From Methanoregula sp. (GTDB lineage: Archaea; Halobacteriota; Methanomicrobia; Methanomicrobiales; Methanospirillaceae), in NCBI GenBank assembly GCA_035527915.1, contig DATKZP010000073.1:3073-67072 (forward strand): DNA of 64,000 nucleotides. Reading direction: 5' to 3'. Position 1 is the stretch's first letter, and each line of letters opens with the position of its first letter. A program made the position numbers and the translations under genes. Positions 1-64,000 of the stretch are shown here, in pieces. A model generated the notes under the pieces. The model did not search any database. It saw nothing but the letters and a program-made list of their open reading frames with translations, and had not been told where the DNA came from.

Positions 1-340
1 CAAGCCCGAGTGCTTCATATACAACGGACTCCTTTCCCTCGCCAATACGTGGGCCGAGTGCGGATATCGTTCCGTTCCGGGTGAGGGTAGAGAGCGCCAG
101 CGTATCGTAACCGCCAAAAACAAGGGCATACCCATCGTAGGGCACGGGATTGAACCGTACCATACCCCATTCGATCAGACGGGCGAGACGGTAGTTGACT
201 TCAGATTCTGAGAGCCTGGTGGCTATTTTGATCTGTTCCAGCGGCACCCACTCGTACCGTTTCATCCCACGTTCAAGCGAGTTGAGGATGGATTTTTCAT
301 ATTTATTCAGCGTGCGGATGCGTTCCGCGGCGATGACCAT
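1..340 (-). CDS. rio2: RIO2-type serine/threonine kinase (N-terminal part; runs off the window start)
   Basis: Hand translation of the minus strand from ATG at 340 gives MVIAAERIRTLNKYEKSILNSLERGMKRYEWVPLEQI...YDGYALVFGGYDTLAL...IGEGKESVVYEALG. This is the Rio2 winged-helix N-terminus followed by the GxGKES P-loop. Not in the ORF track because there is no stop inside the window. Confidence 0.9.
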   Translation of the reverse strand, partial: MVIAAERIRTLNKYEKSILNSLERGMKRYEWVPLEQIKIATRLSESEVNYRLARLIEWGMVRFNPVPYDGYALVFGGYDTLALSTLTRNGTISALGPRIGEGKESVVYEALGL

Positions 341-454
341 AATCGTTAGAGTGGTTATGTGCCAGACTATAAAATCGCATCTTACCTGACATACCTGACC
401 ACTCAACACAACCTTAAACATCTTTTATCGTCCAGATTAGAATGGATTTGGCAA

Positions 455-1351
455 ATGCAGTGCAACAAGTGCAGGAGAGAGGCAATACTTTTTCAGGAGT
501 ACTCCGGGCAGCACCTCTGCAAACAACACGTTGAAGCTGATGTTGAGGTAAAAGCAAAATATGAAATCCGCAGGCACCGCTGGATGATCCCCGGTGATCA
601 TATCGCTGTCGCTCTCTCAGGAGGGAAAAACAGCAGTGCACTCCTGTATTTTTTTAAGAAACTTACCTCGAACCGCCGCGACATCCGTATCTCTGCCATC
701 ACCATCGATGAGGGAATCGCCGGGTTTCGTGACCCGGGATGTGCGATGCGGATTGCCAATGCGCTGGGTATAGAATGTATCCCCGTGTCTTTTTTGGAGG
801 TCTTTGGTATTACCGCAGATGAGTTCGCACACCAAAAAGGTACTGGTCTTTCCTGCACGTATTGTCGCGTGATCAAAAATTCCCTGCTGAACAGGATTGC
901 TGGCGAACACGGAGTAACGAAACTTGCCTTGGGCGAAACTCTGGATGATGGGGCAGTATCGGTACTGAAGAATATACTGCAGGGAGCTCCTGAGCGGCTT
1001 GTTGGTTTTGAACGAACCGGCAGGGGAAAAATTCCCTGGATCCGCCCGTTTATCTCTATTCCTCAAAAAGAAGTGGCACTCTATGCAGATCTTCACCTCA
1101 AAGGGTGTACCCAGTCATGCTGTCCTTACAAAAACGATCCGTTCGAAGGGGAGGTGCAGACGATGCTTAACGATTACACCACCCGTCACCCTGCAACAAA
1201 ATATGCACTTGCCAACCTGAGAAAAAATCTGACCGGGGTATGTGGTTCCATCGCGGATTTGATTCCTTCATGTGCGCAATGCGGGGAACCCACAAACGGG
1301 GAATGCCCAAACTGCCGGATAATTGGCGAGGTGACATCCGGTGGTACTTAA
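455..1351 (+). CDS. TtcA/Ctu1(NcsA)-family PP-loop tRNA thiolation-like protein (TIGR00269-like), with degenerate motifs
   Basis: N-terminal CxxC...C Zn motif (MQCNKC...HLCKQH), PP-loop-like SGGKNS, CTYC, CPY and C-terminal CxxC...CxxC. Start placed at ATG 455 rather than the track's 359. Confidence 0.8.
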   Translation: MQCNKCRREAILFQEYSGQHLCKQHVEADVEVKAKYEIRRHRWMIPGDHIAVALSGGKNSSALLYFFKKLTSNRRDIRISAITIDEGIAGFRDPGCAMRIANALGIECIPVSFLEVFGITADEFAHQKGTGLSCTYCRVIKNSLLNRIAGEHGVTKLALGETLDDGAVSVLKNILQGAPERLVGFERTGRGKIPWIRPFISIPQKEVALYADLHLKGCTQSCCPYKNDPFEGEVQTMLNDYTTRHPATKYALANLRKNLTGVCGSIADLIPSCAQCGEPTNGECPNCRIIGEVTSGGT

Positions 1352-3047
1352 ACGTGGACGAGCATGGAGGGCAATCCGGAATTCTCCCGGCATACAAATT
1401 TCTATTTATTTCTTCGCGTTTGCGTTACTGATCGGGGTCTATACGTACATATTTCATTTGTATTACCCGGTGCTGGAGAACAAACCCATCTCATGGACCG
1501 AGTCACTACTCTTTGTTGTCGAATCCATGACAACTGTCGGGTATGGATGGTTACTGCCATTCTCAGATGATCTCACACGATTGCTGGCAATCCAGATCAT
1601 GCTGTCCGGTGTTATCATGATCTTCGTTGTTATCCCGCTGCTCCTTGCCCCGTTCCTCACCACCCTGCTTGCTCCCACACCTCCACGAAAAACCCCGCAC
1701 CGTCTGTATGGGCATACCGTCGTTATGGGATATAACGAGCTCACCCGATCTGTTATTGACAGCCTGACTATTTCCGACTATGATATCGTAATAATCGAGC
1801 AGGATAAGGCAGTGGCACTCGAAATCGCCAAGAATTACCGCAAACGGGCGTACGTCATCTGGGGGGATTATACCAATCCGAACACCTGGTCTGGGGCGCA
1901 CCTCGCAAAAGCAAGCTATATTGTCATCTGTAAAGATGAACGACTTACTGCAAATATTGTCCTGAGTATTCGTGAACTGGCACGGGGCAAGATCATCTCC
2001 ATAGTCGACAAACTATCCTTTGACCGTTACTTACGATACGCGGGTGCAGAGTACGTACTCTCGCCGAAACATACGACCGGGAGGATTCTCGCGCGCCATG
2101 CTGTACTCAATATGAGCGGGGATACCATTCCAGAGATTCCCGGGCTTGAGCGGATTAGTGTGAATCCCCAGTACCAGGCAACCAATGAACTCCGGTTGAT
2201 CAATATTCCCGTGATCCCAGGATGTAAGGCCAAAGGTAAGACCCTTAAGGAGCTTCAGCTTTTCGAGCGTTACGGCATCATTGTACTATTTCTCTGGAAA
2301 ACGGGTAATTTCATTTCCCATCCACAGGATGATGATATTATAGACCACACCACTTCGCTATTCCTCTTTGGAGCGGCGGATGCAATTGTTTCAGCAATCC
2401 GCGATGAGTTTTGTGCGGACGGACACAGGAAGGCGCTTGCAGTTATTGCAGGGTTTGGTGATGTGGGTTTAGCGATATACCAGGAACTCCAGTCATCCGG
2501 CATCTCCTGCATCGTGGTTGACTCAAAACGGCATGACGTCAACCAGGTTATCGGCAATGCCGAAGATGAACAAATACTCAAACAGGCGCATATTGAAGAT
2601 GCACAGTTCTGTTTTGTCGCATTGAACAATGACGATGTAAATATTTTCACTACGCTTATGGTACGTAACCTCAACCCGGGTATCCGCATTCACGCACGCG
2701 CCAATGACCCGGCATCGGTGGACAAACTCTACCGTGCAGGTGCAGATTATGTCGCACTGCTCCCCACAATCGGGGGAGAGACTATTGCAAGGATCATCCT
2801 TGCTGATACCGTGACTATCCTCCTTGACCTTCCCAACGGCGACAAAGTTGTTATGAAACATGTTATGAAGACGTATCCTAATACGGTTTCCTGGTTTGGC
2901 AGAAAAACAGGTGTGAGGATCATCGGTATAGAGGGCCCGGACCGTTCCGTTGTTGCTCCTGATACTGATGTGATTCTTGCGGAGGGGGAAGCTGTTATCG
3001 CCGTAGGGAATACCGAACAATTGAAAAAGTTCATCCGTCTACTATAA
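1341..3047 (+). CDS. Potassium channel with 2-TM pore and tandem RCK (TrkA-N/TrkA-C) domains
   Basis: TM-pore-TM with the MTTVGYG selectivity filter, then two Rossmann/TrkA-C pairs (AGFGDVG, ARAND, GADYV). Confidence 0.9.
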   Translation: MVLKRGRAWRAIRNSPGIQISIYFFAFALLIGVYTYIFHLYYPVLENKPISWTESLLFVVESMTTVGYGWLLPFSDDLTRLLAIQIMLSGVIMIFVVIPLLLAPFLTTLLAPTPPRKTPHRLYGHTVVMGYNELTRSVIDSLTISDYDIVIIEQDKAVALEIAKNYRKRAYVIWGDYTNPNTWSGAHLAKASYIVICKDERLTANIVLSIRELARGKIISIVDKLSFDRYLRYAGAEYVLSPKHTTGRILARHAVLNMSGDTIPEIPGLERISVNPQYQATNELRLINIPVIPGCKAKGKTLKELQLFERYGIIVLFLWKTGNFISHPQDDDIIDHTTSLFLFGAADAIVSAIRDEFCADGHRKALAVIAGFGDVGLAIYQELQSSGISCIVVDSKRHDVNQVIGNAEDEQILKQAHIEDAQFCFVALNNDDVNIFTTLMVRNLNPGIRIHARANDPASVDKLYRAGADYVALLPTIGGETIARIILADTVTILLDLPNGDKVVMKHVMKTYPNTVSWFGRKTGVRIIGIEGPDRSVVAPDTDVILAEGEAVIAVGNTEQLKKFIRLL

Positions 3048-3052
3048 ACGGT

Positions 3053-3817
3053 GTGATGTGCATGTCAACAGAACTCGGGTGCTGGATGGGTCAGGTTGAG
3101 CAGATGATCCGATACGCATACTGGACCAGTGGGTGTAAAGGAATTGTCGTTGGACTGAGCGGGGGCGTGGACTCCGCGGTTGCAGCGACATTCTGTTGCC
3201 GGGCAATTGGAGGGGATAAAGTACTTGGACTCTCTCTTCCCTCAAAAGTGAGCAATCCGGCTGATATCAAAGATGCTGCAGCACTCTGCAACCTGATGGA
3301 TATGGAGCACCGGGTAGTAAGCATAGAACCCATGCTTGAAGGGTTTAAAACAATGCCGGAATTTAAGGAATCCCGGTACCTGCTCGGCAACCTGATGGCG
3401 CGGATCCGCATGGCTGTTTTATATTATCACGCCAACCGTGATCATACAATTGTGTGCGGTACCTCCAACCGGAGCGAATATATGCTCGGTTACTGCACAA
3501 AGTCTGGTGATAATGCAGCGGACATCCAGCCGCTGTTGCACCTGTATAAAACTGAGATATACAGTATCGCTCAGGAACTAAGAATACCCGGGTCGATCAT
3601 AAACAAGACACCTTCAGCCGGTTTATGGGAAGGGCAAAGCGATGAAGAAGAGATCGGTCTTTCCTATGAAAAAATCGATGCATCACTCCGGGCACTTGAG
3701 CTGAAGGGCTGGAAGGCTGCAACGCCGATGGAAGAGAAGGTGCTTGGGCTCGTGAGAAAAAGCGAGCACAAAAGACTGCCGGCACTTAACCTTTTAGCAG
3801 TACAGAAAAAACCGTGA
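3053..3817 (+). CDS. nadE: NH3-dependent NAD+ synthetase
   Basis: GLSGGVDSAV PP-loop, NLMARIRM, GTSNRSE, TKSGD, PSAGLWEGQSDEEEIG, SEHKR. Confidence 0.93.
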   Translation: MMCMSTELGCWMGQVEQMIRYAYWTSGCKGIVVGLSGGVDSAVAATFCCRAIGGDKVLGLSLPSKVSNPADIKDAAALCNLMDMEHRVVSIEPMLEGFKTMPEFKESRYLLGNLMARIRMAVLYYHANRDHTIVCGTSNRSEYMLGYCTKSGDNAADIQPLLHLYKTEIYSIAQELRIPGSIINKTPSAGLWEGQSDEEEIGLSYEKIDASLRALELKGWKAATPMEEKVLGLVRKSEHKRLPALNLLAVQKKP

Positions 3818-4493
3818 GAAATTTTTCCGGGTAATTAAGGAAGGAAAGTGCATCCTCGTTGCCGACCAGATCGTAAAGCGGTGCTTTGCAGATCCGGTGT
3901 GTCCCCCTCCCGCAGCTTGACCCGAGATACCGTATGGGCGGCAAAACGGGATAAAAGGGATTTTTTCGCATTGTGCCGGAACTCATCACATAATACACAG
4001 CACCATGATATTTTTCATACTCACCGTACTCACTTTGGAACGCCGTTGAAACAATATTTCCCATGACCAGCGTTGTATCCCGGGAAGGGTTGATAGCAAT
4101 ATGCCCGTAATCGGGCGGGATGATTACAAGATCACCGGCACTCGCAGAGATCATCACTGCATCATCAAGTGTCCGTGACTGGAGGAGGTAGTGTACCTCG
4201 CCTTCAATGACTTCATAGATCTCCGGATAGCCGATCCCTGCCGGGTTTTTTGGGTGATAATGCCCCCTGGTCTTCACCCACTCGCCACAGAGTGTTTGGG
4301 AAGGGATGACCGTAAGATCATACCGCAGGTTGTGGTGGTGCAGCCAGATCCAGTCCGCATCCGACTTTGCCAGATCCCGGTACATATAATAGACGGATCC
4401 GCTGCTCTCACACGAGGGGTCGGCAAGGACTGAACGCATCTCCTCAATCGTCAGAACCGCAGGTTGAGGAAGTTCCCCTTCCCATCCCAGCAT
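3786..4493 (-). CDS. pgiA: Cupin-type archaeal glucose-6-phosphate isomerase
   Basis: YYMYRD, TRGHYH, YPEIYEV and IPPDYGH cupin metal-binding motifs. The 3' end overlaps nadE convergently. Confidence 0.85.
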   Translation of the reverse strand: MLGWEGELPQPAVLTIEEMRSVLADPSCESSGSVYYMYRDLAKSDADWIWLHHHNLRYDLTVIPSQTLCGEWVKTRGHYHPKNPAGIGYPEIYEVIEGEVHYLLQSRTLDDAVMISASAGDLVIIPPDYGHIAINPSRDTTLVMGNIVSTAFQSEYGEYEKYHGAVYYVMSSGTMRKNPFYPVLPPIRYLGSSCGRGTHRICKAPLYDLVGNEDALSFLNYPEKFLTVFSVLLKG

Positions 4494-5782
4494 TACTTCT
4501 TCTTTCGCATTACAAGTACATAATACCCGGCGCTAATGCAAATCAGGGTGATAATCCCTAGTGCGGGAAGGACCTGCATAAATCCGTTCGATGCCGGTTT
4601 TGGTTGAACCTGGACCGGTACGATAATTGTGTCGGAGACCTGACTGTTGTCCAGTGCATCACGGTACCTTACCTCGGTACCAAGGGTATAATCCTTTACC
4701 ACCGCTGCATCATCTGCACTCATCTGGTAACGTGCGGTTGCTGTTTTTCCCGGTTTCAGATCACCAAGGTATGCAGTATCATCAGTGCTTTTAAACGGTT
4801 CAACTACTGAAAGCCGTGCCTGGGCATTGTATGCTATGGAAGTGCCAATGTTCTGGTATTCTACCTGAATCACGCTTTGTGATCCCTGCACAACCTGCAC
4901 CGTTTCCGATGTAATAGTGAAACTGATTTTTCCGCCAACAGGAATTCCCAGCGTGTCAGAAGCCGAAGTAACCACATCCCCGTCACGGTTCTCATACACA
5001 ACGACAATGTCAACCGGGTAGGTCTGTTTTTCCGCATCACTGGAGATCGCTACCTTATATCTGCAGGTAACCGTTCCGTTGTGCAGGAAATCCCCGATAA
5101 AAACGCTGCTGTCAATAGGAATTATCGGACTTGCCCCGTTGCGGATTATCTTCACGGTAGCCTTTCTGCCATCTTCAGATCCGGCATTTTTTATCTTCAG
5201 GTTGAGGTATCCCTCGCTCCCAACATTCAGGTTTTCCGGCACGGCTTCAAGAACTTCGATCTTTACCTGAGGCTTGATTTTTATTGTAATGGGGAAGGTC
5301 TCGGTTATTTGTTGGTAATCAGACTGGAGAATATCACTTGCATCCTGGTCTGATGATGCAAGGTAGGTGTACCGGATCGTAAGAGGGATCTGGTATTCCC
5401 CTTCAGTGGCATTGGACAGGATCCTGGTTGCGATTGCTACCGTAACCATAGCCTGACTTTTAATCTCCCCGACACTCTGCAGATCGTTTTTTACAATTAC
5501 CGGAGCGTTCCCGGCAGAAAGTCCAACCATAACCATCTTTGCTGTTGTGGGAAGATCATCTCTGGCGATGGTCCCGGTCATTACGAATTTCAGACGGTCA
5601 ACACCACTATTTTGTACGATCACGTTTATGGTAGCGTCCTGCCCCGGGGTAAACTCGTTGACACCGGATATTGCTGCCGACATTTGGGGGCTTCCACCCA
5701 GATACGTGGTCACACCCATGACCGGCATGCTGCAGCACAACCACAGCACAAGAAAAACGATTATCAATCTGTAATATTTCAT
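4493..5782 (-). CDS. S-layer domain (COG1361-like) exported protein with C-terminal membrane anchor
   Basis: N-terminal signal peptide, repeated Ig-like beta segments (YLGDLKPGKT, EVRYRDALD), C-terminal TM followed by MRKKK. Its stop overlaps the PGI start (TAATG). Confidence 0.75.
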   Translation of the reverse strand: MKYYRLIIVFLVLWLCCSMPVMGVTTYLGGSPQMSAAISGVNEFTPGQDATINVIVQNSGVDRLKFVMTGTIARDDLPTTAKMVMVGLSAGNAPVIVKNDLQSVGEIKSQAMVTVAIATRILSNATEGEYQIPLTIRYTYLASSDQDASDILQSDYQQITETFPITIKIKPQVKIEVLEAVPENLNVGSEGYLNLKIKNAGSEDGRKATVKIIRNGASPIIPIDSSVFIGDFLHNGTVTCRYKVAISSDAEKQTYPVDIVVVYENRDGDVVTSASDTLGIPVGGKISFTITSETVQVVQGSQSVIQVEYQNIGTSIAYNAQARLSVVEPFKSTDDTAYLGDLKPGKTATARYQMSADDAAVVKDYTLGTEVRYRDALDNSQVSDTIIVPVQVQPKPASNGFMQVLPALGIITLICISAGYYVLVMRKKK

Positions 5783-5847
5783 TATCGATCACTTGTTGTT
5801 ATTGTTATAACAACATTTAATATTGCAGGATATAAAGTGATGTTTCA

Positions 5848-6627
5848 ATGAAATTGCCATCAGAATATCCCGTTCGCATTACTGAATGTCTCAAATCACT
5901 CGGTCTGACAAAATATGAGGCACATGTATACACTGCTCTCATTAAAGTTGCCAGTGCTACGGCAAGCGAAATTCATGAGATTTCCGGTGTTCCACGCGCA
6001 TCGGTATACACGGTAATAGATCAACTTCTGGATAAAGAACTCGTGTCTGTATCCCAGTCTGCACCCAAACGGTTTGCTGCCTATTCTCCCGAAGACGCCA
6101 TTACAAAACTGATGGACCATATCGAAATGGATGCAAAATATGCACGTGATACCTTATCGCTGATATACCGGGAACGGTTGAGCCCGGGACGTGAGAGTGA
6201 GGAGCTGATATGGAATATTTATGGCATTGACACTATCAAAAAAAAACTCACCGATCTCATTTCCAGCGCAAAGAACGGGATCAGAATTATCGCTCACCCC
6301 CAGATTTTATCTCCGGATGTGAAACAGAAACTCACCACTATGGCAGATCATCTGGGTGTTGAAATCATCACACCTGCCTGGACGGGAATTATACCGGAAA
6401 AAATGAACGTGTATGTCTTACAGCATCCCGAAATCCCAAAAGAACTCGATAAGGCAAAGGAGATGATGGCAGGTGGTGTCTGTATCATTGATGGTCGTTG
6501 CGTAATGGTGATCGTGGGAGTGGGTGAAGAGGATGCGGTAGCACTGTTTTCAGAATCCGAAGGATTCGTCCGTTTCTTTGTGCGTTATTATGCCCTGATC
6601 TTTGACTGGGCCAAAAAAACCGGATAA
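5848..6627 (+). CDS. TrmB-family transcriptional regulator
   Basis: LGLTKYEAHVY...ASEIHEISGVPRASVYTV...PKRF TrmB HTH, with a C-terminal effector-binding-like domain (IIDGRCV). Confidence 0.88.
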   Translation: MKLPSEYPVRITECLKSLGLTKYEAHVYTALIKVASATASEIHEISGVPRASVYTVIDQLLDKELVSVSQSAPKRFAAYSPEDAITKLMDHIEMDAKYARDTLSLIYRERLSPGRESEELIWNIYGIDTIKKKLTDLISSAKNGIRIIAHPQILSPDVKQKLTTMADHLGVEIITPAWTGIIPEKMNVYVLQHPEIPKELDKAKEMMAGGVCIIDGRCVMVIVGVGEEDAVALFSESEGFVRFFVRYYALIFDWAKKTG

Positions 6628-6648
6628 AAAAAGAAATTGATTCCTTTT

Positions 6649-7413
6649 TTAAAAATCCCGGATTTCTTCCATCTGCGAAATTTCCATCAGTCCCTTCATT
6701 GCCTGGGTCTGCACCCAGCGACCACCCTCGCGTATTGCAGCCATGGGATTTGTACCGCCAACAGCTGCAATCGCAACGTACTGGGGACTCACTGGTACAC
6801 CAAGGAGAGGAAGATTCGGCATCCCCACTTCAAGAATGCCGGAGAAACTACTGCTGGAGAGTTCATCCAGTACTGTACCAACCTGTGATTCTGCCTCCAT
6901 GTGGAACTCCCTGATATTTGCAAGAATAGCCCCGCTTCCCGTGCGCATCACGCTGGTAATGGAGGTCGTCTTCTGGGAGATGAGCACCTGGAGGGGATCG
7001 ATGGTCGTGTGTTCGTACAGGATGATGTGGGTAAACCGCAGGGGCGTGCGTTTTTCTATCTCGACAATCCCCCCGCCAATGGGGTTGATGGGAATGCCAC
7101 GCCGGATCAGGAGACCATCAAACGTTATGCTGCACAAGGTACAGATACCCGTGCATCCTTTCGGCACAACATACCCGGGCATTTTTTCACCGGAAGGAAG
7201 GAATTTGACCCGTCCGCTCACGGTGACACCGGTTTTATATGCATCTTTAAGTATGGAGATTGCAAAATCGAGGTCTTCGTTTTTTATGACTGATAAGTTA
7301 TAGACGACGTTGCCGTCCCCAGAAACCGGATCAAAAGTCACCTGCATTGCAAAATCTTCAATGCTATCGTTGACAAATTTGAGCGGAATGGTCATTATAG
7401 TAATTTCAGACAT
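6649..7413 (-). CDS. NrpR regulatory-domain (DUF128) protein lacking an HTH, NrpRII-like
   Basis: TLCSITFDGLLIRRGIPINPIGGG, ILANIRE and GGTNPMAA match NrpR regulatory domains. No N-terminal wHTH is present. Confidence 0.8.
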   Translation of the reverse strand: MSEITIMTIPLKFVNDSIEDFAMQVTFDPVSGDGNVVYNLSVIKNEDLDFAISILKDAYKTGVTVSGRVKFLPSGEKMPGYVVPKGCTGICTLCSITFDGLLIRRGIPINPIGGGIVEIEKRTPLRFTHIILYEHTTIDPLQVLISQKTTSITSVMRTGSGAILANIREFHMEAESQVGTVLDELSSSSFSGILEVGMPNLPLLGVPVSPQYVAIAAVGGTNPMAAIREGGRWVQTQAMKGLMEISQMEEIRDF

Positions 7414-7455
7414 CGCAATAGAAAAATTGTTCTATAAGCCCATGGCAATTTATTT

Positions 7456-8424
7456 ATGATGGAACACGATATGCGGGAAAAAGCCAAGAATGCAATGCGA
7501 CTCATTCTTGAGGCAGCCCGTTTTGAGGTCGAAGAGGTGGATGATCCCCTCGACCTTTCTGCGGTACGCGACAACACCTGCCTTCTGGTGCTCTGTTCAA
7601 ACAACAGTGACATTATCGGGCAGTTTGACAAAACCAATTACAGCCTTATGATTGACGATCATGAGATGTCCTGCAAGAAACTTCTCTTTTCTATTGATAA
7701 GGATATTGTAACCGAGAACTGCATCCAATGGGGTGTTGAAGAATTTGTGCGGTTTACGGGTGAAGCAGTGCTCGCCGATATTCTTGACCGCGAACTCGCA
7801 CTGGATCTCGACCAGTTAAGAGGTAAAAAAGCAACTGTTGCATCTGCATCTTCTGAAAAGGACACAAAACAGAAGGAAGAGCCTTCTGGCATCACTCTCC
7901 CGCATTACCCGATAAAAATCACTGAACAGGCAGCAGTTCGAATCGGGGGAGTGCAGGGAACCGCAAAACTCCGGTTCATACCTTATTTCCTTTTCCATTA
8001 TACAAGCACCGGGGAACAGGTCTACAAGGACCGTCGCATTCCGTTTGATGCTGACGGATGGGGTGCAATTAATGCAATCAATGGAATAAGGATCGAACTT
8101 GATGGAAAGCAGGTTGAAGAGAAGGAGATACCCGGAGGTGCTGAAGTCTCTGATCCCCATTTCCAAAAAGAGGAGGCAACGGACCGGATTGTCAACGAGC
8201 TGATCGACCGGCTTACCCAGAAAGTACGTATCAAGCAGGAGAAAGGAGACGCAATCTTCTATGAAGAGAAGATCCTCAAACCTGAAAAGAAAAATATCAT
8301 TGTTGATACCCGGCAGGTCTATATTCCGGTCTGGCAGATCCGGGGCAAGAAGATTGTCGAGATAAACGCTTTTACCGGTGAACTGCTTTCAGAACCGATG
8401 GATGAAGGGGTAGAAATATTCTAA
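7456..8424 (+). CDS. Conserved hypothetical protein (possible inactive restriction-endonuclease-like N-terminal fold)
   Basis: Long ORF with typical codon use, transcribed divergently from the NrpR-domain gene. Contains VYIPVW and two NAxxG motifs. The fold assignment is inference only. Confidence 0.6.
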   Translation: MMEHDMREKAKNAMRLILEAARFEVEEVDDPLDLSAVRDNTCLLVLCSNNSDIIGQFDKTNYSLMIDDHEMSCKKLLFSIDKDIVTENCIQWGVEEFVRFTGEAVLADILDRELALDLDQLRGKKATVASASSEKDTKQKEEPSGITLPHYPIKITEQAAVRIGGVQGTAKLRFIPYFLFHYTSTGEQVYKDRRIPFDADGWGAINAINGIRIELDGKQVEEKEIPGGAEVSDPHFQKEEATDRIVNELIDRLTQKVRIKQEKGDAIFYEEKILKPEKKNIIVDTRQVYIPVWQIRGKKIVEINAFTGELLSEPMDEGVEIF

Positions 8425-8519
8425 GGAGAGGTGTTGCACAGGAAACAAGTATTTTGAAGATCCTGTGCTCCTCTCGTTAAAAGGATAAGAATTTCTCAGT
8501 TTGTGGTAAAGGAAAACCT

Positions 8520-9854
8520 ATGATTGTTGTTCTTGGGGGTGGCCCGGCAGGGAGAATTGCATCGATCCGGCTCGCTTCCGCGGGAAAAGAGGTCAATCTC
8601 ATAGAACGTGGAGGGATTGGGGGCCAATGCCTCCATTTTGGATGTATGCCGGTCTGTGCACTGAATGATGCCGCCCGCATGATTCATTCGGCTCGCACAT
8701 TTCAAAACCTGGGGATTATTGATACTGTTCCTGATATCAATTTTTCAAAAATTTTTTCAGGAATGCATGCGATCCAGGAAAAGATCGCTTCTGTTCTTGA
8801 CACCGAAACCCGATCTGCCGGCGTAAACATTATTTATGGTAAAACCGGCAAACTCGAAGGAAAGAAAGTTTTTGTTGGAGATGAACAGGCAGATGCGGAG
8901 GCAGTCATTGCCGCCACCGGGTCACGACCAAATATTCCTGATCTCAGGGGGATCGATCTCAAGGGCGTGTATACTCCCCATACCATCTTCCAGATGAAAA
9001 AACTCCCCAAAAAACTGGCGATCATTGGAGGGGGAGTGATGTCTGCTGAGTTTGCCTATATTTTCTGCATGTTCGGCAGCGAGGTGACCCTCATCAGCAG
9101 GAGTTCTTTTCTGAAAAATACCGATAAACATCTCCGTGCTCTCGCAATTAAGGAACTTAGCGGGGTGGAGATCCGGGAGGATACCACCGTCCAGTCGTTA
9201 ACCGGGGGATCAGGTATCAACGCGGTTCATGTAAAAGCCGCCGATAAGGATGATGCTGTTGAGGCTGATGCAGTCCTGATCGCCGCAGGGCTTCTTCCAC
9301 GCTCCGAAATGCTGCAGGGAGTAAAAAAAGGGACGTTTGGTGAGGTTATTGTCGATCGCCATATGCAGACAAGTGTCCCGGGGGTCTATGCCTGCGGGGA
9401 TGTCGTTGGTCCCCCGTATCTGACACCCGTTGCCCGTTACCAGGGAATTGTTGCAGCAGATACTATCCTTGGAAAACCCCGCACTATGGATATGCGGTAT
9501 ATCCCGCAGTCGATTAATCTTGCCCATGAACTTGCATTTTGCACACCTGAAACGGAGGGGGCCGCTTCACTTGCGATTCCCGGACCTGCAGGACCAGGAA
9601 CATTCTGGTCTGTCCCATCCGGAGATACCGGGCTAGCCAAGGTTATGGTTGACCCGGATAGCGGGGCACTCAGGGGAATCTGCGCTGCAGGACCTGGCGG
9701 AGGACTCATTGCCGGTTATATGGCATTTCTCATGAGACGCCATTTTTCCGTTCATGATTTTGAGGAGTTTATCGAAGTCCATCCATCGACAGATGGCATC
9801 TATGGGCTTTTGAAATATACATCCGATATGCTGAAGAAGCGTAAAGGAAATTAA
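8520..9854 (+). CDS. Class I pyridine nucleotide-disulfide oxidoreductase (dihydrolipoamide dehydrogenase-like)
   Basis: GGGPAG FAD motif, GGQCLHFGCMP redox disulfide, IIGGGVMSAEFA NAD motif, TSVPGVYACGD, C-terminal HPS. Confidence 0.85.
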   Translation: MIVVLGGGPAGRIASIRLASAGKEVNLIERGGIGGQCLHFGCMPVCALNDAARMIHSARTFQNLGIIDTVPDINFSKIFSGMHAIQEKIASVLDTETRSAGVNIIYGKTGKLEGKKVFVGDEQADAEAVIAATGSRPNIPDLRGIDLKGVYTPHTIFQMKKLPKKLAIIGGGVMSAEFAYIFCMFGSEVTLISRSSFLKNTDKHLRALAIKELSGVEIREDTTVQSLTGGSGINAVHVKAADKDDAVEADAVLIAAGLLPRSEMLQGVKKGTFGEVIVDRHMQTSVPGVYACGDVVGPPYLTPVARYQGIVAADTILGKPRTMDMRYIPQSINLAHELAFCTPETEGAASLAIPGPAGPGTFWSVPSGDTGLAKVMVDPDSGALRGICAAGPGGGLIAGYMAFLMRRHFSVHDFEEFIEVHPSTDGIYGLLKYTSDMLKKRKGN

Positions 9855-10018
9855 CGAGCCTTACGGTTGGTTCCTGCAGCAGGGAATAGTTTTTTTACTG
9901 GTTTTAAAAAAAGGATCAACCACAGGGAACGTTCTTCCGGCGCAAATGCTGATGGTATTATTACGATCGAAATCGAATATTAAAGGTATATCCTCTCATT
10001 ATTAACGGGTGCCTGCCA

Positions 10019-11560
10019 ATGACCACTTCTCCTGACAATCTCGCATTTGACCAGACACGGCTTGATAAAGTACGTGCACTCAGGGATAAAGGAATCCCCA
10101 TTTTCCCATCTTCATTCGATCGCAAGCATACGGTACGCGATCTCAAAACCCGGTACGCGGATATCACCCATGAAAGGAGCGCTGAACAGGTATCCACGGC
10201 GGGGAGAATATATATTGTAAGGAACCACGGCAAAACCCTGTTTGCGGATCTTGGTGACGAAACCGGAAAGATCCAGCTCTATATCCGGAAAAACGATATT
10301 GGGGACGAGCAGTTTGAACTGTTCAACCAGTTCATTGAGCGGGGGGATATCATCGGCGTTACTGGTCATGTATTCCGGACGAAACTAGGTGAGATCACCA
10401 TCTGGGTAGACACGTTCACCCTTCTCTGCAAAGCAGTATGTTCGCTCCCGGAGAAATTCCACGGCCTGACTGATGTTGAAAAGCGCTATCGCCAGAGATA
10501 TGTTGACCTGATCGTTAACGAGGAGAGCCGGCAGATATTCCGGATCCGGAGCCGGGTTATCTCCCTTATCCGAAGGTATCTTGATGATCACGGGTTCCTG
10601 GAATTCGAAACCCCTATCCTCCAGCCAATATATGGCGGGGCAAATGCCCGCCCGTTCACTTCATACCATCACTTCCATGACCAGAAACTGTTCCTCCGGA
10701 TTGCACCCGAGCTGTACCTGAAACGGCTGATTGTCGGGGGATTTGAGAAGGTCTATGAGGTTGCGCGGAATTTCCGCAACGAAGCAGTCGATACCGATCA
10801 TAACCCGGAATTTTCTATGGTGGAAATTTACGGGGCGTACCAGGATTTCGGGGATATGATGAGACTGACTGAAGATATTGTCTCCTCCATTGTCTTTGAA
10901 GTCCATGGAAAATTTGAGATTCCATTCGGGAACACTACTCTGAATTTTGAAAAGCCCTGGAAGAAACTCTCCATGGCGGATGCGGTAAAGGAGTATGCCG
11001 GAATCGACATCTATAGCCACACCGTTGAACAGCTCCGCGAACTCGCAGCGCAGAATAAGCTGGATAACTGGGAAAAATCAAAAACCCAGCGGGAATTCCT
11101 TGTCCAGTTCTTTGAAGGGCTTGTGGAGGAAAAACTCATCCAGCCGACCTTCATTTACGATTACCCGGTTGAGACTTCCCCGCTCGCAAAACGTCACCGC
11201 ACCAAAGAGGGATTTACCGAGAGATTCGAGCTCTTCATTCACGGGATGGAAGTGGGTAACGGTTTTTCGGAGCTGAACGACGCTGTCGACCAGAAAGCAC
11301 GATTCGAAGAGCAGGACGAAAAGCGGCGCCATGGTGATCTGGAAGCCCAGATGATCGATTATGATTTCATCAACGCTCTCGGATATGGTATGCCACCAAC
11401 CGGTGGTGTGGGTATTGGCATCGACCGGCTCTTGATGCTGCTGACAAATAATATTTCGATAAAAGAAGTGATCCTCTTCCCCCAGATGAAGACATTAAAA
11501 GCGGGCGAGAAAGAGGAAGAGGGTGAAGAACCTTCGCAGGAAAAACAGGGGACAGAATAA
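10019..11560 (+). CDS. lysS: Lysine--tRNA ligase, class II
   Basis: N-terminal OB-fold (GKTLFADL, GEITIW), RYRQRYVDL, YGGANARPF, LRIAPELYLKRL, FRNE, GMPPTGGVGIGIDRL. Confidence 0.97.
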   Translation: MTTSPDNLAFDQTRLDKVRALRDKGIPIFPSSFDRKHTVRDLKTRYADITHERSAEQVSTAGRIYIVRNHGKTLFADLGDETGKIQLYIRKNDIGDEQFELFNQFIERGDIIGVTGHVFRTKLGEITIWVDTFTLLCKAVCSLPEKFHGLTDVEKRYRQRYVDLIVNEESRQIFRIRSRVISLIRRYLDDHGFLEFETPILQPIYGGANARPFTSYHHFHDQKLFLRIAPELYLKRLIVGGFEKVYEVARNFRNEAVDTDHNPEFSMVEIYGAYQDFGDMMRLTEDIVSSIVFEVHGKFEIPFGNTTLNFEKPWKKLSMADAVKEYAGIDIYSHTVEQLRELAAQNKLDNWEKSKTQREFLVQFFEGLVEEKLIQPTFIYDYPVETSPLAKRHRTKEGFTERFELFIHGMEVGNGFSELNDAVDQKARFEEQDEKRRHGDLEAQMIDYDFINALGYGMPPTGGVGIGIDRLLMLLTNNISIKEVILFPQMKTLKAGEKEEEGEEPSQEKQGTE

Positions 11561-11576
11561 GTCCCTCCCTTATATC

Positions 11577-13079
11577 TCACACTTTTTTCACGGTCACTTT
11601 CCAGTCTTCAAGCAGGACAAACTCAGGATCAAAGTTACAGGTATCGCAGACCACTTTCGGATACTGGACAACTGTACGGTAAAACACTACGTCGCCCGGG
11701 TCCGGAACGAGCGGGAGATCGACATCCTTCTGGATAATATACCGGTACGGGTCGAGACTGCTGGCATAGTATGCTTTGAACTGGTGCCGCTCGTCATCCG
11801 TTGCATCGAACGAGTATTCGGCCATCTCGGCCACTGTCACGTCATTGGGAATCCAGCCATAGCCCGGGATATAATACTCGGCCCAGAAATGAGCGCCCGC
11901 ATTGCCGGAGATCATCTGGAAGCCGCCGATGGCCCGCGCCGGGATGCCGAGCGAGCGGCAGAGGGCGGCAAAGTATATGCTCTGCGTCCCGCAGTCGCCA
12001 AACCCGGTGTTAAGGACATAGACCGATTCCGGTATGCCAGCCGCATCAAGCCTCGAGTGCGAGATGTGGCTGTAGGGCATTTCAATGACGTGCCAGTAGA
12101 TCTTCTCTGCCTGCAGGTACGGGTTGGTCTCGTTCCCCACGATTTCCTGTGCTTTCGCCTTCATCTCCGGTGTAAGAGCGATGTTTCTGCTGGAGCGGGT
12201 ATATTTTTTATATTCGGGATCGCTCGTGTTGTATCTCCCGACCTTTGCGGGATCGATTGTGAACCGCTGTTCGTACTGGGTATAGCGGAACTGTGTGGTG
12301 AGATTGAGGAAATCGCCGGTCACGCCCTCAAGCGGAATCTCGAAATACGCGAGCCCGAGGTCAGCACCCATGCCGGACTGTTCTTTGATGTACTCTGCCG
12401 GTGCCACCGAGATTATGGTGACATCCCGCTGCGATTCCGTCTCTACGGGAAGCGGGAACCAGAGGCGGAGGGTGCCGGTCTTCGGGAGCAGGTCGATCGG
12501 GATAATGAGCACTTCTGTACCTTCCCACGTGACCGGATTAACATAATTCCCTGCTCCTTCATCCGCGGGTGCGAATGTGAGGTATTTCAACTGGTCATAT
12601 AAGGGCGTTTCACCCAGGGCAGCAGTCCACTGGCGCATCAGGTCCGGGTTGTGGAACCTGATATTGTGGATGGTGTCAGTGTAGTACCAAACGGTGCCGT
12701 CACTCTCAATGCACTGGCTCTGGTCACAGGGGAGCCAGCCGGCTTTCCGTTCAGCAGGTACATCCGGGAACGCCTCATCAATTGCGGAAACGATCTCCGA
12801 CTCGTTAAAGATGAATTCATATGTTATCCTACCGGCAACAGATGCCTTGTTAAAAGCTTTCTTTTCGCCAGCCGCGTTGCCCTCGGCCTTGTACTGATTA
12901 TATGCTTCTACATACAGCTTTTCAGCGGCATGTAGGTTGTTGTTTAAAAACTCGCTTTCCGCCTGAGTGTAGAGAGTGTCACCTTGCGAGGCGGGATAGG
13001 TCATCTGCGGGGAGGTACAGCCTGCTGCAAGAATGGCAGCAAGCATGAGGAGGATGGCAATCAGAGTAATTTGTTTCAT
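11577..13079 (-). CDS. Lipoprotein with transglutaminase-like (Cys-His-Asp) domain
   Basis: Lipobox LAAGC, then GDCGTQS...CRSLGIPAR (Cys), HFWAEYY (His) and GWIPND (Asp). Confidence 0.85.
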   Translation of the reverse strand: MKQITLIAILLMLAAILAAGCTSPQMTYPASQGDTLYTQAESEFLNNNLHAAEKLYVEAYNQYKAEGNAAGEKKAFNKASVAGRITYEFIFNESEIVSAIDEAFPDVPAERKAGWLPCDQSQCIESDGTVWYYTDTIHNIRFHNPDLMRQWTAALGETPLYDQLKYLTFAPADEGAGNYVNPVTWEGTEVLIIPIDLLPKTGTLRLWFPLPVETESQRDVTIISVAPAEYIKEQSGMGADLGLAYFEIPLEGVTGDFLNLTTQFRYTQYEQRFTIDPAKVGRYNTSDPEYKKYTRSSRNIALTPEMKAKAQEIVGNETNPYLQAEKIYWHVIEMPYSHISHSRLDAAGIPESVYVLNTGFGDCGTQSIYFAALCRSLGIPARAIGGFQMISGNAGAHFWAEYYIPGYGWIPNDVTVAEMAEYSFDATDDERHQFKAYYASSLDPYRYIIQKDVDLPLVPDPGDVVFYRTVVQYPKVVCDTCNFDPEFVLLEDWKVTVKKV

Positions 13080-13181
13080 GGATACACCCGGATATTATGA
13101 TAGATAAGTGACGGTAGTGACATTTCATTAAGGTTGGGATATGGTTTTTTGGCCTGCAAAACGGATCGCACTCCTTAATTA

Positions 13182-13579
13182 CGGGTGCTGGCCGAAGTCC
13201 TGCTCAGTTTCCGGGGCCTGATGGATTACCTTGCCGGGCTGAAGATGAAAACCAGCTATCAGGAGCGGTGGGTATTAACAACCTGATGTACATCACGAGG
13301 ACCCGCTCGCCGGTAGCGGCTATGGACGTGCTGCTCCGGTTCAACGAACACAACCTGCACTCGGAACTCGTAAAGCAGGACGTCCTGATCCTGACCGGCG
13401 CTGAGGACCATTTCATCCTGCTTAAGATGCATTACAAGCAGGTGAACGCCCTGAAAAACGCCCGGTCGGTTACGGCCCGGATCTTCACACGCGAAGAGCA
13501 CAGTGAGAACCACTGCCAAGTAGGGAACACCGGGCTTGCCCTCTAGGTCCTGCTGGAGTGGATCGAAGAAAAGTCGTGA
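13182..13579 (+). pseudogene. Remnant of an alpha/beta-hydrolase gene (C-terminal part only; frameshift plus premature stop)
   Basis: Translation gives ...DVLILTGAEDHF...ENHCQVGNTGLAL*VLLEWIEEKS*: acid and His motifs, an in-frame TAG at 13544-13546 and the natural end at 13579. An apparent 1-nt deletion near 13271 separates ...YQERW from GINNL. No N-terminal half was found upstream. Confidence 0.7.
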
Positions 13580-13797
13580 AGCGGGCATTACACTGGGAGA
13601 ATATGGGAGACTGTGAGGTACCTGATCTCACAGGACATTCCCGTTAATCATGGGTGCAAAACGAAAATCTTTACCTGTCACAGACCACCACACATTCTTT
13701 ACTAATAAGGTGCAGGCACTACCTGCTCTGCCATATTGGCAATCCGTGACGGCCATTCATAAAACAGTACCGGCAATATCAGTGCCTGCCGGAGGTT

Positions 13798-15606
13798 ATG
13801 ATCCGTATGCAAAAAGAGCCGCAGTCGAAAGCTTGCAGGTGGCTGCCCTGCTCCATTATCACGTTCGCCATTGTGCTTATCACCCTTGCTGCCATTGTCC
13901 TTATCGCTATATCTGGTACAGTCCTGCCTGCGAACGGGATCGCATCCCTTTCCGGCACGGTGACCTGCGACAGCAAGTGCGGGCAGGGGCCAATCTACGT
14001 CATCGCCATTGCACAGGAAAACGCAGGCAGGTACCGGTTCATCGAAACAACAGTACCGGTTTATACTGCATCGGAAGTTGCCGGTTATGCAAAACTGACG
14101 GGGCCGGGCCTCTACCATATCACCGGCCTTAAAAACGGGAACTATACCGTATACGCGTGGCAGGACAAAAACGGGAATGGCGGGATCGAACATCTTAACT
14201 ATGCAGAACCAACCGGCTGGTACCAGACGCCTGACCACCTCGGGCCGGTACCGGTGGATGCAACCACCGATGCACGGGGAATCGATATCCGTCTCATCCA
14301 ATCCCATGCGTACCCGGCCGGGGAGCGGTCGGTAACCCGGGGAGAGGGCGGGGGAACGATCAGACAGGTCAGGAACTTCACGGTGCTGCACCTGTACGGC
14401 AATCCCGAAGAACGGGCGTATGCCTTCGGGTACCTTACCGGCCCGCAGGTCATGGACTTCCTCGACTTTGTAGTCCTTGAAAACTTCGCCGGTTCGACTG
14501 AATGGTACGAGCAAAAGTATATCCCCTATCTAAGGAGCAATTTCTCCGAGTACCGGCAGTACGACAGCGAGGTTGAGGAATTCCTCGCAGGCATGCGGGA
14601 TTCCGGAACCGACATGCAGGTCCGGTGGCTCAACCGCACGATAACAGCAGATGATATCTACGCTATCAATAGCTACTACTTCGAGGAGATCTACCGCGGC
14701 ATCCCGCCGCAGGGGAACCGGGAGGAGAATCAACGGATATCCTGCTCGAGCGCGGTCGTCTGGGGCAACATTACAAAGAACCCGGAACTGAACGGTGGCA
14801 TTATCCACGGCAAGAATATGGACGGCGAGAACGACCTGCGCAAGGTTACCGTAAACAGCCTCCTCATTATCGCAATCGAGCCGGAGAAGGGCAGCGGGGA
14901 AAAACGTGTTGTATCTGTTGACTGGCCGGGCTTCATCGGGACTTTCAATCCGATGAACGAGGACGGGATCTACCTTGCGCCCCATGCAGCAGGAACTCTC
15001 CCTGACTATAGCGCGACTGACCATACCGATTACCCGCTCATGTACAGGCCGGTGATCCTGCAGGCGTCCTCCACGGACGAGGCACTCGATCTCTGGCACC
15101 AGGCTGGCGGCACGCTGTCTTCAGGATTCAGTACCGCAATCTCCCAGCCCGTACAAACACGGAGCGGGTATCCCCCCTCGGTGACGCTGGAGAGCGATGT
15201 CTGGGGCGATGCTATCCGGCTGCCGGGTGCGACATGGCCGGACAACCCGGAGATGATCTTCACCGTCAACACGTTCTATGCGTACGAGGGTGTGAACCCA
15301 GAGGCGGTCTCGGCCCTAAAAACATACCATGACGCTGTATATCCGACGGATTACCGGTACCGGGCTATGGCGGACAGGGCCAACCAGTACATCGCGGACA
15401 GGGGCAGCATTGGCACCCCGGAGATGATCGGCCTGATGCGGGCGGCTTCCACGTCAAAAGAGTACCAGGGCCAGACGGAGTACAGCTTCATCGCGTATCC
15501 CGACCTGCGGGAGTTTGCCCTTGCACGGGAAGACCTGCAGAAAAAGAGCCTCGATGCGTCTTTCGCGCAGTACGAGCGGTTCACGTTCGATGATGTGTTT
15601 GCCTGA
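13798..15606 (+). CDS. Exported/membrane-anchored Ntn-hydrolase (peptidase C45 / acyl-CoA:6-APA acyltransferase-like) with N-terminal beta-sandwich domain
   Basis: N-terminal hydrophobic segment and a DKNGNG Ca-loop-like motif. LHLYGNPEERAYAFG pro-domain, then SCSSAVVW (candidate nucleophile Cys), HGKNMD and WPGFIG...MNEDG. Confidence 0.72.
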   Translation: MIRMQKEPQSKACRWLPCSIITFAIVLITLAAIVLIAISGTVLPANGIASLSGTVTCDSKCGQGPIYVIAIAQENAGRYRFIETTVPVYTASEVAGYAKLTGPGLYHITGLKNGNYTVYAWQDKNGNGGIEHLNYAEPTGWYQTPDHLGPVPVDATTDARGIDIRLIQSHAYPAGERSVTRGEGGGTIRQVRNFTVLHLYGNPEERAYAFGYLTGPQVMDFLDFVVLENFAGSTEWYEQKYIPYLRSNFSEYRQYDSEVEEFLAGMRDSGTDMQVRWLNRTITADDIYAINSYYFEEIYRGIPPQGNREENQRISCSSAVVWGNITKNPELNGGIIHGKNMDGENDLRKVTVNSLLIIAIEPEKGSGEKRVVSVDWPGFIGTFNPMNEDGIYLAPHAAGTLPDYSATDHTDYPLMYRPVILQASSTDEALDLWHQAGGTLSSGFSTAISQPVQTRSGYPPSVTLESDVWGDAIRLPGATWPDNPEMIFTVNTFYAYEGVNPEAVSALKTYHDAVYPTDYRYRAMADRANQYIADRGSIGTPEMIGLMRAASTSKEYQGQTEYSFIAYPDLREFALAREDLQKKSLDASFAQYERFTFDDVFA

Positions 15607-15886
15607 TCAATATGTGGAGGTGCCCGTACCTGCGACCCCCCTACAGGAGTCGCGGGGATACACTCAAGGTATGCAGAAGAGAACCCCATATACCCAGAGA
15701 GATGCGGACGTAGATCCTCACATCCAGTCGTTAAAAGAGAATGCCGACAGCAAACAGGACAATTTAGGAAATCATAACTAGTTCGAATCAAAATCACACT
15801 TCATAGCATAACCTGACAAATAATCCCGGACTTCGCAGGGACTGCAGGCCTCTCAGGAGACCCATACAGGAAAAGAGGTAGTTGTT

Positions 15887-17299
15887 ATGAAATGGAAAAT
15901 TGCAGGACTTCTTCTGGTATTCCTTATCTGTGCTGCCGGCTGCGTTACGTCGCCCCCGCCGGCGGAAAGCAGTTCACAGGCCGTCGCTGCCGGCACACCG
16001 GTACCGCTTTCTTCGGCCGATGCAGCGGTATCGGAGAGACTTGACGAATACATGACGGCGCTTGCCGCTGCTGGTCAGTTCAGCGGGGCCGTGCTGGTGG
16101 CACGGGGCGGGACCGTGCTCCTCTCGAAAGGATACGGCATGGCGAACTACGAGTTCTCTGTACCCAACATGCCGCAGACCGTATTTCCCATCGGCTCGAA
16201 CACCAAACAGTTCACCGCGGCCGGCATCATGAAACTGCAGGAGCAGGGGAAACTGACCATCACCGACCCGGTCTCGTTGTATATACCCGGTGCCCCGCGG
16301 TGGAAGGACATACGGATCTACCACCTCCTGAACCATACATCAGGCATCCCGTCTGAGGGCGGGTTCCTGCTCACCGACCCTGCCGATATCGCACTTCCCG
16401 AACTCGTGAAACGGTTTGCTAACCTTCCTCTCACCTTCGAACCCGGTAAAGGGTATACCTATTCCAACAACGGCTACATCACGTTAAGCTACATCATCGA
16501 GCAGGCATCGGGTATGCCCTTCGATGAGTACCTGCGGGAGAACATCTTCCTGCCGCTGGGTTTGACCAGCACCGGGCAGGACAATGCCCGTGACGTTTTT
16601 GCCAACCGTGCATCCGGGTATACCACGATGGACGGGAAACACATCCACTACGATCTCCAGAATATCTACAACTCCTGGGGAGCCGGGTCGCTCCACTCAA
16701 CGACGGAAGACCTCTTCTTATGGGAGCGGGCATTCCATACCCCGGGTGCGATCCTTTCTTCTCAGTCTACCGATGCAATGGCCAAAAACGGATACGGGAT
16801 TGTACAGGCCACGTTTGGGAACCGCACTGTCATCGGCCATGGCGGGCGCAACTTCGGGTTCATCTCGTACACGCTCTATTATCCGGATGAGGACGTGAGC
16901 ATCATGTTTTTGTCAAACCATGACAGGACTCCCATGGCAACCCTCCCAAAAGACCTCTCGGCGATCGTTTTTGACGAGCCGTATTCCCTGCCGCAGAAGA
17001 TCGAGCGCAGGGCAGTACCGCTGACCGCTGAAGCACTCGGGGAATATGCCGGGACCTACGCGCCTGAGTGGGAGAGGACATGGACCTTTACCGTATTTCC
17101 TGATGGTACCCGCCTGTTTTACATATCCGCCGTGCCGCATGAGACGGTTGAGCTCTTCTATGAGGGCAATGATACATTCTTCGTAACGCCGGAGTCGAAA
17201 GACGCGTTCATATTCACGCGGGACGACAGAGGGAAAGTCGACGGGTTGATGATGTATACGCTGGAAGGCGTGAATGACAAGGCCGTGAAGGTGGGATAA
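15887..17299 (+). CDS. Lipoprotein serine hydrolase, AmpC/S12 family, with C-terminal DUF3471-like domain
   Basis: Lipobox AAGC, SxxK (GSNTKQF), YxN (YSNNGY), HGG, and a C-terminal LGEYAGTY...FF domain. Confidence 0.88.
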   Translation: MKWKIAGLLLVFLICAAGCVTSPPPAESSSQAVAAGTPVPLSSADAAVSERLDEYMTALAAAGQFSGAVLVARGGTVLLSKGYGMANYEFSVPNMPQTVFPIGSNTKQFTAAGIMKLQEQGKLTITDPVSLYIPGAPRWKDIRIYHLLNHTSGIPSEGGFLLTDPADIALPELVKRFANLPLTFEPGKGYTYSNNGYITLSYIIEQASGMPFDEYLRENIFLPLGLTSTGQDNARDVFANRASGYTTMDGKHIHYDLQNIYNSWGAGSLHSTTEDLFLWERAFHTPGAILSSQSTDAMAKNGYGIVQATFGNRTVIGHGGRNFGFISYTLYYPDEDVSIMFLSNHDRTPMATLPKDLSAIVFDEPYSLPQKIERRAVPLTAEALGEYAGTYAPEWERTWTFTVFPDGTRLFYISAVPHETVELFYEGNDTFFVTPESKDAFIFTRDDRGKVDGLMMYTLEGVNDKAVKVG

Positions 17300-17474
17300 A
17301 ACCAGAACAGGGTATGAATACCGGGCAGATGAATCGGCCATAACCCGGGACGAAGGAGTGTATCCTCACCCCGGTACTTCTGGAGGAGATCACCTCCATC
17401 CGGGCGACTGATGTGGGACTGCGTCATGCACTGTGAGTTCCACCCGGGGATAGCGAGAAACGGGGCAGAAAGAA

Positions 17475-17507
17475 GGGGGTTATTTCACCCCGGGGGCTAT
17501 AACCCCC
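17475..17507. repeat. 9-bp perfect inverted repeat (GGGGGTTAT / ATAACCCCC) between convergent genes
   Basis: Arms at 17475-17483 and 17499-17507, with a CCCCGGGG palindrome in the loop. Could be a terminator or a REP-like element. Confidence 0.5.
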
Positions 17508-17546
17508 GCAGGGTTGGTCCGCGATCGGGGGGATTCCCATACCAAC

Positions 17547-19136
17547 TCAATAATACGTGTAGATTGCTTCGGCGATTCTGCCGAGGTCGTTTCCTATAGC
17601 CATCATGTCATCGATAGTTTCAAAAGGCACATTGTTCACGTAGATGGCAAAGACCAGCCGCTTCCCGTGTGAGGTATCGACATACCCGGCAAGGGATTTG
17701 GCAAGCAGGATGCCGCGGTCATTTAGGGGGTCGTATGTACCGGTAGTCCCGGTCTTTGCATGCACCCTGCCGCGTGCCGGGCAGTCAGGGCTGCAGGACG
17801 TGGCAAGAGACCCGTCAACCCCGAGGATGGGGAGTGCATTCATATATTTCTCTACATACGGGCGTGTGGTCATCAGGGTCAGGAGCTCTGCAGCGGACCG
17901 GGGGGAGATGCGGTCTTCGTTCGCACCGCCTTCACCATCTCCAAGGGAAACGCCGCGTGTGTCGAGACCGAGGGAACTGAGGATCTTTCCCTCTTCCAGC
18001 ATGCCGTCGTAGAAGTCAGTTTTGTTGGATGCGACGGCAATCAGGGAGACATAGGTATCGGCATGGAGGTTCTGGGAGACCTTGAGCGTCAGTTTCACGT
18101 CCTCAAAGAAGGGGGGGGAGATGAGTTCTGCAACCTTCCGGGCATCGGTATAGGCTGCCGGTGCCGGGAGTATTGCCGAGGGATTATCCCCGGTTGGTAC
18201 AGCGGTCACGCGGATCCCCTGCCGGATTAATGCCTCGATGAAGAGCGTGCGGGCAAATGCGGCCGGTGTTTTTACCGTAAAGGTCTGGTTGACCGGTCCT
18301 GCATCGGCAGCTATTGTACCTTGCACGACAAGCGTTCCTTGTGGGTTTTCCGTTATAGAAACTGCAAGTGGAGATCCTGCATTACCGGTCAAGGCCTTAT
18401 TGACAAGATGGTACGCAGCAGTCTGCGGTTGCATCGCAAGCGACGGTACCGCACCGGGATCTGCAGGGGTTATGATGACATCGATCTGGTCATCGTTGAT
18501 GATGATCGGGGAGATTACAAACGTTTTCCCGAGATCGGTTGTCGTGAACAGCCGGTCATCAATGGCTACATCGGATACTTCCATGATACCGGCTCCTTTC
18601 ACCTGGGAAGCAAGATTGTCAAGGCCGGCCAAGGGATTGGTTGGCGCGAGGACCGCCCCGCCCAGTGCATTTGCGTCACCGTGATCGATGTTGGTATACG
18701 CAATCGTATCATCGGGGAGCGTGCGCCCGCCCATATTCGGATCGCCGCTTGCGACAAGAACCAGATTCCCGTCGAGTTTCCCGCTGCCATCGACCGATCC
18801 CATCACGTAGACCGGGGTTCTGAACCGGTAATCCGGGCCAAGAGCCTCAAGGGCTGCTGCTGATGAGAAGAGTTTTGTCGTAGATCCTGGCACATACATC
18901 TGGTCGGCATTGCTCTCGTAGATTGTTTTGCCGGTTGCCGGATCAGCAACGATAATCCCCCAGCTGGCATGCGTATACCGGGGAGCACTCGTAATTTCGG
19001 AGAGGTTGCTGTCGAATGATGAGGATTCAGAGGGTGTCGCAGGAGAACTCGTGCATCCCGCCGCGATCAGGAGCACGGCAAGAAAGGAGACCATGATAAG
19101 CACAGGGCAGGACCGGACCAAAGGGTATGATGGCAT
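17547..19136 (-). CDS. dacB: Lipoprotein D-Ala-D-Ala carboxypeptidase/endopeptidase (PBP4, peptidase S13)
   Basis: Lipobox IAAGC, SxxK (PGSTTKLF), LGPDYRFRT, GNLVLVASGDP, SxN (KVSQN) and KTG (AKTGT). Confidence 0.9.
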   Translation of the reverse strand: MPSYPLVRSCPVLIMVSFLAVLLIAAGCTSSPATPSESSSFDSNLSEITSAPRYTHASWGIIVADPATGKTIYESNADQMYVPGSTTKLFSSAAALEALGPDYRFRTPVYVMGSVDGSGKLDGNLVLVASGDPNMGGRTLPDDTIAYTNIDHGDANALGGAVLAPTNPLAGLDNLASQVKGAGIMEVSDVAIDDRLFTTTDLGKTFVISPIIINDDQIDVIITPADPGAVPSLAMQPQTAAYHLVNKALTGNAGSPLAVSITENPQGTLVVQGTIAADAGPVNQTFTVKTPAAFARTLFIEALIRQGIRVTAVPTGDNPSAILPAPAAYTDARKVAELISPPFFEDVKLTLKVSQNLHADTYVSLIAVASNKTDFYDGMLEEGKILSSLGLDTRGVSLGDGEGGANEDRISPRSAAELLTLMTTRPYVEKYMNALPILGVDGSLATSCSPDCPARGRVHAKTGTTGTYDPLNDRGILLAKSLAGYVDTSHGKRLVFAIYVNNVPFETIDDMMAIGNDLGRIAEAIYTYY

Positions 19137-19340
19137 GTGAATCTAACAGTGTTTCTGATCTGATTCCTGATAAACAGATAGATATACCCGTGGAAAAACG
19201 GCAAAACCGGTCGCAGATCCCCGCAACAGGAACGAAATCTATTTCGAACTGCCTTACTATAACAAACATTCAGGACAAAAAACGGCCTGTACAAGGCCGG
19301 GAAACTCCCGTTCAAAATACCAGGTTCCCGTGTGTTAGCC

Positions 19341-20846
19341 ATGCTGAACCCAAAAGAGACATTAAGTGAGGACGACGTAACAAAAGGGCTCTCGTTTATC
19401 ATAAAGGACGGGCTCGCCACGCAGGCCATGGTCACGTTAACAAGCGGGATCTTCCTTGTTGCATTCGGCCTCCAGCTTGGCGCATCCAATACAGTAATCG
19501 GGCTGCTTGCGGCAATCCCCCCACTTGCCGAGCTGATCCAGATGCCAGCCATCTCGGTTGTTGAAAATGTCCGCAACCGGCGACTGGTCTGCGTTGGCGC
19601 TTCGATTGTCGCACGGCTTTTCTGGATTGTCATTGCCCTCATCCCGTTCCTCTTTGGCCCGGCTGCCGCCGTGCCCGTCCTGATCATATCGCTTGTCCTG
19701 TATGGGAGCATCTCTGCCATCTCCCACTGCAGCTGGAATTCCTGGATGCGTGACTTTGTGCCTCAGGAGATCCTGGGCAGCTTCTTCTCCCGCCGCATGT
19801 CACTGTCTCTTGCCCTTGGGATCGTATTGTCCCTTGCTGCCAGCGCCCTTATCGATTTCATCCAGAGGAATCCAGCCTATCCCCCGGACACTGCCTACTC
19901 GGTCATCTTCCTTGGCGGTTTTGTGGCCGGGCTGATGGGGATCTGGTATATGTCAAGGATTCCTGAACCCCAGATGACGGTAACCGCAAAAGTCCCGCCA
20001 CTTGACCAGATCAGGTCTGCATTCCGCGATGAAAACTTCTCCCGGCTGATCGCCTTTTTAGGGGCATGGAACTTTGCCGTCAACCTCGCGGCTCCGTTTT
20101 TTACTGTCTACCTGCTTGTCATGCTCGACTACGATATTACGGTTGTCATTGTCCTTGCCGTCCTCAGCCAGATCGCAAGTGTGCTCTCCTATGGCATGTG
20201 GGGCCGGATTGCAGACCGGTTCAGCAACAAGTCCGTCCTGCGGGTCTCGGGCCCGCTCTTTATGATCTGCATCCTTGGCTGGACGTTTACGACAATGCCC
20301 ACCCGGCACCTGCTGACCATCCCGCTCCTGATCACCCTGCACATCCTGATGGGAGTGTCTACGGCGGGGGTCACGCTCGCATCGGCAAACATCGGGCTCA
20401 AGCTTGCACCTCACGGCGGCGCAACCGCTTATCTTGCTACGATCAACATCACAAACTCCCTCGCAGCCGGCATTGCACCGGTCATTGGAGGGATGTTTGT
20501 CGATTCGTTCAAGGCGACCGAACTCTCGCTCACCCTTAACTGGAGAAGCGCGGAAACAGCCTTTGCCATCCAGACGCTGGACTTCCAGTACTGGGACTTT
20601 TTCTTTGTTTTTGCGTTTCTGATTGGGATCTACTCAATCCACCGTCTCGCGTATGTCAAAGAGGCCGGGGAGGTGGAGGAACGGCTTGTCGTCCAGGAGC
20701 TGATAGCACAGGTCAGTCGTGAGATGCGCAACCTTTCTACCGTCGGTGGGCTGCGGTACATGCTCAGGTTCCCGATGCTGAGGAGCATCGAAACAGGAAA
20801 GGATGAAAAACGTTCAGAAGATAACGAAGACCCGGTGCAGAAATGA
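19341..20846 (+). CDS. MFS transporter
   Basis: About 12 hydrophobic segments and the WGRIADRFSNK MFS loop motif. Confidence 0.85.
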   Translation: MLNPKETLSEDDVTKGLSFIIKDGLATQAMVTLTSGIFLVAFGLQLGASNTVIGLLAAIPPLAELIQMPAISVVENVRNRRLVCVGASIVARLFWIVIALIPFLFGPAAAVPVLIISLVLYGSISAISHCSWNSWMRDFVPQEILGSFFSRRMSLSLALGIVLSLAASALIDFIQRNPAYPPDTAYSVIFLGGFVAGLMGIWYMSRIPEPQMTVTAKVPPLDQIRSAFRDENFSRLIAFLGAWNFAVNLAAPFFTVYLLVMLDYDITVVIVLAVLSQIASVLSYGMWGRIADRFSNKSVLRVSGPLFMICILGWTFTTMPTRHLLTIPLLITLHILMGVSTAGVTLASANIGLKLAPHGGATAYLATINITNSLAAGIAPVIGGMFVDSFKATELSLTLNWRSAETAFAIQTLDFQYWDFFFVFAFLIGIYSIHRLAYVKEAGEVEERLVVQELIAQVSREMRNLSTVGGLRYMLRFPMLRSIETGKDEKRSEDNEDPVQK

Positions 20847-21083
20847 CCGTCCTTTTTCCCGGCAGTTCCCGTCCCGGGCAGGTAATTCTCACATATCAGG
20901 AAAAATCGTTCCAGGCTCACAATGACAATTGATGGATATCGCGGGGTTTTGCCTGATCAAAATGCGGCACTGAATTTGAGGTTCCATGGCGCGAGGCGAT
21001 GGCTGAAACCTCATTAAACGTTTCCCTTCCATGCAACCGAAGTGCAGGAAACGCAAAGGGTATTTACTCATCTTTCCAAGTTA

Positions 21084-22304
21084 ATGCCGATGGAAACTAT
21101 CTTCGCCCTGCCGGAATTTCAAATGAGCCTGCTTTTATTCGTAGCGCTCGCCGGCTATCTTGTCGCATCACGGATCAACCAATCTGCCGTCATCGGGCTG
21201 ATCCTCGTTGGCCTCGTAGTTGGGCCCAGCGTGCTGGGGCTTATCACCTATACGGATTTTGTCCGGAGCATTGCCCACCTCGGGGCAGTCATCCTGTTGT
21301 TTGTGATTGGGTTCGAGTTCAATATGAAAGATATTGTCCAGCCGCGTAACTTTATTATCGCCCTTATCGGCGTCATCATTCCGTGGATCGGCGGCTGGTA
21401 TCTTGCCGTGCTATTCGGGTTCGATTCGGCAAGCGCAATCTTTGTCGGGACTGCCTGCACGGCAACGAGCATCGCAATCACGGCAAATGTCTTAAAGGAG
21501 CTTGGCAAGCTCCAGACTGAGGCGGCAAAGGCAATCATCGGCGCTGCGGTCATCGACGATGTGCTCGCCCTGCTCGCGCTTGCGATCAGTGCTGACATTG
21601 TCGGCGGTTCATTCTCGTACCTCGGGATCGCGATTGTAACGGTAAAGGCGATCGCATTCATCGTGATCGCGGCAGCTTTTGGGATCCTTGTTATCAGCAA
21701 ATACCTCGCAAAGCTGGATACGACACCGTTCGTGCAAAAATATCCGGAGTTTATCTTCATCTTTGCGATGATGCTCGCTTTTCTCTATGCCATGTGCGCC
21801 GAGGCGGTTGGGCTCTCGGCGATTGTCGGAGCTTTCATCGCTGGTGTTTCGTTCAAGGATGTCAAACTGCACCAGAGCAGGAGCTTAAAGGAGGGGGCGG
21901 AGTATCTCCAGATCATCTTCGCTTCGATCTTCTTCGTCTCATTAGGCATCATCGCTGATTTACGCGCGGTTACCCCGGAGATTTTGCTCTTCCTGCTCGT
22001 TCTGACCCTTGTCGCCATCCTTACCAAGGTGATCGGTTGCGCAATTCCGGCAAAGCTTGGTGGTTTGTGTACAAAGGACTCTCTCATCGTCGGGTTCGGC
22101 ATGTCGCCCCGGGGCGAGGTTGCGATGATCGTCGCACTCATCGGACTTGAACAAGGGATCATCGGCCAGGGGGTCTATGTTGCGATTGTGATGATGAGCC
22201 TGCTGACCACCGTAATTACCCCGATTGTGTACCGGAACTGGTTCTATAAGGGGGAGGCCTGCACCTACGTTGACAGAGTCACATCCATCAATGGAGGAAA
22301 ATAA
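21084..22304 (+). CDS. Cation:proton antiporter, CPA2 (NapA/Kef-type)
   Basis: GLVVGPSVLG, ATSIAITA, AAVIDD, GAFIAG, GMSPRGEVA. Start placed at ATG 21084 (21090 is an alternative). Confidence 0.9.
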   Translation: MPMETIFALPEFQMSLLLFVALAGYLVASRINQSAVIGLILVGLVVGPSVLGLITYTDFVRSIAHLGAVILLFVIGFEFNMKDIVQPRNFIIALIGVIIPWIGGWYLAVLFGFDSASAIFVGTACTATSIAITANVLKELGKLQTEAAKAIIGAAVIDDVLALLALAISADIVGGSFSYLGIAIVTVKAIAFIVIAAAFGILVISKYLAKLDTTPFVQKYPEFIFIFAMMLAFLYAMCAEAVGLSAIVGAFIAGVSFKDVKLHQSRSLKEGAEYLQIIFASIFFVSLGIIADLRAVTPEILLFLLVLTLVAILTKVIGCAIPAKLGGLCTKDSLIVGFGMSPRGEVAMIVALIGLEQGIIGQGVYVAIVMMSLLTTVITPIVYRNWFYKGEACTYVDRVTSINGGK

Positions 22305-22430
22305 TGACCGGTATTCGTTATCTGCCGGATTCATCAGCTAAGCTCTCTATCCCCGGTCTTTTCCGCAGGAGTAACACCTTTCATAACTCCTGTTGTCCTC
22401 TCACGCGCAGGGTGGAGCCGGCGGTGTATC

Positions 22431-23303
22431 ATGTTTGAAAAGGTGCTCGTTCCCGTTGATCTGTCGATCAAATCCCGGTATGCACTTCGTTGTCTCAGAC
22501 ACATTCCGGGACTACGGCGGTTGAAGATCCTTCATGTTGTCTATAACAGATATCTTTCGGATGCTGCGGACCCTGATGATCCCGAAAGTGAGTATACGAG
22601 GTTGTGCCTCGAAGAGATCAAAAGAGATGTTGAAATGCCCGGCGTGACAGTCAGGACAATCATCGATGAAATCCAGGGAGGCGAGATCTTCGAGGCCATC
22701 AACCGGATTGCCTCACAGGAAGAGGTGACGCTCACCTTTATGGGAAAGCGTGGGAGGGGGATTATCGGTACCCTTCTTCTTGGCAGTGTCGCTTCTGATG
22801 TTCTCCGGTACGGGAAGACGGATCTGCTTCTTGTCGATAACAAGCAGGCAGATGATATGCTCCCGGTAGGACAGGATCTCCCCTGCCCGGACCTTTTTTC
22901 CCATGTCCTGGTATGTACGGATTTTTCAGATCCGGAGATTGCATCGATCTGTTGTGATGAGTTGCCATGGATCCGTAACGTAACCCTCTTCCATACAGTG
23001 ACAACCGGGGATTCCCCGGAAGAAGTAAGATCTGCTCTTGATGCGGCACAGGCAGCGCTTGAGAGAATGCGGGATGCCTTTGCCCGGATTTCCATTCCGG
23101 CGCAGGTACATGTCTCTGTCGGAAGCGCTGCTGAAGAGATCATCTCATTCTCTGAAGAGCAGGACATATCCGTCATCATCCTGAAATCAACAGGAAAAAG
23201 GGGTTTTCTACAAAATCTTCTGGGCAGCACAACAGCACGTGTGGCACGGAATTCCAAAAAACCGGTTCTTGTGCTAAGAAGATCCCGGGGCATGAAGCAA
23301 TAA
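22431..23303 (+). CDS. Universal stress protein (tandem UspA domains)
   Basis: KVLVPVDLS; MGKRGRG...LLGSVASDVLR; LVCTDFS; LLGSTTARVARNSKKPVLV. Confidence 0.9.
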   Translation: MFEKVLVPVDLSIKSRYALRCLRHIPGLRRLKILHVVYNRYLSDAADPDDPESEYTRLCLEEIKRDVEMPGVTVRTIIDEIQGGEIFEAINRIASQEEVTLTFMGKRGRGIIGTLLLGSVASDVLRYGKTDLLLVDNKQADDMLPVGQDLPCPDLFSHVLVCTDFSDPEIASICCDELPWIRNVTLFHTVTTGDSPEEVRSALDAAQAALERMRDAFARISIPAQVHVSVGSAAEEIISFSEEQDISVIILKSTGKRGFLQNLLGSTTARVARNSKKPVLVLRRSRGMKQ

Positions 23304-23321
23304 CGCATAATAACATTTCAC

Positions 23322-23588
23322 TGCTGACTCCCTGCCCGCATGATGGGGCTGTGCCGGAAGGACGCACTTATTGTCGGGTCCGGTATGGCACCTCGCAGCG
23401 AGGTAGCGATGATCGTAGTTCTCATCGGGCTTGAAGCAGGAATTATCGGGCACTGCGTCTATGTTGAGTTTGTGCTCATGAGCCTGCTGACAATGGTAAT
23501 CATGCCGATAGCATACAGGAACTGGTTCTACAAAGGTGAGTATTGCATGTATTATGTCAATGGAACCTGCATTGATGAAGGGAAATAA
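23322..23588 (+). pseudogene. 3' remnant of a second CPA2 antiporter paralog
   Basis: Aligns without gaps to 22038-22304 (C*LPARMMGLCRKDALIVGSGMAPRSEVA vs CAIPAKLGGLCTKDSLIVGFGMSPRGEVA). TGA at 23325-23327; 5' part absent. Confidence 0.85.
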
Positions 23589-23897
23589 GCCATAACCGGT
23601 TCCTGCGACCTATGATCACATGAATAATGAGAAAACTTCAGTCAAGGAATAACCCCCGCTTCCCTGCATCACCGGCAACCTTGCTGTTGTTGCCTGATGC
23701 CCAATATTGCAGAACCCGGGGAGAGCAGATCTTTTATTCGCTCCCATCCGGCAATACCCCCGTGTACGACAATGACCTAAATGTCCCGGACATCTGAGTT
23801 TTTCATGGGTGTAAGATCATGGGACCTGTATTTCGGAAAACCCGGCCTGCAATTATGCGATGAAGATAAATGGAAATAACCCTGCAATAGTTTGGTA

Positions 23898-24449
23898 ATG
23901 ACTCTCGAGCGGAAGATTGCCCGTATCTTTGCATTGGATGATGCGACATGGCTGTGCCACGCCAACCCGTGGAGCGTGATCTTACGTTTCACCGTTCTTC
24001 CCCTCCTCATTCTCGCGTTCTGGAGCCGGCTCTGGCTCGGGTGGTGGGCAGTTGTTCCGGTTGCACTTGCTCTCCTGTGGACATGGGAAAATCCCCGCAT
24101 CTTTAAGGCTCCGCAATCATTCGATCACTGGACGTCAAAAGCAGTACTTGGTGAACGGATCTGGTTAAACCGCGATGTTGTACCCGTGCCGGTGTACCAC
24201 CGGAAGGTGCCGAATATTCTCTCAGCCGTCTCCGGTATCGGGATGCTTTTTATCATCTGGGGTGTTCTCGTGTTCGAACCGTGGCCCACCTTTTTTGGCA
24301 TGGTGATTGTGTATCTCGGGAAACTCTGGTTCATTGACAGGATGGTCTGGCTCTGGCAGGATATGCAGGATGCGACCGCAGAGTTACGTTCGTGGAATAA
24401 TTCTTCAAAGAGAAGTGATGAAATTCCCATGAGTGATCCCCGGATATGA
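23898..24449 (+). CDS. Membrane protein, DUF6653-like
   Basis: MTLERKIARIF...WLCHANPWSV...NPRIF...WTSKAVLGERIW...KLWFIDRMV, a family pattern recalled from memory. Confidence 0.65.
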   Translation: MTLERKIARIFALDDATWLCHANPWSVILRFTVLPLLILAFWSRLWLGWWAVVPVALALLWTWENPRIFKAPQSFDHWTSKAVLGERIWLNRDVVPVPVYHRKVPNILSAVSGIGMLFIIWGVLVFEPWPTFFGMVIVYLGKLWFIDRMVWLWQDMQDATAELRSWNNSSKRSDEIPMSDPRI

Positions 24450-24723
24450 GAATAGTTACAGGATACGTGAAGGTAGCCGGTGTCCTGCAATCTTACAGTA
24501 AATCCGCTTCTGCGAGGGGGCAATATCCGGAGTATTCCCGATATATTAACACTCCAAAAGAGACCATCTGCAAAAAATGCGGATGCATAAAATCTTTGGA
24601 GAGGGATCGAAGAACTCAGATTTATACTCGTTCCGGCAATATCTTCAAATACCTGATTCCTTGAAAGCTAGATCAAGGTGAATAAACACCGGAAAACTAT
24701 CGAGAAGGACGCTGTGAGACACA

Positions 24724-27438
24724 ATGGCCGGATCAGCCATACCCGGGATATTACCAAGACCATGGCATACACTCCCTATAGATGAGGTCCTGAAAAATTT
24801 TTCTAGCTCTGAAGCAGGATTGTCCGATACGGAGGCAGCTCTCCGGTTAGAACACTATGGCAAAAATACACTCCCCGCAAAATCATCACCCGGCCCATTA
24901 TGGATCTTTTTAGTGCAGTTCAAAAGCCCGCTCATTTTCGTTCTTCTCATTGCGGCACTTATCTCTGCCGGGATCGGTGATTTCAAGGATGCGGCGTTTA
25001 TTGTTCTTGTTCTTCTCATCAATGCCGTGATCGGAGCATACCAGGAATACCGTGCCGAAAAGGGAGCCATCGCCCTCCAGTCGATCCTTCATGGCTCCGC
25101 CCGCCTTGAACGGGGCGGAAGGGAGAGGACTATCCTTTCTGATGAGATTGTACCGGGAGACATCGTCCATCTCGATGCAGGAGCCCATGTTCCCGCAGAT
25201 ATCCGCATCCTGCATGCCGCAGGCCTTACCATCGATGAATCTCTCCTCACCGGGGAATCTTTATCTGTTGAGAAAAGGGTGGGAATCCTTGAGCTGACAA
25301 CGCCGCTTGCAGAACGAAAGAACATGGCCTTTGCCGGTACCACCGTCATGACCGGGATCGCGGTCGGGGTGGTCACCGCTACCGGATCCGGAACAGAAGT
25401 CGGGAAGATCGCCCGTTCTGTCAGTATGACTGCAGCAACAAAACCTCCCCTGATTATCCGGATGGAGCGATTTTCCATGCGAATCGGCATCGCTGTGCTT
25501 CTTGCAAGCACCGTGATGGCGATCATCATCCTGAGCAGGGGAGTTGCGCTTATAGACGTGTTCTTCTTCGCGGTTGCACTTGCGATCTCTGCAATTCCCG
25601 AGGGTCTCCCGGTCTCCATTACGGTTGCCCTTTCGATTGCAGCCTCACGGATGGCACACCGGAATGTTATCGTGCGGCACCTTGCTGCTGTTGAAGGGCT
25701 GGGGAGCTGTACCGTAATAGCTACGGACAAAACGGGCACCCTGACCCTTAACCAGCAGACAGCACGGATAATTGCGCTTCCCTCCGGAAAATTCTATCAT
25801 TCAACCGGATCGGACGGTGAGGGGCAGGTACTGACGCGGACAAAAACCCTCCCGGATGATATGGAGAGATCCCGGCTCATACGCCTCACAAAAGCTGCGG
25901 TTCTTGCAAGCGAAGGTTCCCTGTTTCTCGAAAAAGACGCATGGATCCATTCCGGCGATATGATGGATGTCGCGGTCCTTGCCCTTGCCTATAAACTGGG
26001 TCTCCGGCCGGATGAACTCCGCTGCTGCAGCATCGAGGAACGCCGGGTGCCGTTTGATTCCTGGAGGCAGTATACGGCAACATTCTTCCAAACGGACAAT
26101 GGCCCCCGTGTGGCAGTAAAAGGGGGCGTTGAGGTGATCCTGAAATTTTGCCAGACGATGCTCACGGATGACGGGGAAGTTCCCGTTGACCGGAATCTCG
26201 TGGAAGGCCAGGTTTACGAACTTGCACACGCCGGCTACCGGATTCTTGCCATCGCAGAAGGTAGTGCCCCGGGCCTGCAGGAAATGCCACCTGCAGACGG
26301 CCCGGAACTTCCTGACCTTACTTTCCTTGGACTTGTGGGTTTCATCGATCCGGTTCGGCCTGATGTGACCGACGCGATACGTCAGTGTCAGGAAGCTGGC
26401 GTAGACGTTGTCATGGTTACAGGTGACCTGCCGGAAACAGCAATGTCCATTGCCAGGACGCTCTCGATTGCCACCGAGGAATCACAATTGATGACCGGGA
26501 CCGAACTGGCTGCAAAGGCAGCGTTCGATTCCGAAAATCTGCCGGAAACCGTAGCCGGTATCCGCGTCTTTGCCCGGGTGACACCGGAACAGAAATTTTT
26601 CGTTGTTGATGCTCTGCAGAGGAATGGGCATTATGTGGCAGTTACCGGGGATGGCGTGAATGATGCACCGGCACTCCGCCGGGCAAATATCGGCGTGGCT
26701 ATGGGATCCGGATCAGATGTCGCAAAGGATACCGCATCTATCATTATCACCGATGACAACTTCACTTCCATCGTTGCCGGGATCGAAGAGGGCAGGTTTG
26801 CTTATGACAATATACGGAAAGTGACCTACCTTTTAATCTCCACCGGTTTTGCCGAAGTGCTCCTGTTTACGCTCTCACTGGTATTTGGCCTCCCGCTCCC
26901 GCTCCTTGCCGTACAGCTTCTCTGGCTGAACCTCGTCACCAACGGGATCCAGGATGTGACGCTGGCATTTGAGGCAGGCGAGGCCGGGGCGATGAAACGA
27001 AAACCCCGCCGGCCTGAAGAGGGAATATTCAACAGCCTTATGGTGAAAGAGACGATCATATCTGCCGGTGCAATCGGGCTTATCGCATTTGGCACCTGGT
27101 ACTGGCTGCTCTCTTCAGGCTGGGAAGAGACATCTGCCCGGAACATGGTCATCCTCCTTATGGTCCTTCTTGAAAACGTGCACGTGCTCAACTGCCGCTC
27201 GGAGTACCGGTCGGCGTTCAGGATCCCGCTCCGCGCCAACCCGCTCCTCATCATCGGGATAATCGCTGCGCAGGGTATTCACATCCTCTCGATGTATATT
27301 CCGGTCATGCAGGATCTCCTCGGGATAGGTCCGGTCTCATTGCAGCAGTGGGGAGTCCTTCTTGGCATCGCCTGTATGATCCTTGTCGTGATGGAACTGT
27401 TCAAATTTTTCAGCTCGAGAAGTGAATTAATTCAGTAA
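24724..27438 (+). CDS. P2-type cation-translocating P-type ATPase
   Basis: TGES, AIPEGLP, DKTGTLT phosphorylation site, KGGVE, MVTGD, TGDGVND. Confidence 0.93.
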   Translation: MAGSAIPGILPRPWHTLPIDEVLKNFSSSEAGLSDTEAALRLEHYGKNTLPAKSSPGPLWIFLVQFKSPLIFVLLIAALISAGIGDFKDAAFIVLVLLINAVIGAYQEYRAEKGAIALQSILHGSARLERGGRERTILSDEIVPGDIVHLDAGAHVPADIRILHAAGLTIDESLLTGESLSVEKRVGILELTTPLAERKNMAFAGTTVMTGIAVGVVTATGSGTEVGKIARSVSMTAATKPPLIIRMERFSMRIGIAVLLASTVMAIIILSRGVALIDVFFFAVALAISAIPEGLPVSITVALSIAASRMAHRNVIVRHLAAVEGLGSCTVIATDKTGTLTLNQQTARIIALPSGKFYHSTGSDGEGQVLTRTKTLPDDMERSRLIRLTKAAVLASEGSLFLEKDAWIHSGDMMDVAVLALAYKLGLRPDELRCCSIEERRVPFDSWRQYTATFFQTDNGPRVAVKGGVEVILKFCQTMLTDDGEVPVDRNLVEGQVYELAHAGYRILAIAEGSAPGLQEMPPADGPELPDLTFLGLVGFIDPVRPDVTDAIRQCQEAGVDVVMVTGDLPETAMSIARTLSIATEESQLMTGTELAAKAAFDSENLPETVAGIRVFARVTPEQKFFVVDALQRNGHYVAVTGDGVNDAPALRRANIGVAMGSGSDVAKDTASIIITDDNFTSIVAGIEEGRFAYDNIRKVTYLLISTGFAEVLLFTLSLVFGLPLPLLAVQLLWLNLVTNGIQDVTLAFEAGEAGAMKRKPRRPEEGIFNSLMVKETIISAGAIGLIAFGTWYWLLSSGWEETSARNMVILLMVLLENVHVLNCRSEYRSAFRIPLRANPLLIIGIIAAQGIHILSMYIPVMQDLLGIGPVSLQQWGVLLGIACMILVVMELFKFFSSRSELIQ

Positions 27439-27740
27439 TACGGTCAAACGGGGTCGCGTAGTTTTCCGCTCTGTGAAAGACGCTTTCAGCAGGTCCGGAG
27501 ATCTGGTATCTTCTTTTGCATGGGGCAGGTTATTCTTACCCTCCGTTTGAACCCCGCCCACGGACAGTTCTCATGTCATAATTCGGAAACGGGACAAACA
27601 TTTTATATCACACCATACAAGGAAACTTCAAAGAATGGCGCAATAATTACTTTCCATTCACGTATATGGTCACTAGTTTTCCGCACCATTCCCACGCTCC
27701 CTGCGGGGACGAAAAGAACCTCATCTTTTGGTAATGAACT

Positions 27741-29939
27741 ATGAATCGCCTGCTGATAGTCTCCAACAGATTACCGGTAACAATCCAGAAACGGGGTAGC
27801 GACCTGCATGTAACGCAGAGTGTCGGCGGTCTTGCAACCGGCCTTGGATCAATTTATGCGAAGCTCAATGCGATGTGGCTGGGTTGGCCGGGCATTTCCG
27901 GCAGGAATTTATCGCAACCGGACCGGGAAAAAATAATTCGTATCCTCAAAGATATACAGTGTGAACCGGTTTTTCTGTCTGATTCCGAATTTGAAAAATA
28001 TTACAACGGGTTCTGCAACAAGGCAATCTGGCCGCTGTTCCATTACTTCTCCCATTATGCTGAATATAACCCGGCATTCTGGAAAGGGTATGTCAAGGTG
28101 AACAAAAAGTTCTGTGACGCAGTCTGTGCTGTAGCAGAAGATGGAGACCAGCTATGGATCCATGATTACCAGCTGATGCTGGTTCCTGGCATGCTCCGGG
28201 AAAAAATCCCGGATGCAACCATCGGTTATTTTCTCCATATCCCCTTCCCCCAGTATGAACTCTTCCGGCTCATGCCCTGGAGAAGAGAGATCCTCGAGGG
28301 GCTCCTTGGTGCTGATCTTATCGGGTTCCATACCATCGAATACGCCACCTACTTCTTCAACTGTGTCCGGAGAATCCTTGGTTATGAACAGGAAATGACC
28401 TGGATCAAAGCCGGGGAACGACAGATCAGGGTCGATACCTTCCCCATGGGAATCGACTATGAGCGGTTTTCGGTTCACGAGAATAATCCCGATCTCAAAA
28501 AAGAGATCCTCAGGATACGGCATTATGTCACATCAGACAAAATTCTGCTTTCCATTGACCGTCTCGATTATTCCAAAGGGGTACCGCTCCGTCTGAAAGC
28601 ATTTGACCACCTGCTCGAAACCCATCCTGAATTAAAAGAACAGGTAACGCTCATCCTTGTTGCCGTCCCTTCACGGATAAAAATCAACCAGTATGCCGAA
28701 CTCCGGCATGAAGTGGACCAGCTTGTCGGGAGAATAAACGGGAAACACGCGACTATTGGCTGGACACCTGTGCGCTATCTCTTCAAGTCCCTGCCTTTCA
28801 TCCGTCTCCTTGCGCTCTACAGCATTGCAGACATTGCGCTGGTTTCACCGGTCCGGGACGGAATGAACCTGATGGCTAAGGAATACCTTGCAACCAAGAG
28901 CAGTGGTGACGGCATGCTGATCCTGAGCGAGTTTGCCGGTGCGGCAAAGGAACTGGGTGAAGCAATTCTTGTCAACCCGAACAACATTGCAGAGTTTTCC
29001 GAAGCGATTTATCAGGGACTGACGCTGCCGGAACCCGAGAGGCGGACCCGCGTCAAGACCATGCAGGAGCGGCTCAGGCGGTATGATCTTACCCGGTGGA
29101 CGAACGATTTCCTTGATGTGCTCGAGAGCACCCAAGCCCACCAGCAGATGCTTGCTGCCCGGTTCATGGACACGGCGGCGATCCGGCGCATGGAGACCGA
29201 TTACCGGAATGCATATCGGCGGGTGCTGTTCCTTGACTATGACGGGACACTGGTTCCGATTGCCAAAACCCCCCAGCAGGCCCAGCCGGATGCCGGGATC
29301 CTGCAGATACTCAGCCGGTTAATCCAGGATGCCGGGACCAGTGTTATTATCGTCAGTGGGCGGGACCGCTCCGTTCTGGATCACTGGTTTGGTGAACTTG
29401 ATATCGGGCTGATTGCAGAACATGGAATCTGGATCCGGGAGCGAGGGAAAGACTGGGAAATGCTCAGGACGGTATCAGAAGACTGGAAAGAAGAGATCCG
29501 TCCTATACTTGAACGGTATGTCGACCGGACCCCGCGGACATTCGTCGAGGAGAAAGAGTATTCCCTTGCATGGCACTACCGGAACGCCGACCCCTATCTT
29601 GCGTGGATCCGATCCGGAGAGCTGCGGGAGGATCTGATGGTCCGCACAAAAAGCCTCCGTCTGGCACTACTCGAAGGGTCAAAGGTAATCGAGGTAAAAA
29701 GTGCGGATGTCAACAAGGGTTCAGCAGTTCAGCACTGGCTGAAGAATGAAACCTATGATTTCATCTTCGCGGCCGGTGATGATCGCACGGATGAGGATGT
29801 TTTTGCCGCAGCCCCCCCGAATGCCTATACCGTCAAAGTGGGCACAAACCCTTCATGTGCACTCTACAGCGTCAGGTCTGTCCATGAAATCAGGGACCTG
29901 CTCAAAACCTGGAGTTCCTTACCAACTAACAGCCGGTAG
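27741..29939 (+). CDS. otsAB: Bifunctional trehalose-6-phosphate synthase/phosphatase (OtsA-OtsB fusion)
   Basis: VSNRLP, GGLATGL, WIHDYQL, HIPFP, DRLDYSKG and DGMNL (GT20), followed by a HAD domain (FLDYDGTL, SGR, GDDRTDED). Confidence 0.93.
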   Translation: MNRLLIVSNRLPVTIQKRGSDLHVTQSVGGLATGLGSIYAKLNAMWLGWPGISGRNLSQPDREKIIRILKDIQCEPVFLSDSEFEKYYNGFCNKAIWPLFHYFSHYAEYNPAFWKGYVKVNKKFCDAVCAVAEDGDQLWIHDYQLMLVPGMLREKIPDATIGYFLHIPFPQYELFRLMPWRREILEGLLGADLIGFHTIEYATYFFNCVRRILGYEQEMTWIKAGERQIRVDTFPMGIDYERFSVHENNPDLKKEILRIRHYVTSDKILLSIDRLDYSKGVPLRLKAFDHLLETHPELKEQVTLILVAVPSRIKINQYAELRHEVDQLVGRINGKHATIGWTPVRYLFKSLPFIRLLALYSIADIALVSPVRDGMNLMAKEYLATKSSGDGMLILSEFAGAAKELGEAILVNPNNIAEFSEAIYQGLTLPEPERRTRVKTMQERLRRYDLTRWTNDFLDVLESTQAHQQMLAARFMDTAAIRRMETDYRNAYRRVLFLDYDGTLVPIAKTPQQAQPDAGILQILSRLIQDAGTSVIIVSGRDRSVLDHWFGELDIGLIAEHGIWIRERGKDWEMLRTVSEDWKEEIRPILERYVDRTPRTFVEEKEYSLAWHYRNADPYLAWIRSGELREDLMVRTKSLRLALLEGSKVIEVKSADVNKGSAVQHWLKNETYDFIFAAGDDRTDEDVFAAAPPNAYTVKVGTNPSCALYSVRSVHEIRDLLKTWSSLPTNSR

Positions 29940-30037
29940 GGTGGAAGAAATATCCAGCTCCCCCGGGTTTTCATGAGATCATCTCACCAGCAAGAAAAAA
30001 TGCCGGTTGGCCACGCTTAAAATATCCCCCTCAACCG

Positions 30038-33000
30038 CTACCGGATTTCGTGTACAATGGATTTCAGAACCCGGAATGCGATATTGACCCGTTTTGGGCG
30101 CTGGCTCAGGATATACCCCATTTTAGACACAGCCCTCTCAAGGAGATACGTGTTGATGAGGATTTCATAATCCTCCTGATTCTGGGGGACAAACTCTGCC
30201 GTGCCGGCAACTTCCAGATATCCTGCGAGAAATGTTTTTGACACGTACCGGCACCAGAACTGCACCCAGGGTTCAAGGAGCTCAATCTCGTCCGGCCCGA
30301 GCGTTGCGTTCTTGAGCAGAATTGACCAGGCTGCATAATGCAGGGACCATATCATACCAGCCACATCCCTGAACGGGCAGTATTTCAGTCTCCGCTCGTT
30401 TGACATCCGGGTTGAGTCTCCTTCGAAATTGGCGATGATGAAATCTTTCCCGGTATACAGTACCTGCCCGAGATGGTAATCGCCATGAATTCGCATCTTG
30501 AGGGTAAGTATTTTTCTCTGGGTCAGTCGCTGCAGGCAGGTGATTATTTCCGGTTCTATGGCTAATACTTCCTTCATCTCATCCAGGTATTCCGGATTGA
30601 TTACTGCCGAATTCATTTCGAGGAGCCACATTGTCTGCCGTGTAAGGCTCTGGAATGACTGGAATACTGATCGCTGGTACAGCCGTGAGAACTGTTCGGG
30701 GGCAAAATCGGGATTTTCCCAAGAGGAGGACAGGGCGATGTGGAGTTCTGCAGTCCGCTTTCCAAGGAGGCGAATCATATCGATGAAGAAGAGGTCAATC
30801 AGTTCAAGGATTTCCCGGGGAATCGCCGGTGATCCACCGGATACTGACCCTGAATAAGAGGCAATCTTTGCCGGGCTGCCTTTTTTCGATAATACGCGCT
30901 CGAAAAATTTTTCAAGGGCGTCTTCTGCAAACATCCGGGCGGTCGTCTGACAAAATGCATTCTCCTCAAGCAGCCCAAGAGTGACCGGTGCAGTGCCCGG
31001 CCGCTGGTATTCCAGGGATCCGATAATTGCGGGGCAATGCGAAAACGACGTGTTCTGATTCAGGAACTGCAGGATCTCCTTCTCCGGGTTGATGACCTCA
31101 TCGATGCGGTTATAGATTTTCAGGACCTGGCTGTCCATATAAGCGATGAGCGTGAACTGCTGGGTGGCGGTGAACAGTTGCGAGGGTTTTTTTCCGTCAT
31201 TGCCGATGACCCTGCCAGCTGACTTTTTTTCCATATGTGAAACAAGAGTGCCGGTTTTTCCCCGTAAACGGGTTCTGCCGGATACAAGCTGGAGCAGCAT
31301 GTCCCGGAATGCAGTATCATACATGCTCTCATGGAGAATCCCTTTCTCCTCCCCGAGAGTCAGGTGCATGATGACAACCTGCGGAACTTCGGTGAGGAAC
31401 AGATTAGCATTTTTACCGGTACTGAACATAACCGGGAGGAAGAATACCTCGGATAACCCGTCCGTATAGGTAATCTCCACGAGGATCAGGTGCATGTTTC
31501 CGGCAGGATCCTTTGTCATGGGGATCTGTTCAAGAATCACTGCTCTCCGTATGGACGGGGAGATTAACCCGAACCCGGGCCATTTGTTCAGGTAATCAAC
31601 AAAGATCTCTTCAATCTGTCCCCGCTTTTTGCACTCGATAAAATCCCGGCAGGACACTGGCAGGACCAGCCCGGGGATGTCCCTGAACAAGCCCGCATCA
31701 GTGCCGGTTTCGCTTTGGGACAACAGGAACCAGAAATAATCGTGAGGTCCGAGCGTAAGGATATACGGACTTTCAGTAATTTTCGGGAATTTGTTATGGC
31801 TGAACACTTCCCGTGGCACGCATCCCAGGTATGGCGAGAGATCAAGACTGACATACTGGGATGTCTTGGACAGGTTGAACACCGCAAGGATATTCTCGTC
31901 CTGGTAGTGCCGGATACATGCAAGGACTTTGAAATTATTCGTATTAAGAAAGCGGATATCCCCGCGACTGAATGACCGGTATTTGCGGGCCACCCGTATC
32001 AGGCGCTTGATCCACCAGAGGAACGAGGAGGGGTTGATCTGCTGGACTTCAACGTTCACGGCTTCATAGTGATATTCCGGATCGATGATGATCGGCAGGT
32101 AGAGCTGCTGGGGGTTGGCCCTGGAAAAACCGGCGTTTTTGTCAGCACTCCACTGCATCGGGGTCCTCACGCTGTTCCTGTCACCGAGATAAAAGTTATC
32201 CCCCATCCCTATCTCATCCCCGTAATACAGTATTACCGTTCCGGGAAGCGAGAACAGGATCACGTTCATGAGTTCCATCTCGCGCCGGTCATCCCGCATA
32301 AGGGGTGCAAGCCGCCTCCGGATACCAAGGTTGATCCGCTGTTGGGGATCTTTGGCATAGACCCGGTACATATAGTCACGTTCCTCATCGGTGACCATCT
32401 CAAGGGTGAGCTCATCGTGGTTCCGGAGAAACAATCCCCACTGGCAGGATTCCGGGATCTGCGGGGTTGAATTGAGGATATCGATAATGGGATAGCTGTT
32501 CTCCATCCGCAACGCCATAAATAACCGGGGCATGAGTGGGAAGTGATATGCCATGTGCGCCTCGTCACCGTCCCCGAAATAGGCAGCCGCATCTTCCGGC
32601 CACTGGTTTGCCTCAGCGATAAGTAGCCGGTTCTTAAACCGGCTGTCTACGTGTGCCCGGAGTTCCTTTAAAAATGCATGGGTTTCAGAAAGGTTTTCAC
32701 AGCTCGTACCTTCCCGCTCGTAAAGATACGGGACTGCATCCAGCCGCAACCCGTCAACTCCCAAACCGAACCAGAAATCGACCGCGTCAAGGATGGATTT
32801 CCGGACAAACGGGCTGTAATAGTTCAAATCCGGCTGGTGCGAGTAGAACCTGTGCCAGTAATACGCTTTTGCCACCGGGTCCCACGCCCAGTTGGAGGAT
32901 TCGAAATCCTTGAAGATGATTCTCGCATCCTGGTACCGTTCCGGCGTATCGCTCCAGACATAAAAATCACGCCACCTGCTGCCAGGTTTTGCCCGCCGTG

Positions 33001-33385
33001 ACTTCTGGAACCATGGGTGCTGGTCGGAAGTATGGTTGAGCGCCAGCTCGATGATCACCCGTATGCCACGCTGGTGTGCTGCGGCAAGGAAGTCCTTAAA
33101 ATCCTTAAGCGTCCCGTATATTGGATGAATACCGTAATAATTTGTAATATCGTACCCGTCATCCTTGAGCGGGGACGGGTAGAACGGAAGGAGCCATATG
33201 GCCGTGGCACCGAGATCCTTGATATAATCCAGTTTCTGGGTTAAGCCTTTAAAATCACCAATACCATTCCCATCACTGTCGTAGAACGCCCGGACATGTA
33301 CTTCATAAATGATGGCATCTTTGTACCACAGCGGATCATCTTCGAGATCCGGTTCGGTTTTTTTTCCCATTGCCATGATTACCAA
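30038..33385 (-). CDS. treS: Trehalose synthase (maltose alpha-D-glucosyltransferase) fused to a maltokinase-like domain
   Basis: WYKDAIIYE, NHTSDQHPWF, RLDAVPY, AEANQ and RNHDELTLE (GH13 TreS). C-terminal RIHGDYHLGQVL and RDVAGM (Mak/Pep2). Confidence 0.93.
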   Translation of the reverse strand: MVIMAMGKKTEPDLEDDPLWYKDAIIYEVHVRAFYDSDGNGIGDFKGLTQKLDYIKDLGATAIWLLPFYPSPLKDDGYDITNYYGIHPIYGTLKDFKDFLAAAHQRGIRVIIELALNHTSDQHPWFQKSRRAKPGSRWRDFYVWSDTPERYQDARIIFKDFESSNWAWDPVAKAYYWHRFYSHQPDLNYYSPFVRKSILDAVDFWFGLGVDGLRLDAVPYLYEREGTSCENLSETHAFLKELRAHVDSRFKNRLLIAEANQWPEDAAAYFGDGDEAHMAYHFPLMPRLFMALRMENSYPIIDILNSTPQIPESCQWGLFLRNHDELTLEMVTDEERDYMYRVYAKDPQQRINLGIRRRLAPLMRDDRREMELMNVILFSLPGTVILYYGDEIGMGDNFYLGDRNSVRTPMQWSADKNAGFSRANPQQLYLPIIIDPEYHYEAVNVEVQQINPSSFLWWIKRLIRVARKYRSFSRGDIRFLNTNNFKVLACIRHYQDENILAVFNLSKTSQYVSLDLSPYLGCVPREVFSHNKFPKITESPYILTLGPHDYFWFLLSQSETGTDAGLFRDIPGLVLPVSCRDFIECKKRGQIEEIFVDYLNKWPGFGLISPSIRRAVILEQIPMTKDPAGNMHLILVEITYTDGLSEVFFLPVMFSTGKNANLFLTEVPQVVIMHLTLGEEKGILHESMYDTAFRDMLLQLVSGRTRLRGKTGTLVSHMEKKSAGRVIGNDGKKPSQLFTATQQFTLIAYMDSQVLKIYNRIDEVINPEKEILQFLNQNTSFSHCPAIIGSLEYQRPGTAPVTLGLLEENAFCQTTARMFAEDALEKFFERVLSKKGSPAKIASYSGSVSGGSPAIPREILELIDLFFIDMIRLLGKRTAELHIALSSSWENPDFAPEQFSRLYQRSVFQSFQSLTRQTMWLLEMNSAVINPEYLDEMKEVLAIEPEIITCLQRLTQRKILTLKMRIHGDYHLGQVLYTGKDFIIANFEGDSTRMSNERRLKYCPFRDVAGMIWSLHYAAWSILLKNATLGPDEIELLEPWVQFWCRYVSKTFLAGYLEVAGTAEFVPQNQEDYEILINTYLLERAVSKMGYILSQRPKRVNIAFRVLKSIVHEIR

Positions 33386-33497
33386 TCCCCCGGCAGAAGA
33401 CCAGTCACCAGATAAACCGGGAATTGCCGGTATTTGTCATCCCGATAAGTACGCGTGAGCCACAGGAGTGCCCCGATATACCATGCGGTTTGTGATA

Positions 33498-33507
33498 TTA
33501 TATAAAA
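33498..33507 (-). promoter_or_regulatory. Probable TATA box for treS
   Basis: TTTTATATAA on the minus strand, about 110 nt upstream of the treS ATG. Confidence 0.45.
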
Positions 33508-33631
33508 TCGCGTTTTTTCGGATTCCACGGAAGAGCCAGGTACCAGTCCGGCGGCGTTCCTTCCCGCACCTCAGGAATTGAACGGGTAATCCATTGCAAC
33601 AGTCAGACAGTACGCATCAGCAAAAAACAGA

Positions 33632-36052
33632 TCATGAATAGGGGCGGATCTTCCTGAATAACCATACCTTGATCTGGTCATTAATCAGGAATGACACGAG
33701 TGCGTAGCCCCAGACAATAAGCGCAAGTGACCAGCCGATTGGCGTCATGAAGACACCATAGATTACGATGAGGGTTGCGGCTACCTGCGTAATTTCTGCT
33801 GTGCCAAAAAGAGCAAACGAGGGAAACGGGCGCTCCCAGAAATGTTGCTGGCCGGTACGGGCAAGGTAAATCGTCATGTGACCGGCGACAGCAAGCTTGA
33901 GGAAGATGAGCGTCTGTATAACGCCGGCTTCAAGGTGGAAATATTCCTTTACCAGCCAGAGGAGGATAAAGCTTGAGACAACCCCCAAAATCCCGAGGAT
34001 ACTTGCGATGATCATGATGCGGTTCATCTGCCAGCGTACGGGCTTTTGTGCGACCGGTGCGTTATCAAATGCGATCATCATGATGGGGAGGTCGTTCAGG
34101 ATCGCCAGCACAACGATCATAAGTGCAGTAACCGGGTAAAAATTCAATAATACGATACAGAGAGTCAGGAAGATCAGGACCCTGACGGTCTCGGCAATCC
34201 GGTAAACTGCATAATTTTCCATTCGCCGGAATATTTCCCGGCTCCTCTCAATCGCATCAATTATGACCGAGAGCCCGGGTTTTGTTAAGACAATATCCGC
34301 AGCAGACTTTGCTGCATCTGTCGCACCGGCGACAGCAATGCCGGCATCTGCCTCACGGAGTGCCGGCGCATCATTCACGCCATCCCCGGTCATGCCGATG
34401 ATATGGTCGCCTCCCTGCAGGGTTTTCACGATTCGGAACTTGTCTTCAGGAAGAACCTGGGCAAACCCATCGGCAGACTCAAGCTGTTTCCGTACCACCT
34501 CTCCATCACCGGCAATCAATACAGTCCGGGAAAGGATGTTCTGGCCAAGACCCACCTGCGCGGAGATCTCTTGTGCAATAGCAATGTGATCCCCCGTTAC
34601 CATTTTCACATTCACGCCAAGTTTTTTTGCATTAGTTATCGTGGCAGCAGAATCCCCGCGGGGCGGATCGAAAAGCCCTATCAGGCCAAGGTACTGCCAT
34701 GTTCCGGAACGGTCGGCCCGCGCTACCCCGAGAGCACGGAATCCTTTCTTCGCAAACCCTGTTATCCACCCGTTCAGCGTTGAAGCGAGAGCCCCGTCAG
34801 TCCCGGCAAGAGAGGCGATTGCCTGGGGCGCCCCCTTGGCAACTTCAAACGATCTACCCGATCGTTCCTGAACCGAAGCCTTTGAGAACTTGGTGACCGG
34901 ATCGAAAGGAACAAAATCCAGGGTTTCAAATGCGGAGGTATCGGGGTGGGGTGTGAGACTATCATACCGTGAAAAAACCGCCATGTCGATGGGATCATTG
35001 TTCTCTTTACTGGATGCCAGTGCCGCCGCGATTATAACGTCCTGTTCGGAAATCCCCGGAAAGGTCCTGATCTCACCGATACTGATGGAATTCTGCGTAA
35101 TGGTCCCGGTCTTATCGGAACAGAGGATATCCATCCCGGCCATCTCTTCTATGGCAGTGAGCCGGCTGACAATCACCTCCTTTTTTGCAAGGGCTGTGGC
35201 ACCGACAGCAAGTGTCACCGTCATAACCGCGGGAAGCGCTGCGGGAATCGCCGCTACGACAAGGATAACGGCAAACTGAAGTGTTACCAGAAAGGATTCA
35301 GACCTCAGCATTGCAACGATAAAAACGATGCTGACCAGCACGATAGCAAGGATGATGAGATAGTTGCCTATCCGCTCGACAGCAGCCTGAAAATGACTTC
35401 GCGGAGATTTTACCTGAACCAGCCGGGCTGTCTTGCCAAAAAATGTGTTTATCCCGATTGTTGTGACCTTCGCGTCCATCTCGCCCTGGCGGACGATGGA
35501 TCCGGAGTATACCGTATCGCCCGGCTTCTTCTCGACCGGGAGGGATTCGCCGGTCAGTGCCGATTCATCGAGAAGGAGGTATTTCCCATTGCCCAGTAAG
35601 GCATCTGCCGGCACAATATCCCCAAGCCGGATATGGACGATATCCCCGGGCACGAGTTCGTGGGCCGGGATCTCCTGCCATGTGCTGTCCCGGAGCACAC
35701 GGGCATCAGGTGCGAGTTGCTTTCTTAAGAGTTCAATGGCGTTCTCAGCCTTTCGTTCCTGGAAAAACCCGACAACCGCGTTGATCAAGAGCAGGAAGAG
35801 GATAATGGCAAAGTCGTCCCAGTGCGTAATAACTGCCGAGAGAATTGCAGCTATCTCGATCATCCACGGGATCGGGCCCCAGAAGTAGGAAAGGAATTTG
35901 AGCAGCGGGTGTTTCTTTTCTTCAGGGATATCATTGAAGCCGTACCGTTGCCGGAGGTCCATGACCTCTACCCTCGTCAGCCCTGTCATGGATCCCTGAG
36001 CGTGTACGGGCGATTCTGCTGCCATATCCGAGGGTCTCGTATTGCCTGTCAT
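33632..36052 (-). CDS. P3A-type plasma-membrane H+-efflux ATPase
   Basis: LSYFWGPIPWMIE, DESALTGES, IPAALPAV, DILCSDKTGT, FDPPR, ILNDLP (M6 Asp). Start placed at ATG 36052, which has a GGAG upstream. Confidence 0.92.
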   Translation of the reverse strand: MTGNTRPSDMAAESPVHAQGSMTGLTRVEVMDLRQRYGFNDIPEEKKHPLLKFLSYFWGPIPWMIEIAAILSAVITHWDDFAIILFLLLINAVVGFFQERKAENAIELLRKQLAPDARVLRDSTWQEIPAHELVPGDIVHIRLGDIVPADALLGNGKYLLLDESALTGESLPVEKKPGDTVYSGSIVRQGEMDAKVTTIGINTFFGKTARLVQVKSPRSHFQAAVERIGNYLIILAIVLVSIVFIVAMLRSESFLVTLQFAVILVVAAIPAALPAVMTVTLAVGATALAKKEVIVSRLTAIEEMAGMDILCSDKTGTITQNSISIGEIRTFPGISEQDVIIAAALASSKENNDPIDMAVFSRYDSLTPHPDTSAFETLDFVPFDPVTKFSKASVQERSGRSFEVAKGAPQAIASLAGTDGALASTLNGWITGFAKKGFRALGVARADRSGTWQYLGLIGLFDPPRGDSAATITNAKKLGVNVKMVTGDHIAIAQEISAQVGLGQNILSRTVLIAGDGEVVRKQLESADGFAQVLPEDKFRIVKTLQGGDHIIGMTGDGVNDAPALREADAGIAVAGATDAAKSAADIVLTKPGLSVIIDAIERSREIFRRMENYAVYRIAETVRVLIFLTLCIVLLNFYPVTALMIVVLAILNDLPIMMIAFDNAPVAQKPVRWQMNRIMIIASILGILGVVSSFILLWLVKEYFHLEAGVIQTLIFLKLAVAGHMTIYLARTGQQHFWERPFPSFALFGTAEITQVAATLIVIYGVFMTPIGWSLALIVWGYALVSFLINDQIKVWLFRKIRPYS

Positions 36053-36363
36053 AGACAATGATCTCCGGTTATACCTGCCATACCTATCCCATGATTCCGT
36101 ATGACGTTTGATCGGCAAAGTATTCAGATTCAACCATGTTATGCCTTTTCAGGTAACAGCTTACAGGCCTGTCGGAGATATAACCGGAACGAAAAAACCC
36201 TGTCCTGGCATTATGGGGGGACATGCCGTTTTTTAAGATATAACACGTATTCCGGGAAGTATTGAGAATCTTTGTGTTCTTCTTTTTGGCATCTGCAGTA
36301 CGGTTGTGAAGATGCAACCCTGTACAGGATATCAGTTTCAGTATTATACTGGATAATGGGAAA

Positions 36364-36480
36364 GGGTTTAAATTTTAAGCCCTAATGAAAGGTAACTGGG
36401 TGCTGCGACCACAGCATACTAGCCCCTTGTATTATTCATATACCTTGAGCAGCACCCACCTGTCCTATGTAACGGGCAGG
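36364..36480. promoter_or_regulatory. Palindromic AT-rich promoter core plus two downstream hairpins in the divergent H+-ATPase / kamA-ablAB intergenic region
   Basis: GGGTTTAAATTTTAAGCCC (36364-36382, one mismatch); TGGGTGCTGC/GCAGCACCCA (36397-36406 / 36449-36458); CCTGTCC/GGGCAGG (about 36459-36480, one G-U pair). Confidence 0.5.
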
Positions 36481-36503
36481 ATAAACCCGAATGAGGTGCA
36501 CAA

Positions 36504-36929
36504 ATGAACGTGAAGTATCTAAATTCAGTTGACATGCTCGACAACTTAGTCGGCCTTACCCCAAAAGAACGAGAGGAGATGGAGATTGTCACGCAGACAT
36601 TTCCGTTCCGCGCAAATGAGTATTTCCTGTCCCTGATCGACTGGAAAGACCGGCACGATCCGTTTCGCCGGATCGTGATCCCAGATCCTCACGAACTGAA
36701 AGGCGGGGGATGCATGGATCCCTCCTGCGGGAAAGATTATACAAAACTTCACGGCCTCCAGCATAAATATGCCCGGACCGGCCTGCTTTTCTTTTCGGAT
36801 CTCTGCGGCGGCATCTGCCGGTTCTGTTTCCGGAAACCGGCGCGCTGGTATGATGATTATCGGCACCATGTTGCACACATCGGCGATCTCCTGCCCGTGA
36901 AGAAGCCGAAGATGCACTGGCTGTTATAA
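36504..36929 (+). pseudogene. Truncated KamA-family radical SAM paralog
   Basis: FPFRANEYFLSLIDW...GLQHKY...CGGICRFCFRK, followed by an unrelated 30-aa tail. The catalytic TIM barrel and PLP domain are missing. Confidence 0.8.
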
Positions 36930-36945
36930 GGTGCGGTGGAGTATC

Positions 36946-38406
36946 ATGACCGGAATATCCAGTGGCCTGAAAAAGCCAAAAGAAAACGAAGGAACTGTCG
37001 GTTCCCTGCTCTCCATGAAGGACCTCGGGGGACAGGTAAAAAATACGGTAAAGGAAATTGTATCTGTCCTGAGAGGACACCATGAGGGTGGGGAAAAACA
37101 GGATAACCTGTCGATCATCAGGAATACCATTGATGCTGAGAAGACTCCCGAGTTCTGGAAGGACTGGCGGTGGCAGCTCCGGCATGCAATCCGGGATCTT
37201 GCCACAGTTGAACAGGTCCTCGGCATCCGTTTCAATAGGGAGGAGCGGGAAGAGCTCCAGAAAACGATCGAAAAATTTCCTCTCAACATCACCCCCTATT
37301 ACATCTCGCTTATTGATGTGAATGATTACCAGAATGATCCGATTTTCAAGCAGGCATTCCCGTCACCCAAGGAGCTGATCGTTGAACATTACGAGCTCTC
37401 CGATCCGCTCGCAGAGGATAAAGACAGCCCGTGTTCCTGCATCACGCACCGGTATCCTGACCGGGTGCTGTTCCTTGTCAGTAACACCTGTGCGATGTAC
37501 TGCCGGCACTGCACCCGGAAACGCAAAGTCGGCGATGTTGATTCGATCCCTGACCGGGAAGAGATCCTCGCGGGCATTGAATATATCCGAAACACGCCGC
37601 AGATCCGCGACGTGCTCCTCTCAGGCGGCGACCCGTTCATGCTCAGCGATGAGTATCTTGACTGGATCCTCACTGAGCTCCGTGCCATCCCGCACGTGGA
37701 AGTAATACGGATCGGGACCCGTGTGCCGGTCACGCTCCCGTTCAGGATCACTGATGAACTTGTCGCCATGCTGAAAAAGCACCACCCGCTCTGGGTGAAC
37801 ATGCAGTTCAACCACCCCAAGGAGATGACCGAGTCCGCACAGACAGCAGTCGCAAAGCTTGCCGATGCCGGCATCCCGCTTGGTAACCAGTCCGTCCTCC
37901 TTGCCGGTATCAATGACTGCCCCCGGATCATGAAAGAGCTCGTCCAGCAGCTCGTGAAAAACCGTATCCGCCCGTATTACCTGTACCAGTGCGACCTGTC
38001 AGAAGGCATCAGCCATTTCCGTACCCCGGTCTCCAAAGGAATCGAGATTATGGAGAACCTTGTAGGCCATACCAGCGGTTTTGCCGTGCCCCGCTATGTT
38101 ATCGATGCACCCGGCGGCGGAGGAAAGATCCCCGTATTCCCCAACTACCTGCTGACATGGTCGGTACACAAGGTCGTTCTGCGCAATTACGAAGGGATGA
38201 TCTGTACCTATCAGGAACCGGCTCACTATGACCGAATATTCTGCGATGGTGATTGTGACGGTTGCAAGCTCCAGCTGAACATTGATCGGGCTGATGAATC
38301 AAAAGTCGTCGGTGTGGCAAAACTGCTCGCCGACTATGATACAACAACCACACTCATCCCGGAAAATACCGACCGGATTGAAAGGAGAGATGAAGAGGGT
38401 GTCTGA
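36946..38406 (+). CDS. ablA: Lysine 2,3-aminomutase
   Basis: [51 protein letters not shown]. Lies directly upstream of the beta-lysine acetyltransferase. Confidence 0.95.
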
Positions 38407-39232
38407 TACAATCCTGACAATAGGTAATAGTGTCGTCCAGCATGGCCATTTCAACAAACGGATCTATGTCATGAGGGTATCCCGTGAAGACATACCGGAT
38501 ATTATCCGGCCACTCGATGACCTTGCAAGGAAAGAAAAATATTCCAAAATCTTTGTAAAAGTGCCCGAATCATCGGAAGCGGTCTTTGCTGATGCCGGTT
38601 ATGTAACTGAAGCGACGGTTCCGTTTTTTTACCGTGGAACCGATACTGCCGTTTTCATGGCGAAATACTTTGACCCGGAACGAGACAAGGTAGCCGATTC
38701 CCTGGCAATTGCAGATGTGTTGTCCGCGGCGTTCGGGTACGCACAGAAGGGGTACATTCCCCAGCTGCCCGCGGGATTTTCAATCGTGCACGCCCATACC
38801 GGCGATGCAAAAGAGATCGCAGAGCTCTTCCGTTCTGTATTCAAGACGTACCCGTTCCCCATATTTGATCCGGATTTTATCATCACAACCATGAAAGAGG
38901 GTATACGGTATTTCTGCATCCACCAGTCCAAAAAGATAGCCGCAGTTGCATCCTGCGAGATCAATGCTGATGCACGGAACGCGGAGATGACGGACTTTGC
39001 AACCGATCCCCGGTTTCAGGGAAAGGGACTTGCCGGTAACCTCCTCCATGCCATGGAAGCGGAAATGAAAAAAGAAGAGATCCAGCTCGCGTATACGATC
39101 GCCCGTGCAAATTCTTACCCGATCAACATGACCTTTGCCCGTGCCGGTTACCAGTACGGGGGGATGCTTCCCAACAACACCAACATCTGCGGATCACTGG
39201 AGAGCATGAATGTCTGGTATAAGAAATTGTAG
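38390..39232 (+). CDS. ablB: Beta-lysine N6-acetyltransferase
   Basis: [51 protein letters not shown]. Overlaps the ablA stop. Confidence 0.93.
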
Positions 39233-39292
39233 ACAGGTGAGCGATGTGAATTGGCTTAGTTTCACTGAGATCGGGACAAAGAGGGGGATATA

Positions 39293-40336
39293 ATGGATCC
39301 TGGAATAGTGTATGCGACCATCACCATTATCTTCGGCCTTATTGCTGCGGGAATTGCCCATATCATTGTCCATTGGCTGAAGAAAAAGGTATCCGGAACC
39401 GAATCACAACTTGATGACATCCTGCTGGCGGCACTTGGAAAACCGCTGGTAATCATGATCCTTGCCGGCTCAATATACATCGCATTGACCTTTTTTGGGG
39501 TCCTTCCTGAAACTGTCGCCGGATTTGCCGTTGATCAGTACGTGAATGCATTTTTTATCCTGATCGGAGCATGGATCGTCTCATCATTCTCATACAACCT
39601 GTTACGGACCTATGGTTCGGTTGTAGCAGCGAAAACGGAATCAGATTTCGATGACCGTATGCTACCGCTGCTCGAGATTATCGCCAAGTACCTGATATGG
39701 TTTGTCGCTTTTCTCCTAATTCTGTCAAATTTCGATATTGATATTACCCCGCTCCTTGCAGGAGCTGGAATTGCAGGAATTGCTCTTGCCCTTGCCGCCC
39801 AGGATATCCTCTCGAATTTTTTCGGTGGTGCAATTATTACCTTGGACAAGCCGTTCAAGATCGGCGATCGTGTCAAGTTTGAGGATTTTTTTGGCGACAT
39901 TGTCAGCATCGGGCCGAGAAGTACAAGGTTAAAAACACTCGATAACCAGATCGTGACAATCCCGAACTCCAAAATCACATCAAACATTGTCATCAATTTT
40001 GCGCAACCGGATATCAAAATGAAGGTGAGGATTCCGTTCGCCGTAGCCTACGGAACCGATATACCCCAGGTAAAAAAAACGCTCCTTGAAATTGCCCATG
40101 AAGCAATTGAGAAGACTTCGTGGGTATTATCGGATCCGGCCCCGTCAGTGTATTTTCTTGAGTTCGGGGAATCGAGCCTGAACGGGCAGCTCATTCTCTG
40201 GACAAACAACTATGACAACCTATGGGATGTCCAGGATTACGTCAATTCCCGTATCAATGAACGGTTCCGCAAGGAGGGCGTTGAAATCCCGTTTCGTCAG
40301 GTTGATATCTGGATGCGGAATACTGGCGGCAGCTGA
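39293..40336 (+). CDS. mscS: Small-conductance mechanosensitive channel
   Basis: LLAGAGIAGIALALAAQDILSNFFGG, PFKIGD, IPNSKI, GVEIPF. Confidence 0.92.
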   Translation: MDPGIVYATITIIFGLIAAGIAHIIVHWLKKKVSGTESQLDDILLAALGKPLVIMILAGSIYIALTFFGVLPETVAGFAVDQYVNAFFILIGAWIVSSFSYNLLRTYGSVVAAKTESDFDDRMLPLLEIIAKYLIWFVAFLLILSNFDIDITPLLAGAGIAGIALALAAQDILSNFFGGAIITLDKPFKIGDRVKFEDFFGDIVSIGPRSTRLKTLDNQIVTIPNSKITSNIVINFAQPDIKMKVRIPFAVAYGTDIPQVKKTLLEIAHEAIEKTSWVLSDPAPSVYFLEFGESSLNGQLILWTNNYDNLWDVQDYVNSRINERFRKEGVEIPFRQVDIWMRNTGGS

Positions 40337-41199
40337 TGCTGGTAGAAGTGCTTGCCGGAATACTTATTTTTATCGCAGTTTTTCTCCTTATCGTCATAAT
40401 CGGGAGCAATCTCTTCGCCATCATGATCGAGGAAAAAGCCCGTTACCTTCTCTTAACAATTTTTAATGCATCGTTACCTGCGACTAAGAGTATTCCATCC
40501 AATCCCAAACCAGTATCACGCTATTTGTCATGGGCGCTCGGTAAGAATACCGATCCGGTTGGGTCCGTCCATATCCGGCATACGGGAAGGTTCAGATACG
40601 GGAATTCAGAACGATGGCTGAATCTCAAGGGAGAGGCTTTTTTCTCTCTTGCAACACCGGGTTTTGTGTGGCATGCAAAAATCGCGTACACCCCCGGTAT
40701 CTGGATCGAAGCGTTCGACTATTATGTACATCGCGAAGCGGGAATGAATCTCAACCTTCTCTCGGTCTTCCCGCTTGACAATTCGCACGGTGATAAGATC
40801 AAACTCCCCTCGCTCTTCCGGTATCTGGCCAGTGCACCCCTCTTCCCGACTGCCCTCTTACCTGGCGTGTCGCTGGAATGGAAGACCGTGAATGATTCAA
40901 CTGCACGGGCATTCATCAAAGACAACAATCTCTGCGCTGAAGCCCTTGTCCATTTTGACGGTACTGGACAGATCCAGAGCATCGAGGCGTGCCACAGGAA
41001 TCACCCGGAGACAGGCAGGCCGGTCCCAGGCCATTTTATTAAAAAGTTCTTTGATTATACTGATGTGCAGGGATATAAAATACCCCTGCAGATCTCATCG
41101 GAACTGATCCTTCGGGACGGGGAATATGCCTGTACAGATTTTACCATTACCAGTATCGAGTTCGAAATCCCGGGGAAGATATCCCGGAGCGAATCCTGA
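40336..41199 (+). CDS. Membrane-anchored DUF6544-like protein
   Basis: N-terminal TM, HTGRFR, PGFVW, RYLASAPLFPTALLP. Overlaps the mscS stop (TGATG). Confidence 0.65.
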   Translation: MLVEVLAGILIFIAVFLLIVIIGSNLFAIMIEEKARYLLLTIFNASLPATKSIPSNPKPVSRYLSWALGKNTDPVGSVHIRHTGRFRYGNSERWLNLKGEAFFSLATPGFVWHAKIAYTPGIWIEAFDYYVHREAGMNLNLLSVFPLDNSHGDKIKLPSLFRYLASAPLFPTALLPGVSLEWKTVNDSTARAFIKDNNLCAEALVHFDGTGQIQSIEACHRNHPETGRPVPGHFIKKFFDYTDVQGYKIPLQISSELILRDGEYACTDFTITSIEFEIPGKISRSES

Positions 41200-41915
41200 T
41201 GGTCGCTGCTTTCTGTATCCCGGTTCCCTATCGTATTATCGCACTGATGCAGGAACGAAACCGTCTCTTTGCGTACCCCATGGAATGTCTGGCGGGTGAG
41301 ATCAAGGCAACCGGATTCCAGTGCAACCGCTGCGGGACATGCTGTACCCGGTTCGTCAACGGGCACATCTTTCTGCTGGATCATGAGGTAGTTGAAGTGA
41401 AAAAAATCGATCCCGCTGCGTTCAAACCCGCACCGGATCCTGAATTCTGCGACCAGAACGGTATGTTATATGTTTCGGGATATGCACTCCGGATGAAAAA
41501 TGATATACCGGGGTCCTGCTGGTTTCTTGAGAACCAGAGGTGTCGGATCTACGACCGAAGGTTTTCCGGCTGCCGCATCTACCCACACATGCTTCGCCGT
41601 TACGCTGATGAGGCAGGGCTGGTGACATGGCACCTTTTCGCAAAGATGAACGAACACGGGCGATATCATCAGGATGTACCCGACAACGAGTGCCTTGCAC
41701 TCGCATACGAAATCAAAGAATATGAAAACGCGGTCCTCACACAACAGATATCATTCCTCGAAACCATCCATGAATATTTTACTGTGCATGATCTCGGGCA
41801 TGTACAGGAAATGTATGATTATCAGATGCGGAAGTTTTTACATGGCGAGCCAGTCAATGTCATGGTTTATCATGCCGGAGAACTGGAAGAACACCGGATT
41901 ACAAAACCGGGTTGA
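41199..41915 (+). CDS. YkgJ-family (CxxCxxCC) cysteine-cluster protein
   Basis: GFQCNRCGTCC, CWFL, CRIYDRR, CRIYP. Overlaps the upstream stop (TGATG). Confidence 0.8.
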   Translation: MVAAFCIPVPYRIIALMQERNRLFAYPMECLAGEIKATGFQCNRCGTCCTRFVNGHIFLLDHEVVEVKKIDPAAFKPAPDPEFCDQNGMLYVSGYALRMKNDIPGSCWFLENQRCRIYDRRFSGCRIYPHMLRRYADEAGLVTWHLFAKMNEHGRYHQDVPDNECLALAYEIKEYENAVLTQQISFLETIHEYFTVHDLGHVQEMYDYQMRKFLHGEPVNVMVYHAGELEEHRITKPG

Positions 41916-41969
41916 ATTTTTCGGCAGGTGGCTATCAGATTAATTAAAAAGAAGACGTCACCCGTCCTG

Positions 41970-43784
41970 TCACATCACAACCCGTGTGACAACCCCGTGG
42001 ATTTTCTCCGAAGGAAGTGTGTAGAACTGGACAAATGGCGGGGAAATCTTCTTGATGATCCCGTACAGTTTCCAGATGAATTTGTCGCTGACGATATTTT
42101 CTACCCCATAAAAGATTGTCTTTTCATCAATTCCCCTGCTCCTTAATAACGCTATAATATCAATGACTTCCATATACCCGGTTCTGATTGAAAATACGTG
42201 GAGGCCTGGAGCAAGGTTGCAATCGAATTCCGATTCAACGCCAAAAGGTGCATCGGTTATGGAGATTGATACAAGGACATTGTTATCATACATGATCTCA
42301 TTCTGGAAGAAGACCTGGGTCAGGTATGGCGAAATGTTCATAACATCCCCGATAAAGTAGAGTGCAGTTCCCGTTATTTTATTTAAGGAGGCATAGGACT
42401 CGCGGTATTTTGGGAGAAAATCTTCCAACGCTACGGGTTTCAACATCGCATGGAGTTTGTCCTGTCCAAGGATGAACGTGACGATAACGATCAGGGGGAT
42501 CGCTGCTATTAAGAATGACCAGAATGCACCGTGAGGGATCTTGAGGAACGTGGATATGAAAAAGAGCCCATCAATCACAATCAGCAAGCCGCAGAGAAGC
42601 AGTTTTCCTGTTTCCTTTTTCCAGAGGAAGATCATCGCCATCATAATGGCAGAGATTGTCATGGTCCCGGAAACCGCGAGCCCGTACGCCGCTGCAAGGT
42701 TCTCCGAAGTTTTGAATTCAAACATCACGACAAGAACTGCGACAAGCAGAAGCCAGTTGATGGCATCGATATAGATTTGTGACTGGAGTACGGGAGAGGT
42801 ATACTCAATCTTCATCTTGGGGAGAATGCGGGTTGTCATGCCCTGGTATACGATCGAGAACATGCCGGAGATCATTGCCTGAGACGCGATGACGGTAGCA
42901 CACAGGCTCAGGAGAAGAAATGGAATGTAGACAAGCGGGCTGATATGATTTATCATCGCGAACAGGACGTTGTGCGTCTCATTGGTATTAAGTACAAATG
43001 CACCCTGCCCGAGATAGCTGAGCACGAGTGCAGGAAAGACAAAATACCATCCCTTCACAATAGGCTCCCTGCCAAGGTGTCCCATATCGGCATACAGCGC
43101 TTCGCCCCCGGTGACGCAGAGGATTACTGCAGACAGGACAAACAATGACACAATCCCGTTCTCAACGAGAAACACAAGAGCATAATAGGGATTGAGCGCC
43201 AGGAGAACCTGGGGTGCAGCGAATATCGACATGATGCCCGAAACCGCGAGCGCGAGAAACCAGAGGAGCATGATCGGACCAAAGGCCCATGCAACCCTGT
43301 CAGTTCCTTTTCTCTGGATGGCAAATAACGCGATTGCGATCAATGCAGCAATGAGGAGGAGGATAACCCCGCTGGTTTCTTCATATCCCGGGATCAGCCG
43401 GAAACCTTCGACAGCAGAAAGAATGCTGATAGCCGGTGTGATGACGCTGTCGCCAATAAAGAGTGCGATACCGATGATGGTGAGGACGGAGACAAATGCG
43501 GTCACTTTACCGGGTTTGATCAGCGAGTCCAGGATCCGTTGAAGGACGATGGTTCCCCCTTCACCCTTGCTACTGATTGACATCGCGAGCCAGACGTACT
43601 GGACGGTGATGATGATAAACAGCGTCCAGACAATCAGTGAGAGGAGTCCAAGGATATTAGATGGGATTGGCAGGATAAAAAGAAGGATTGCTCCGATAGT
43701 ATAAATCGGACTCGTGCCAATATCACCGAACACGAGACCAAGGGATTTGATAATTTTTGAAAATGGGATGTCCTTATTACCCAT
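41970..43784 (-). CDS. kup: KUP/HAK/KT potassium uptake transporter
   Basis: LGLVFGDIGTSPIY, GEGGT, GDSVITPAISILSAVEG, TGGEALYADMGH, SQAMISG, AAYGLAV. Start placed at ATG 43784. Confidence 0.93.
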   Translation of the reverse strand: MGNKDIPFSKIIKSLGLVFGDIGTSPIYTIGAILLFILPIPSNILGLLSLIVWTLFIIITVQYVWLAMSISSKGEGGTIVLQRILDSLIKPGKVTAFVSVLTIIGIALFIGDSVITPAISILSAVEGFRLIPGYEETSGVILLLIAALIAIALFAIQRKGTDRVAWAFGPIMLLWFLALAVSGIMSIFAAPQVLLALNPYYALVFLVENGIVSLFVLSAVILCVTGGEALYADMGHLGREPIVKGWYFVFPALVLSYLGQGAFVLNTNETHNVLFAMINHISPLVYIPFLLLSLCATVIASQAMISGMFSIVYQGMTTRILPKMKIEYTSPVLQSQIYIDAINWLLLVAVLVVMFEFKTSENLAAAYGLAVSGTMTISAIMMAMIFLWKKETGKLLLCGLLIVIDGLFFISTFLKIPHGAFWSFLIAAIPLIVIVTFILGQDKLHAMLKPVALEDFLPKYRESYASLNKITGTALYFIGDVMNISPYLTQVFFQNEIMYDNNVLVSISITDAPFGVESEFDCNLAPGLHVFSIRTGYMEVIDIIALLRSRGIDEKTIFYGVENIVSDKFIWKLYGIIKKISPPFVQFYTLPSEKIHGVVTRVVM

Positions 43785-44077
43785 CTGGTATAGTCTGTTT
43801 TTGAAAACGCGTAAACCTTTTGGATTTTTTCTCTGCCGGGCGCACGGATTCACCTCGAGGTATACACAATCATGCAGAGGAATCGATAGTCCGGGATAAA
43901 AAGGCAATTGAATTAAAAAAAGATACATTTTTTCGATGGTTTCTCATCGACCAGTTTTGCGGTGTGCTCATTATTTTTTTATAATCCCCTGTTCCGTGCG
44001 GTGAGACTGAAGCAGGTGCAAACCAGAGACAGGAATATCATAAAAGACCTAAAGGGATTGCCGGGCGTACCTGCATA

Positions 44078-44557
44078 TCACTTGTGGTATGGCTCGCCCC
44101 GAAGGATACGAAACGCTCGGTAAACCTGCTCCATGAGAAAGAGCCGGGCCATGGGGTGCGTGAAGGTCATTGGGGAGAGGGAGAGACGCAGGTCACTTTC
44201 GCCCAGAACTGCCGGAGAAAGACCAAGGTCCCCACCAATCACAAATGCCAGATTGTTCTGCCCGGAAATCTCCCATCTCCTGAATGCTCTTGCGAGTTCC
44301 TCGCTTGACCAGCTCTGCCCTTGCACATCAAGGGCAATGACAAACGAACCTTCCGGGATAGCGGCAAGGATCCGCTCTCCTTCCTTCTCCTTTGCGGCCG
44401 ACTCAACCGCTGGTGAAGTGGATGCCGGTCGTTTCTCCTCAGAAATTTCGATTGTCTGCAGTTTCACATACGGACGCAGGCGTTTTTCGTATTCAGAAAT
44501 ACCCAGCTGCAGATACTTTTCCTTGATCTTACCGACAGCGAATATGTGAACCTGCAT
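44078..44557 (-). CDS. rlmH: 23S rRNA pseudouridine-1915 N3-methyltransferase (SPOUT)
   Basis: AVGKIKEKY, KEGERIL, FVIGGDLG, SLSPMTFTHPMARL, EQVYRAF...GEPYHK. Confidence 0.92.
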   Translation of the reverse strand: MQVHIFAVGKIKEKYLQLGISEYEKRLRPYVKLQTIEISEEKRPASTSPAVESAAKEKEGERILAAIPEGSFVIALDVQGQSWSSEELARAFRRWEISGQNNLAFVIGGDLGLSPAVLGESDLRLSLSPMTFTHPMARLFLMEQVYRAFRILRGEPYHK

Positions 44558-44610
44558 GGGTCTTCCCACGTGGAAACAGGTGGATTACCCTCCCACATGC
44601 CAAAAGAATA

Positions 44611-45825
44611 TTATCCAAATATCTTTTTTGATTGTTCAAGCGCATAAACAGCAGGGAGCTTTTTCCCGGTCAGAAACTCAATACATGCCCCACCACCCGT
44701 AGAGATGTGGGTGAAGTCCTTTTCAATGCCAAGTTTTTCTATGACGGCAGCAGTGTGCCCGCCACCTACGACAGAGAACTCTACTTTCGATGCCGCCCGG
44801 AGCAGTTCGTATGTCCCTGTAGCAAAATCAACATCTTCAAAGACACCGGCAGGGCCGTTGAAGACCACGGTTCCTGACATTTTTAAGGTCTGGACAAGCG
44901 AGGCAATAGCGTCCATGCCAAGATCGAGCACGGGGGTGTCTTCCGGAATCCTGTCAATGGGATATTCGACACGATGGTTATCCTGCCTTACGGCAACGGA
45001 TTCCGGCATAACCACACAATCCCGGTAAAGGGAAAGGATCTCCTTTGCCTTTTCAATCTCCGGCAGGTATTTGAGTTGGGTAATCAGCTGGGTGGAGGGC
45101 TTCCCGATATTGTAGCCGGCAGCAATCAAAAAGACATTCGCAACAACCCCAATCACCATAACCTGATCGGCGATACCATTGGCAAGCACATGCCGTGCGA
45201 CATCAATAGAGTCATCCACTTTAGTGCCGCCAAGAACCATGCAGACCGGGCGGGGTGCACCGGAAAACACCTTGGAGAGTGTTGACACTTCTTTTTCCAT
45301 AAGAAGCCCCCCCGCTGATCGCATGACAAGCGGTAATCCCACGATGGTTGGTTGTGAGCGATGTGCGGTACCAAATGCGTCGTTTACAAAAACGTCCGCC
45401 ATTGAGGACAACTTTTTTACCAGATGTGTCTTTTTTGCTTCTTCTGGTTTTAAGGTCAGGTTCTCTTCTGCATTGAACCGTACATTTTCCAGCATCAGCA
45501 CATCCCCGACTTTCATGGCATGCACGGCTTCCCGTGCATGACGCCCGAAGATGCTGTCAGTGTACGTGACCGGCTTTCCAAGAAGGTGCCCGAGCTTCTC
45601 TGCATGGGCTTCAAGCGTAGTGAAATCTTTTTTCCCGGGTCTGCTCTGGTGAGTGACAATCACAACGCGGCTGTCAGAAAGGGCGCGGATTGTAGGGAGG
45701 TGCTCCCGGAAACGTTTGTCATCAAGAATATGGTTGGTGGTGGGGTCAATGGGGGAGTTGAGATCGAGCCGGAGGAGGACGGTTTTTCCGTTGCACCCCA
45801 ACTCCCTGATGGTTCCAATCTGCAT
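44611..45825 (-). CDS. pgk: Phosphoglycerate kinase
   Basis: LRLDLNSP, THQSRPG, LENVRF, NDAFGTAHRS, GGTKV, NGPAG, GGGHT, STGGGA. Confidence 0.96.
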   Translation of the reverse strand: MQIGTIRELGCNGKTVLLRLDLNSPIDPTTNHILDDKRFREHLPTIRALSDSRVVIVTHQSRPGKKDFTTLEAHAEKLGHLLGKPVTYTDSIFGRHAREAVHAMKVGDVLMLENVRFNAEENLTLKPEEAKKTHLVKKLSSMADVFVNDAFGTAHRSQPTIVGLPLVMRSAGGLLMEKEVSTLSKVFSGAPRPVCMVLGGTKVDDSIDVARHVLANGIADQVMVIGVVANVFLIAAGYNIGKPSTQLITQLKYLPEIEKAKEILSLYRDCVVMPESVAVRQDNHRVEYPIDRIPEDTPVLDLGMDAIASLVQTLKMSGTVVFNGPAGVFEDVDFATGTYELLRAASKVEFSVVGGGHTAAVIEKLGIEKDFTHISTGGGACIEFLTGKKLPAVYALEQSKKIFG

Positions 45826-45844
45826 CCAGACCACCTTTTTAAAT

Positions 45845-46474
45845 TTATGATGTGCTCCTCGCTTTGATTCTTTTCATCCGGAAAAGCTCTTCACGCTCCA
45901 TTTCATCAAGGCGCATCTTGATGAAGTCCCGGGCTTCGGTGAGTTCAGGGATTACCTTGAACTCGAGGGCATTCACCCTTCTTTTTGTCTTTTCAATCTC
46001 GTCAAGCAGGCGTTTCATCGTGGTTTCAATTTCGGCGCTTTCTATGATTGATTCCACCAGCTCTTCGAATGCCGAGGCTGTCTCATCAATAACCGTTGAG
46101 GTTCCAAGAACGCCATAACCCCTGTTCACGAGGCTTTTCCTAACCTTGGAGGCTTCAATCTGGGGCACGATTACTCCCATAATATTTTTGCTTTTCAAGG
46201 TAATTTCCGGAACCTCTTTTACCGAAAATGCCGCTGATTTCACACCAATCGCACCTTCTACGGTATTAGCAACTGCCATCATCTCGACAGCGAGCTGATA
46301 CTTATCCAAAAGATCACCCCTGCTATCCTTCGCAGTGGCAAGCACCTTGAAAAATTCAAGGATCAGTCCATCGCGCTTCATTTTGAGGATTTTGTAGCCT
46401 CGTTCGGAAAGCTGGATCTTCCGTTTGAGGTTGATCAGTTCCGACCGGGTCGGCTTGATATCGCGCAGCGCCAT
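45845..46474 (-). CDS. atpD: A1Ao ATP synthase subunit D
   Basis: IKPTRSEL, LKMKRDGL, EIEKTKRRVNALE. Confidence 0.95.
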   Translation of the reverse strand: MALRDIKPTRSELINLKRKIQLSERGYKILKMKRDGLILEFFKVLATAKDSRGDLLDKYQLAVEMMAVANTVEGAIGVKSAAFSVKEVPEITLKSKNIMGVIVPQIEASKVRKSLVNRGYGVLGTSTVIDETASAFEELVESIIESAEIETTMKRLLDEIEKTKRRVNALEFKVIPELTEARDFIKMRLDEMEREELFRMKRIKARSTS

Positions 46475-46480
46475 GAACAG

Positions 46481-47869
46481 TTACTCCTTCTTTGCACCAG
46501 TGCGGAATTTCGGGTGGTATTTCTGGATAAGCTCGCGGTCGATACGGACCAGCTGTTCAACCGGCAGTGTCGAGAGGAGTTCCCAGCCAAGGTTTAATGT
46601 ATCTTCGATTGTCCGGTCTTCATCATAACCCTGGCGGACGAAACGATTCTCGAAGATATCAGCAAACTCAAGGAGCAGGCGGTCACGTTCGGAGAGCGCG
46701 TCCTTACCGACGATTGCCACAAGCCCGCGAAGGTCATTGCCCTCCGCATAACCGGCATACATCTGGTCGGAAACCTTCTTGTGGTCCTCACGCGTGTGGC
46801 CTTTGCCGATACCAAGATTCATCAGCCGGGAGAGAGAGGGTAAGACGTTAACGGGGGGATAAATACCCTTACGGTGCAGATCACGGTTAACCACGATCTG
46901 CCCTTCGGTGATATACCCGGTCAGGTCCGGGATCGGGTGGGTAATATCATCACCGGGCATGGTCAGGATCGGAATCTGGGTAACCGAACCCTTCTGCCCT
47001 TTGATAATCCCCGCACGCTCGTAGAGGCAGGCGAGATCCGTGTACATGTATCCCGGATAACCACGGCGTCCTGGCACCTCTTCACGGGCAGCACCGATCT
47101 GACGCAGCGCCTCACAATAGTTTGTCATATCCGTAAGGATGACAAGCACATGCATACCAAGCTCAAACGCGAGATATTCAGCAGTTGTCAGGGCAAGTCT
47201 CGGGGTAATGATACGTTCGACAGCCGGGTCATCTGCAAGGTTCAGGAAAACCACTGCGCGCTCGAGAGCCCCCGTGCGCTCGAAGTCCTGCATGAAATAG
47301 TTCGCTTCTTCTTTGGTGATACCCATCGCAGCGAACACGACGGCAAAGCCTTCTGTCGAGCCCGGCACCTTTGCCTGCCGTGCAATCTGGAGCGCCAGTT
47401 TGTTGTGAGGGAGTCCTGCACCCGAAAAGATCGGGAGTTTCTGACCACGGACAAGCGTGTTGGTACCATCGATCGTTGAGACACCCGTCTGGATGAAATC
47501 AGATGGGTTGGCACGGGCATACGGGTTAATGGCAGCACCGGTGATGTCAAGACGTTTTTCCGGTACAATTTCCGGGCCCCCGTCAATCGGCTTACCGCCG
47601 CCGGACAGGATCCTGCCCAGCATCTCCCGCCCCACGGGCATCTTGATCGCTTCACCGGTGAAACGAACCCCGGTATCCTTCCCGATACCGGCGGTCGTCT
47701 CGAAAATCTGAACAACGACCAGCTCGTCACTGGTATCGAGTACCTGGCCTCGCTTCATTGTACCGTCGGCAAGGACAAGGTTAACGAGTTCTCCATAGCC
47801 AATCGGTTCTGTCTTTTCGACAAAAACAAGCGGACCGGCGATTTTATTGATCGTCCTGTATTCCTTCAT
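46481..47869 (-). CDS. atpB: A1Ao ATP synthase subunit B
   Basis: [46 protein letters not shown]. Confidence 0.97.
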
Positions 47870-49632
47870 GCTGCCGACCTCAGTGAATTGATTTCAGCAT
47901 CCATTTCCTTCTCGATCTTGGCAAGTTCGGGAATGTAGTCCTTGATAAACTTGATCTGGTTCAGCTCGTTTTTGGATTTGATCGTGTTAATCTGGGTTGG
48001 GCTGACACCGGCAAGTTGCGCAGCGTAGGCAAGATCCGAGAAAAGCTTGATGGCTTTCATCATATCATACTGCTTCTTCATATCGCAGAATGTGTCGACT
48101 TTGTCATATGCATTCTGCTGGAGGAATATCTCACGAATCATACGGGCAACCTCAATAGTCACCTGCTCTGATTCGGGTAGGGCATCAGATCCAACGAGCT
48201 GCACAATTTCCTGGAGCTCAGATTCTTTCTGGAGCACTTCCATAGCCCATGACCGGATCTTATTCCATTCCGGGGATACTTCGCGGTCATAATAATCATT
48301 GAGGCTTTCAAGATAGAGTGAATATGAATTCAGCCAGTTGATTGCAGGGAAATGCCGGCGTTGTGAGAGCTTTGCATCAAGCGCCCAGAATACTTTTACT
48401 ATACGCAGGGTATTCTGGGTGACGGGCTCTGAAAAGTCCCCACCTGGTGGAGATACCGCACCGATTACAGAAACGGAACCACGGGCACCATTCAGGGTTT
48501 TAACCAGTCCGGCACGTTCGTAGAATTCAGAAAGACGTGCTGCAAGATATGCCGGATATCCTTCTTCACCCGGCATCTCTTCGAGACGGGATGAGATCTC
48601 ACGCATCGCTTCTGCCCAGCGGGAGGTGGAATCTGCCATAAGTGAGACATCATAGCCCATGTCGCGGTAGTACTCTGCAATGGTGATACCCGTGTATACC
48701 GATGCTTCACGAGCGGCAACCGGCATGTTCGAGGTGTTTGCTATGAGCACCGTCCGCTCCATGAGCGGTTTGCCTGTTTTAGGGTCTTCCAGGTGCGGAA
48801 ACTCGGTCAGAACCTCTGTCATCTCATTGCCGCGTTCTCCGCAACCGATATAGACAACGATCTCCGCGTCACTCCACTTTGCAAGCTGCTGCTGGGTTAC
48901 CGTCTTGCCGCTCCCGAATGGCCCGGGAATTGCGGCAGTGCCTCCCTTTGCAATGGGGAAAAGACCGTCCAGAATCCTTTGACCGGTGATCAGCGGGATT
49001 GTCGGGTTCATCTTCTCTTTTACCGGTCGTGGTACACGAACCGGCCAGCGCTGGATCATCGGGTACTCCCGACCATCTTCAAGAACGCAGATGATCTCAT
49101 CTACGGTGAAATCCCCGCTTTTAATTACTTTGACAATCCCCGTTTTTGCATTCGGGGGCAACATGACCTTATGGACGATGTTGGTTTCCTGAACTTCGCC
49201 AAGAATCGCACCGGGTTCAACCTTGTCACCCGATTTTACGAGCGGTTTGAAGGTCCATTTCTTCTCATGGGAGAGCCCGGGTGCAGAAACACCACGTTCA
49301 ATGAAGTTACCCATCTTGTCCACAAGAACAGCAAGCGGGCGCTGGATCCCATCGTAGATACTGGTCAGAAGGCCCGGACCAAGCTCCACTGACAGCGAAA
49401 GTCCGGTGTTTTCCACTATTTCGCCGGGCTTGATACCGGATGTGTCCTCATAGACCTGAATAATGACGTTGTCGCCCTGGATCTTGATAACTTCTCCCAT
49501 CAGCGCTTCTTTGCCGACTTTCACCACATCATACATGTGGGCATCAAGATTGACTGCCGTAACGACAGGGCCGGCGATTCTTTTGAGAAACCCCTGTTTT
49601 GTGTCTTTTGATTTTTTTGTTTTTACTTCCAC
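47866..49632 (-). CDS. atpA: A1Ao ATP synthase subunit A (no intein)
   Basis: [37 protein letters not shown]. Confidence 0.97.
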
Positions 49633-49925
49633 AGATCAACACCCACCGATCTCTTGATTCTCTCTCTCATGGTCAATCCCCCTTCCTCAGCACCAATGGC
49701 GATCACGGTCGGCCTGACGGAATTTTCCAGGGTGGCGCGAAGCCTGCGGGGAATTTTTTCCATATCGCTGCTGTTGAGGACGAGAATACCGACCTGTCCA
49801 TCCTGCAGCACGCTGGTGATATATTCATTGCGTTTTTCGTCATTCTCGGCTGCATATGTTTTACGAATGCCCGCAAGACGAAAACCGAGAATGAACTCAC
49901 TGTTGCCGATGACTGCAATTTCCAT
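49623..49925 (-). CDS. atpF: A1Ao ATP synthase subunit F
   Basis: [29 protein letters not shown], and operon position. Confidence 0.93.
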
Positions 49926-50987
49926 TTACACCACCAGGTATTCCGATATTTTCTCTTCCGGGAGTTTTGACTCCTTTCCTCTGGTGAGCGCCCTGAGGTT
50001 GAACACCTCATACTTCTTCTTCTCCAGATAGACGAGGATTGGATGAATGGAGAAAGGATGACGTTTGGATAAACGCTCCATCTGGTCAAGCTGGACACGT
50101 GTCAACTTGATTTCGATATCACGCCCGGTCTTATCATTTTTTAACTCATCAAGGAGAGTAAGCAGAGGTTTTTGTCGGATCTTTACCTTGAGCTGGTCAA
50201 TGAATTCGGTCTGGTCCTTTATGAGATTCAGGTTCGCAAAATCCGCTGATGAAAGGACACCTCCGGTAATAAACATCTCCCGTGCATCTTCCTCAAAGGT
50301 GTCCGCACGCAGCCGGAAAAGAGTCTTTACATTCTTGATGTCGATATCGAATCTGATAAATTCCAGAAAGAGATTTCCTCCTTTAATTCCGCTTTCTGCC
50401 TCTGTGATAATCTCTGAGAAGAATTTTTTGTAGAGCTCATTTTCCATATGGGAGAATGATCCGCTTTCCTTATATGCAGGATACTCTCGTGCGAGAACCG
50501 GATACATCCGATGGCCCTTGAGTGCTTCGATAATCCTTTCGGGACTGTCTTCTGCCAAAAGACGGTCAAGGATGACACGGTCAAGACTGCCTGCAGGGAC
50601 CAGGATCTCCTTGATCTTCCCCACATTTTCCCCCTGGATCCTGCCACGCAGGATAATGAGAATATTCTGGATATCCCAGCGGCGGAGATACGCCTGGGTG
50701 AACTGTTTTAGGTTCCCCGGAGTAATCTCCTGGATCTTCTGATATTCCTTCGCAAGGTTCCAGCTCAGGGCAAATTCGATAAGATCAATCCCCGAAAAAA
50801 TAGTTCCCAGCTCATCGATCTCCTGTTTGTATTCAGTTTCCTGAATAATACGGGTAATCTCCGGGAGACTCATATTGAGCATCCGCATGTACTCCTCACG
50901 GGGTATGAGTTTCGCTTTTCTCACCCGCATCCTGGTACATACATAGATGTAGGGTGCCGGGTTACGCGGCATCACGAACATATGCAC
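49926..50987 (-). CDS. atpC: A1Ao ATP synthase subunit C
   Basis: YVCTRMRVRKAKLI, RRWDIQNI, YLEKKKYEVFNLR. The exact start is uncertain. Confidence 0.92.
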   Translation of the reverse strand: MHMFVMPRNPAPYIYVCTRMRVRKAKLIPREEYMRMLNMSLPEITRIIQETEYKQEIDELGTIFSGIDLIEFALSWNLAKEYQKIQEITPGNLKQFTQAYLRRWDIQNILIILRGRIQGENVGKIKEILVPAGSLDRVILDRLLAEDSPERIIEALKGHRMYPVLAREYPAYKESGSFSHMENELYKKFFSEIITEAESGIKGGNLFLEFIRFDIDIKNVKTLFRLRADTFEEDAREMFITGGVLSSADFANLNLIKDQTEFIDQLKVKIRQKPLLTLLDELKNDKTGRDIEIKLTRVQLDQMERLSKRHPFSIHPILVYLEKKKYEVFNLRALTRGKESKLPEEKISEYLVV

Positions 50988-50993
50988 ACCTCC

Positions 50994-51572
50994 TTAGCCA
51001 AACAGGATATCTGATGCATCCTTCAACCTTGATTCCCACACTTTGTCTAGGAACGTGCGGTAACTGTAGTCAATCTGCAGCTCTCCTTCCTTACCTTCAA
51101 CAATGATACCCCCGTCAATTTCAACGGGGTCAGCAACCGTGAACCCGGAAAATTCTGCTTGCCCGGCAATCAACGATTTTACTATCGCAACATCACGGGC
51201 ATTGCATTGAATCTTTCCTTGGGAGATCTCCTTTTTTACCTCGGTAAGGAGATTTTTTATGGCTTCCCGATGGAAGCTTTCAGGGAGACGGGTGATTTCC
51301 GTGCGGGTGGATTCATAGACCTTATCCAGAAGTGCCTTCTGCGTGTTTAACAGCTCGCGTTTGACAAGCAGGTTGGCCGCAGATACTTCCTGGTCAATGA
51401 TATGCCGGGTCTGCTTTGCCGATTCTGCCTCTGCAGCGAGCTTGATTTCCTCGACACGCCTACCGGCCGCTGCAATGATGTTGTCTGTTTCCTGCTTTGA
51501 CTCTGCACGGATCCTGTCCGCATCTGTTCTACCCTTTACCCTGATCTCTTCAACAACGGCTTCCAGTCCCAT
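50994..51572 (-). CDS. atpE: A1Ao ATP synthase subunit E
   Basis: MGLEAVVEEI, coiled-coil N-terminus, IDGGIIVE, IDYSY. Confidence 0.92.
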   Translation of the reverse strand: MGLEAVVEEIRVKGRTDADRIRAESKQETDNIIAAAGRRVEEIKLAAEAESAKQTRHIIDQEVSAANLLVKRELLNTQKALLDKVYESTRTEITRLPESFHREAIKNLLTEVKKEISQGKIQCNARDVAIVKSLIAGQAEFSGFTVADPVEIDGGIIVEGKEGELQIDYSYRTFLDKVWESRLKDASDILFG

Positions 51573-51586
51573 TGTCTGCCCCGTGT

Positions 51587-51856
51587 TCAGAATATGAGGA
51601 GCAATGCCACAACGAGCCCGAAAATGACGATGGTTTCCGGAATGACGGTGAGCAGCAGGACAAGCCCGAATATGTCCTTGTTTTCAGCAGTTGCACCGAC
51701 AGCTGCAGACCCTATCGCCATCTCGGCCCATGCGGCTGCAAAGGCAGTACCAGTAATTGCAATCGCTGCTGCGATTGCCTTCATGCCAATCTGCGATGCA
51801 GTTATAGCTTCAACACTCATTCCAACGGCTGTTACATTTGATACAACATCTACCAT
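51587..51856 (-). CDS. atpK: A1Ao ATP synthase proteolipid subunit K (c)
   Basis: Single hairpin with AEMAIG and TVIPETIVIFG ion-binding motifs. Confidence 0.95.
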   Translation of the reverse strand: MVDVVSNVTAVGMSVEAITASQIGMKAIAAAIAITGTAFAAAWAEMAIGSAAVGATAENKDIFGLVLLLTVIPETIVIFGLVVALLLIF

Positions 51857-51859
51857 ACT

Positions 51860-53824
51860 TTAATCCTCCGTAAATCTTCTTTTAAACCCAAACGGGCTGT
51901 ATTTTATGCCTCCACCCTTGTAGAACTTGGTGAAGAATTCGACATAGTGCAACCTGACGGAATGCAGGCTTCCCCCAATGATACCCAGCAAGGTATTCAT
52001 CACATGACCAATGAGGAAGACCAAAACCCCCATGATAATAAACAGAACACCGATCAGCGAGATATTCTCGAGCTGGGGCTCAATAAGCATTCCGATTGCA
52101 ATATAGTTCACCACCATCGCGATGGCCACTGAAGAGAGACCAACCGCGACCAGACGTGAATACGAAAGTGAATGACTGAAAATGGTGGGGAGCTCAACGA
52201 TTTCAAGCGCTGATTCCCGTGCAATAAAGATAAGTCCCACAACAAGGACAGCAATTCCTATCAACGCGGAGACATTCAGCCCCATCACAACGGGTGGCAG
52301 ACCGGTGAGATCCGGCATATATGGCATCGGGATCATCGACCAGATCAGCAAAAGAATGCCCCAAATCATCAGGATCCATCCGGCATTTGCGAGGACGGCT
52401 TTAGTCCGGTGAGCCCCGTGGTCATGTTGTGCATGATTGACAATCCCCAGAACCCTTCCCAAGGTAATGTGCACGATCCCAATCCAGATAGCCATCATCA
52501 TCAGGCCCGGAATATTGGGACCATGCCCCCCGCCGCCCCCGATATTGAGGTGACGCGATGGTAAAATATACGTCCACGGCAGCGGGAAACCTAAAAACTC
52601 GCTGTAAAGCACCCCAAAAAAGATGCTTGAGATGCTCGCATTTCTAAGCACTGCAATCAGCTGCTGCCCTTCTTCACCTTTTATGAATTTTCGCAGACCA
52701 AGGCACAGGACCAGCAACATGGCCCCATATCCCACATCTCCCAGAATAAGACCGAAGAAGATGGGAAATACAATAGAGACCATGATTGTTGGATCAAGTT
52801 CGGTATACTTTGGTCGCGAGTACGTATCCATGAGCAGCTGAGACGGACGTGCAAACGGGGGGTTGTCATACTCTACCGGGACAGGATCATGCTCGCCAAC
52901 CGTCAGCTCGGTTACAAATATCCTGCCACCGGTTGCACCATTGAGGGCATCCTTCAAGGATGCAACCCTGTCTTTGGGCACCCACCCTTCGGCAACGAAC
53001 GCCTGCCCAATCGTTGCGAACCGCAGGGGGGCTTCCGCTCGTTCTATGTCTGCTTTCAGTATCTCCTCGCATGCGACCAGAAATTCCCTGTGCCGGTCCC
53101 TGATCTCATCGAGTCTCCTGTTAATCTGGTCGATCTCCGCTTTCGCCTGTGCAACCTGTTCCTTGTACGCATCGATCCGTGCCCGGGGCACTCCGGATTC
53201 GACTGGAATGGAGACTGCCTGGAAATTCGCCTCAAGCAGCACCCGGTCCACATCACTGCGGCGGTCATTTTTAAAGACGGCAACGATTAACCGCCGTGCC
53301 TTCCCTGCCGATATGTACACCTCGGCGGGCTCCGGAATGTTTACCTCTTTTGAAACATACCCGGCAAGAACAGTGAGCCCTGCATACCCGCGGTACATCT
53401 CCATATCCATCGGGATCTCGGTAAACGGCAGGAGTTCGGTAATTTTCTGGTCGTATTCCTTGAGTGCCACCTCAAGCCGGGATCTTCTGCCAGTGAGCTC
53501 CCCGAGCTCGTGTTCAATCGCGGGCAGTTCCTGTTCGATAGTCGATCTCAGCTCAGCAGTGGGGCGCTTTCCCGTGGGTTCGATCTCCGACGGCCTGATG
53601 AGAAATGCATTCTCGATGGTACGCACTTTTACAAGATCCGTAGAGACTTCGCTTGCACCCGGGAGCGGTTTACCGATGGAAAAACCATCATATCCTTCCC
53701 GGCCGTCAACAATGAAATCCTCGATATGGAACAGGTGGGAATGGTAAAGTTCCCTGATAACTGGGTCAAGCTGATCCCTGGACGCCACGATAAGCAACCG
53801 GCTCATCTGCCTAGGCGATAACAT
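51860..53824 (-). CDS. atpI: A1Ao ATP synthase subunit I (a)
   Basis: PKYTELDPT, FFGLILGDVGYG, SYSRLVAVGL, RLHYVEFFTKFY. Confidence 0.95.
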   Translation of the reverse strand: MLSPRQMSRLLIVASRDQLDPVIRELYHSHLFHIEDFIVDGREGYDGFSIGKPLPGASEVSTDLVKVRTIENAFLIRPSEIEPTGKRPTAELRSTIEQELPAIEHELGELTGRRSRLEVALKEYDQKITELLPFTEIPMDMEMYRGYAGLTVLAGYVSKEVNIPEPAEVYISAGKARRLIVAVFKNDRRSDVDRVLLEANFQAVSIPVESGVPRARIDAYKEQVAQAKAEIDQINRRLDEIRDRHREFLVACEEILKADIERAEAPLRFATIGQAFVAEGWVPKDRVASLKDALNGATGGRIFVTELTVGEHDPVPVEYDNPPFARPSQLLMDTYSRPKYTELDPTIMVSIVFPIFFGLILGDVGYGAMLLVLCLGLRKFIKGEEGQQLIAVLRNASISSIFFGVLYSEFLGFPLPWTYILPSRHLNIGGGGGHGPNIPGLMMMAIWIGIVHITLGRVLGIVNHAQHDHGAHRTKAVLANAGWILMIWGILLLIWSMIPMPYMPDLTGLPPVVMGLNVSALIGIAVLVVGLIFIARESALEIVELPTIFSHSLSYSRLVAVGLSSVAIAMVVNYIAIGMLIEPQLENISLIGVLFIIMGVLVFLIGHVMNTLLGIIGGSLHSVRLHYVEFFTKFYKGGGIKYSPFGFKRRFTED

Positions 53825-54140
53825 GCAGCTGCTCCTTGAACCTCGCTACCAGCAGCTGCACTGCCTTTGAAAGGTGCGGTATCCCTTTTGCCATGATTGC
53901 CGCTGCACGCTCATTACCATTTTTTATGATTTCGGCGTGCTTTAAAGCTGCCTGATGCCGTGCTTCTTCCAGTTTCAGCTTTTTATATTGTTCAGCATTG
54001 CTTTGCGCTTTTGTAACCAGATTATCAGCTTCCAGCTCAGCCTGAGAATGCCTGTGCTTCTTCTCTTCCTGGGCCGCAGTGATTGTTTTTTGGTAATCCT
54101 CTTCAGTTTTTTTAATGTCTCGTAGGACCTCAGTCTTCAT
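53811..54140 (-). CDS. atpH: A1Ao ATP synthase subunit H (stator)
   Basis: Charged coiled-coil protein; first gene of the operon, overlapping atpI. Confidence 0.85.
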   Translation of the reverse strand: MKTEVLRDIKKTEEDYQKTITAAQEEKKHRHSQAELEADNLVTKAQSNAEQYKKLKLEEARHQAALKHAEIIKNGNERAAAIMAKGIPHLSKAVQLLVARFKEQLHVIA

Positions 54141-54255
54141 CCAACCCTCCTCTTGCGGTACTATAATAATTTGTGAAAAAAACCATATATGTATTGTTAT
54201 TTACGCTCAAAAAATCAGATTTTCAACGAGAAAATAATATAATTTCTCGGACAAT

Positions 54256-54729
54256 TCAGGAAACATCAGTTTTAATTTCGTATTTTATATTCCGGGGGAT
54301 TATGTTCCCGGGGAGAGGGTATACATCGACCCCATGCTCACTTCTCTTTAAGGTAATACCTGCAAGCTCATCACTCGAACAAATCAAATGCTGATCCGGA
54401 TGGGTCCCCCTTTGAATCGAGCAGCTGGTAAAAATTTCAGGTCCGACAGATACCACATAGGAAATCCGTTTTGACCCGGGATGATCTTTAGGTAATACTA
54501 ACAACGGCACATGGAATGTCCTCACAAGATCGATGAGCATCAGGGCAGGTTCAATAGCCCCATCTTCCGGAGCGGAGACAACAACAAGGTCACCAGATTC
54601 AACGCCCTGACAATATTCATCAAGGGTAGTCTCGATGCAAAGTCCAAACCTGTTTTTGATTTTTGCAACGAGTAAAAAAGATTGTTTTCCCCTGATGAGC
54701 AATAACTCATCATCAAGGGCGTAGTTCAT
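54256..54729 (-). CDS. Conserved hypothetical protein
   Basis: 157-aa ORF translationally coupled (ATGA overlap) to the upstream small ORF. No family recognised. Confidence 0.65.
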   Translation of the reverse strand: MNYALDDELLLIRGKQSFLLVAKIKNRFGLCIETTLDEYCQGVESGDLVVVSAPEDGAIEPALMLIDLVRTFHVPLLVLPKDHPGSKRISYVVSVGPEIFTSCSIQRGTHPDQHLICSSDELAGITLKRSEHGVDVYPLPGNIIPRNIKYEIKTDVS

Positions 54730-54881
54730 GCCAGCGCCACATCATCTGACTGGCAGCTGGGACAGATGGGTTTTTTGCCGATACCTTTGAACCGCTCATG
54801 ACATTCGTTGCAGCGGTAATCCTTCCCTTGTACCCGATCCGGGGGGAGATCAATGTCTACGGGTCCACCAACAGTACACAT
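54726..54881 (-). CDS. 51-aa Zn-ribbon/rubredoxin-like small protein (below the ORF track cutoff)
   Basis: MCTVGGPVDIDLPPDRVQGKDYRCNECHERFKGIGKKPICPSCQSDDVALA*, with two CxxC pairs. AGGTGA RBS at 54889-54894; the stop overlaps the next ATG. Confidence 0.8.
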   Translation of the reverse strand: MCTVGGPVDIDLPPDRVQGKDYRCNECHERFKGIGKKPICPSCQSDDVALA

Positions 54882-54940
54882 ATTCAGGTCACCTCACTAC
54901 GAATTCTGTGCGACATTAATTTAATTCTATCTGACATACT

Positions 54941-54963
54941 GTTTGTCATTTTTCATGACAAAC
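54941..54963. promoter_or_regulatory. 9-bp perfect inverted repeat GTTTGTCAT-N5-ATGACAAAC, operator-like
   Basis: Read directly from the sequence; about 60 nt upstream of the small Zn-ribbon ORF start. Confidence 0.45.
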
Positions 54964-55100
54964 TCTTTTTTGCCTCGCTCTCTATGTGGGCAGGAGGAGA
55001 AGGTCTCCACACCCGGGATAGTAAAACCTATGAAATGTTGAAAAAAGGTGGATGTTTATTCTGAGGCAAATATCTTTTAAAAAAATTTCCTTTTTACTTT

Positions 55101-55364
55101 TTATATTGTTATTCCCAGAATGTTAAGTAAAACAAGAATACAGACTCCGGGAAGCCCGCCCACTGCGCAGATAATTATTGTTGCAAGGCTATATCCGAGA
55201 TCGGGTTTACCCATCCATTGCATGACATGGAGAAAATTTAAGAGAAACAATACTATTATTCCCAAAATGGCGTTTATAAGAAGAACCGAGAATTTTTTTG
55301 CAAGATAATAAACGACTGCAATAATTGCCACGACAAGAAGTATTGCAACCAGCACATCACTCAT
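55101..55364 (-). CDS. BofA-like (pro-sigmaK processing inhibitor family) small membrane protein
   Basis: Three hydrophobic segments with LLINAILGIIVL and AVGGLPG motifs. Confidence 0.72.
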   Translation of the reverse strand: MSDVLVAILLVVAIIAVVYYLAKKFSVLLINAILGIIVLFLLNFLHVMQWMGKPDLGYSLATIIICAVGGLPGVCILVLLNILGITI

Positions 55365-55381
55365 AATTTTTACCTTTTTAC

Positions 55382-56668
55382 CTATTTACCAATGATACGC
55401 TGCTTATTTATTTTTATCGAAGGTAAAATCATCGACCCAATCGCCCGGGATTCTTTACTTAATCCGGAGATATTCTGATGCATATCAAACACGTTTCCAG
55501 AAAGCATTGCACTCCGGATAGGTGCATCAAACTCCCCTCCCTCCATCCAGAATGCATTAGAAAGTTCGACGGAAAAATCACCGCTCATAGGGTTTGCCGT
55601 ATGGGCACCGACTACATTATGGATATAGACAACGCGTTCATCAGCAACCTCGTCCCGTTTCCCATCAACGATAAAATTATGATGCCCTATTGATGGCAAA
55701 CCACCAAATCCACCCCGTATTGCACTTGCGGTACTTGTTTTCCCGAAGCGATATGCGGTTTTAAGATCATACGCGAATGTTTTAAGAATTCCTTTTTCGA
55801 TAAAATCGACACGTCGCGTCGGTGTACCCTCTGCATCCCATCGCACGCTTCCTGATGCCTTTTTTAAAAGAGGATCATCATACATGGAAATATGATGATC
55901 GGTAACGGTCTCACCCAGGGATTGCGCAAGCCGGGATCGTCCTGCATGCACATTTCGTCCGCTTAACGCAGGTACAAATACATTCCCTAGAAGTTCCCCG
56001 TAGGCAAGAGGTGAAAGGAGTATCTCATACTCTCCTGTGGCAATCTCCTTCCCATTATCCGATTCCATGGCAAAGAATGTCGCCCTCTCTCCAACAGATA
56101 CCGGATCCACCTTGTCCATGAAAGGTGAATGATCGAACTCATAACCGGTAGACTGCCTGTGAATCGCTTCCAGAGAAAGAGACACTCCGGTACGCCGGTC
56201 TGAGTATCGGATCCCTTTACTGTTTGCAAGAGTGACGGTAGCAGATGAGAGAGATGCCGAACCGGAAGTCACCTCTGCCGGGTGCTCTGCTGCTCCTTCG
56301 AGCATCTTTTCGATCAGATCGATAACAACTAAGGGTTCGATCCTGACCGAAGCATCAAATGAGAGAGCCGTCCGGGAAAGTTGAACTTTATCGGGTAATC
56401 CACCCCAGTCCTGCGGGGTCGCAAGGTTTCCACTGGCAATTGCAGCCTTCAGGCATTCCTGCCACCTGTCAGGATTGTTTGTACTCGATGAGCCAATTCT
56501 TCCTTTATGGATGGTACGGATGCCAAGACCGCAGTCCTCTGATGTTGTAGCCAGATCCAGTTTCTTTTTTTTCAGGTCAACAGAGACGCTGGTGCCCTGG
56601 ACATAAAAAACCTCTACTTCGTCTGCCTTTTTTTGACCTTCTTTTATAAGGTCCTCAATCCACGCCAC
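55382..56668 (-). CDS. pmbA: TldE/PmbA family protein
   Basis: DCGLGIRTI, WDAEGTPT, GAHTANPMSGDFS. No HExxH motif. Start placed at GTG 56668. Confidence 0.9.
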   Translation of the reverse strand: MAWIEDLIKEGQKKADEVEVFYVQGTSVSVDLKKKKLDLATTSEDCGLGIRTIHKGRIGSSSTNNPDRWQECLKAAIASGNLATPQDWGGLPDKVQLSRTALSFDASVRIEPLVVIDLIEKMLEGAAEHPAEVTSGSASLSSATVTLANSKGIRYSDRRTGVSLSLEAIHRQSTGYEFDHSPFMDKVDPVSVGERATFFAMESDNGKEIATGEYEILLSPLAYGELLGNVFVPALSGRNVHAGRSRLAQSLGETVTDHHISMYDDPLLKKASGSVRWDAEGTPTRRVDFIEKGILKTFAYDLKTAYRFGKTSTASAIRGGFGGLPSIGHHNFIVDGKRDEVADERVVYIHNVVGAHTANPMSGDFSVELSNAFWMEGGEFDAPIRSAMLSGNVFDMHQNISGLSKESRAIGSMILPSIKINKQRIIGK

Positions 56669-57989
56669 TGCCACCCACCACCGCATCGTTCAGGAGTATA
56701 TGCGGTGCCCCGTCGCTCACCGGAACACTCTGGCCGCCTTTCCCGCAATATCCCGGACTCATGGTTCGATCATTACCGCAGAGCGTAATTCCATGAAGAG
56801 TCATGAGGATCTCTCCGGATAAAGAGACATCCCTTACCATTGCTGTACACTCCCCGTTTTTTATCAGGTAACCATACTCGGCATTGAACTGGAAGATACC
56901 GCGCCCTGGATCAACCTGACCTCCGCGAGAGCCTTTTAGGAAGATTCCATTCCGGCATTCTTCGAAAATTTCCTGTTCTGTTGCATCCCCGGCTTCGATA
57001 AAGGTATTACTCATCCGGACAAGCGGTGGTTCACCCGGCATGGCACGGGAATGACCGGCAACTCCATCACCTACCGATGAAAGCGTTTCGCGGTTGTGGA
57101 GAAATGCATTGATAACACCCTTTTTTATTATTTCTGTCCGGCACACTGCAACCCCTTCAGCATCAACCGGATCAAAACCGAATTCATGGATCCCGGGATC
57201 ATCGACAATTGTAAGGTTATCATTCCCGATCTTCTGTCCGGTTTTTCCCTTCAGCACCGAGTTACCTTCGTGTACCAGATCACCTTCACTTGCATGACCA
57301 ACCGCTTCATGGGCAAAAACGCCTGCTAATTCCGGGTCAAGCACAGCTCGCATTTTTCCACCTTTTGGAATCCCTGCATCAAGAAGGGCTACTGCAATTC
57401 CGGCAGCCTTTTCTCCAAGGGACTGCTGGTGCCGGAGATTGAACCCGTGAATCGAATGTTCACGCTCATATCCCATCTGGACTTTTCCATTCCGTGATGC
57501 AACTGCCAGCACATTAAATCCGGAACGGCACATTTCAAAAGAAAATTCATTTTCAGAGCTGTCAGAAAACCGGACATGTTCAATTTTTTCTATGTAATTT
57601 GCCCTCTGGTTTACTACAGACGGGTGACTGGCAGCCTGCTCAATTCCCAAAAGCAGGGATGATTTCTCTTCAATGGATACATTCCGGGGATCTTCTTTCA
57701 TTGATGGTACAGTGAGAATGCCATGCGGGGCATCACCAAGGATAACACTTTCCTGGGTAATCCTGGCAAGTCTGCAGGCAGACTCAAGGAGTGTATCAAA
57801 TTTTTTTCCGTGACAGGGAGTGTAGTTATCAATCTGGAGCACTCCCCACCCGGTTTTGTGAAGTACCCTGATTACGGCTTTATTGAAAAATGATGTCCCG
57901 GCAGATTCCACGACATCGTTATCGATGTCGATGTGGGTGACCTGCCCGGTTACATGCCGCAGATCATAATATTGTATTCCAGCCATCAC
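56655..57989 (-). CDS. tldD: TldD metalloprotease subunit
   Basis: FAHEAVGHASEGD, RMSNTFI, GGQVDP, CGKGGQSVPVSDGAPH. Confidence 0.93.
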   Translation of the reverse strand: MMAGIQYYDLRHVTGQVTHIDIDNDVVESAGTSFFNKAVIRVLHKTGWGVLQIDNYTPCHGKKFDTLLESACRLARITQESVILGDAPHGILTVPSMKEDPRNVSIEEKSSLLLGIEQAASHPSVVNQRANYIEKIEHVRFSDSSENEFSFEMCRSGFNVLAVASRNGKVQMGYEREHSIHGFNLRHQQSLGEKAAGIAVALLDAGIPKGGKMRAVLDPELAGVFAHEAVGHASEGDLVHEGNSVLKGKTGQKIGNDNLTIVDDPGIHEFGFDPVDAEGVAVCRTEIIKKGVINAFLHNRETLSSVGDGVAGHSRAMPGEPPLVRMSNTFIEAGDATEQEIFEECRNGIFLKGSRGGQVDPGRGIFQFNAEYGYLIKNGECTAMVRDVSLSGEILMTLHGITLCGNDRTMSPGYCGKGGQSVPVSDGAPHILLNDAVVGGSGVD

Positions 57990-57991
57990 AT

Positions 57992-59965
57992 TCAGGCCAT
58001 CGTCTGGTTAATTACCGTGAGTTCCGGAACTATTGCTGTTGATCGCATTGTCATCTTTTTAAGTTTGGTGAGGAACCCCTCTGCGTTTTCAGGGACGAGT
58101 GCATACTTGAGGACATCATCAATGGTGTCCATCGGTAATATAGTGACAAGGGGTTTGTACCGCTCTTCAATCAATACATCCCCGATATTCATGCGGGGAA
58201 TAAGTACTATTTTGATACCCGCTTTGGCAGCAGCTTCAATTTTATATGTCACGCCACCGACAGGAAGCACGTCTCCGCGAACCGAGAGGGAGCCGGTCAT
58301 GGCAATATCCTGCCGGATAGGAATGCCCTCGATTGCGCTGATTACTGCCGTGGCAATGCTGACTGAGGCAGAATCTCCCTCTGCACCATAGGTACCGATA
58401 AACTGGATATGGACATCCATGTTTTTGATATCCTTACCGGTGAACTTTTTTATTAAAGCACTAACATTCTTGATGGATTGCTGGGCGATTGATTCCTCAT
58501 CTTTCAGCCAGGGTTCCTGGCGTTTTCCGGAGACACCTGTGGCAATGATCTGGCCGCTCTCACCCTGTGCCGGCGTTACTTCTGCCATTATCGGGAGGAC
58601 TGAACCTGCATCATTCCCCGTTACCGCAAGCCCGTTCACGCGCCCGACACGGGTACCTTCAACAATGGTCATCTCGTATTCCCTGAGATGCTGGGTAACT
58701 TCATCAGAGACTTGGTCCTCAATCGATCGTGCGGTCTTCTTTGCCGTTATTACGTGGACAGATGTCGTCAGGACAGCATTTTCCTGCCGTGCAATATCAC
58801 CTGCAACACGGATCAGTCCACCCATGTCACGGAGTTTTAACGTCAGGTGTCCCTTCCGGTTCGACCGTCGTTTCGCTTCACGGATGATTTCATCAATTGC
58901 ACTCTGGTCAAAGTGTGGGATCTTTGCGTCGTTTTTCACTTCCTGGGCGATAAAGCGGATGTATTTACGGCGATTATCCTCGTTATCCTCCATACTCTCT
59001 GCCATGTACACTTCATACCCATACCCACGGATACGAGAGCGAAGTGCCGGGTGCATTCCCTTAATAGCATCAAGATTTCCTGCGGCGATCATCACGAATT
59101 TGCAGGGTACTGGTTCGGTGCGAACCATCGCACCGCTCGAGCGTTCGCTCTGGCCGGTGATAGGGAACTCTCCTTCCTGAAGCGCAGTGAGCAGGTTCTG
59201 TTGTGAATGCGGGTCCAGCGTGTTGATTTCATCAATGAAGAGCACGCCGCCATGCGCCCGGTGGATAGCCCCCACTTCAACCCGGTCATGCGCCGGGGTT
59301 TCAAGCCCTCCACTCTGGAAGGGATCGTGCCGTACGTCACCAAGCAGAGCACCGGCATGAGAGCCGGTCCCGTCAATAAAGGGCGCTATATTTTTGGTAT
59401 CGTTGGAAACGAGGAGTTTAGGCACCATCGTTTCCTCGCGGGGAGTGGTGTAGCGCAATGCCATGAAAACAAATGCAGCGGCAATGATCCCCATCAGCCA
59501 CTGGTAGGTAAGGAATGCATAACCGATTATCCCAATGAGCAGGAGCATCAGCAGGATGTTCCGGAACTGGATTTTTTTCTTTGCTTCGGCTTTATGGGCT
59601 GCAACGATCTGCTTGCCCCGCCCCCCGGCAACAGTTCTGACCACCGGGTTGTTAGGATCGTCGGAATTCGGGTAGGTAAGAATATCCTGAAGATCTTCTT
59701 TAGGCAATATTTCGGCCATCCCCTTGGCCAGCATTGACTTTCCCGTCCCGGGGCTTCCGATCATCATGACGTGCCGGCGCTGCATTGCTGCCTTCCTAAT
59801 GACCTCGACCGCGTGTTCCTGACCGATTACCTGATCAATCAGCTTCTCTGGTACTTCAACCTGGGAAGAGACTGCTATCACACTTTCAGTGTGAACAACC
59901 TCTGGAGATGTAACAGGGGTTTGTACTGCTTCGTTCTGCGGTGACGGTTGCTCAGAAATTTCCAT
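57992..59965 (-). CDS. lonB: Archaeal membrane-bound Lon protease (no intein)
   Basis: [15 protein letters not shown], two TM segments inserted in the AAA+ domain, [14 protein letters not shown] (Ser), GGVTYK (Lys). Confidence 0.96.
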
Positions 59966-60176
59966 TGCGGAATATACCTCTTTTAACTCTGGTAGTTTTC
60001 ATATGAATTGTTGCATGATAGTTTAAGTACTTTCAGATGATTGCATAGGATTGGAGTTGAACCTGTAGTGATTTTCCCAAATACTATTCAAGGCTTTAAA
60101 AAAATACAATATCTACTATTGTACAATAAATTCTGAAGAAAGAAATACCACCACCTCTTTGGTTAGGAAGGATACC

Positions 60177-61025
60177 ATGAAAGTGATCTCCACTGAAAAA
60201 TCCCAAATACTTGCCACCAGCCTTGCCAGGGCACTAAAGACCTCTGTCGTTGATGTAAAATATTCCCGTTTTCCTGATGGGGAGCAGTACCTGATTGCCG
60301 GTGAACTGGATGATGAGACCATTATTGTCGGAAGTGTGGTGGATAATGATTCACTCGTCCAGTTACTCCTGATGATCGATGCTTGTGACAGTTCTGATAA
60401 CCAGCTTGTTTTACCCTATATGGGATATGCCCGGCAGGACAAGCGGTTCAGGCAGGGAGAACCTGTCAGTGCACGTGCCGTTGCACAGGCACTCAGCAGA
60501 GGGATTTTGGAAATTATTACGGTCAATATCCATGAAAAAGAAGTACTGAAGTATTTTGGAGTTCCTGCAAGAAACATCTCACTTGCCCGTGACATCGGCT
60601 TGTATATTAAAACCTTAAATCTTGACAACCCCCTTATTCTTGCTCCTGATGAGGGTGCCCTTACATTCGCCGAACATGTTGCATCTGCAGGCGGGTGGGA
60701 TTTTGATCATCTTGAAAAGACTCGTCTCAATGGGGTTGAGGTAAAGATGACCCCCAAACAATTATGCGCTGCATCGCGATCAGTAGTTATTGTCGATGAT
60801 ATTATCTCAACCGGCGGGACAATTGCCACTGCCGCAGGGATACTGTACGAGCAGGGTGCAAAAGATGTATTCGCGGCATGTGTACATGGAGTGCTTACAG
60901 GAGGAGCGTATGTCCACCTTATGGCAGCAGGAATCCGTGGCGTTATCTGCACTGATACGATCGAACGCGGGTGCAGCGTGATATCCGCGGCAGAAAGTAT
61001 TGCAGCAGCACTCAAAAGATGCTGA
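60177..61025 (+). CDS. prs: Ribose-phosphate pyrophosphokinase
   Basis: RFPDGE, PYMGYARQDK, APDEGA, VDDIISTGGT. Confidence 0.95.
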   Translation: MKVISTEKSQILATSLARALKTSVVDVKYSRFPDGEQYLIAGELDDETIIVGSVVDNDSLVQLLLMIDACDSSDNQLVLPYMGYARQDKRFRQGEPVSARAVAQALSRGILEIITVNIHEKEVLKYFGVPARNISLARDIGLYIKTLNLDNPLILAPDEGALTFAEHVASAGGWDFDHLEKTRLNGVEVKMTPKQLCAASRSVVIVDDIISTGGTIATAAGILYEQGAKDVFAACVHGVLTGGAYVHLMAAGIRGVICTDTIERGCSVISAAESIAAALKRC

Positions 61026-62002
61026 ATATTGACGGTTCATTTGGTGAGGGAGGCGGACAACTCGTCCGGAATGCCGTGGCGCTATCTGCGATTACCGGTG
61101 AACCGGTAACGATCACCCGGATCAGGGAAACAAGACACAATCAGGGGCTGGCAGCTCAGCATATTGCCGCCATAAAGGCAGTTGCATTTACCTGCGATGC
61201 CGAGTGCAGGGGCATCTCCCCGGGTTCAGGTACAATTATATTTTTCCCGCAGGAGCTGAAATATCGCGAGGTTTCCGTGGCCGTTGGCACTGCCGGGAGC
61301 GTCCCGCTCGTCATCCAGGCATGGCTTCCCGTGGCGCTGAGTGCGGGCGGAATACTTCATATTACAGGGGGAACCGAGGTTTTGAGGAGCCCGACCATCG
61401 ACTACCTTGACCATGTTCTTGGATCTGTTCTGCGATCCTCCGGTGCTGAAATAACTCTGGATATCCATAAACGGGGCTATTTTCCAGAGGGGGGCGGGGA
61501 GGTGACAGTCAGGGTAGATCAAAAGAAGATATCCCCCGTCATACCTGATGATGACAAAGACCATTCCTGCTGCATATTTTCCTGTTCATCCAACCTCCCG
61601 GAACATGTCACAGAACGGCAGGCATCCGCTGCTGATGCCTGCCTCTGTCCGGGGCTTGGTGAATCCTGCAAAATCAGCCTCGACCGCCGCACCGGGCCAA
61701 GTACCGGGAGTTCCTGCACAGTCTGTAAGGGGGCAAAGGGGGGGATTGCACTCGGTAAACGGGGTCTTCTGGCTGAAGAGGTTGGCAGGGGGGCGGCAAA
61801 CGCCCTGCTCACTGAGATCAAAAACCCGGGCACTGTGGATATTCATCTGTCGGATCAGCTGCTGGTTTCGCTTGCTCTCTTTGGGGGCTCTTTTACCACA
61901 AGCACCCTGACATCCCACGCTGAAACGGTATGCTGGCTCCTTGGCAGGTTTGGATTCGACATAAGGTTACGCCACGGCATTCCAATGGAGTTTTCCGTAT
62001 GA
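61019..62002 (+). CDS. rtcA: RNA 3'-terminal phosphate cyclase
   Basis: IDGSFGEGGGQLVR, GLAAQH, TAGSVPL, GGTEV, RGYFPEGGGEV, DIHLSDQL (catalytic His). Confidence 0.93.
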   Translation: MLNIDGSFGEGGGQLVRNAVALSAITGEPVTITRIRETRHNQGLAAQHIAAIKAVAFTCDAECRGISPGSGTIIFFPQELKYREVSVAVGTAGSVPLVIQAWLPVALSAGGILHITGGTEVLRSPTIDYLDHVLGSVLRSSGAEITLDIHKRGYFPEGGGEVTVRVDQKKISPVIPDDDKDHSCCIFSCSSNLPEHVTERQASAADACLCPGLGESCKISLDRRTGPSTGSSCTVCKGAKGGIALGKRGLLAEEVGRGAANALLTEIKNPGTVDIHLSDQLLVSLALFGGSFTTSTLTSHAETVCWLLGRFGFDIRLRHGIPMEFSV

Positions 62003-62454
62003 GATACATCCTTGACACCTCGTTCTTTTTTTATGACCTGACAGTTGACGGGGAACTGTATACGACCCGGTCCGTTGTTGATGAGCTCAAGGATCTGCGT
62101 TCAAAGAGCCGGTTTGATGTGCTGTGCGCACAAGGGCTCACTCTGGTCGTACCCTCAATGGAAAACATCAAAAAAGTAAAAGCCGCGGCCAAAAAGACCG
62201 GCGATGCCGGTATAATCTCCGGTACCGACTGCGATCTTCTTGCCCTTTCCCTTGATCTTGATGCAGCAGTGTATACCGATGATTTTGCCATCGGAAACAT
62301 AGCTCACGCACTTGGAATCAAAACGGTTCCAATGCTGCAGAAAAAGCCCAAAATTGTCATCTGGAAATACCGGTGCAGTGGCTGCGGCAGATATTTTGAC
62401 CATGATGGGGAATGCCTCATCTGCGGTTCAATTATTAAAAGAAAACTTAAATAG
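61999..62454 (+). CDS. nob1: Nob1-like PIN endonuclease with Zn ribbon
   Basis: ILDTS, ISGTD, TDDF and CSGC...CLICGS. Confidence 0.88.
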
Positions 62455-62474
62455 ATACCGGCGAATCTTTTTCC

Positions 62475-63083
62475 ATGTCTTCCCTTGACGATCTGATTAG
62501 CAAGGCAAAAATGCTCCTCGCAGAAGGACATAGTCCAGGTCAGATTGCAGATGAGCTCTCCCTTTCTATGGAAACAGTGACGTGGCTGCTCACGCAGGCC
62601 AAAGGGGTGGCCGCCCCAAAAGATGTTCACATAGACTGGACTGCAGTCAGCAGCCAGGCACCTTTGCTCGAAGAAACGGCGCTTATGCTCTTACAACGGT
62701 ACTACGGAGACCTGAATGATGAGAGCGTTTCATCACCAGCCGCGAAGGTTATTGTAGGTATTGCCATTTCAGGAATCCCGCTTGCAACAATTATCGCTGT
62801 ACAGGAAGCAGCAAAACTTGCAATTTATCACCCTTCAAAGCAGAACCAGGGCGAGCGCCCGATAGGATCGATGAGCGGGAATTTTGCTGCCATTAATGGA
62901 GAACGATGTATTATCATTGACGATACAATAACTTCAGGTAATACATTGAGAGAAGTGGTGAAATATTTAAAGAAATACAATGCGATTCCGGTTGCTATCT
63001 GGGTAATATTCGATAAGCGCGGCATCAAGGATATTGAGGGAGTACCGGTCTATTCACTCTTCAAAATATCCCGTATTGACTGA
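62475..63083 (+). CDS. HTH plus phosphoribosyltransferase-like protein (COG0856 / GfcR-like)
   Basis: N-terminal HTH ([18 protein letters not shown]), [10 protein letters not shown] and the PRPP motif [12 protein letters not shown]. Confidence 0.85.
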
Positions 63084-63116
63084 TCAATTCTTTTTTCCGG
63101 AGCAAACACAAAAATA

Positions 63117-63124
63117 TTTATATA
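63117..63124 (+). promoter_or_regulatory. Probable TATA box of the thermosome gene
   Basis: TTTATATA preceded by an A-rich BRE-like run, about 40 nt upstream of ATG 63165. Confidence 0.55.
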
Positions 63125-63164
63125 GAAGTTCAATTCCACCTTTTACAACATCAGAGGATCTATT

Positions 63165-64000
63165 ATGCAATCTGGACAGCCAATTATCATTTTAAAAGAA
63201 AATGTAGAGCGTAATTATGGGAAAGAAGCCCAGCGCTCGAACATAGCGGCAGCAAAGGCAATCGCCGGTGCTGTCAAGTCAACACTTGGTCCACGAGGAA
63301 TGGACAAGATGCTTGTCGGATCAACCGGGGACATTGTGATCACCAATGATGGTGCAACCATCCTCGGGGAAATTGCTGTGCAGCACCCGGGAGCAAAAAT
63401 GGTGATTGAAGTCGCACGCACTCAGGACGATGAGGTGGGCGATGGAACAACTACTGCTGTTGTCATTGTTGGCGCGCTTATGGAGCAGGCCGAGGGAATG
63501 CTCGAACTGGGTATTCATCCAACCGTGATCGCACAGGGGTACCGCATGGGCATGGAAAAAGCGATCGAGATCGTCAACAGCCTCTCGCTCAATGTGGAGC
63601 CGGCTGACCGCAAAACCCTTTTTAAAATTGTGGACACTGCCATAACCGGCAAGTCGATCGAGTCCGTGAAAGCCAAGCTTGACGGTATTATTGTTGATGC
63701 CGTAATGGCAGTTGCTGAAAACACCAAGGGGAAGATTATTGTCGATGAAGAAGATGTGATGATCAAGAAACAGAAAGGAAAGGCAATGGACGATGCCGAG
63801 CTGATCCGCGGTATTGTCATTGACAAGAAGCGTATCAGCGAGGGGATGCCCAAAAAGGTTAAAAACGCCAAAGTCGCTTTGGTTGCAACCCCTCTTGAGA
63901 TCACAAAAACCCAGGTTAAAGCGAAGATCAAGATCACGAATGCTGAGCAGATTAATGCCTTTTCCGAGCAGGAACGCGATACGCTCAAAAATCTTGCCGA
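63165..64000 (+). CDS. ths: Thermosome (group II chaperonin) subunit, runs off the window end
   Basis: Hand translation: [14 protein letters not shown]...[12 protein letters not shown]...TNDGATIL...[13 protein letters not shown]. Not in the ORF track because there is no stop inside the window. Confidence 0.95.

Follow-up and report, generated by a model that had tools for sequence, protein, structure and literature searches.

A modular cluster of predicted surface-tethered amide and peptide hydrolases beside a PBP4-like gene in a Methanoregula-like methanogen

Introduction

The S12 D-peptidase Pab87 of Pyrococcus abyssi (CubicO type; 2qmi) is an archaeal enzyme with no self substrate, carries SxxK, YxN and HxG motifs together with an extra C-terminal domain, and acts on muropeptide as a D-stereospecific amino- and carboxypeptidase (PMC2651629). 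It removes D-Ala from the muropeptide pentapeptide, and its authors proposed that it scavenges bacterial wall debris (PMC2651629). Pab87 is a cytoplasmic, self-compartmentalising octamer encoded beside peptide transporters. The archaeal peptidoglycan hydrolases of Strock et al. (2025, PLoS Biol) combine a catalytic with a wall-binding domain, are secreted, patchily distributed and often plasmid-borne, and two of them killed a bacterium. Individual enzymes with which the present proteins can be compared are the PBP4-type DD-peptidases (E. coli DacB, B. subtilis PBP4a, Actinomadura R39; MEROPS S13), the class C (AmpC) beta-lactamases, the C45 isopenicillin-N acyltransferases and other Cys-Ntn hydrolases, and the Cytophaga hutchinsonii protein 3isr.

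Here we analysed four genes, A to D, in a 64,000-nucleotide stretch of DNA (the window) from a methanogen. Like the proteins of Strock et al., they belong to exported bacterial wall-hydrolase families, with M23 genes in related loci. In contrast to those proteins, A–D carry no wall-binding domain, are apparently tethered, would act on the peptide stem only, and are chromosomal at a conserved position.

Results

Synteny and 76-90% protein identity to Methanoregula MAGs indicate that the host is a Methanoregula-like, S-layer methanogen without a wall, in keeping with the Methanomicrobiales host assumed in a sequence-only reading of the window. The same reading placed four exported hydrolases and one decayed alpha/beta hydrolase at 11577-19136, and this picture held when ORFs, family matches and remnant mapping were compared (Table 1): translations showed that A, B, C and D are all intact there, the families named for them were confirmed as transglutaminase-fold (A), C45-like Cys-Ntn (B), S12 (C) and S13/PBP4 (D), and the catalytic motifs are not only readable but invariant in homologue alignments of all four. 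Their dN/dS of 0.18-0.23 (about 0.2) shows that all are under purifying selection, and synonymous divergence across them is mosaic. A–D form three to four transcription units in mixed orientation and not one operon: A is transcribed divergently from B and D divergently from the MFS gene, and C and D converge.

Table 1. Features of the hydrolase cluster and the adjoining MFS gene (window positions)
Feature	Coordinates	Strand	Description
A	11577..13079	-	500 aa, PF01841 Transglut_core, E 1e-20
alpha/beta hydrolase remnant	13122..13576	+	C-terminal ~150 codons only; nucleophile region lost
B	13798..15606	+	602 aa, signal-anchored, Cys-Ntn hydrolase
C	15887..17299	+	470 aa, PF00144, E 6e-59
D	17547..19136	-	529 aa, PF02113, E 1e-68; TIGR00666 189 bits (cut-off 108)
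MFS transporter	19332..20846	+	PF07690, E 2e-24; divergent from D

The decay of the alpha/beta hydrolase is evident from a single frameshift, close to 13271, and from a stop codon in frame at 13544-13546. By tblastn mapping the remnant corresponds to residues ~233-380 of Abhydrolase_1 proteins of 380-395 aa, and its 92-aa ORF matched 433 proteins in phmmer, the full-length ones (378-393 aa) at residues ~275-370 and with Abhydrolase_1/6 domains. A piece 77% identical to the remnant lies immediately past the D stop codon in a related locus (L025).

The translations read ...ILAAGC-TSPQ at the end of the A signal (cleavage-site Cys20), ...ICAAGC-VTSPPP in C (Cys19) and ...LIAAGC-TSSPATPSESSS in D (Cys28), while the AlphaFold model of B shows a signal-anchor helix at residues 16-36. 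The AAGC sequence claimed for three proteins and the membrane segment claimed for the fourth were thus both found, although the label lipobox is imprecise, as position -3 is Ala and not L/V/I. Signals of the xxGC type occur likewise on S12, M23 and S13 genes of relatives. We infer that A, C and D are lipidated and that all four proteins are located beneath the S-layer.

D is predicted to be a PBP4-type S13 DD-carboxypeptidase/endopeptidase. It passes TIGR00666, and its full-length alignment to PBP4-type enzymes, among them 1w5d (B. subtilis PBP4a) and 2wke (the R39 DD-peptidase of Actinomadura), takes in each of the three motifs. These are S84-T-T-K87 (Ser84 codon at 18885-18887), S353-Q-N355 and K460-T-G, and none of them varies among 26 homologues from four methanogen orders. 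D differs from these enzymes in that its host has no murein, in being predicted to be a lipoprotein that has a Ser/Pro/Thr linker, and in its place within a large clade spread widely among methanogens, in which members of those four orders predominate. Its syntenic position is conserved across Methanoregula.

The S12 domain of C, of the penicillin-recognising serine peptidase type, carries the motifs S104-N-T-K (SxxK), Y192-S-N (YxN) and H318-G-G, all invariant in the homologue alignment. It shares the PF00144 superfamily, SxxK and YxN with AmpC, but its third motif is HGG and not KTG. Its nearest solved sequences are Pab87 (2qmi, 106 bits), alkaline D-peptidase 4y7p, LACTB and ClbP; the scores of AmpC enzymes lie far below those of D-peptidases, and C reaches 76 bits on the class C equivalog, whose cut-off is 415. 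Calling C an AmpC-like S12 enzyme was therefore right as to S12 and overstated as to AmpC, D-stereospecific peptidases being nearer. Like Pab87, C is an archaeal S12 enzyme without an obvious self substrate, with the three motifs and an extra C-terminal domain, which is of a weak DUF3471 type in C (24.7 bits, under the cut-off of 29.3). Unlike Pab87, C is predicted to be surface-tethered through its lipobox and has S13, Ntn and transglutaminase-fold enzymes as neighbours. A related class-C-like enzyme from Methanosarcina has been placed nearer DD-peptidases (PMC7697635).

B had no Pfam match, and scored 55 bits against NCBIfam C45_proenzyme, under the cut-off of 85. In its AlphaFold model (pLDDT 90.2) the transmembrane helix is followed by a beta-sandwich (49-201) and a Cys-Ntn domain. 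The top Foldseek matches were acyl-CoA:isopenicillin-N acyltransferase (2x1c/2x1d; 2x1c E 7e-15, TM 0.74 on target), followed by acid ceramidase, NAAA, bile salt hydrolase and penicillin V acylase; AHL acylase is also among the fold relatives. B shares with the Cys-Ntn hydrolases the alpha-beta-beta-alpha fold and the GxxxE..G N-terminal motif, and its Cys316 (codon 14743-14745), invariant in 39 homologues, stands after a disordered linker (305-312), as in self-cleaving proenzymes. Identity to these relatives is only 10-16%, and B differs from them in its extra N-terminal membrane anchor and beta-sandwich and in being extracytoplasmic.

A consists of a short helical N-terminal region, a beta-sandwich and a transglutaminase-fold core with the triad C362/H396/D412 (Cys codon at 11994-11996), invariant in 34 homologues. 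Its AlphaFold model (pLDDT 91.6) is matched best in the PDB by 3isr (TM 0.69 on target), a putative Cys protease that is uncharacterised and that likewise joins a Cys-His-Asp transglutaminase core to a beta-sandwich, whereas the A family is lineage-specific, being multi-copy and, among the best 120 matches, restricted to Methanomicrobiales. The pseudomurein endoisopeptidases PeiW and PeiP (MEROPS C71), whose transglutaminase fold cuts wall isopeptide bonds, would be a precedent for A.

Profile searches with Pfam and NCBIfam found no wall-binding domain in A–D, which places them outside the catalytic-plus-binding definition of Strock et al. (2025). Domain searches and gene tables revealed no glycan-cleaving enzyme in the window cluster or in the clusters of relatives, and lysozyme, amidase and transglycosylase are all absent from the cluster.

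GC3 is 0.66 in A, 0.71 in B, 0.69 in C and 0.61 in D, against 0.54 +/- 0.06 in 37 other window ORFs (rank test, p 2e-4). A GC-richer block, noticed earlier by eye, is thus confirmed numerically, but it extends over the two following genes, the MFS transporter and a Na/H antiporter. Recent acquisition of the whole block, with which it had been called consistent, is not supported: D falls in a methanogen-wide clade and A in a multi-copy Methanomicrobiales family, and no tRNA gene and no long flanking repeats were found. When relatives are compared, B-C alone has the look of an inserted or deleted segment. The MFS gene, which adjoins D at 88-90% identity in L003 and L006, matched no named subfamily, efflux family or solved relative, and its part in any functional group is uncertain. 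Unrelated drug-efflux-type MFS genes adjoin D in L007 (EmrB/DHA2-like, 211 bits) and L010 (Bcr-like).

Across 13 distinct Methanomicrobiales contexts of D, eight have further S12, C45, M23 or transglutaminase-like genes within 4.5 kb (19 such genes altogether) and five have none, while the 76 kb lying beyond 8 kb from D hold no gene of these families. This co-location with S13 is shared by at least three lineages of Methanomicrobiales, for example C45, M23, M23, S12, S13 and MFS in L010 (a classic C45, 137 bits), S12, M23, S13 and an A orthologue in L012 (Methanospirillum), and an A-type gene, C45, M23 and S13 in L022. The members are often non-orthologous, with S12 genes just 23-28% identical and two C45 subfamilies, and the M23 proteins of relatives lack the canonical HxxxD motif. 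C orthologues adjoin D in L004, L016 and L020 (68-84% identity), and a metagenomic fusion protein (P0126) joins a lipobox, S12 and a B-type domain; in further proteins the B family is fused to an MBL fold or to an MliC-like domain. Scattering without conserved clustering was thus not what the comparison of relatives found. A fixed four-gene system was not found either: close relatives variously hold D alone, D+A, D+C or D+C+B, A stands without partner genes in Methanolinea mesophila and B in L013 and L015, and in L014 a B homologue sits among FemAB-like and polysaccharide genes. Between D and LysRS, L006 has nothing, L003 a methyltransferase and A, and L008 four unrelated genes. The D-LysRS region is a variable hot spot with strain-level rearrangement, in which B-C, A and other genes are gained or lost, and the neighbourhood a recurrent yet modular one. 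In a Methanosarcina MAG, moreover, the S13 gene has a PASTA-domain protein close by.

Discussion

The reading we tentatively prefer, with somewhat less than even confidence, is that A–D are a modular surface toolkit that trims D-amino-acid peptides of bacterial murein under the S-layer, for salvage more than killing. The four would be membrane-tethered amide/peptide hydrolases acting between cytoplasmic membrane and S-layer on small D-amino-acid-containing murein peptides, such as muropeptides from growing or dead neighbours. D would cleave D-Ala-D-Ala ends and D-Ala-diamino-acid cross-links, and C would take D-residues off peptide termini in the manner of Pab87 and alkaline D-peptidase. B, as a Cys-Ntn amidase, would be activated by self-cleavage before Cys316 and, with A (Cys-His-Asp), may open non-alpha or N-acyl amide bonds spared by ordinary peptidases; in related genomes M23 proteins and the classic C45 enzyme may participate. 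We infer in this way the substrates, the order of steps and the physiological purpose. Since wall-binding domains and glycan-cleaving enzymes are lacking, soluble peptides fit better than intact sacculi, and the same absences, together with membrane anchoring, argue against a lytic weapon. Use of D-alanine through alanine racemase is on record for Methanococcus maripaludis (PMC4902934). Against salvage, no published link ties A or B to murein, and the fold relatives of B cleave lipid, bile salt and penicillin acyl amides. The non-operonic layout, the contexts in which D, B or A stands alone and the missing HxxxD motif of the M23 proteins of relatives also weigh against this reading. The drug-efflux-type MFS beside D in two relatives gives no support to uptake, and we know of no need of hydrogenotrophic methanogens for exogenous peptides.

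We consider it improbable that the enzymes are antibacterial weaponry, aimed at the walls of living neighbours in competition or predation within consortia, as with the haloarchaeal modular peptidoglycan hydrolases. Bacteria-killing archaeal peptidoglycan hydrolases do exist, M23 enzymes included (PMC12352652), DD-endopeptidases and M23 enzymes are lytic types, and the variable, rearranging hot spot recalls the patchiness of weapons. However, A–D are predicted to be held by a short linker or transmembrane helix and not released, lysozyme, amidase and transglycosylase are missing, and the genus-wide position and methanogen-wide clade of D are unlike patchy bacteriocin-type genes. Of the earlier proposal, that the toolkit acts on neighbours' wall peptides by antagonism or scavenging, or on beta-lactam or amide compounds, scavenging is thus the part tentatively favoured on sequence grounds. 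An endogenous envelope function, in which the enzymes would mature, cross-link or turn over surface proteins of the host itself or some envelope polymer not yet recognised, would suit the large lineage-bound A family, the conserved synteny of D and its invariant catalytic residues in four orders, purifying selection on all four genes, and the L014 context of B. It is nevertheless doubtful, as to our knowledge S-layer methanogens have no D-Ala-D-Ala-containing polymer, and accessory genes that differ among close relatives would be unusual in core envelope machinery. Moreover, among archaea only Methanobacteria and Methanopyri have walls of the peptidoglycan type (PMC11111885).

A detoxification island, in which the hydrolases would break down peptide antibiotics of bacteria (N-acylated or containing D-amino acids) or their lipopeptides and acyl-amide signals while neighbouring MFS pumps export them, accords with the kinship of C to ClbP and other D-specific S12 peptidases, the acyl-amide hydrolases among the fold relatives of B (penicillin V acylase, NAAA, ceramidase, AHL acylase), its MBL-fold and MliC-like fusions, and the efflux-type MFS of L007 and L010. 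We give it little weight, because the window MFS matches no efflux family, adjacency of MFS genes may be chance, and no role of S13/PBP4 or M23 enzymes in antibiotic inactivation is known to us. The Methanosarcina class-C-like enzyme weakly hydrolyses nitrocefin, but archaea hold no beta-lactam target (PMC7697635). Finally, unrelated exported hydrolases may have gathered by chance in a recombination-prone region beside a conserved PBP4-like gene, and the mixed transcription units, varying D-LysRS content, mid-cluster pseudogene, mosaic synonymous divergence and partnerless A and B elsewhere all agree with this. Such an accident seems unlikely, given that the same four to five families stand beside S13 again in lineages with non-orthologous members, that none of them occurs farther than 8 kb from D in those loci, and that S12 and B are fused in one protein.

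For the preferred toolkit reading, salvage or clearing of wall peptides (for nitrogen or carbon, e.g. alanine) would be a likelier purpose than lysis of neighbours. The idea was anticipated by Pab87 (2009) and the archaeal peptidoglycan hydrolases (2025), and the latter and this cluster pose the same question of how archaea interact with bacteria.

Gene content and predicted export signals

Positions 11577–19136 of the window hold four long intact open reading frames, called A to D here, and one gene remnant. The remnant derives from an alpha/beta hydrolase gene of which only a decayed 3′ portion survives: a 92-codon reading frame in it corresponds to the C-terminal quarter of 380–395-aa Abhydrolase_1 proteins, and the nucleophile region is gone.

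Features of the hydrolase cluster
Feature	Position	Strand or placement	Description
A	11577–13079	−	500 aa; PF01841 (transglutaminase core) at E 1e-20 and 74.4 bits, cut-off 23
alpha/beta hydrolase remnant	13122–13576	between A and B	found by tblastn; one frameshift and an in-frame stop
B	13798–15606	+	602 aa; no Pfam match; NCBIfam C45 proenzyme below threshold
C	15887–17299	+	470 aa; PF00144, E 6e-59, 200 bits; weak DUF3471 tail
D	17547–19136	−	529 aa; PBP4-type S13 peptidase; passes the curated Pfam and TIGR00666 cut-offs

The signal sequences described in the sequence-only reading are directly readable: A, C and D each carry a hydrophobic segment ending in A-A-G-C and followed by a Ser/Pro/Thr-rich stretch, and in B a transmembrane helix is predicted for residues 16–36. 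Against the lipobox consensus, [L/V/I] at −3, [A/S/T/V/I] at −2, [G/A/S] at −1 and Cys at +1 after a hydrophobic signal segment (PMC12462473), positions −2, −1 and +1 of A, C and D fit and position −3 is Ala; lipidation is predicted. Relatives show SVGC, LCGC, SAGC and TAGC at these positions, and a crude gene set of the window gave no further lipobox after a signal segment among the other open reading frames. The B orthologue in L004, a closely related locus, begins with a C-like lipobox signal peptide (5050–5196; 57% over 35 aa), to which the signal-anchor of B in the window is unrelated (window 13798–13960 and 15887–15990 compared); the export signal of B was swapped between close relatives.

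A Pfam scan of A–D found no LysM, SH3, PG_binding or similar wall-binding domain at E ≤ 0.01, and all four fall outside the modular peptidoglycan hydrolases as defined by Strock et al. 2025, which combine a catalytic domain with at least one cell-wall-binding Pfam domain (PMC12352652). Glycan-cleaving enzymes and MurNAc-L-Ala amidases were absent from the domain scan of the cluster and from the gene tables of the relatives' loci.

Family assignment of the four enzymes

D was assigned to the S13/PBP4 family by its full-length score and three motifs. It scored 232.6 bits with PF02113 (profile positions 3–425 of 444) and 189.1 bits with TIGR00666 (cut-off 107.8), and aligns over its full length with Bacillus subtilis PBP4a (1w5d) and the Actinomadura R39 DD-peptidase (2wke), with S84-T-T-K87, S353-Q-N355 and K460-T-G in register with both. 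All seven motif residues are invariant in 26 homologues, and D is predicted to be a DD-carboxypeptidase/endopeptidase and a putative penicillin binder. Its best 120 database relatives (45–100% identity) are almost all from methanogens, including Methanoregula, Methanospirillum, Methanoculleus, Methanosarcina, Methanotrichaceae and Methanobacteriaceae, with a few bacterial MAG sequences at 46–50%, which argues that D is a member of an old clade spanning many methanogens and not a fresh import. Our literature search found no paper that deals with these PBP4-type genes, whether in Methanoregula or across methanogens.

C is placed among the S12 serine peptidases (MEROPS S12/PF00144) by its domain and by its SxxK and YxN motifs, S104-N-T-K and Y192-S-N; the third motif is H318-G-G, not KTG. 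Its best solved relatives are Pab87 (a D-peptidase of Pyrococcus abyssi), the Bacillus alkaline D-peptidase, LACTB, Flp and ClbP. PDB sequence scores were 94–106 bits for the D-peptidases and 50–55 bits for AmpC structures, and the class C equivalog NF033085 gave 75.8 bits against a cut-off of 415. We therefore rejected a class C beta-lactamase, and the earlier label 'AmpC-like' put the emphasis in the wrong place; C appears to belong with the D-stereospecific peptidases of the S12 family. Pab87 (CubicO), its best match among PDB sequences, combines the S12 domain with a C-terminal lipocalin domain in a cytoplasmic octamer, whereas C bears an export signal and does not match this location; its tail scored 24.7 bits with DUF3471, under the cut-off of 29.3. 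Pab87 removes the terminal D-Ala of a muropeptide pentapeptide, and its authors proposed that it serves archaea on debris of bacterial walls (PMC2651629).

A PDB sequence search with a profile of B gave no match, and B was placed only by fold comparison. It reached 55.4 bits with the C45 proenzyme model NF040521 over profile positions 2–196 of 313, missing the cut-off of 85 that a secreted 402-aa neighbour of S13 in the distant locus L010 passes at 137 bits. With an AlphaFold-type model built from a 39-sequence alignment (pLDDT 90), Foldseek ranked the C45 acyl-CoA:isopenicillin-N acyltransferase first (2x1c, E 7e-15, TM 0.74 on target), followed by acid ceramidase, NAAA, bile salt hydrolases (BSH) and penicillin V acylases (PVA). 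In the model, a membrane anchor and a beta-sandwich precede the Ntn domain. Cys316, invariant in the 39 sequences, follows a low-confidence loop (305–312) and opens beta-strand 317–321, as expected for the nucleophile of a self-cleaving Cys-Ntn proenzyme. By its model, B has the four-layer Cys-Ntn hydrolase fold (C45/C59/C89 clan), with self-cleavage predicted before Cys316.

The B family is common to Methanomicrobiales (mostly Methanoculleus), Syntrophales, Desulfobacterales and other deltaproteobacterial lineages. The metagenomic protein P0126 combines a lipobox, an S12 beta-lactamase-fold domain and a B-type domain in one chain, and this fusion independently supports joint action of B-type and S12 enzymes. 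In other homologues the B-type Ntn domain is fused to a metallo-beta-lactamase fold (P0208) or to an MliC-type lysozyme-inhibitor domain (PF09864; P0147 and P0169). In locus L014 (5549–13155), a B homologue directly follows three FemAB-like Acetyltransf_6 genes and is itself followed by a VimE-like sugar deacetylase and polysaccharide synthesis genes, with IS605 and DDE transposases nearby, suggesting an envelope-glycan role for some members of the family.

A has a transglutaminase-like core (PF01841), assigned by domain and by the triad Cys362-His396-Asp412, which is invariant in 34 homologues. The only fold match of its model (pLDDT 91.6) was an uncharacterised Cytophaga 'putative cysteine protease' (3isr). 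The best 120 relatives of A are all from Methanomicrobiales and form a multi-copy family. The modelled folds of B and A indicate only Cys-nucleophile cleavage of unusual amide bonds, and the roles of these two enzymes are the weakest part of our interpretation.

A modular neighbourhood around the S13 gene

Loci of relatives were compared with the window and scanned with HMMs built from these sequences (96 loci).

Gene arrangement around S13 genes in selected loci of relatives
Locus	Identity to D	Arrangement
L004	79%	D-C-B
L016	85%	D-C
L020	57%	two S12 genes, then D
L003	83%	MFS-D-methyltransferase-A
L006		MFS-D-LysRS
L007		D-MFS
L008		D alone; four unrelated genes before LysRS
L010 (2.09-Mb contig)		secreted classic C45 proenzyme (137 bits), two M23, S12+DUF3471, S13, MFS
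L012 (3.9-Mb Methanospirillum contig)		S12+DUF3471, M23, S13, A orthologue
L022		A-type, C45, M23, S13

Of 13 distinct Methanomicrobiales contexts of the S13 clade, 8 contained one or more additional genes of the S12, C45, M23 or transglutaminase families. The 19 partner genes found there all lie within 4.5 kb of D, and the 76 kb of these loci that lie beyond 8 kb of D contain none. Of 69 more distantly related S13 loci, probably mostly bacterial, an S12 gene adjoins S13 in only four, and C45, M23 or transglutaminase genes in none, a count obtained with archaeal-built HMMs that are less sensitive to distant bacterial versions. The S12 genes among the distant loci L010, L012 and L022 are only 23–28% identical to C. 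Both M23 proteins, the S12 and the S13 of L010 carry xxGC signals, and its classic C45 enzyme has an N-terminal hydrophobic segment without the Cys motif. The sequence-only reading had staked itself on conserved clustering; clustering does recur in relatives, but as a modular assembly and not as a fixed four-gene set. Pairwise dN/dS against orthologues in related loci was 0.18–0.23 for all four genes, and A–D are maintained by selection.

The M23 proteins of L010 (5692–8246), L012 (8510–9559) and L022 (2321–3517) keep the HLH zinc motif; a check of their zinc ligands found no canonical HxxxD, with a QDF context and an HH pair upstream, and they may be atypical or non-catalytic LytM-type domains. 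The Methanospirillum cluster of L012 has as close neighbours a toxin-antitoxin pair of HepT/MNT type and a gene for a HicB-like antitoxin (5872–6515 and 2687–2881), and an exported MBL-fold protein (AHM/B3-like, 54 bits) is encoded 3.5 kb downstream. L006 is a 372-kb contig of a MAG labelled Chloroflexia, in which a Methanoregula-like MFS-D-LysRS-oxidoreductase segment occurs at 70–90% identity with many frameshifts; the assembly is error-rich, and either the contig or its bin label is probably in error.

Composition and history of the region

DNA of the cluster also occurs on soil and sediment metagenome contigs; a search of RNA runs found the locus in none. Methanoregula MAGs are the closest named genomes and share the flanking oxidoreductase, LysRS and MFS genes at 76–90% protein identity, which identifies the host as a member of the Methanomicrobiales of Methanoregula type. 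The block had been described as GC-richer than its surroundings and consistent with acquisition. GC3 is indeed raised in A (0.66, z 2.0), B (0.71, z 2.9) and C (0.69, z 2.65), and mildly in D (0.61, z 1.1), against 0.54 ± 0.06 in 37 other open reading frames; however, the rise is not confined to the block and runs on through the MFS (z 2.5) and Na/H antiporter (z 2.15) genes, whose neighbouring position is conserved in relatives. Neither a tRNA gene nor an Rfam match turned up in scans of the window, and repeats around the block were only short and chance-level, none longer than 26 nt, with no island borders. Recent acquisition of the whole block from bacteria was rejected for D and A in view of their methanogen and Methanomicrobiales relatives, leaving B–C alone as candidates. 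B–C are absent from L003, L006 and L008, and A from L006 and L008. In L025, another relative's locus, a piece of the hydrolase remnant directly follows D, so that B–C appear to be an insertion between D and the remnant relative to that locus.

Synonymous divergence from L003 across 10019–20846 of the window was 0.25 for MFS, 0.40 for D, 1.56 for A and 2.2 for LysRS, rough values of which the higher ones are near saturation; it indicates a mosaic history of the region and suggests that Methanoregula lineages exchanged the D-MFS segment recently. In one metagenome (X4), a contig joins position 19201 to 15469 with 27 extra bases, and read depth at ≥90% identity falls almost to zero across most of B, C and MFS (14400–17000 and 19175–21000) with A and D present, a strain-level rearrangement of the region.

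Proposed role and alternative explanations

The known substrates of S13 and M23 enzymes are, to our knowledge, essentially murein peptides only. The S12 branch nearest C acts on D-amino-acid peptides, and the PASTA domain binds muropeptides and beta-lactams, which makes its presence in a murein-free archaeon unexpected. A 166-aa PASTA protein (PF03793, E 2.7e-12) is encoded two genes upstream of the S13 homologue of a Methanosarcina MAG (L005, 5700–6200), with a TPR protein between them. Taken with the activity of Pab87, these points suggest bacterial wall peptide as the common substrate of the enzymes. We tentatively prefer murein-peptide processing as the best reading, at somewhat below an even chance. 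Tethered by a short linker or helix under the S-layer, the enzymes would encounter small, soluble muropeptides and not whole sacculi, as we infer from an architecture with predicted tethering and with neither wall-binding domains nor glycan cleavage. The proposal of a surface toolkit for neighbours' wall peptides is accordingly retained in the form of salvage or clearing, while lysis is disfavoured by the same architecture. Precedent for D-alanine use by a methanogen is mentioned in PMC4902934, which cites Moore and Leigh 2005. Methanomicrobiales were not implicated in a study of methanogenic enrichments that were fed peptidoglycan. An AmpG-like muropeptide permease was considered for the MFS gene of the window, which matched no named subfamily or solved transporter, and in relatives D is accompanied by MFS genes of unrelated efflux types; uptake was therefore dropped as evidence. 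Those beside S13 in L007 (11660–13096, EmrB/DHA2-like, 211 bits) and L010 (11659–12894, Bcr/DHA1-like) are not homologous to the window MFS.

The tethered, non-binding architecture also bears on a weapon against neighbouring bacteria, which we consider unlikely. It gains plausibility from secreted modular peptidoglycan hydrolases of a haloarchaeon, which do kill a bacterium (Strock et al. 2025, PMC12352652), and since that screen demanded a wall-binding domain, genes of the A–D type would not have been counted. A detoxification island would accommodate the drug-efflux-type MFS genes that adjoin D in two relatives, the ClbP-like and acylase-like relatives of the enzymes and the weak nitrocefin activity of a class-C-like Methanosarcina enzyme (PMC7697635); we hold it improbable.

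An endogenous envelope role, to which we give a low probability, is suggested by the way A has expanded within its lineage and by the conserved location of D; peptidoglycan-type walls occur among archaea in Methanobacteria and Methanopyri only (PMC11111885). For A and B, coincidence in a variable region must also be weighed: B homologues stand without partner hydrolases in loci L013 and L015 and lie among FemAB-like and polysaccharide genes in L014, the A homologue of cultured Methanolinea mesophila has no neighbouring hydrolases of these kinds, and A is multi-copy, all of which is evidence against a tight system. With the recurrence of these families beside S13 and the S12–Ntn fusion on the other side, coincidence seems to us an improbable explanation. 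Beyond murein-peptide processing as such, it is possible but doubtful that Methanomicrobiales possess a dedicated modular surface pathway for murein peptides, with an S13 core and exchangeable S12, Cys-Ntn, M23 and transglutaminase-fold partners, and with the B family as a new class of extracytoplasmic Ntn amidases. If true, this would tie S-layer methanogens directly to bacteria, for example syntrophic partners, either trophically or through remodelling, and the B family would act on wall-derived amide bonds.

Each of these enzyme families is routinely annotated in methanogen genomes, and that archaea act on the wall peptides of bacteria is an idea already in print (2009, 2025). What is new, on the basis of sequence comparison and models, is the recurrent modular, predicted surface-tethered neighbourhood around S13 in Methanomicrobiales, together with a natural S12–Ntn fusion and an uncharacterised Ntn family. 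The findings would extend archaeal peptidoglycan hydrolases to a single-catalytic-domain, membrane-tethered, stem-peptide-specific class excluded by design from the published screen, and supply expressible enzymes, including an Ntn-hydrolase family that also occurs in Syntrophales and Desulfobacterales, with Methanospirillum and Methanoregula as cultured carriers. Peat and wetland methanogens live packed among bacteria, yet the usual view limits their diet to H2, formate or acetate. A toolkit for D-amino-acid wall peptides conserved on their surface would mean that they harvest or clear debris, remodel the walls of partners or disarm bacterial peptides, any of which would alter models of archaeal–bacterial interactions in methanogenic consortia.
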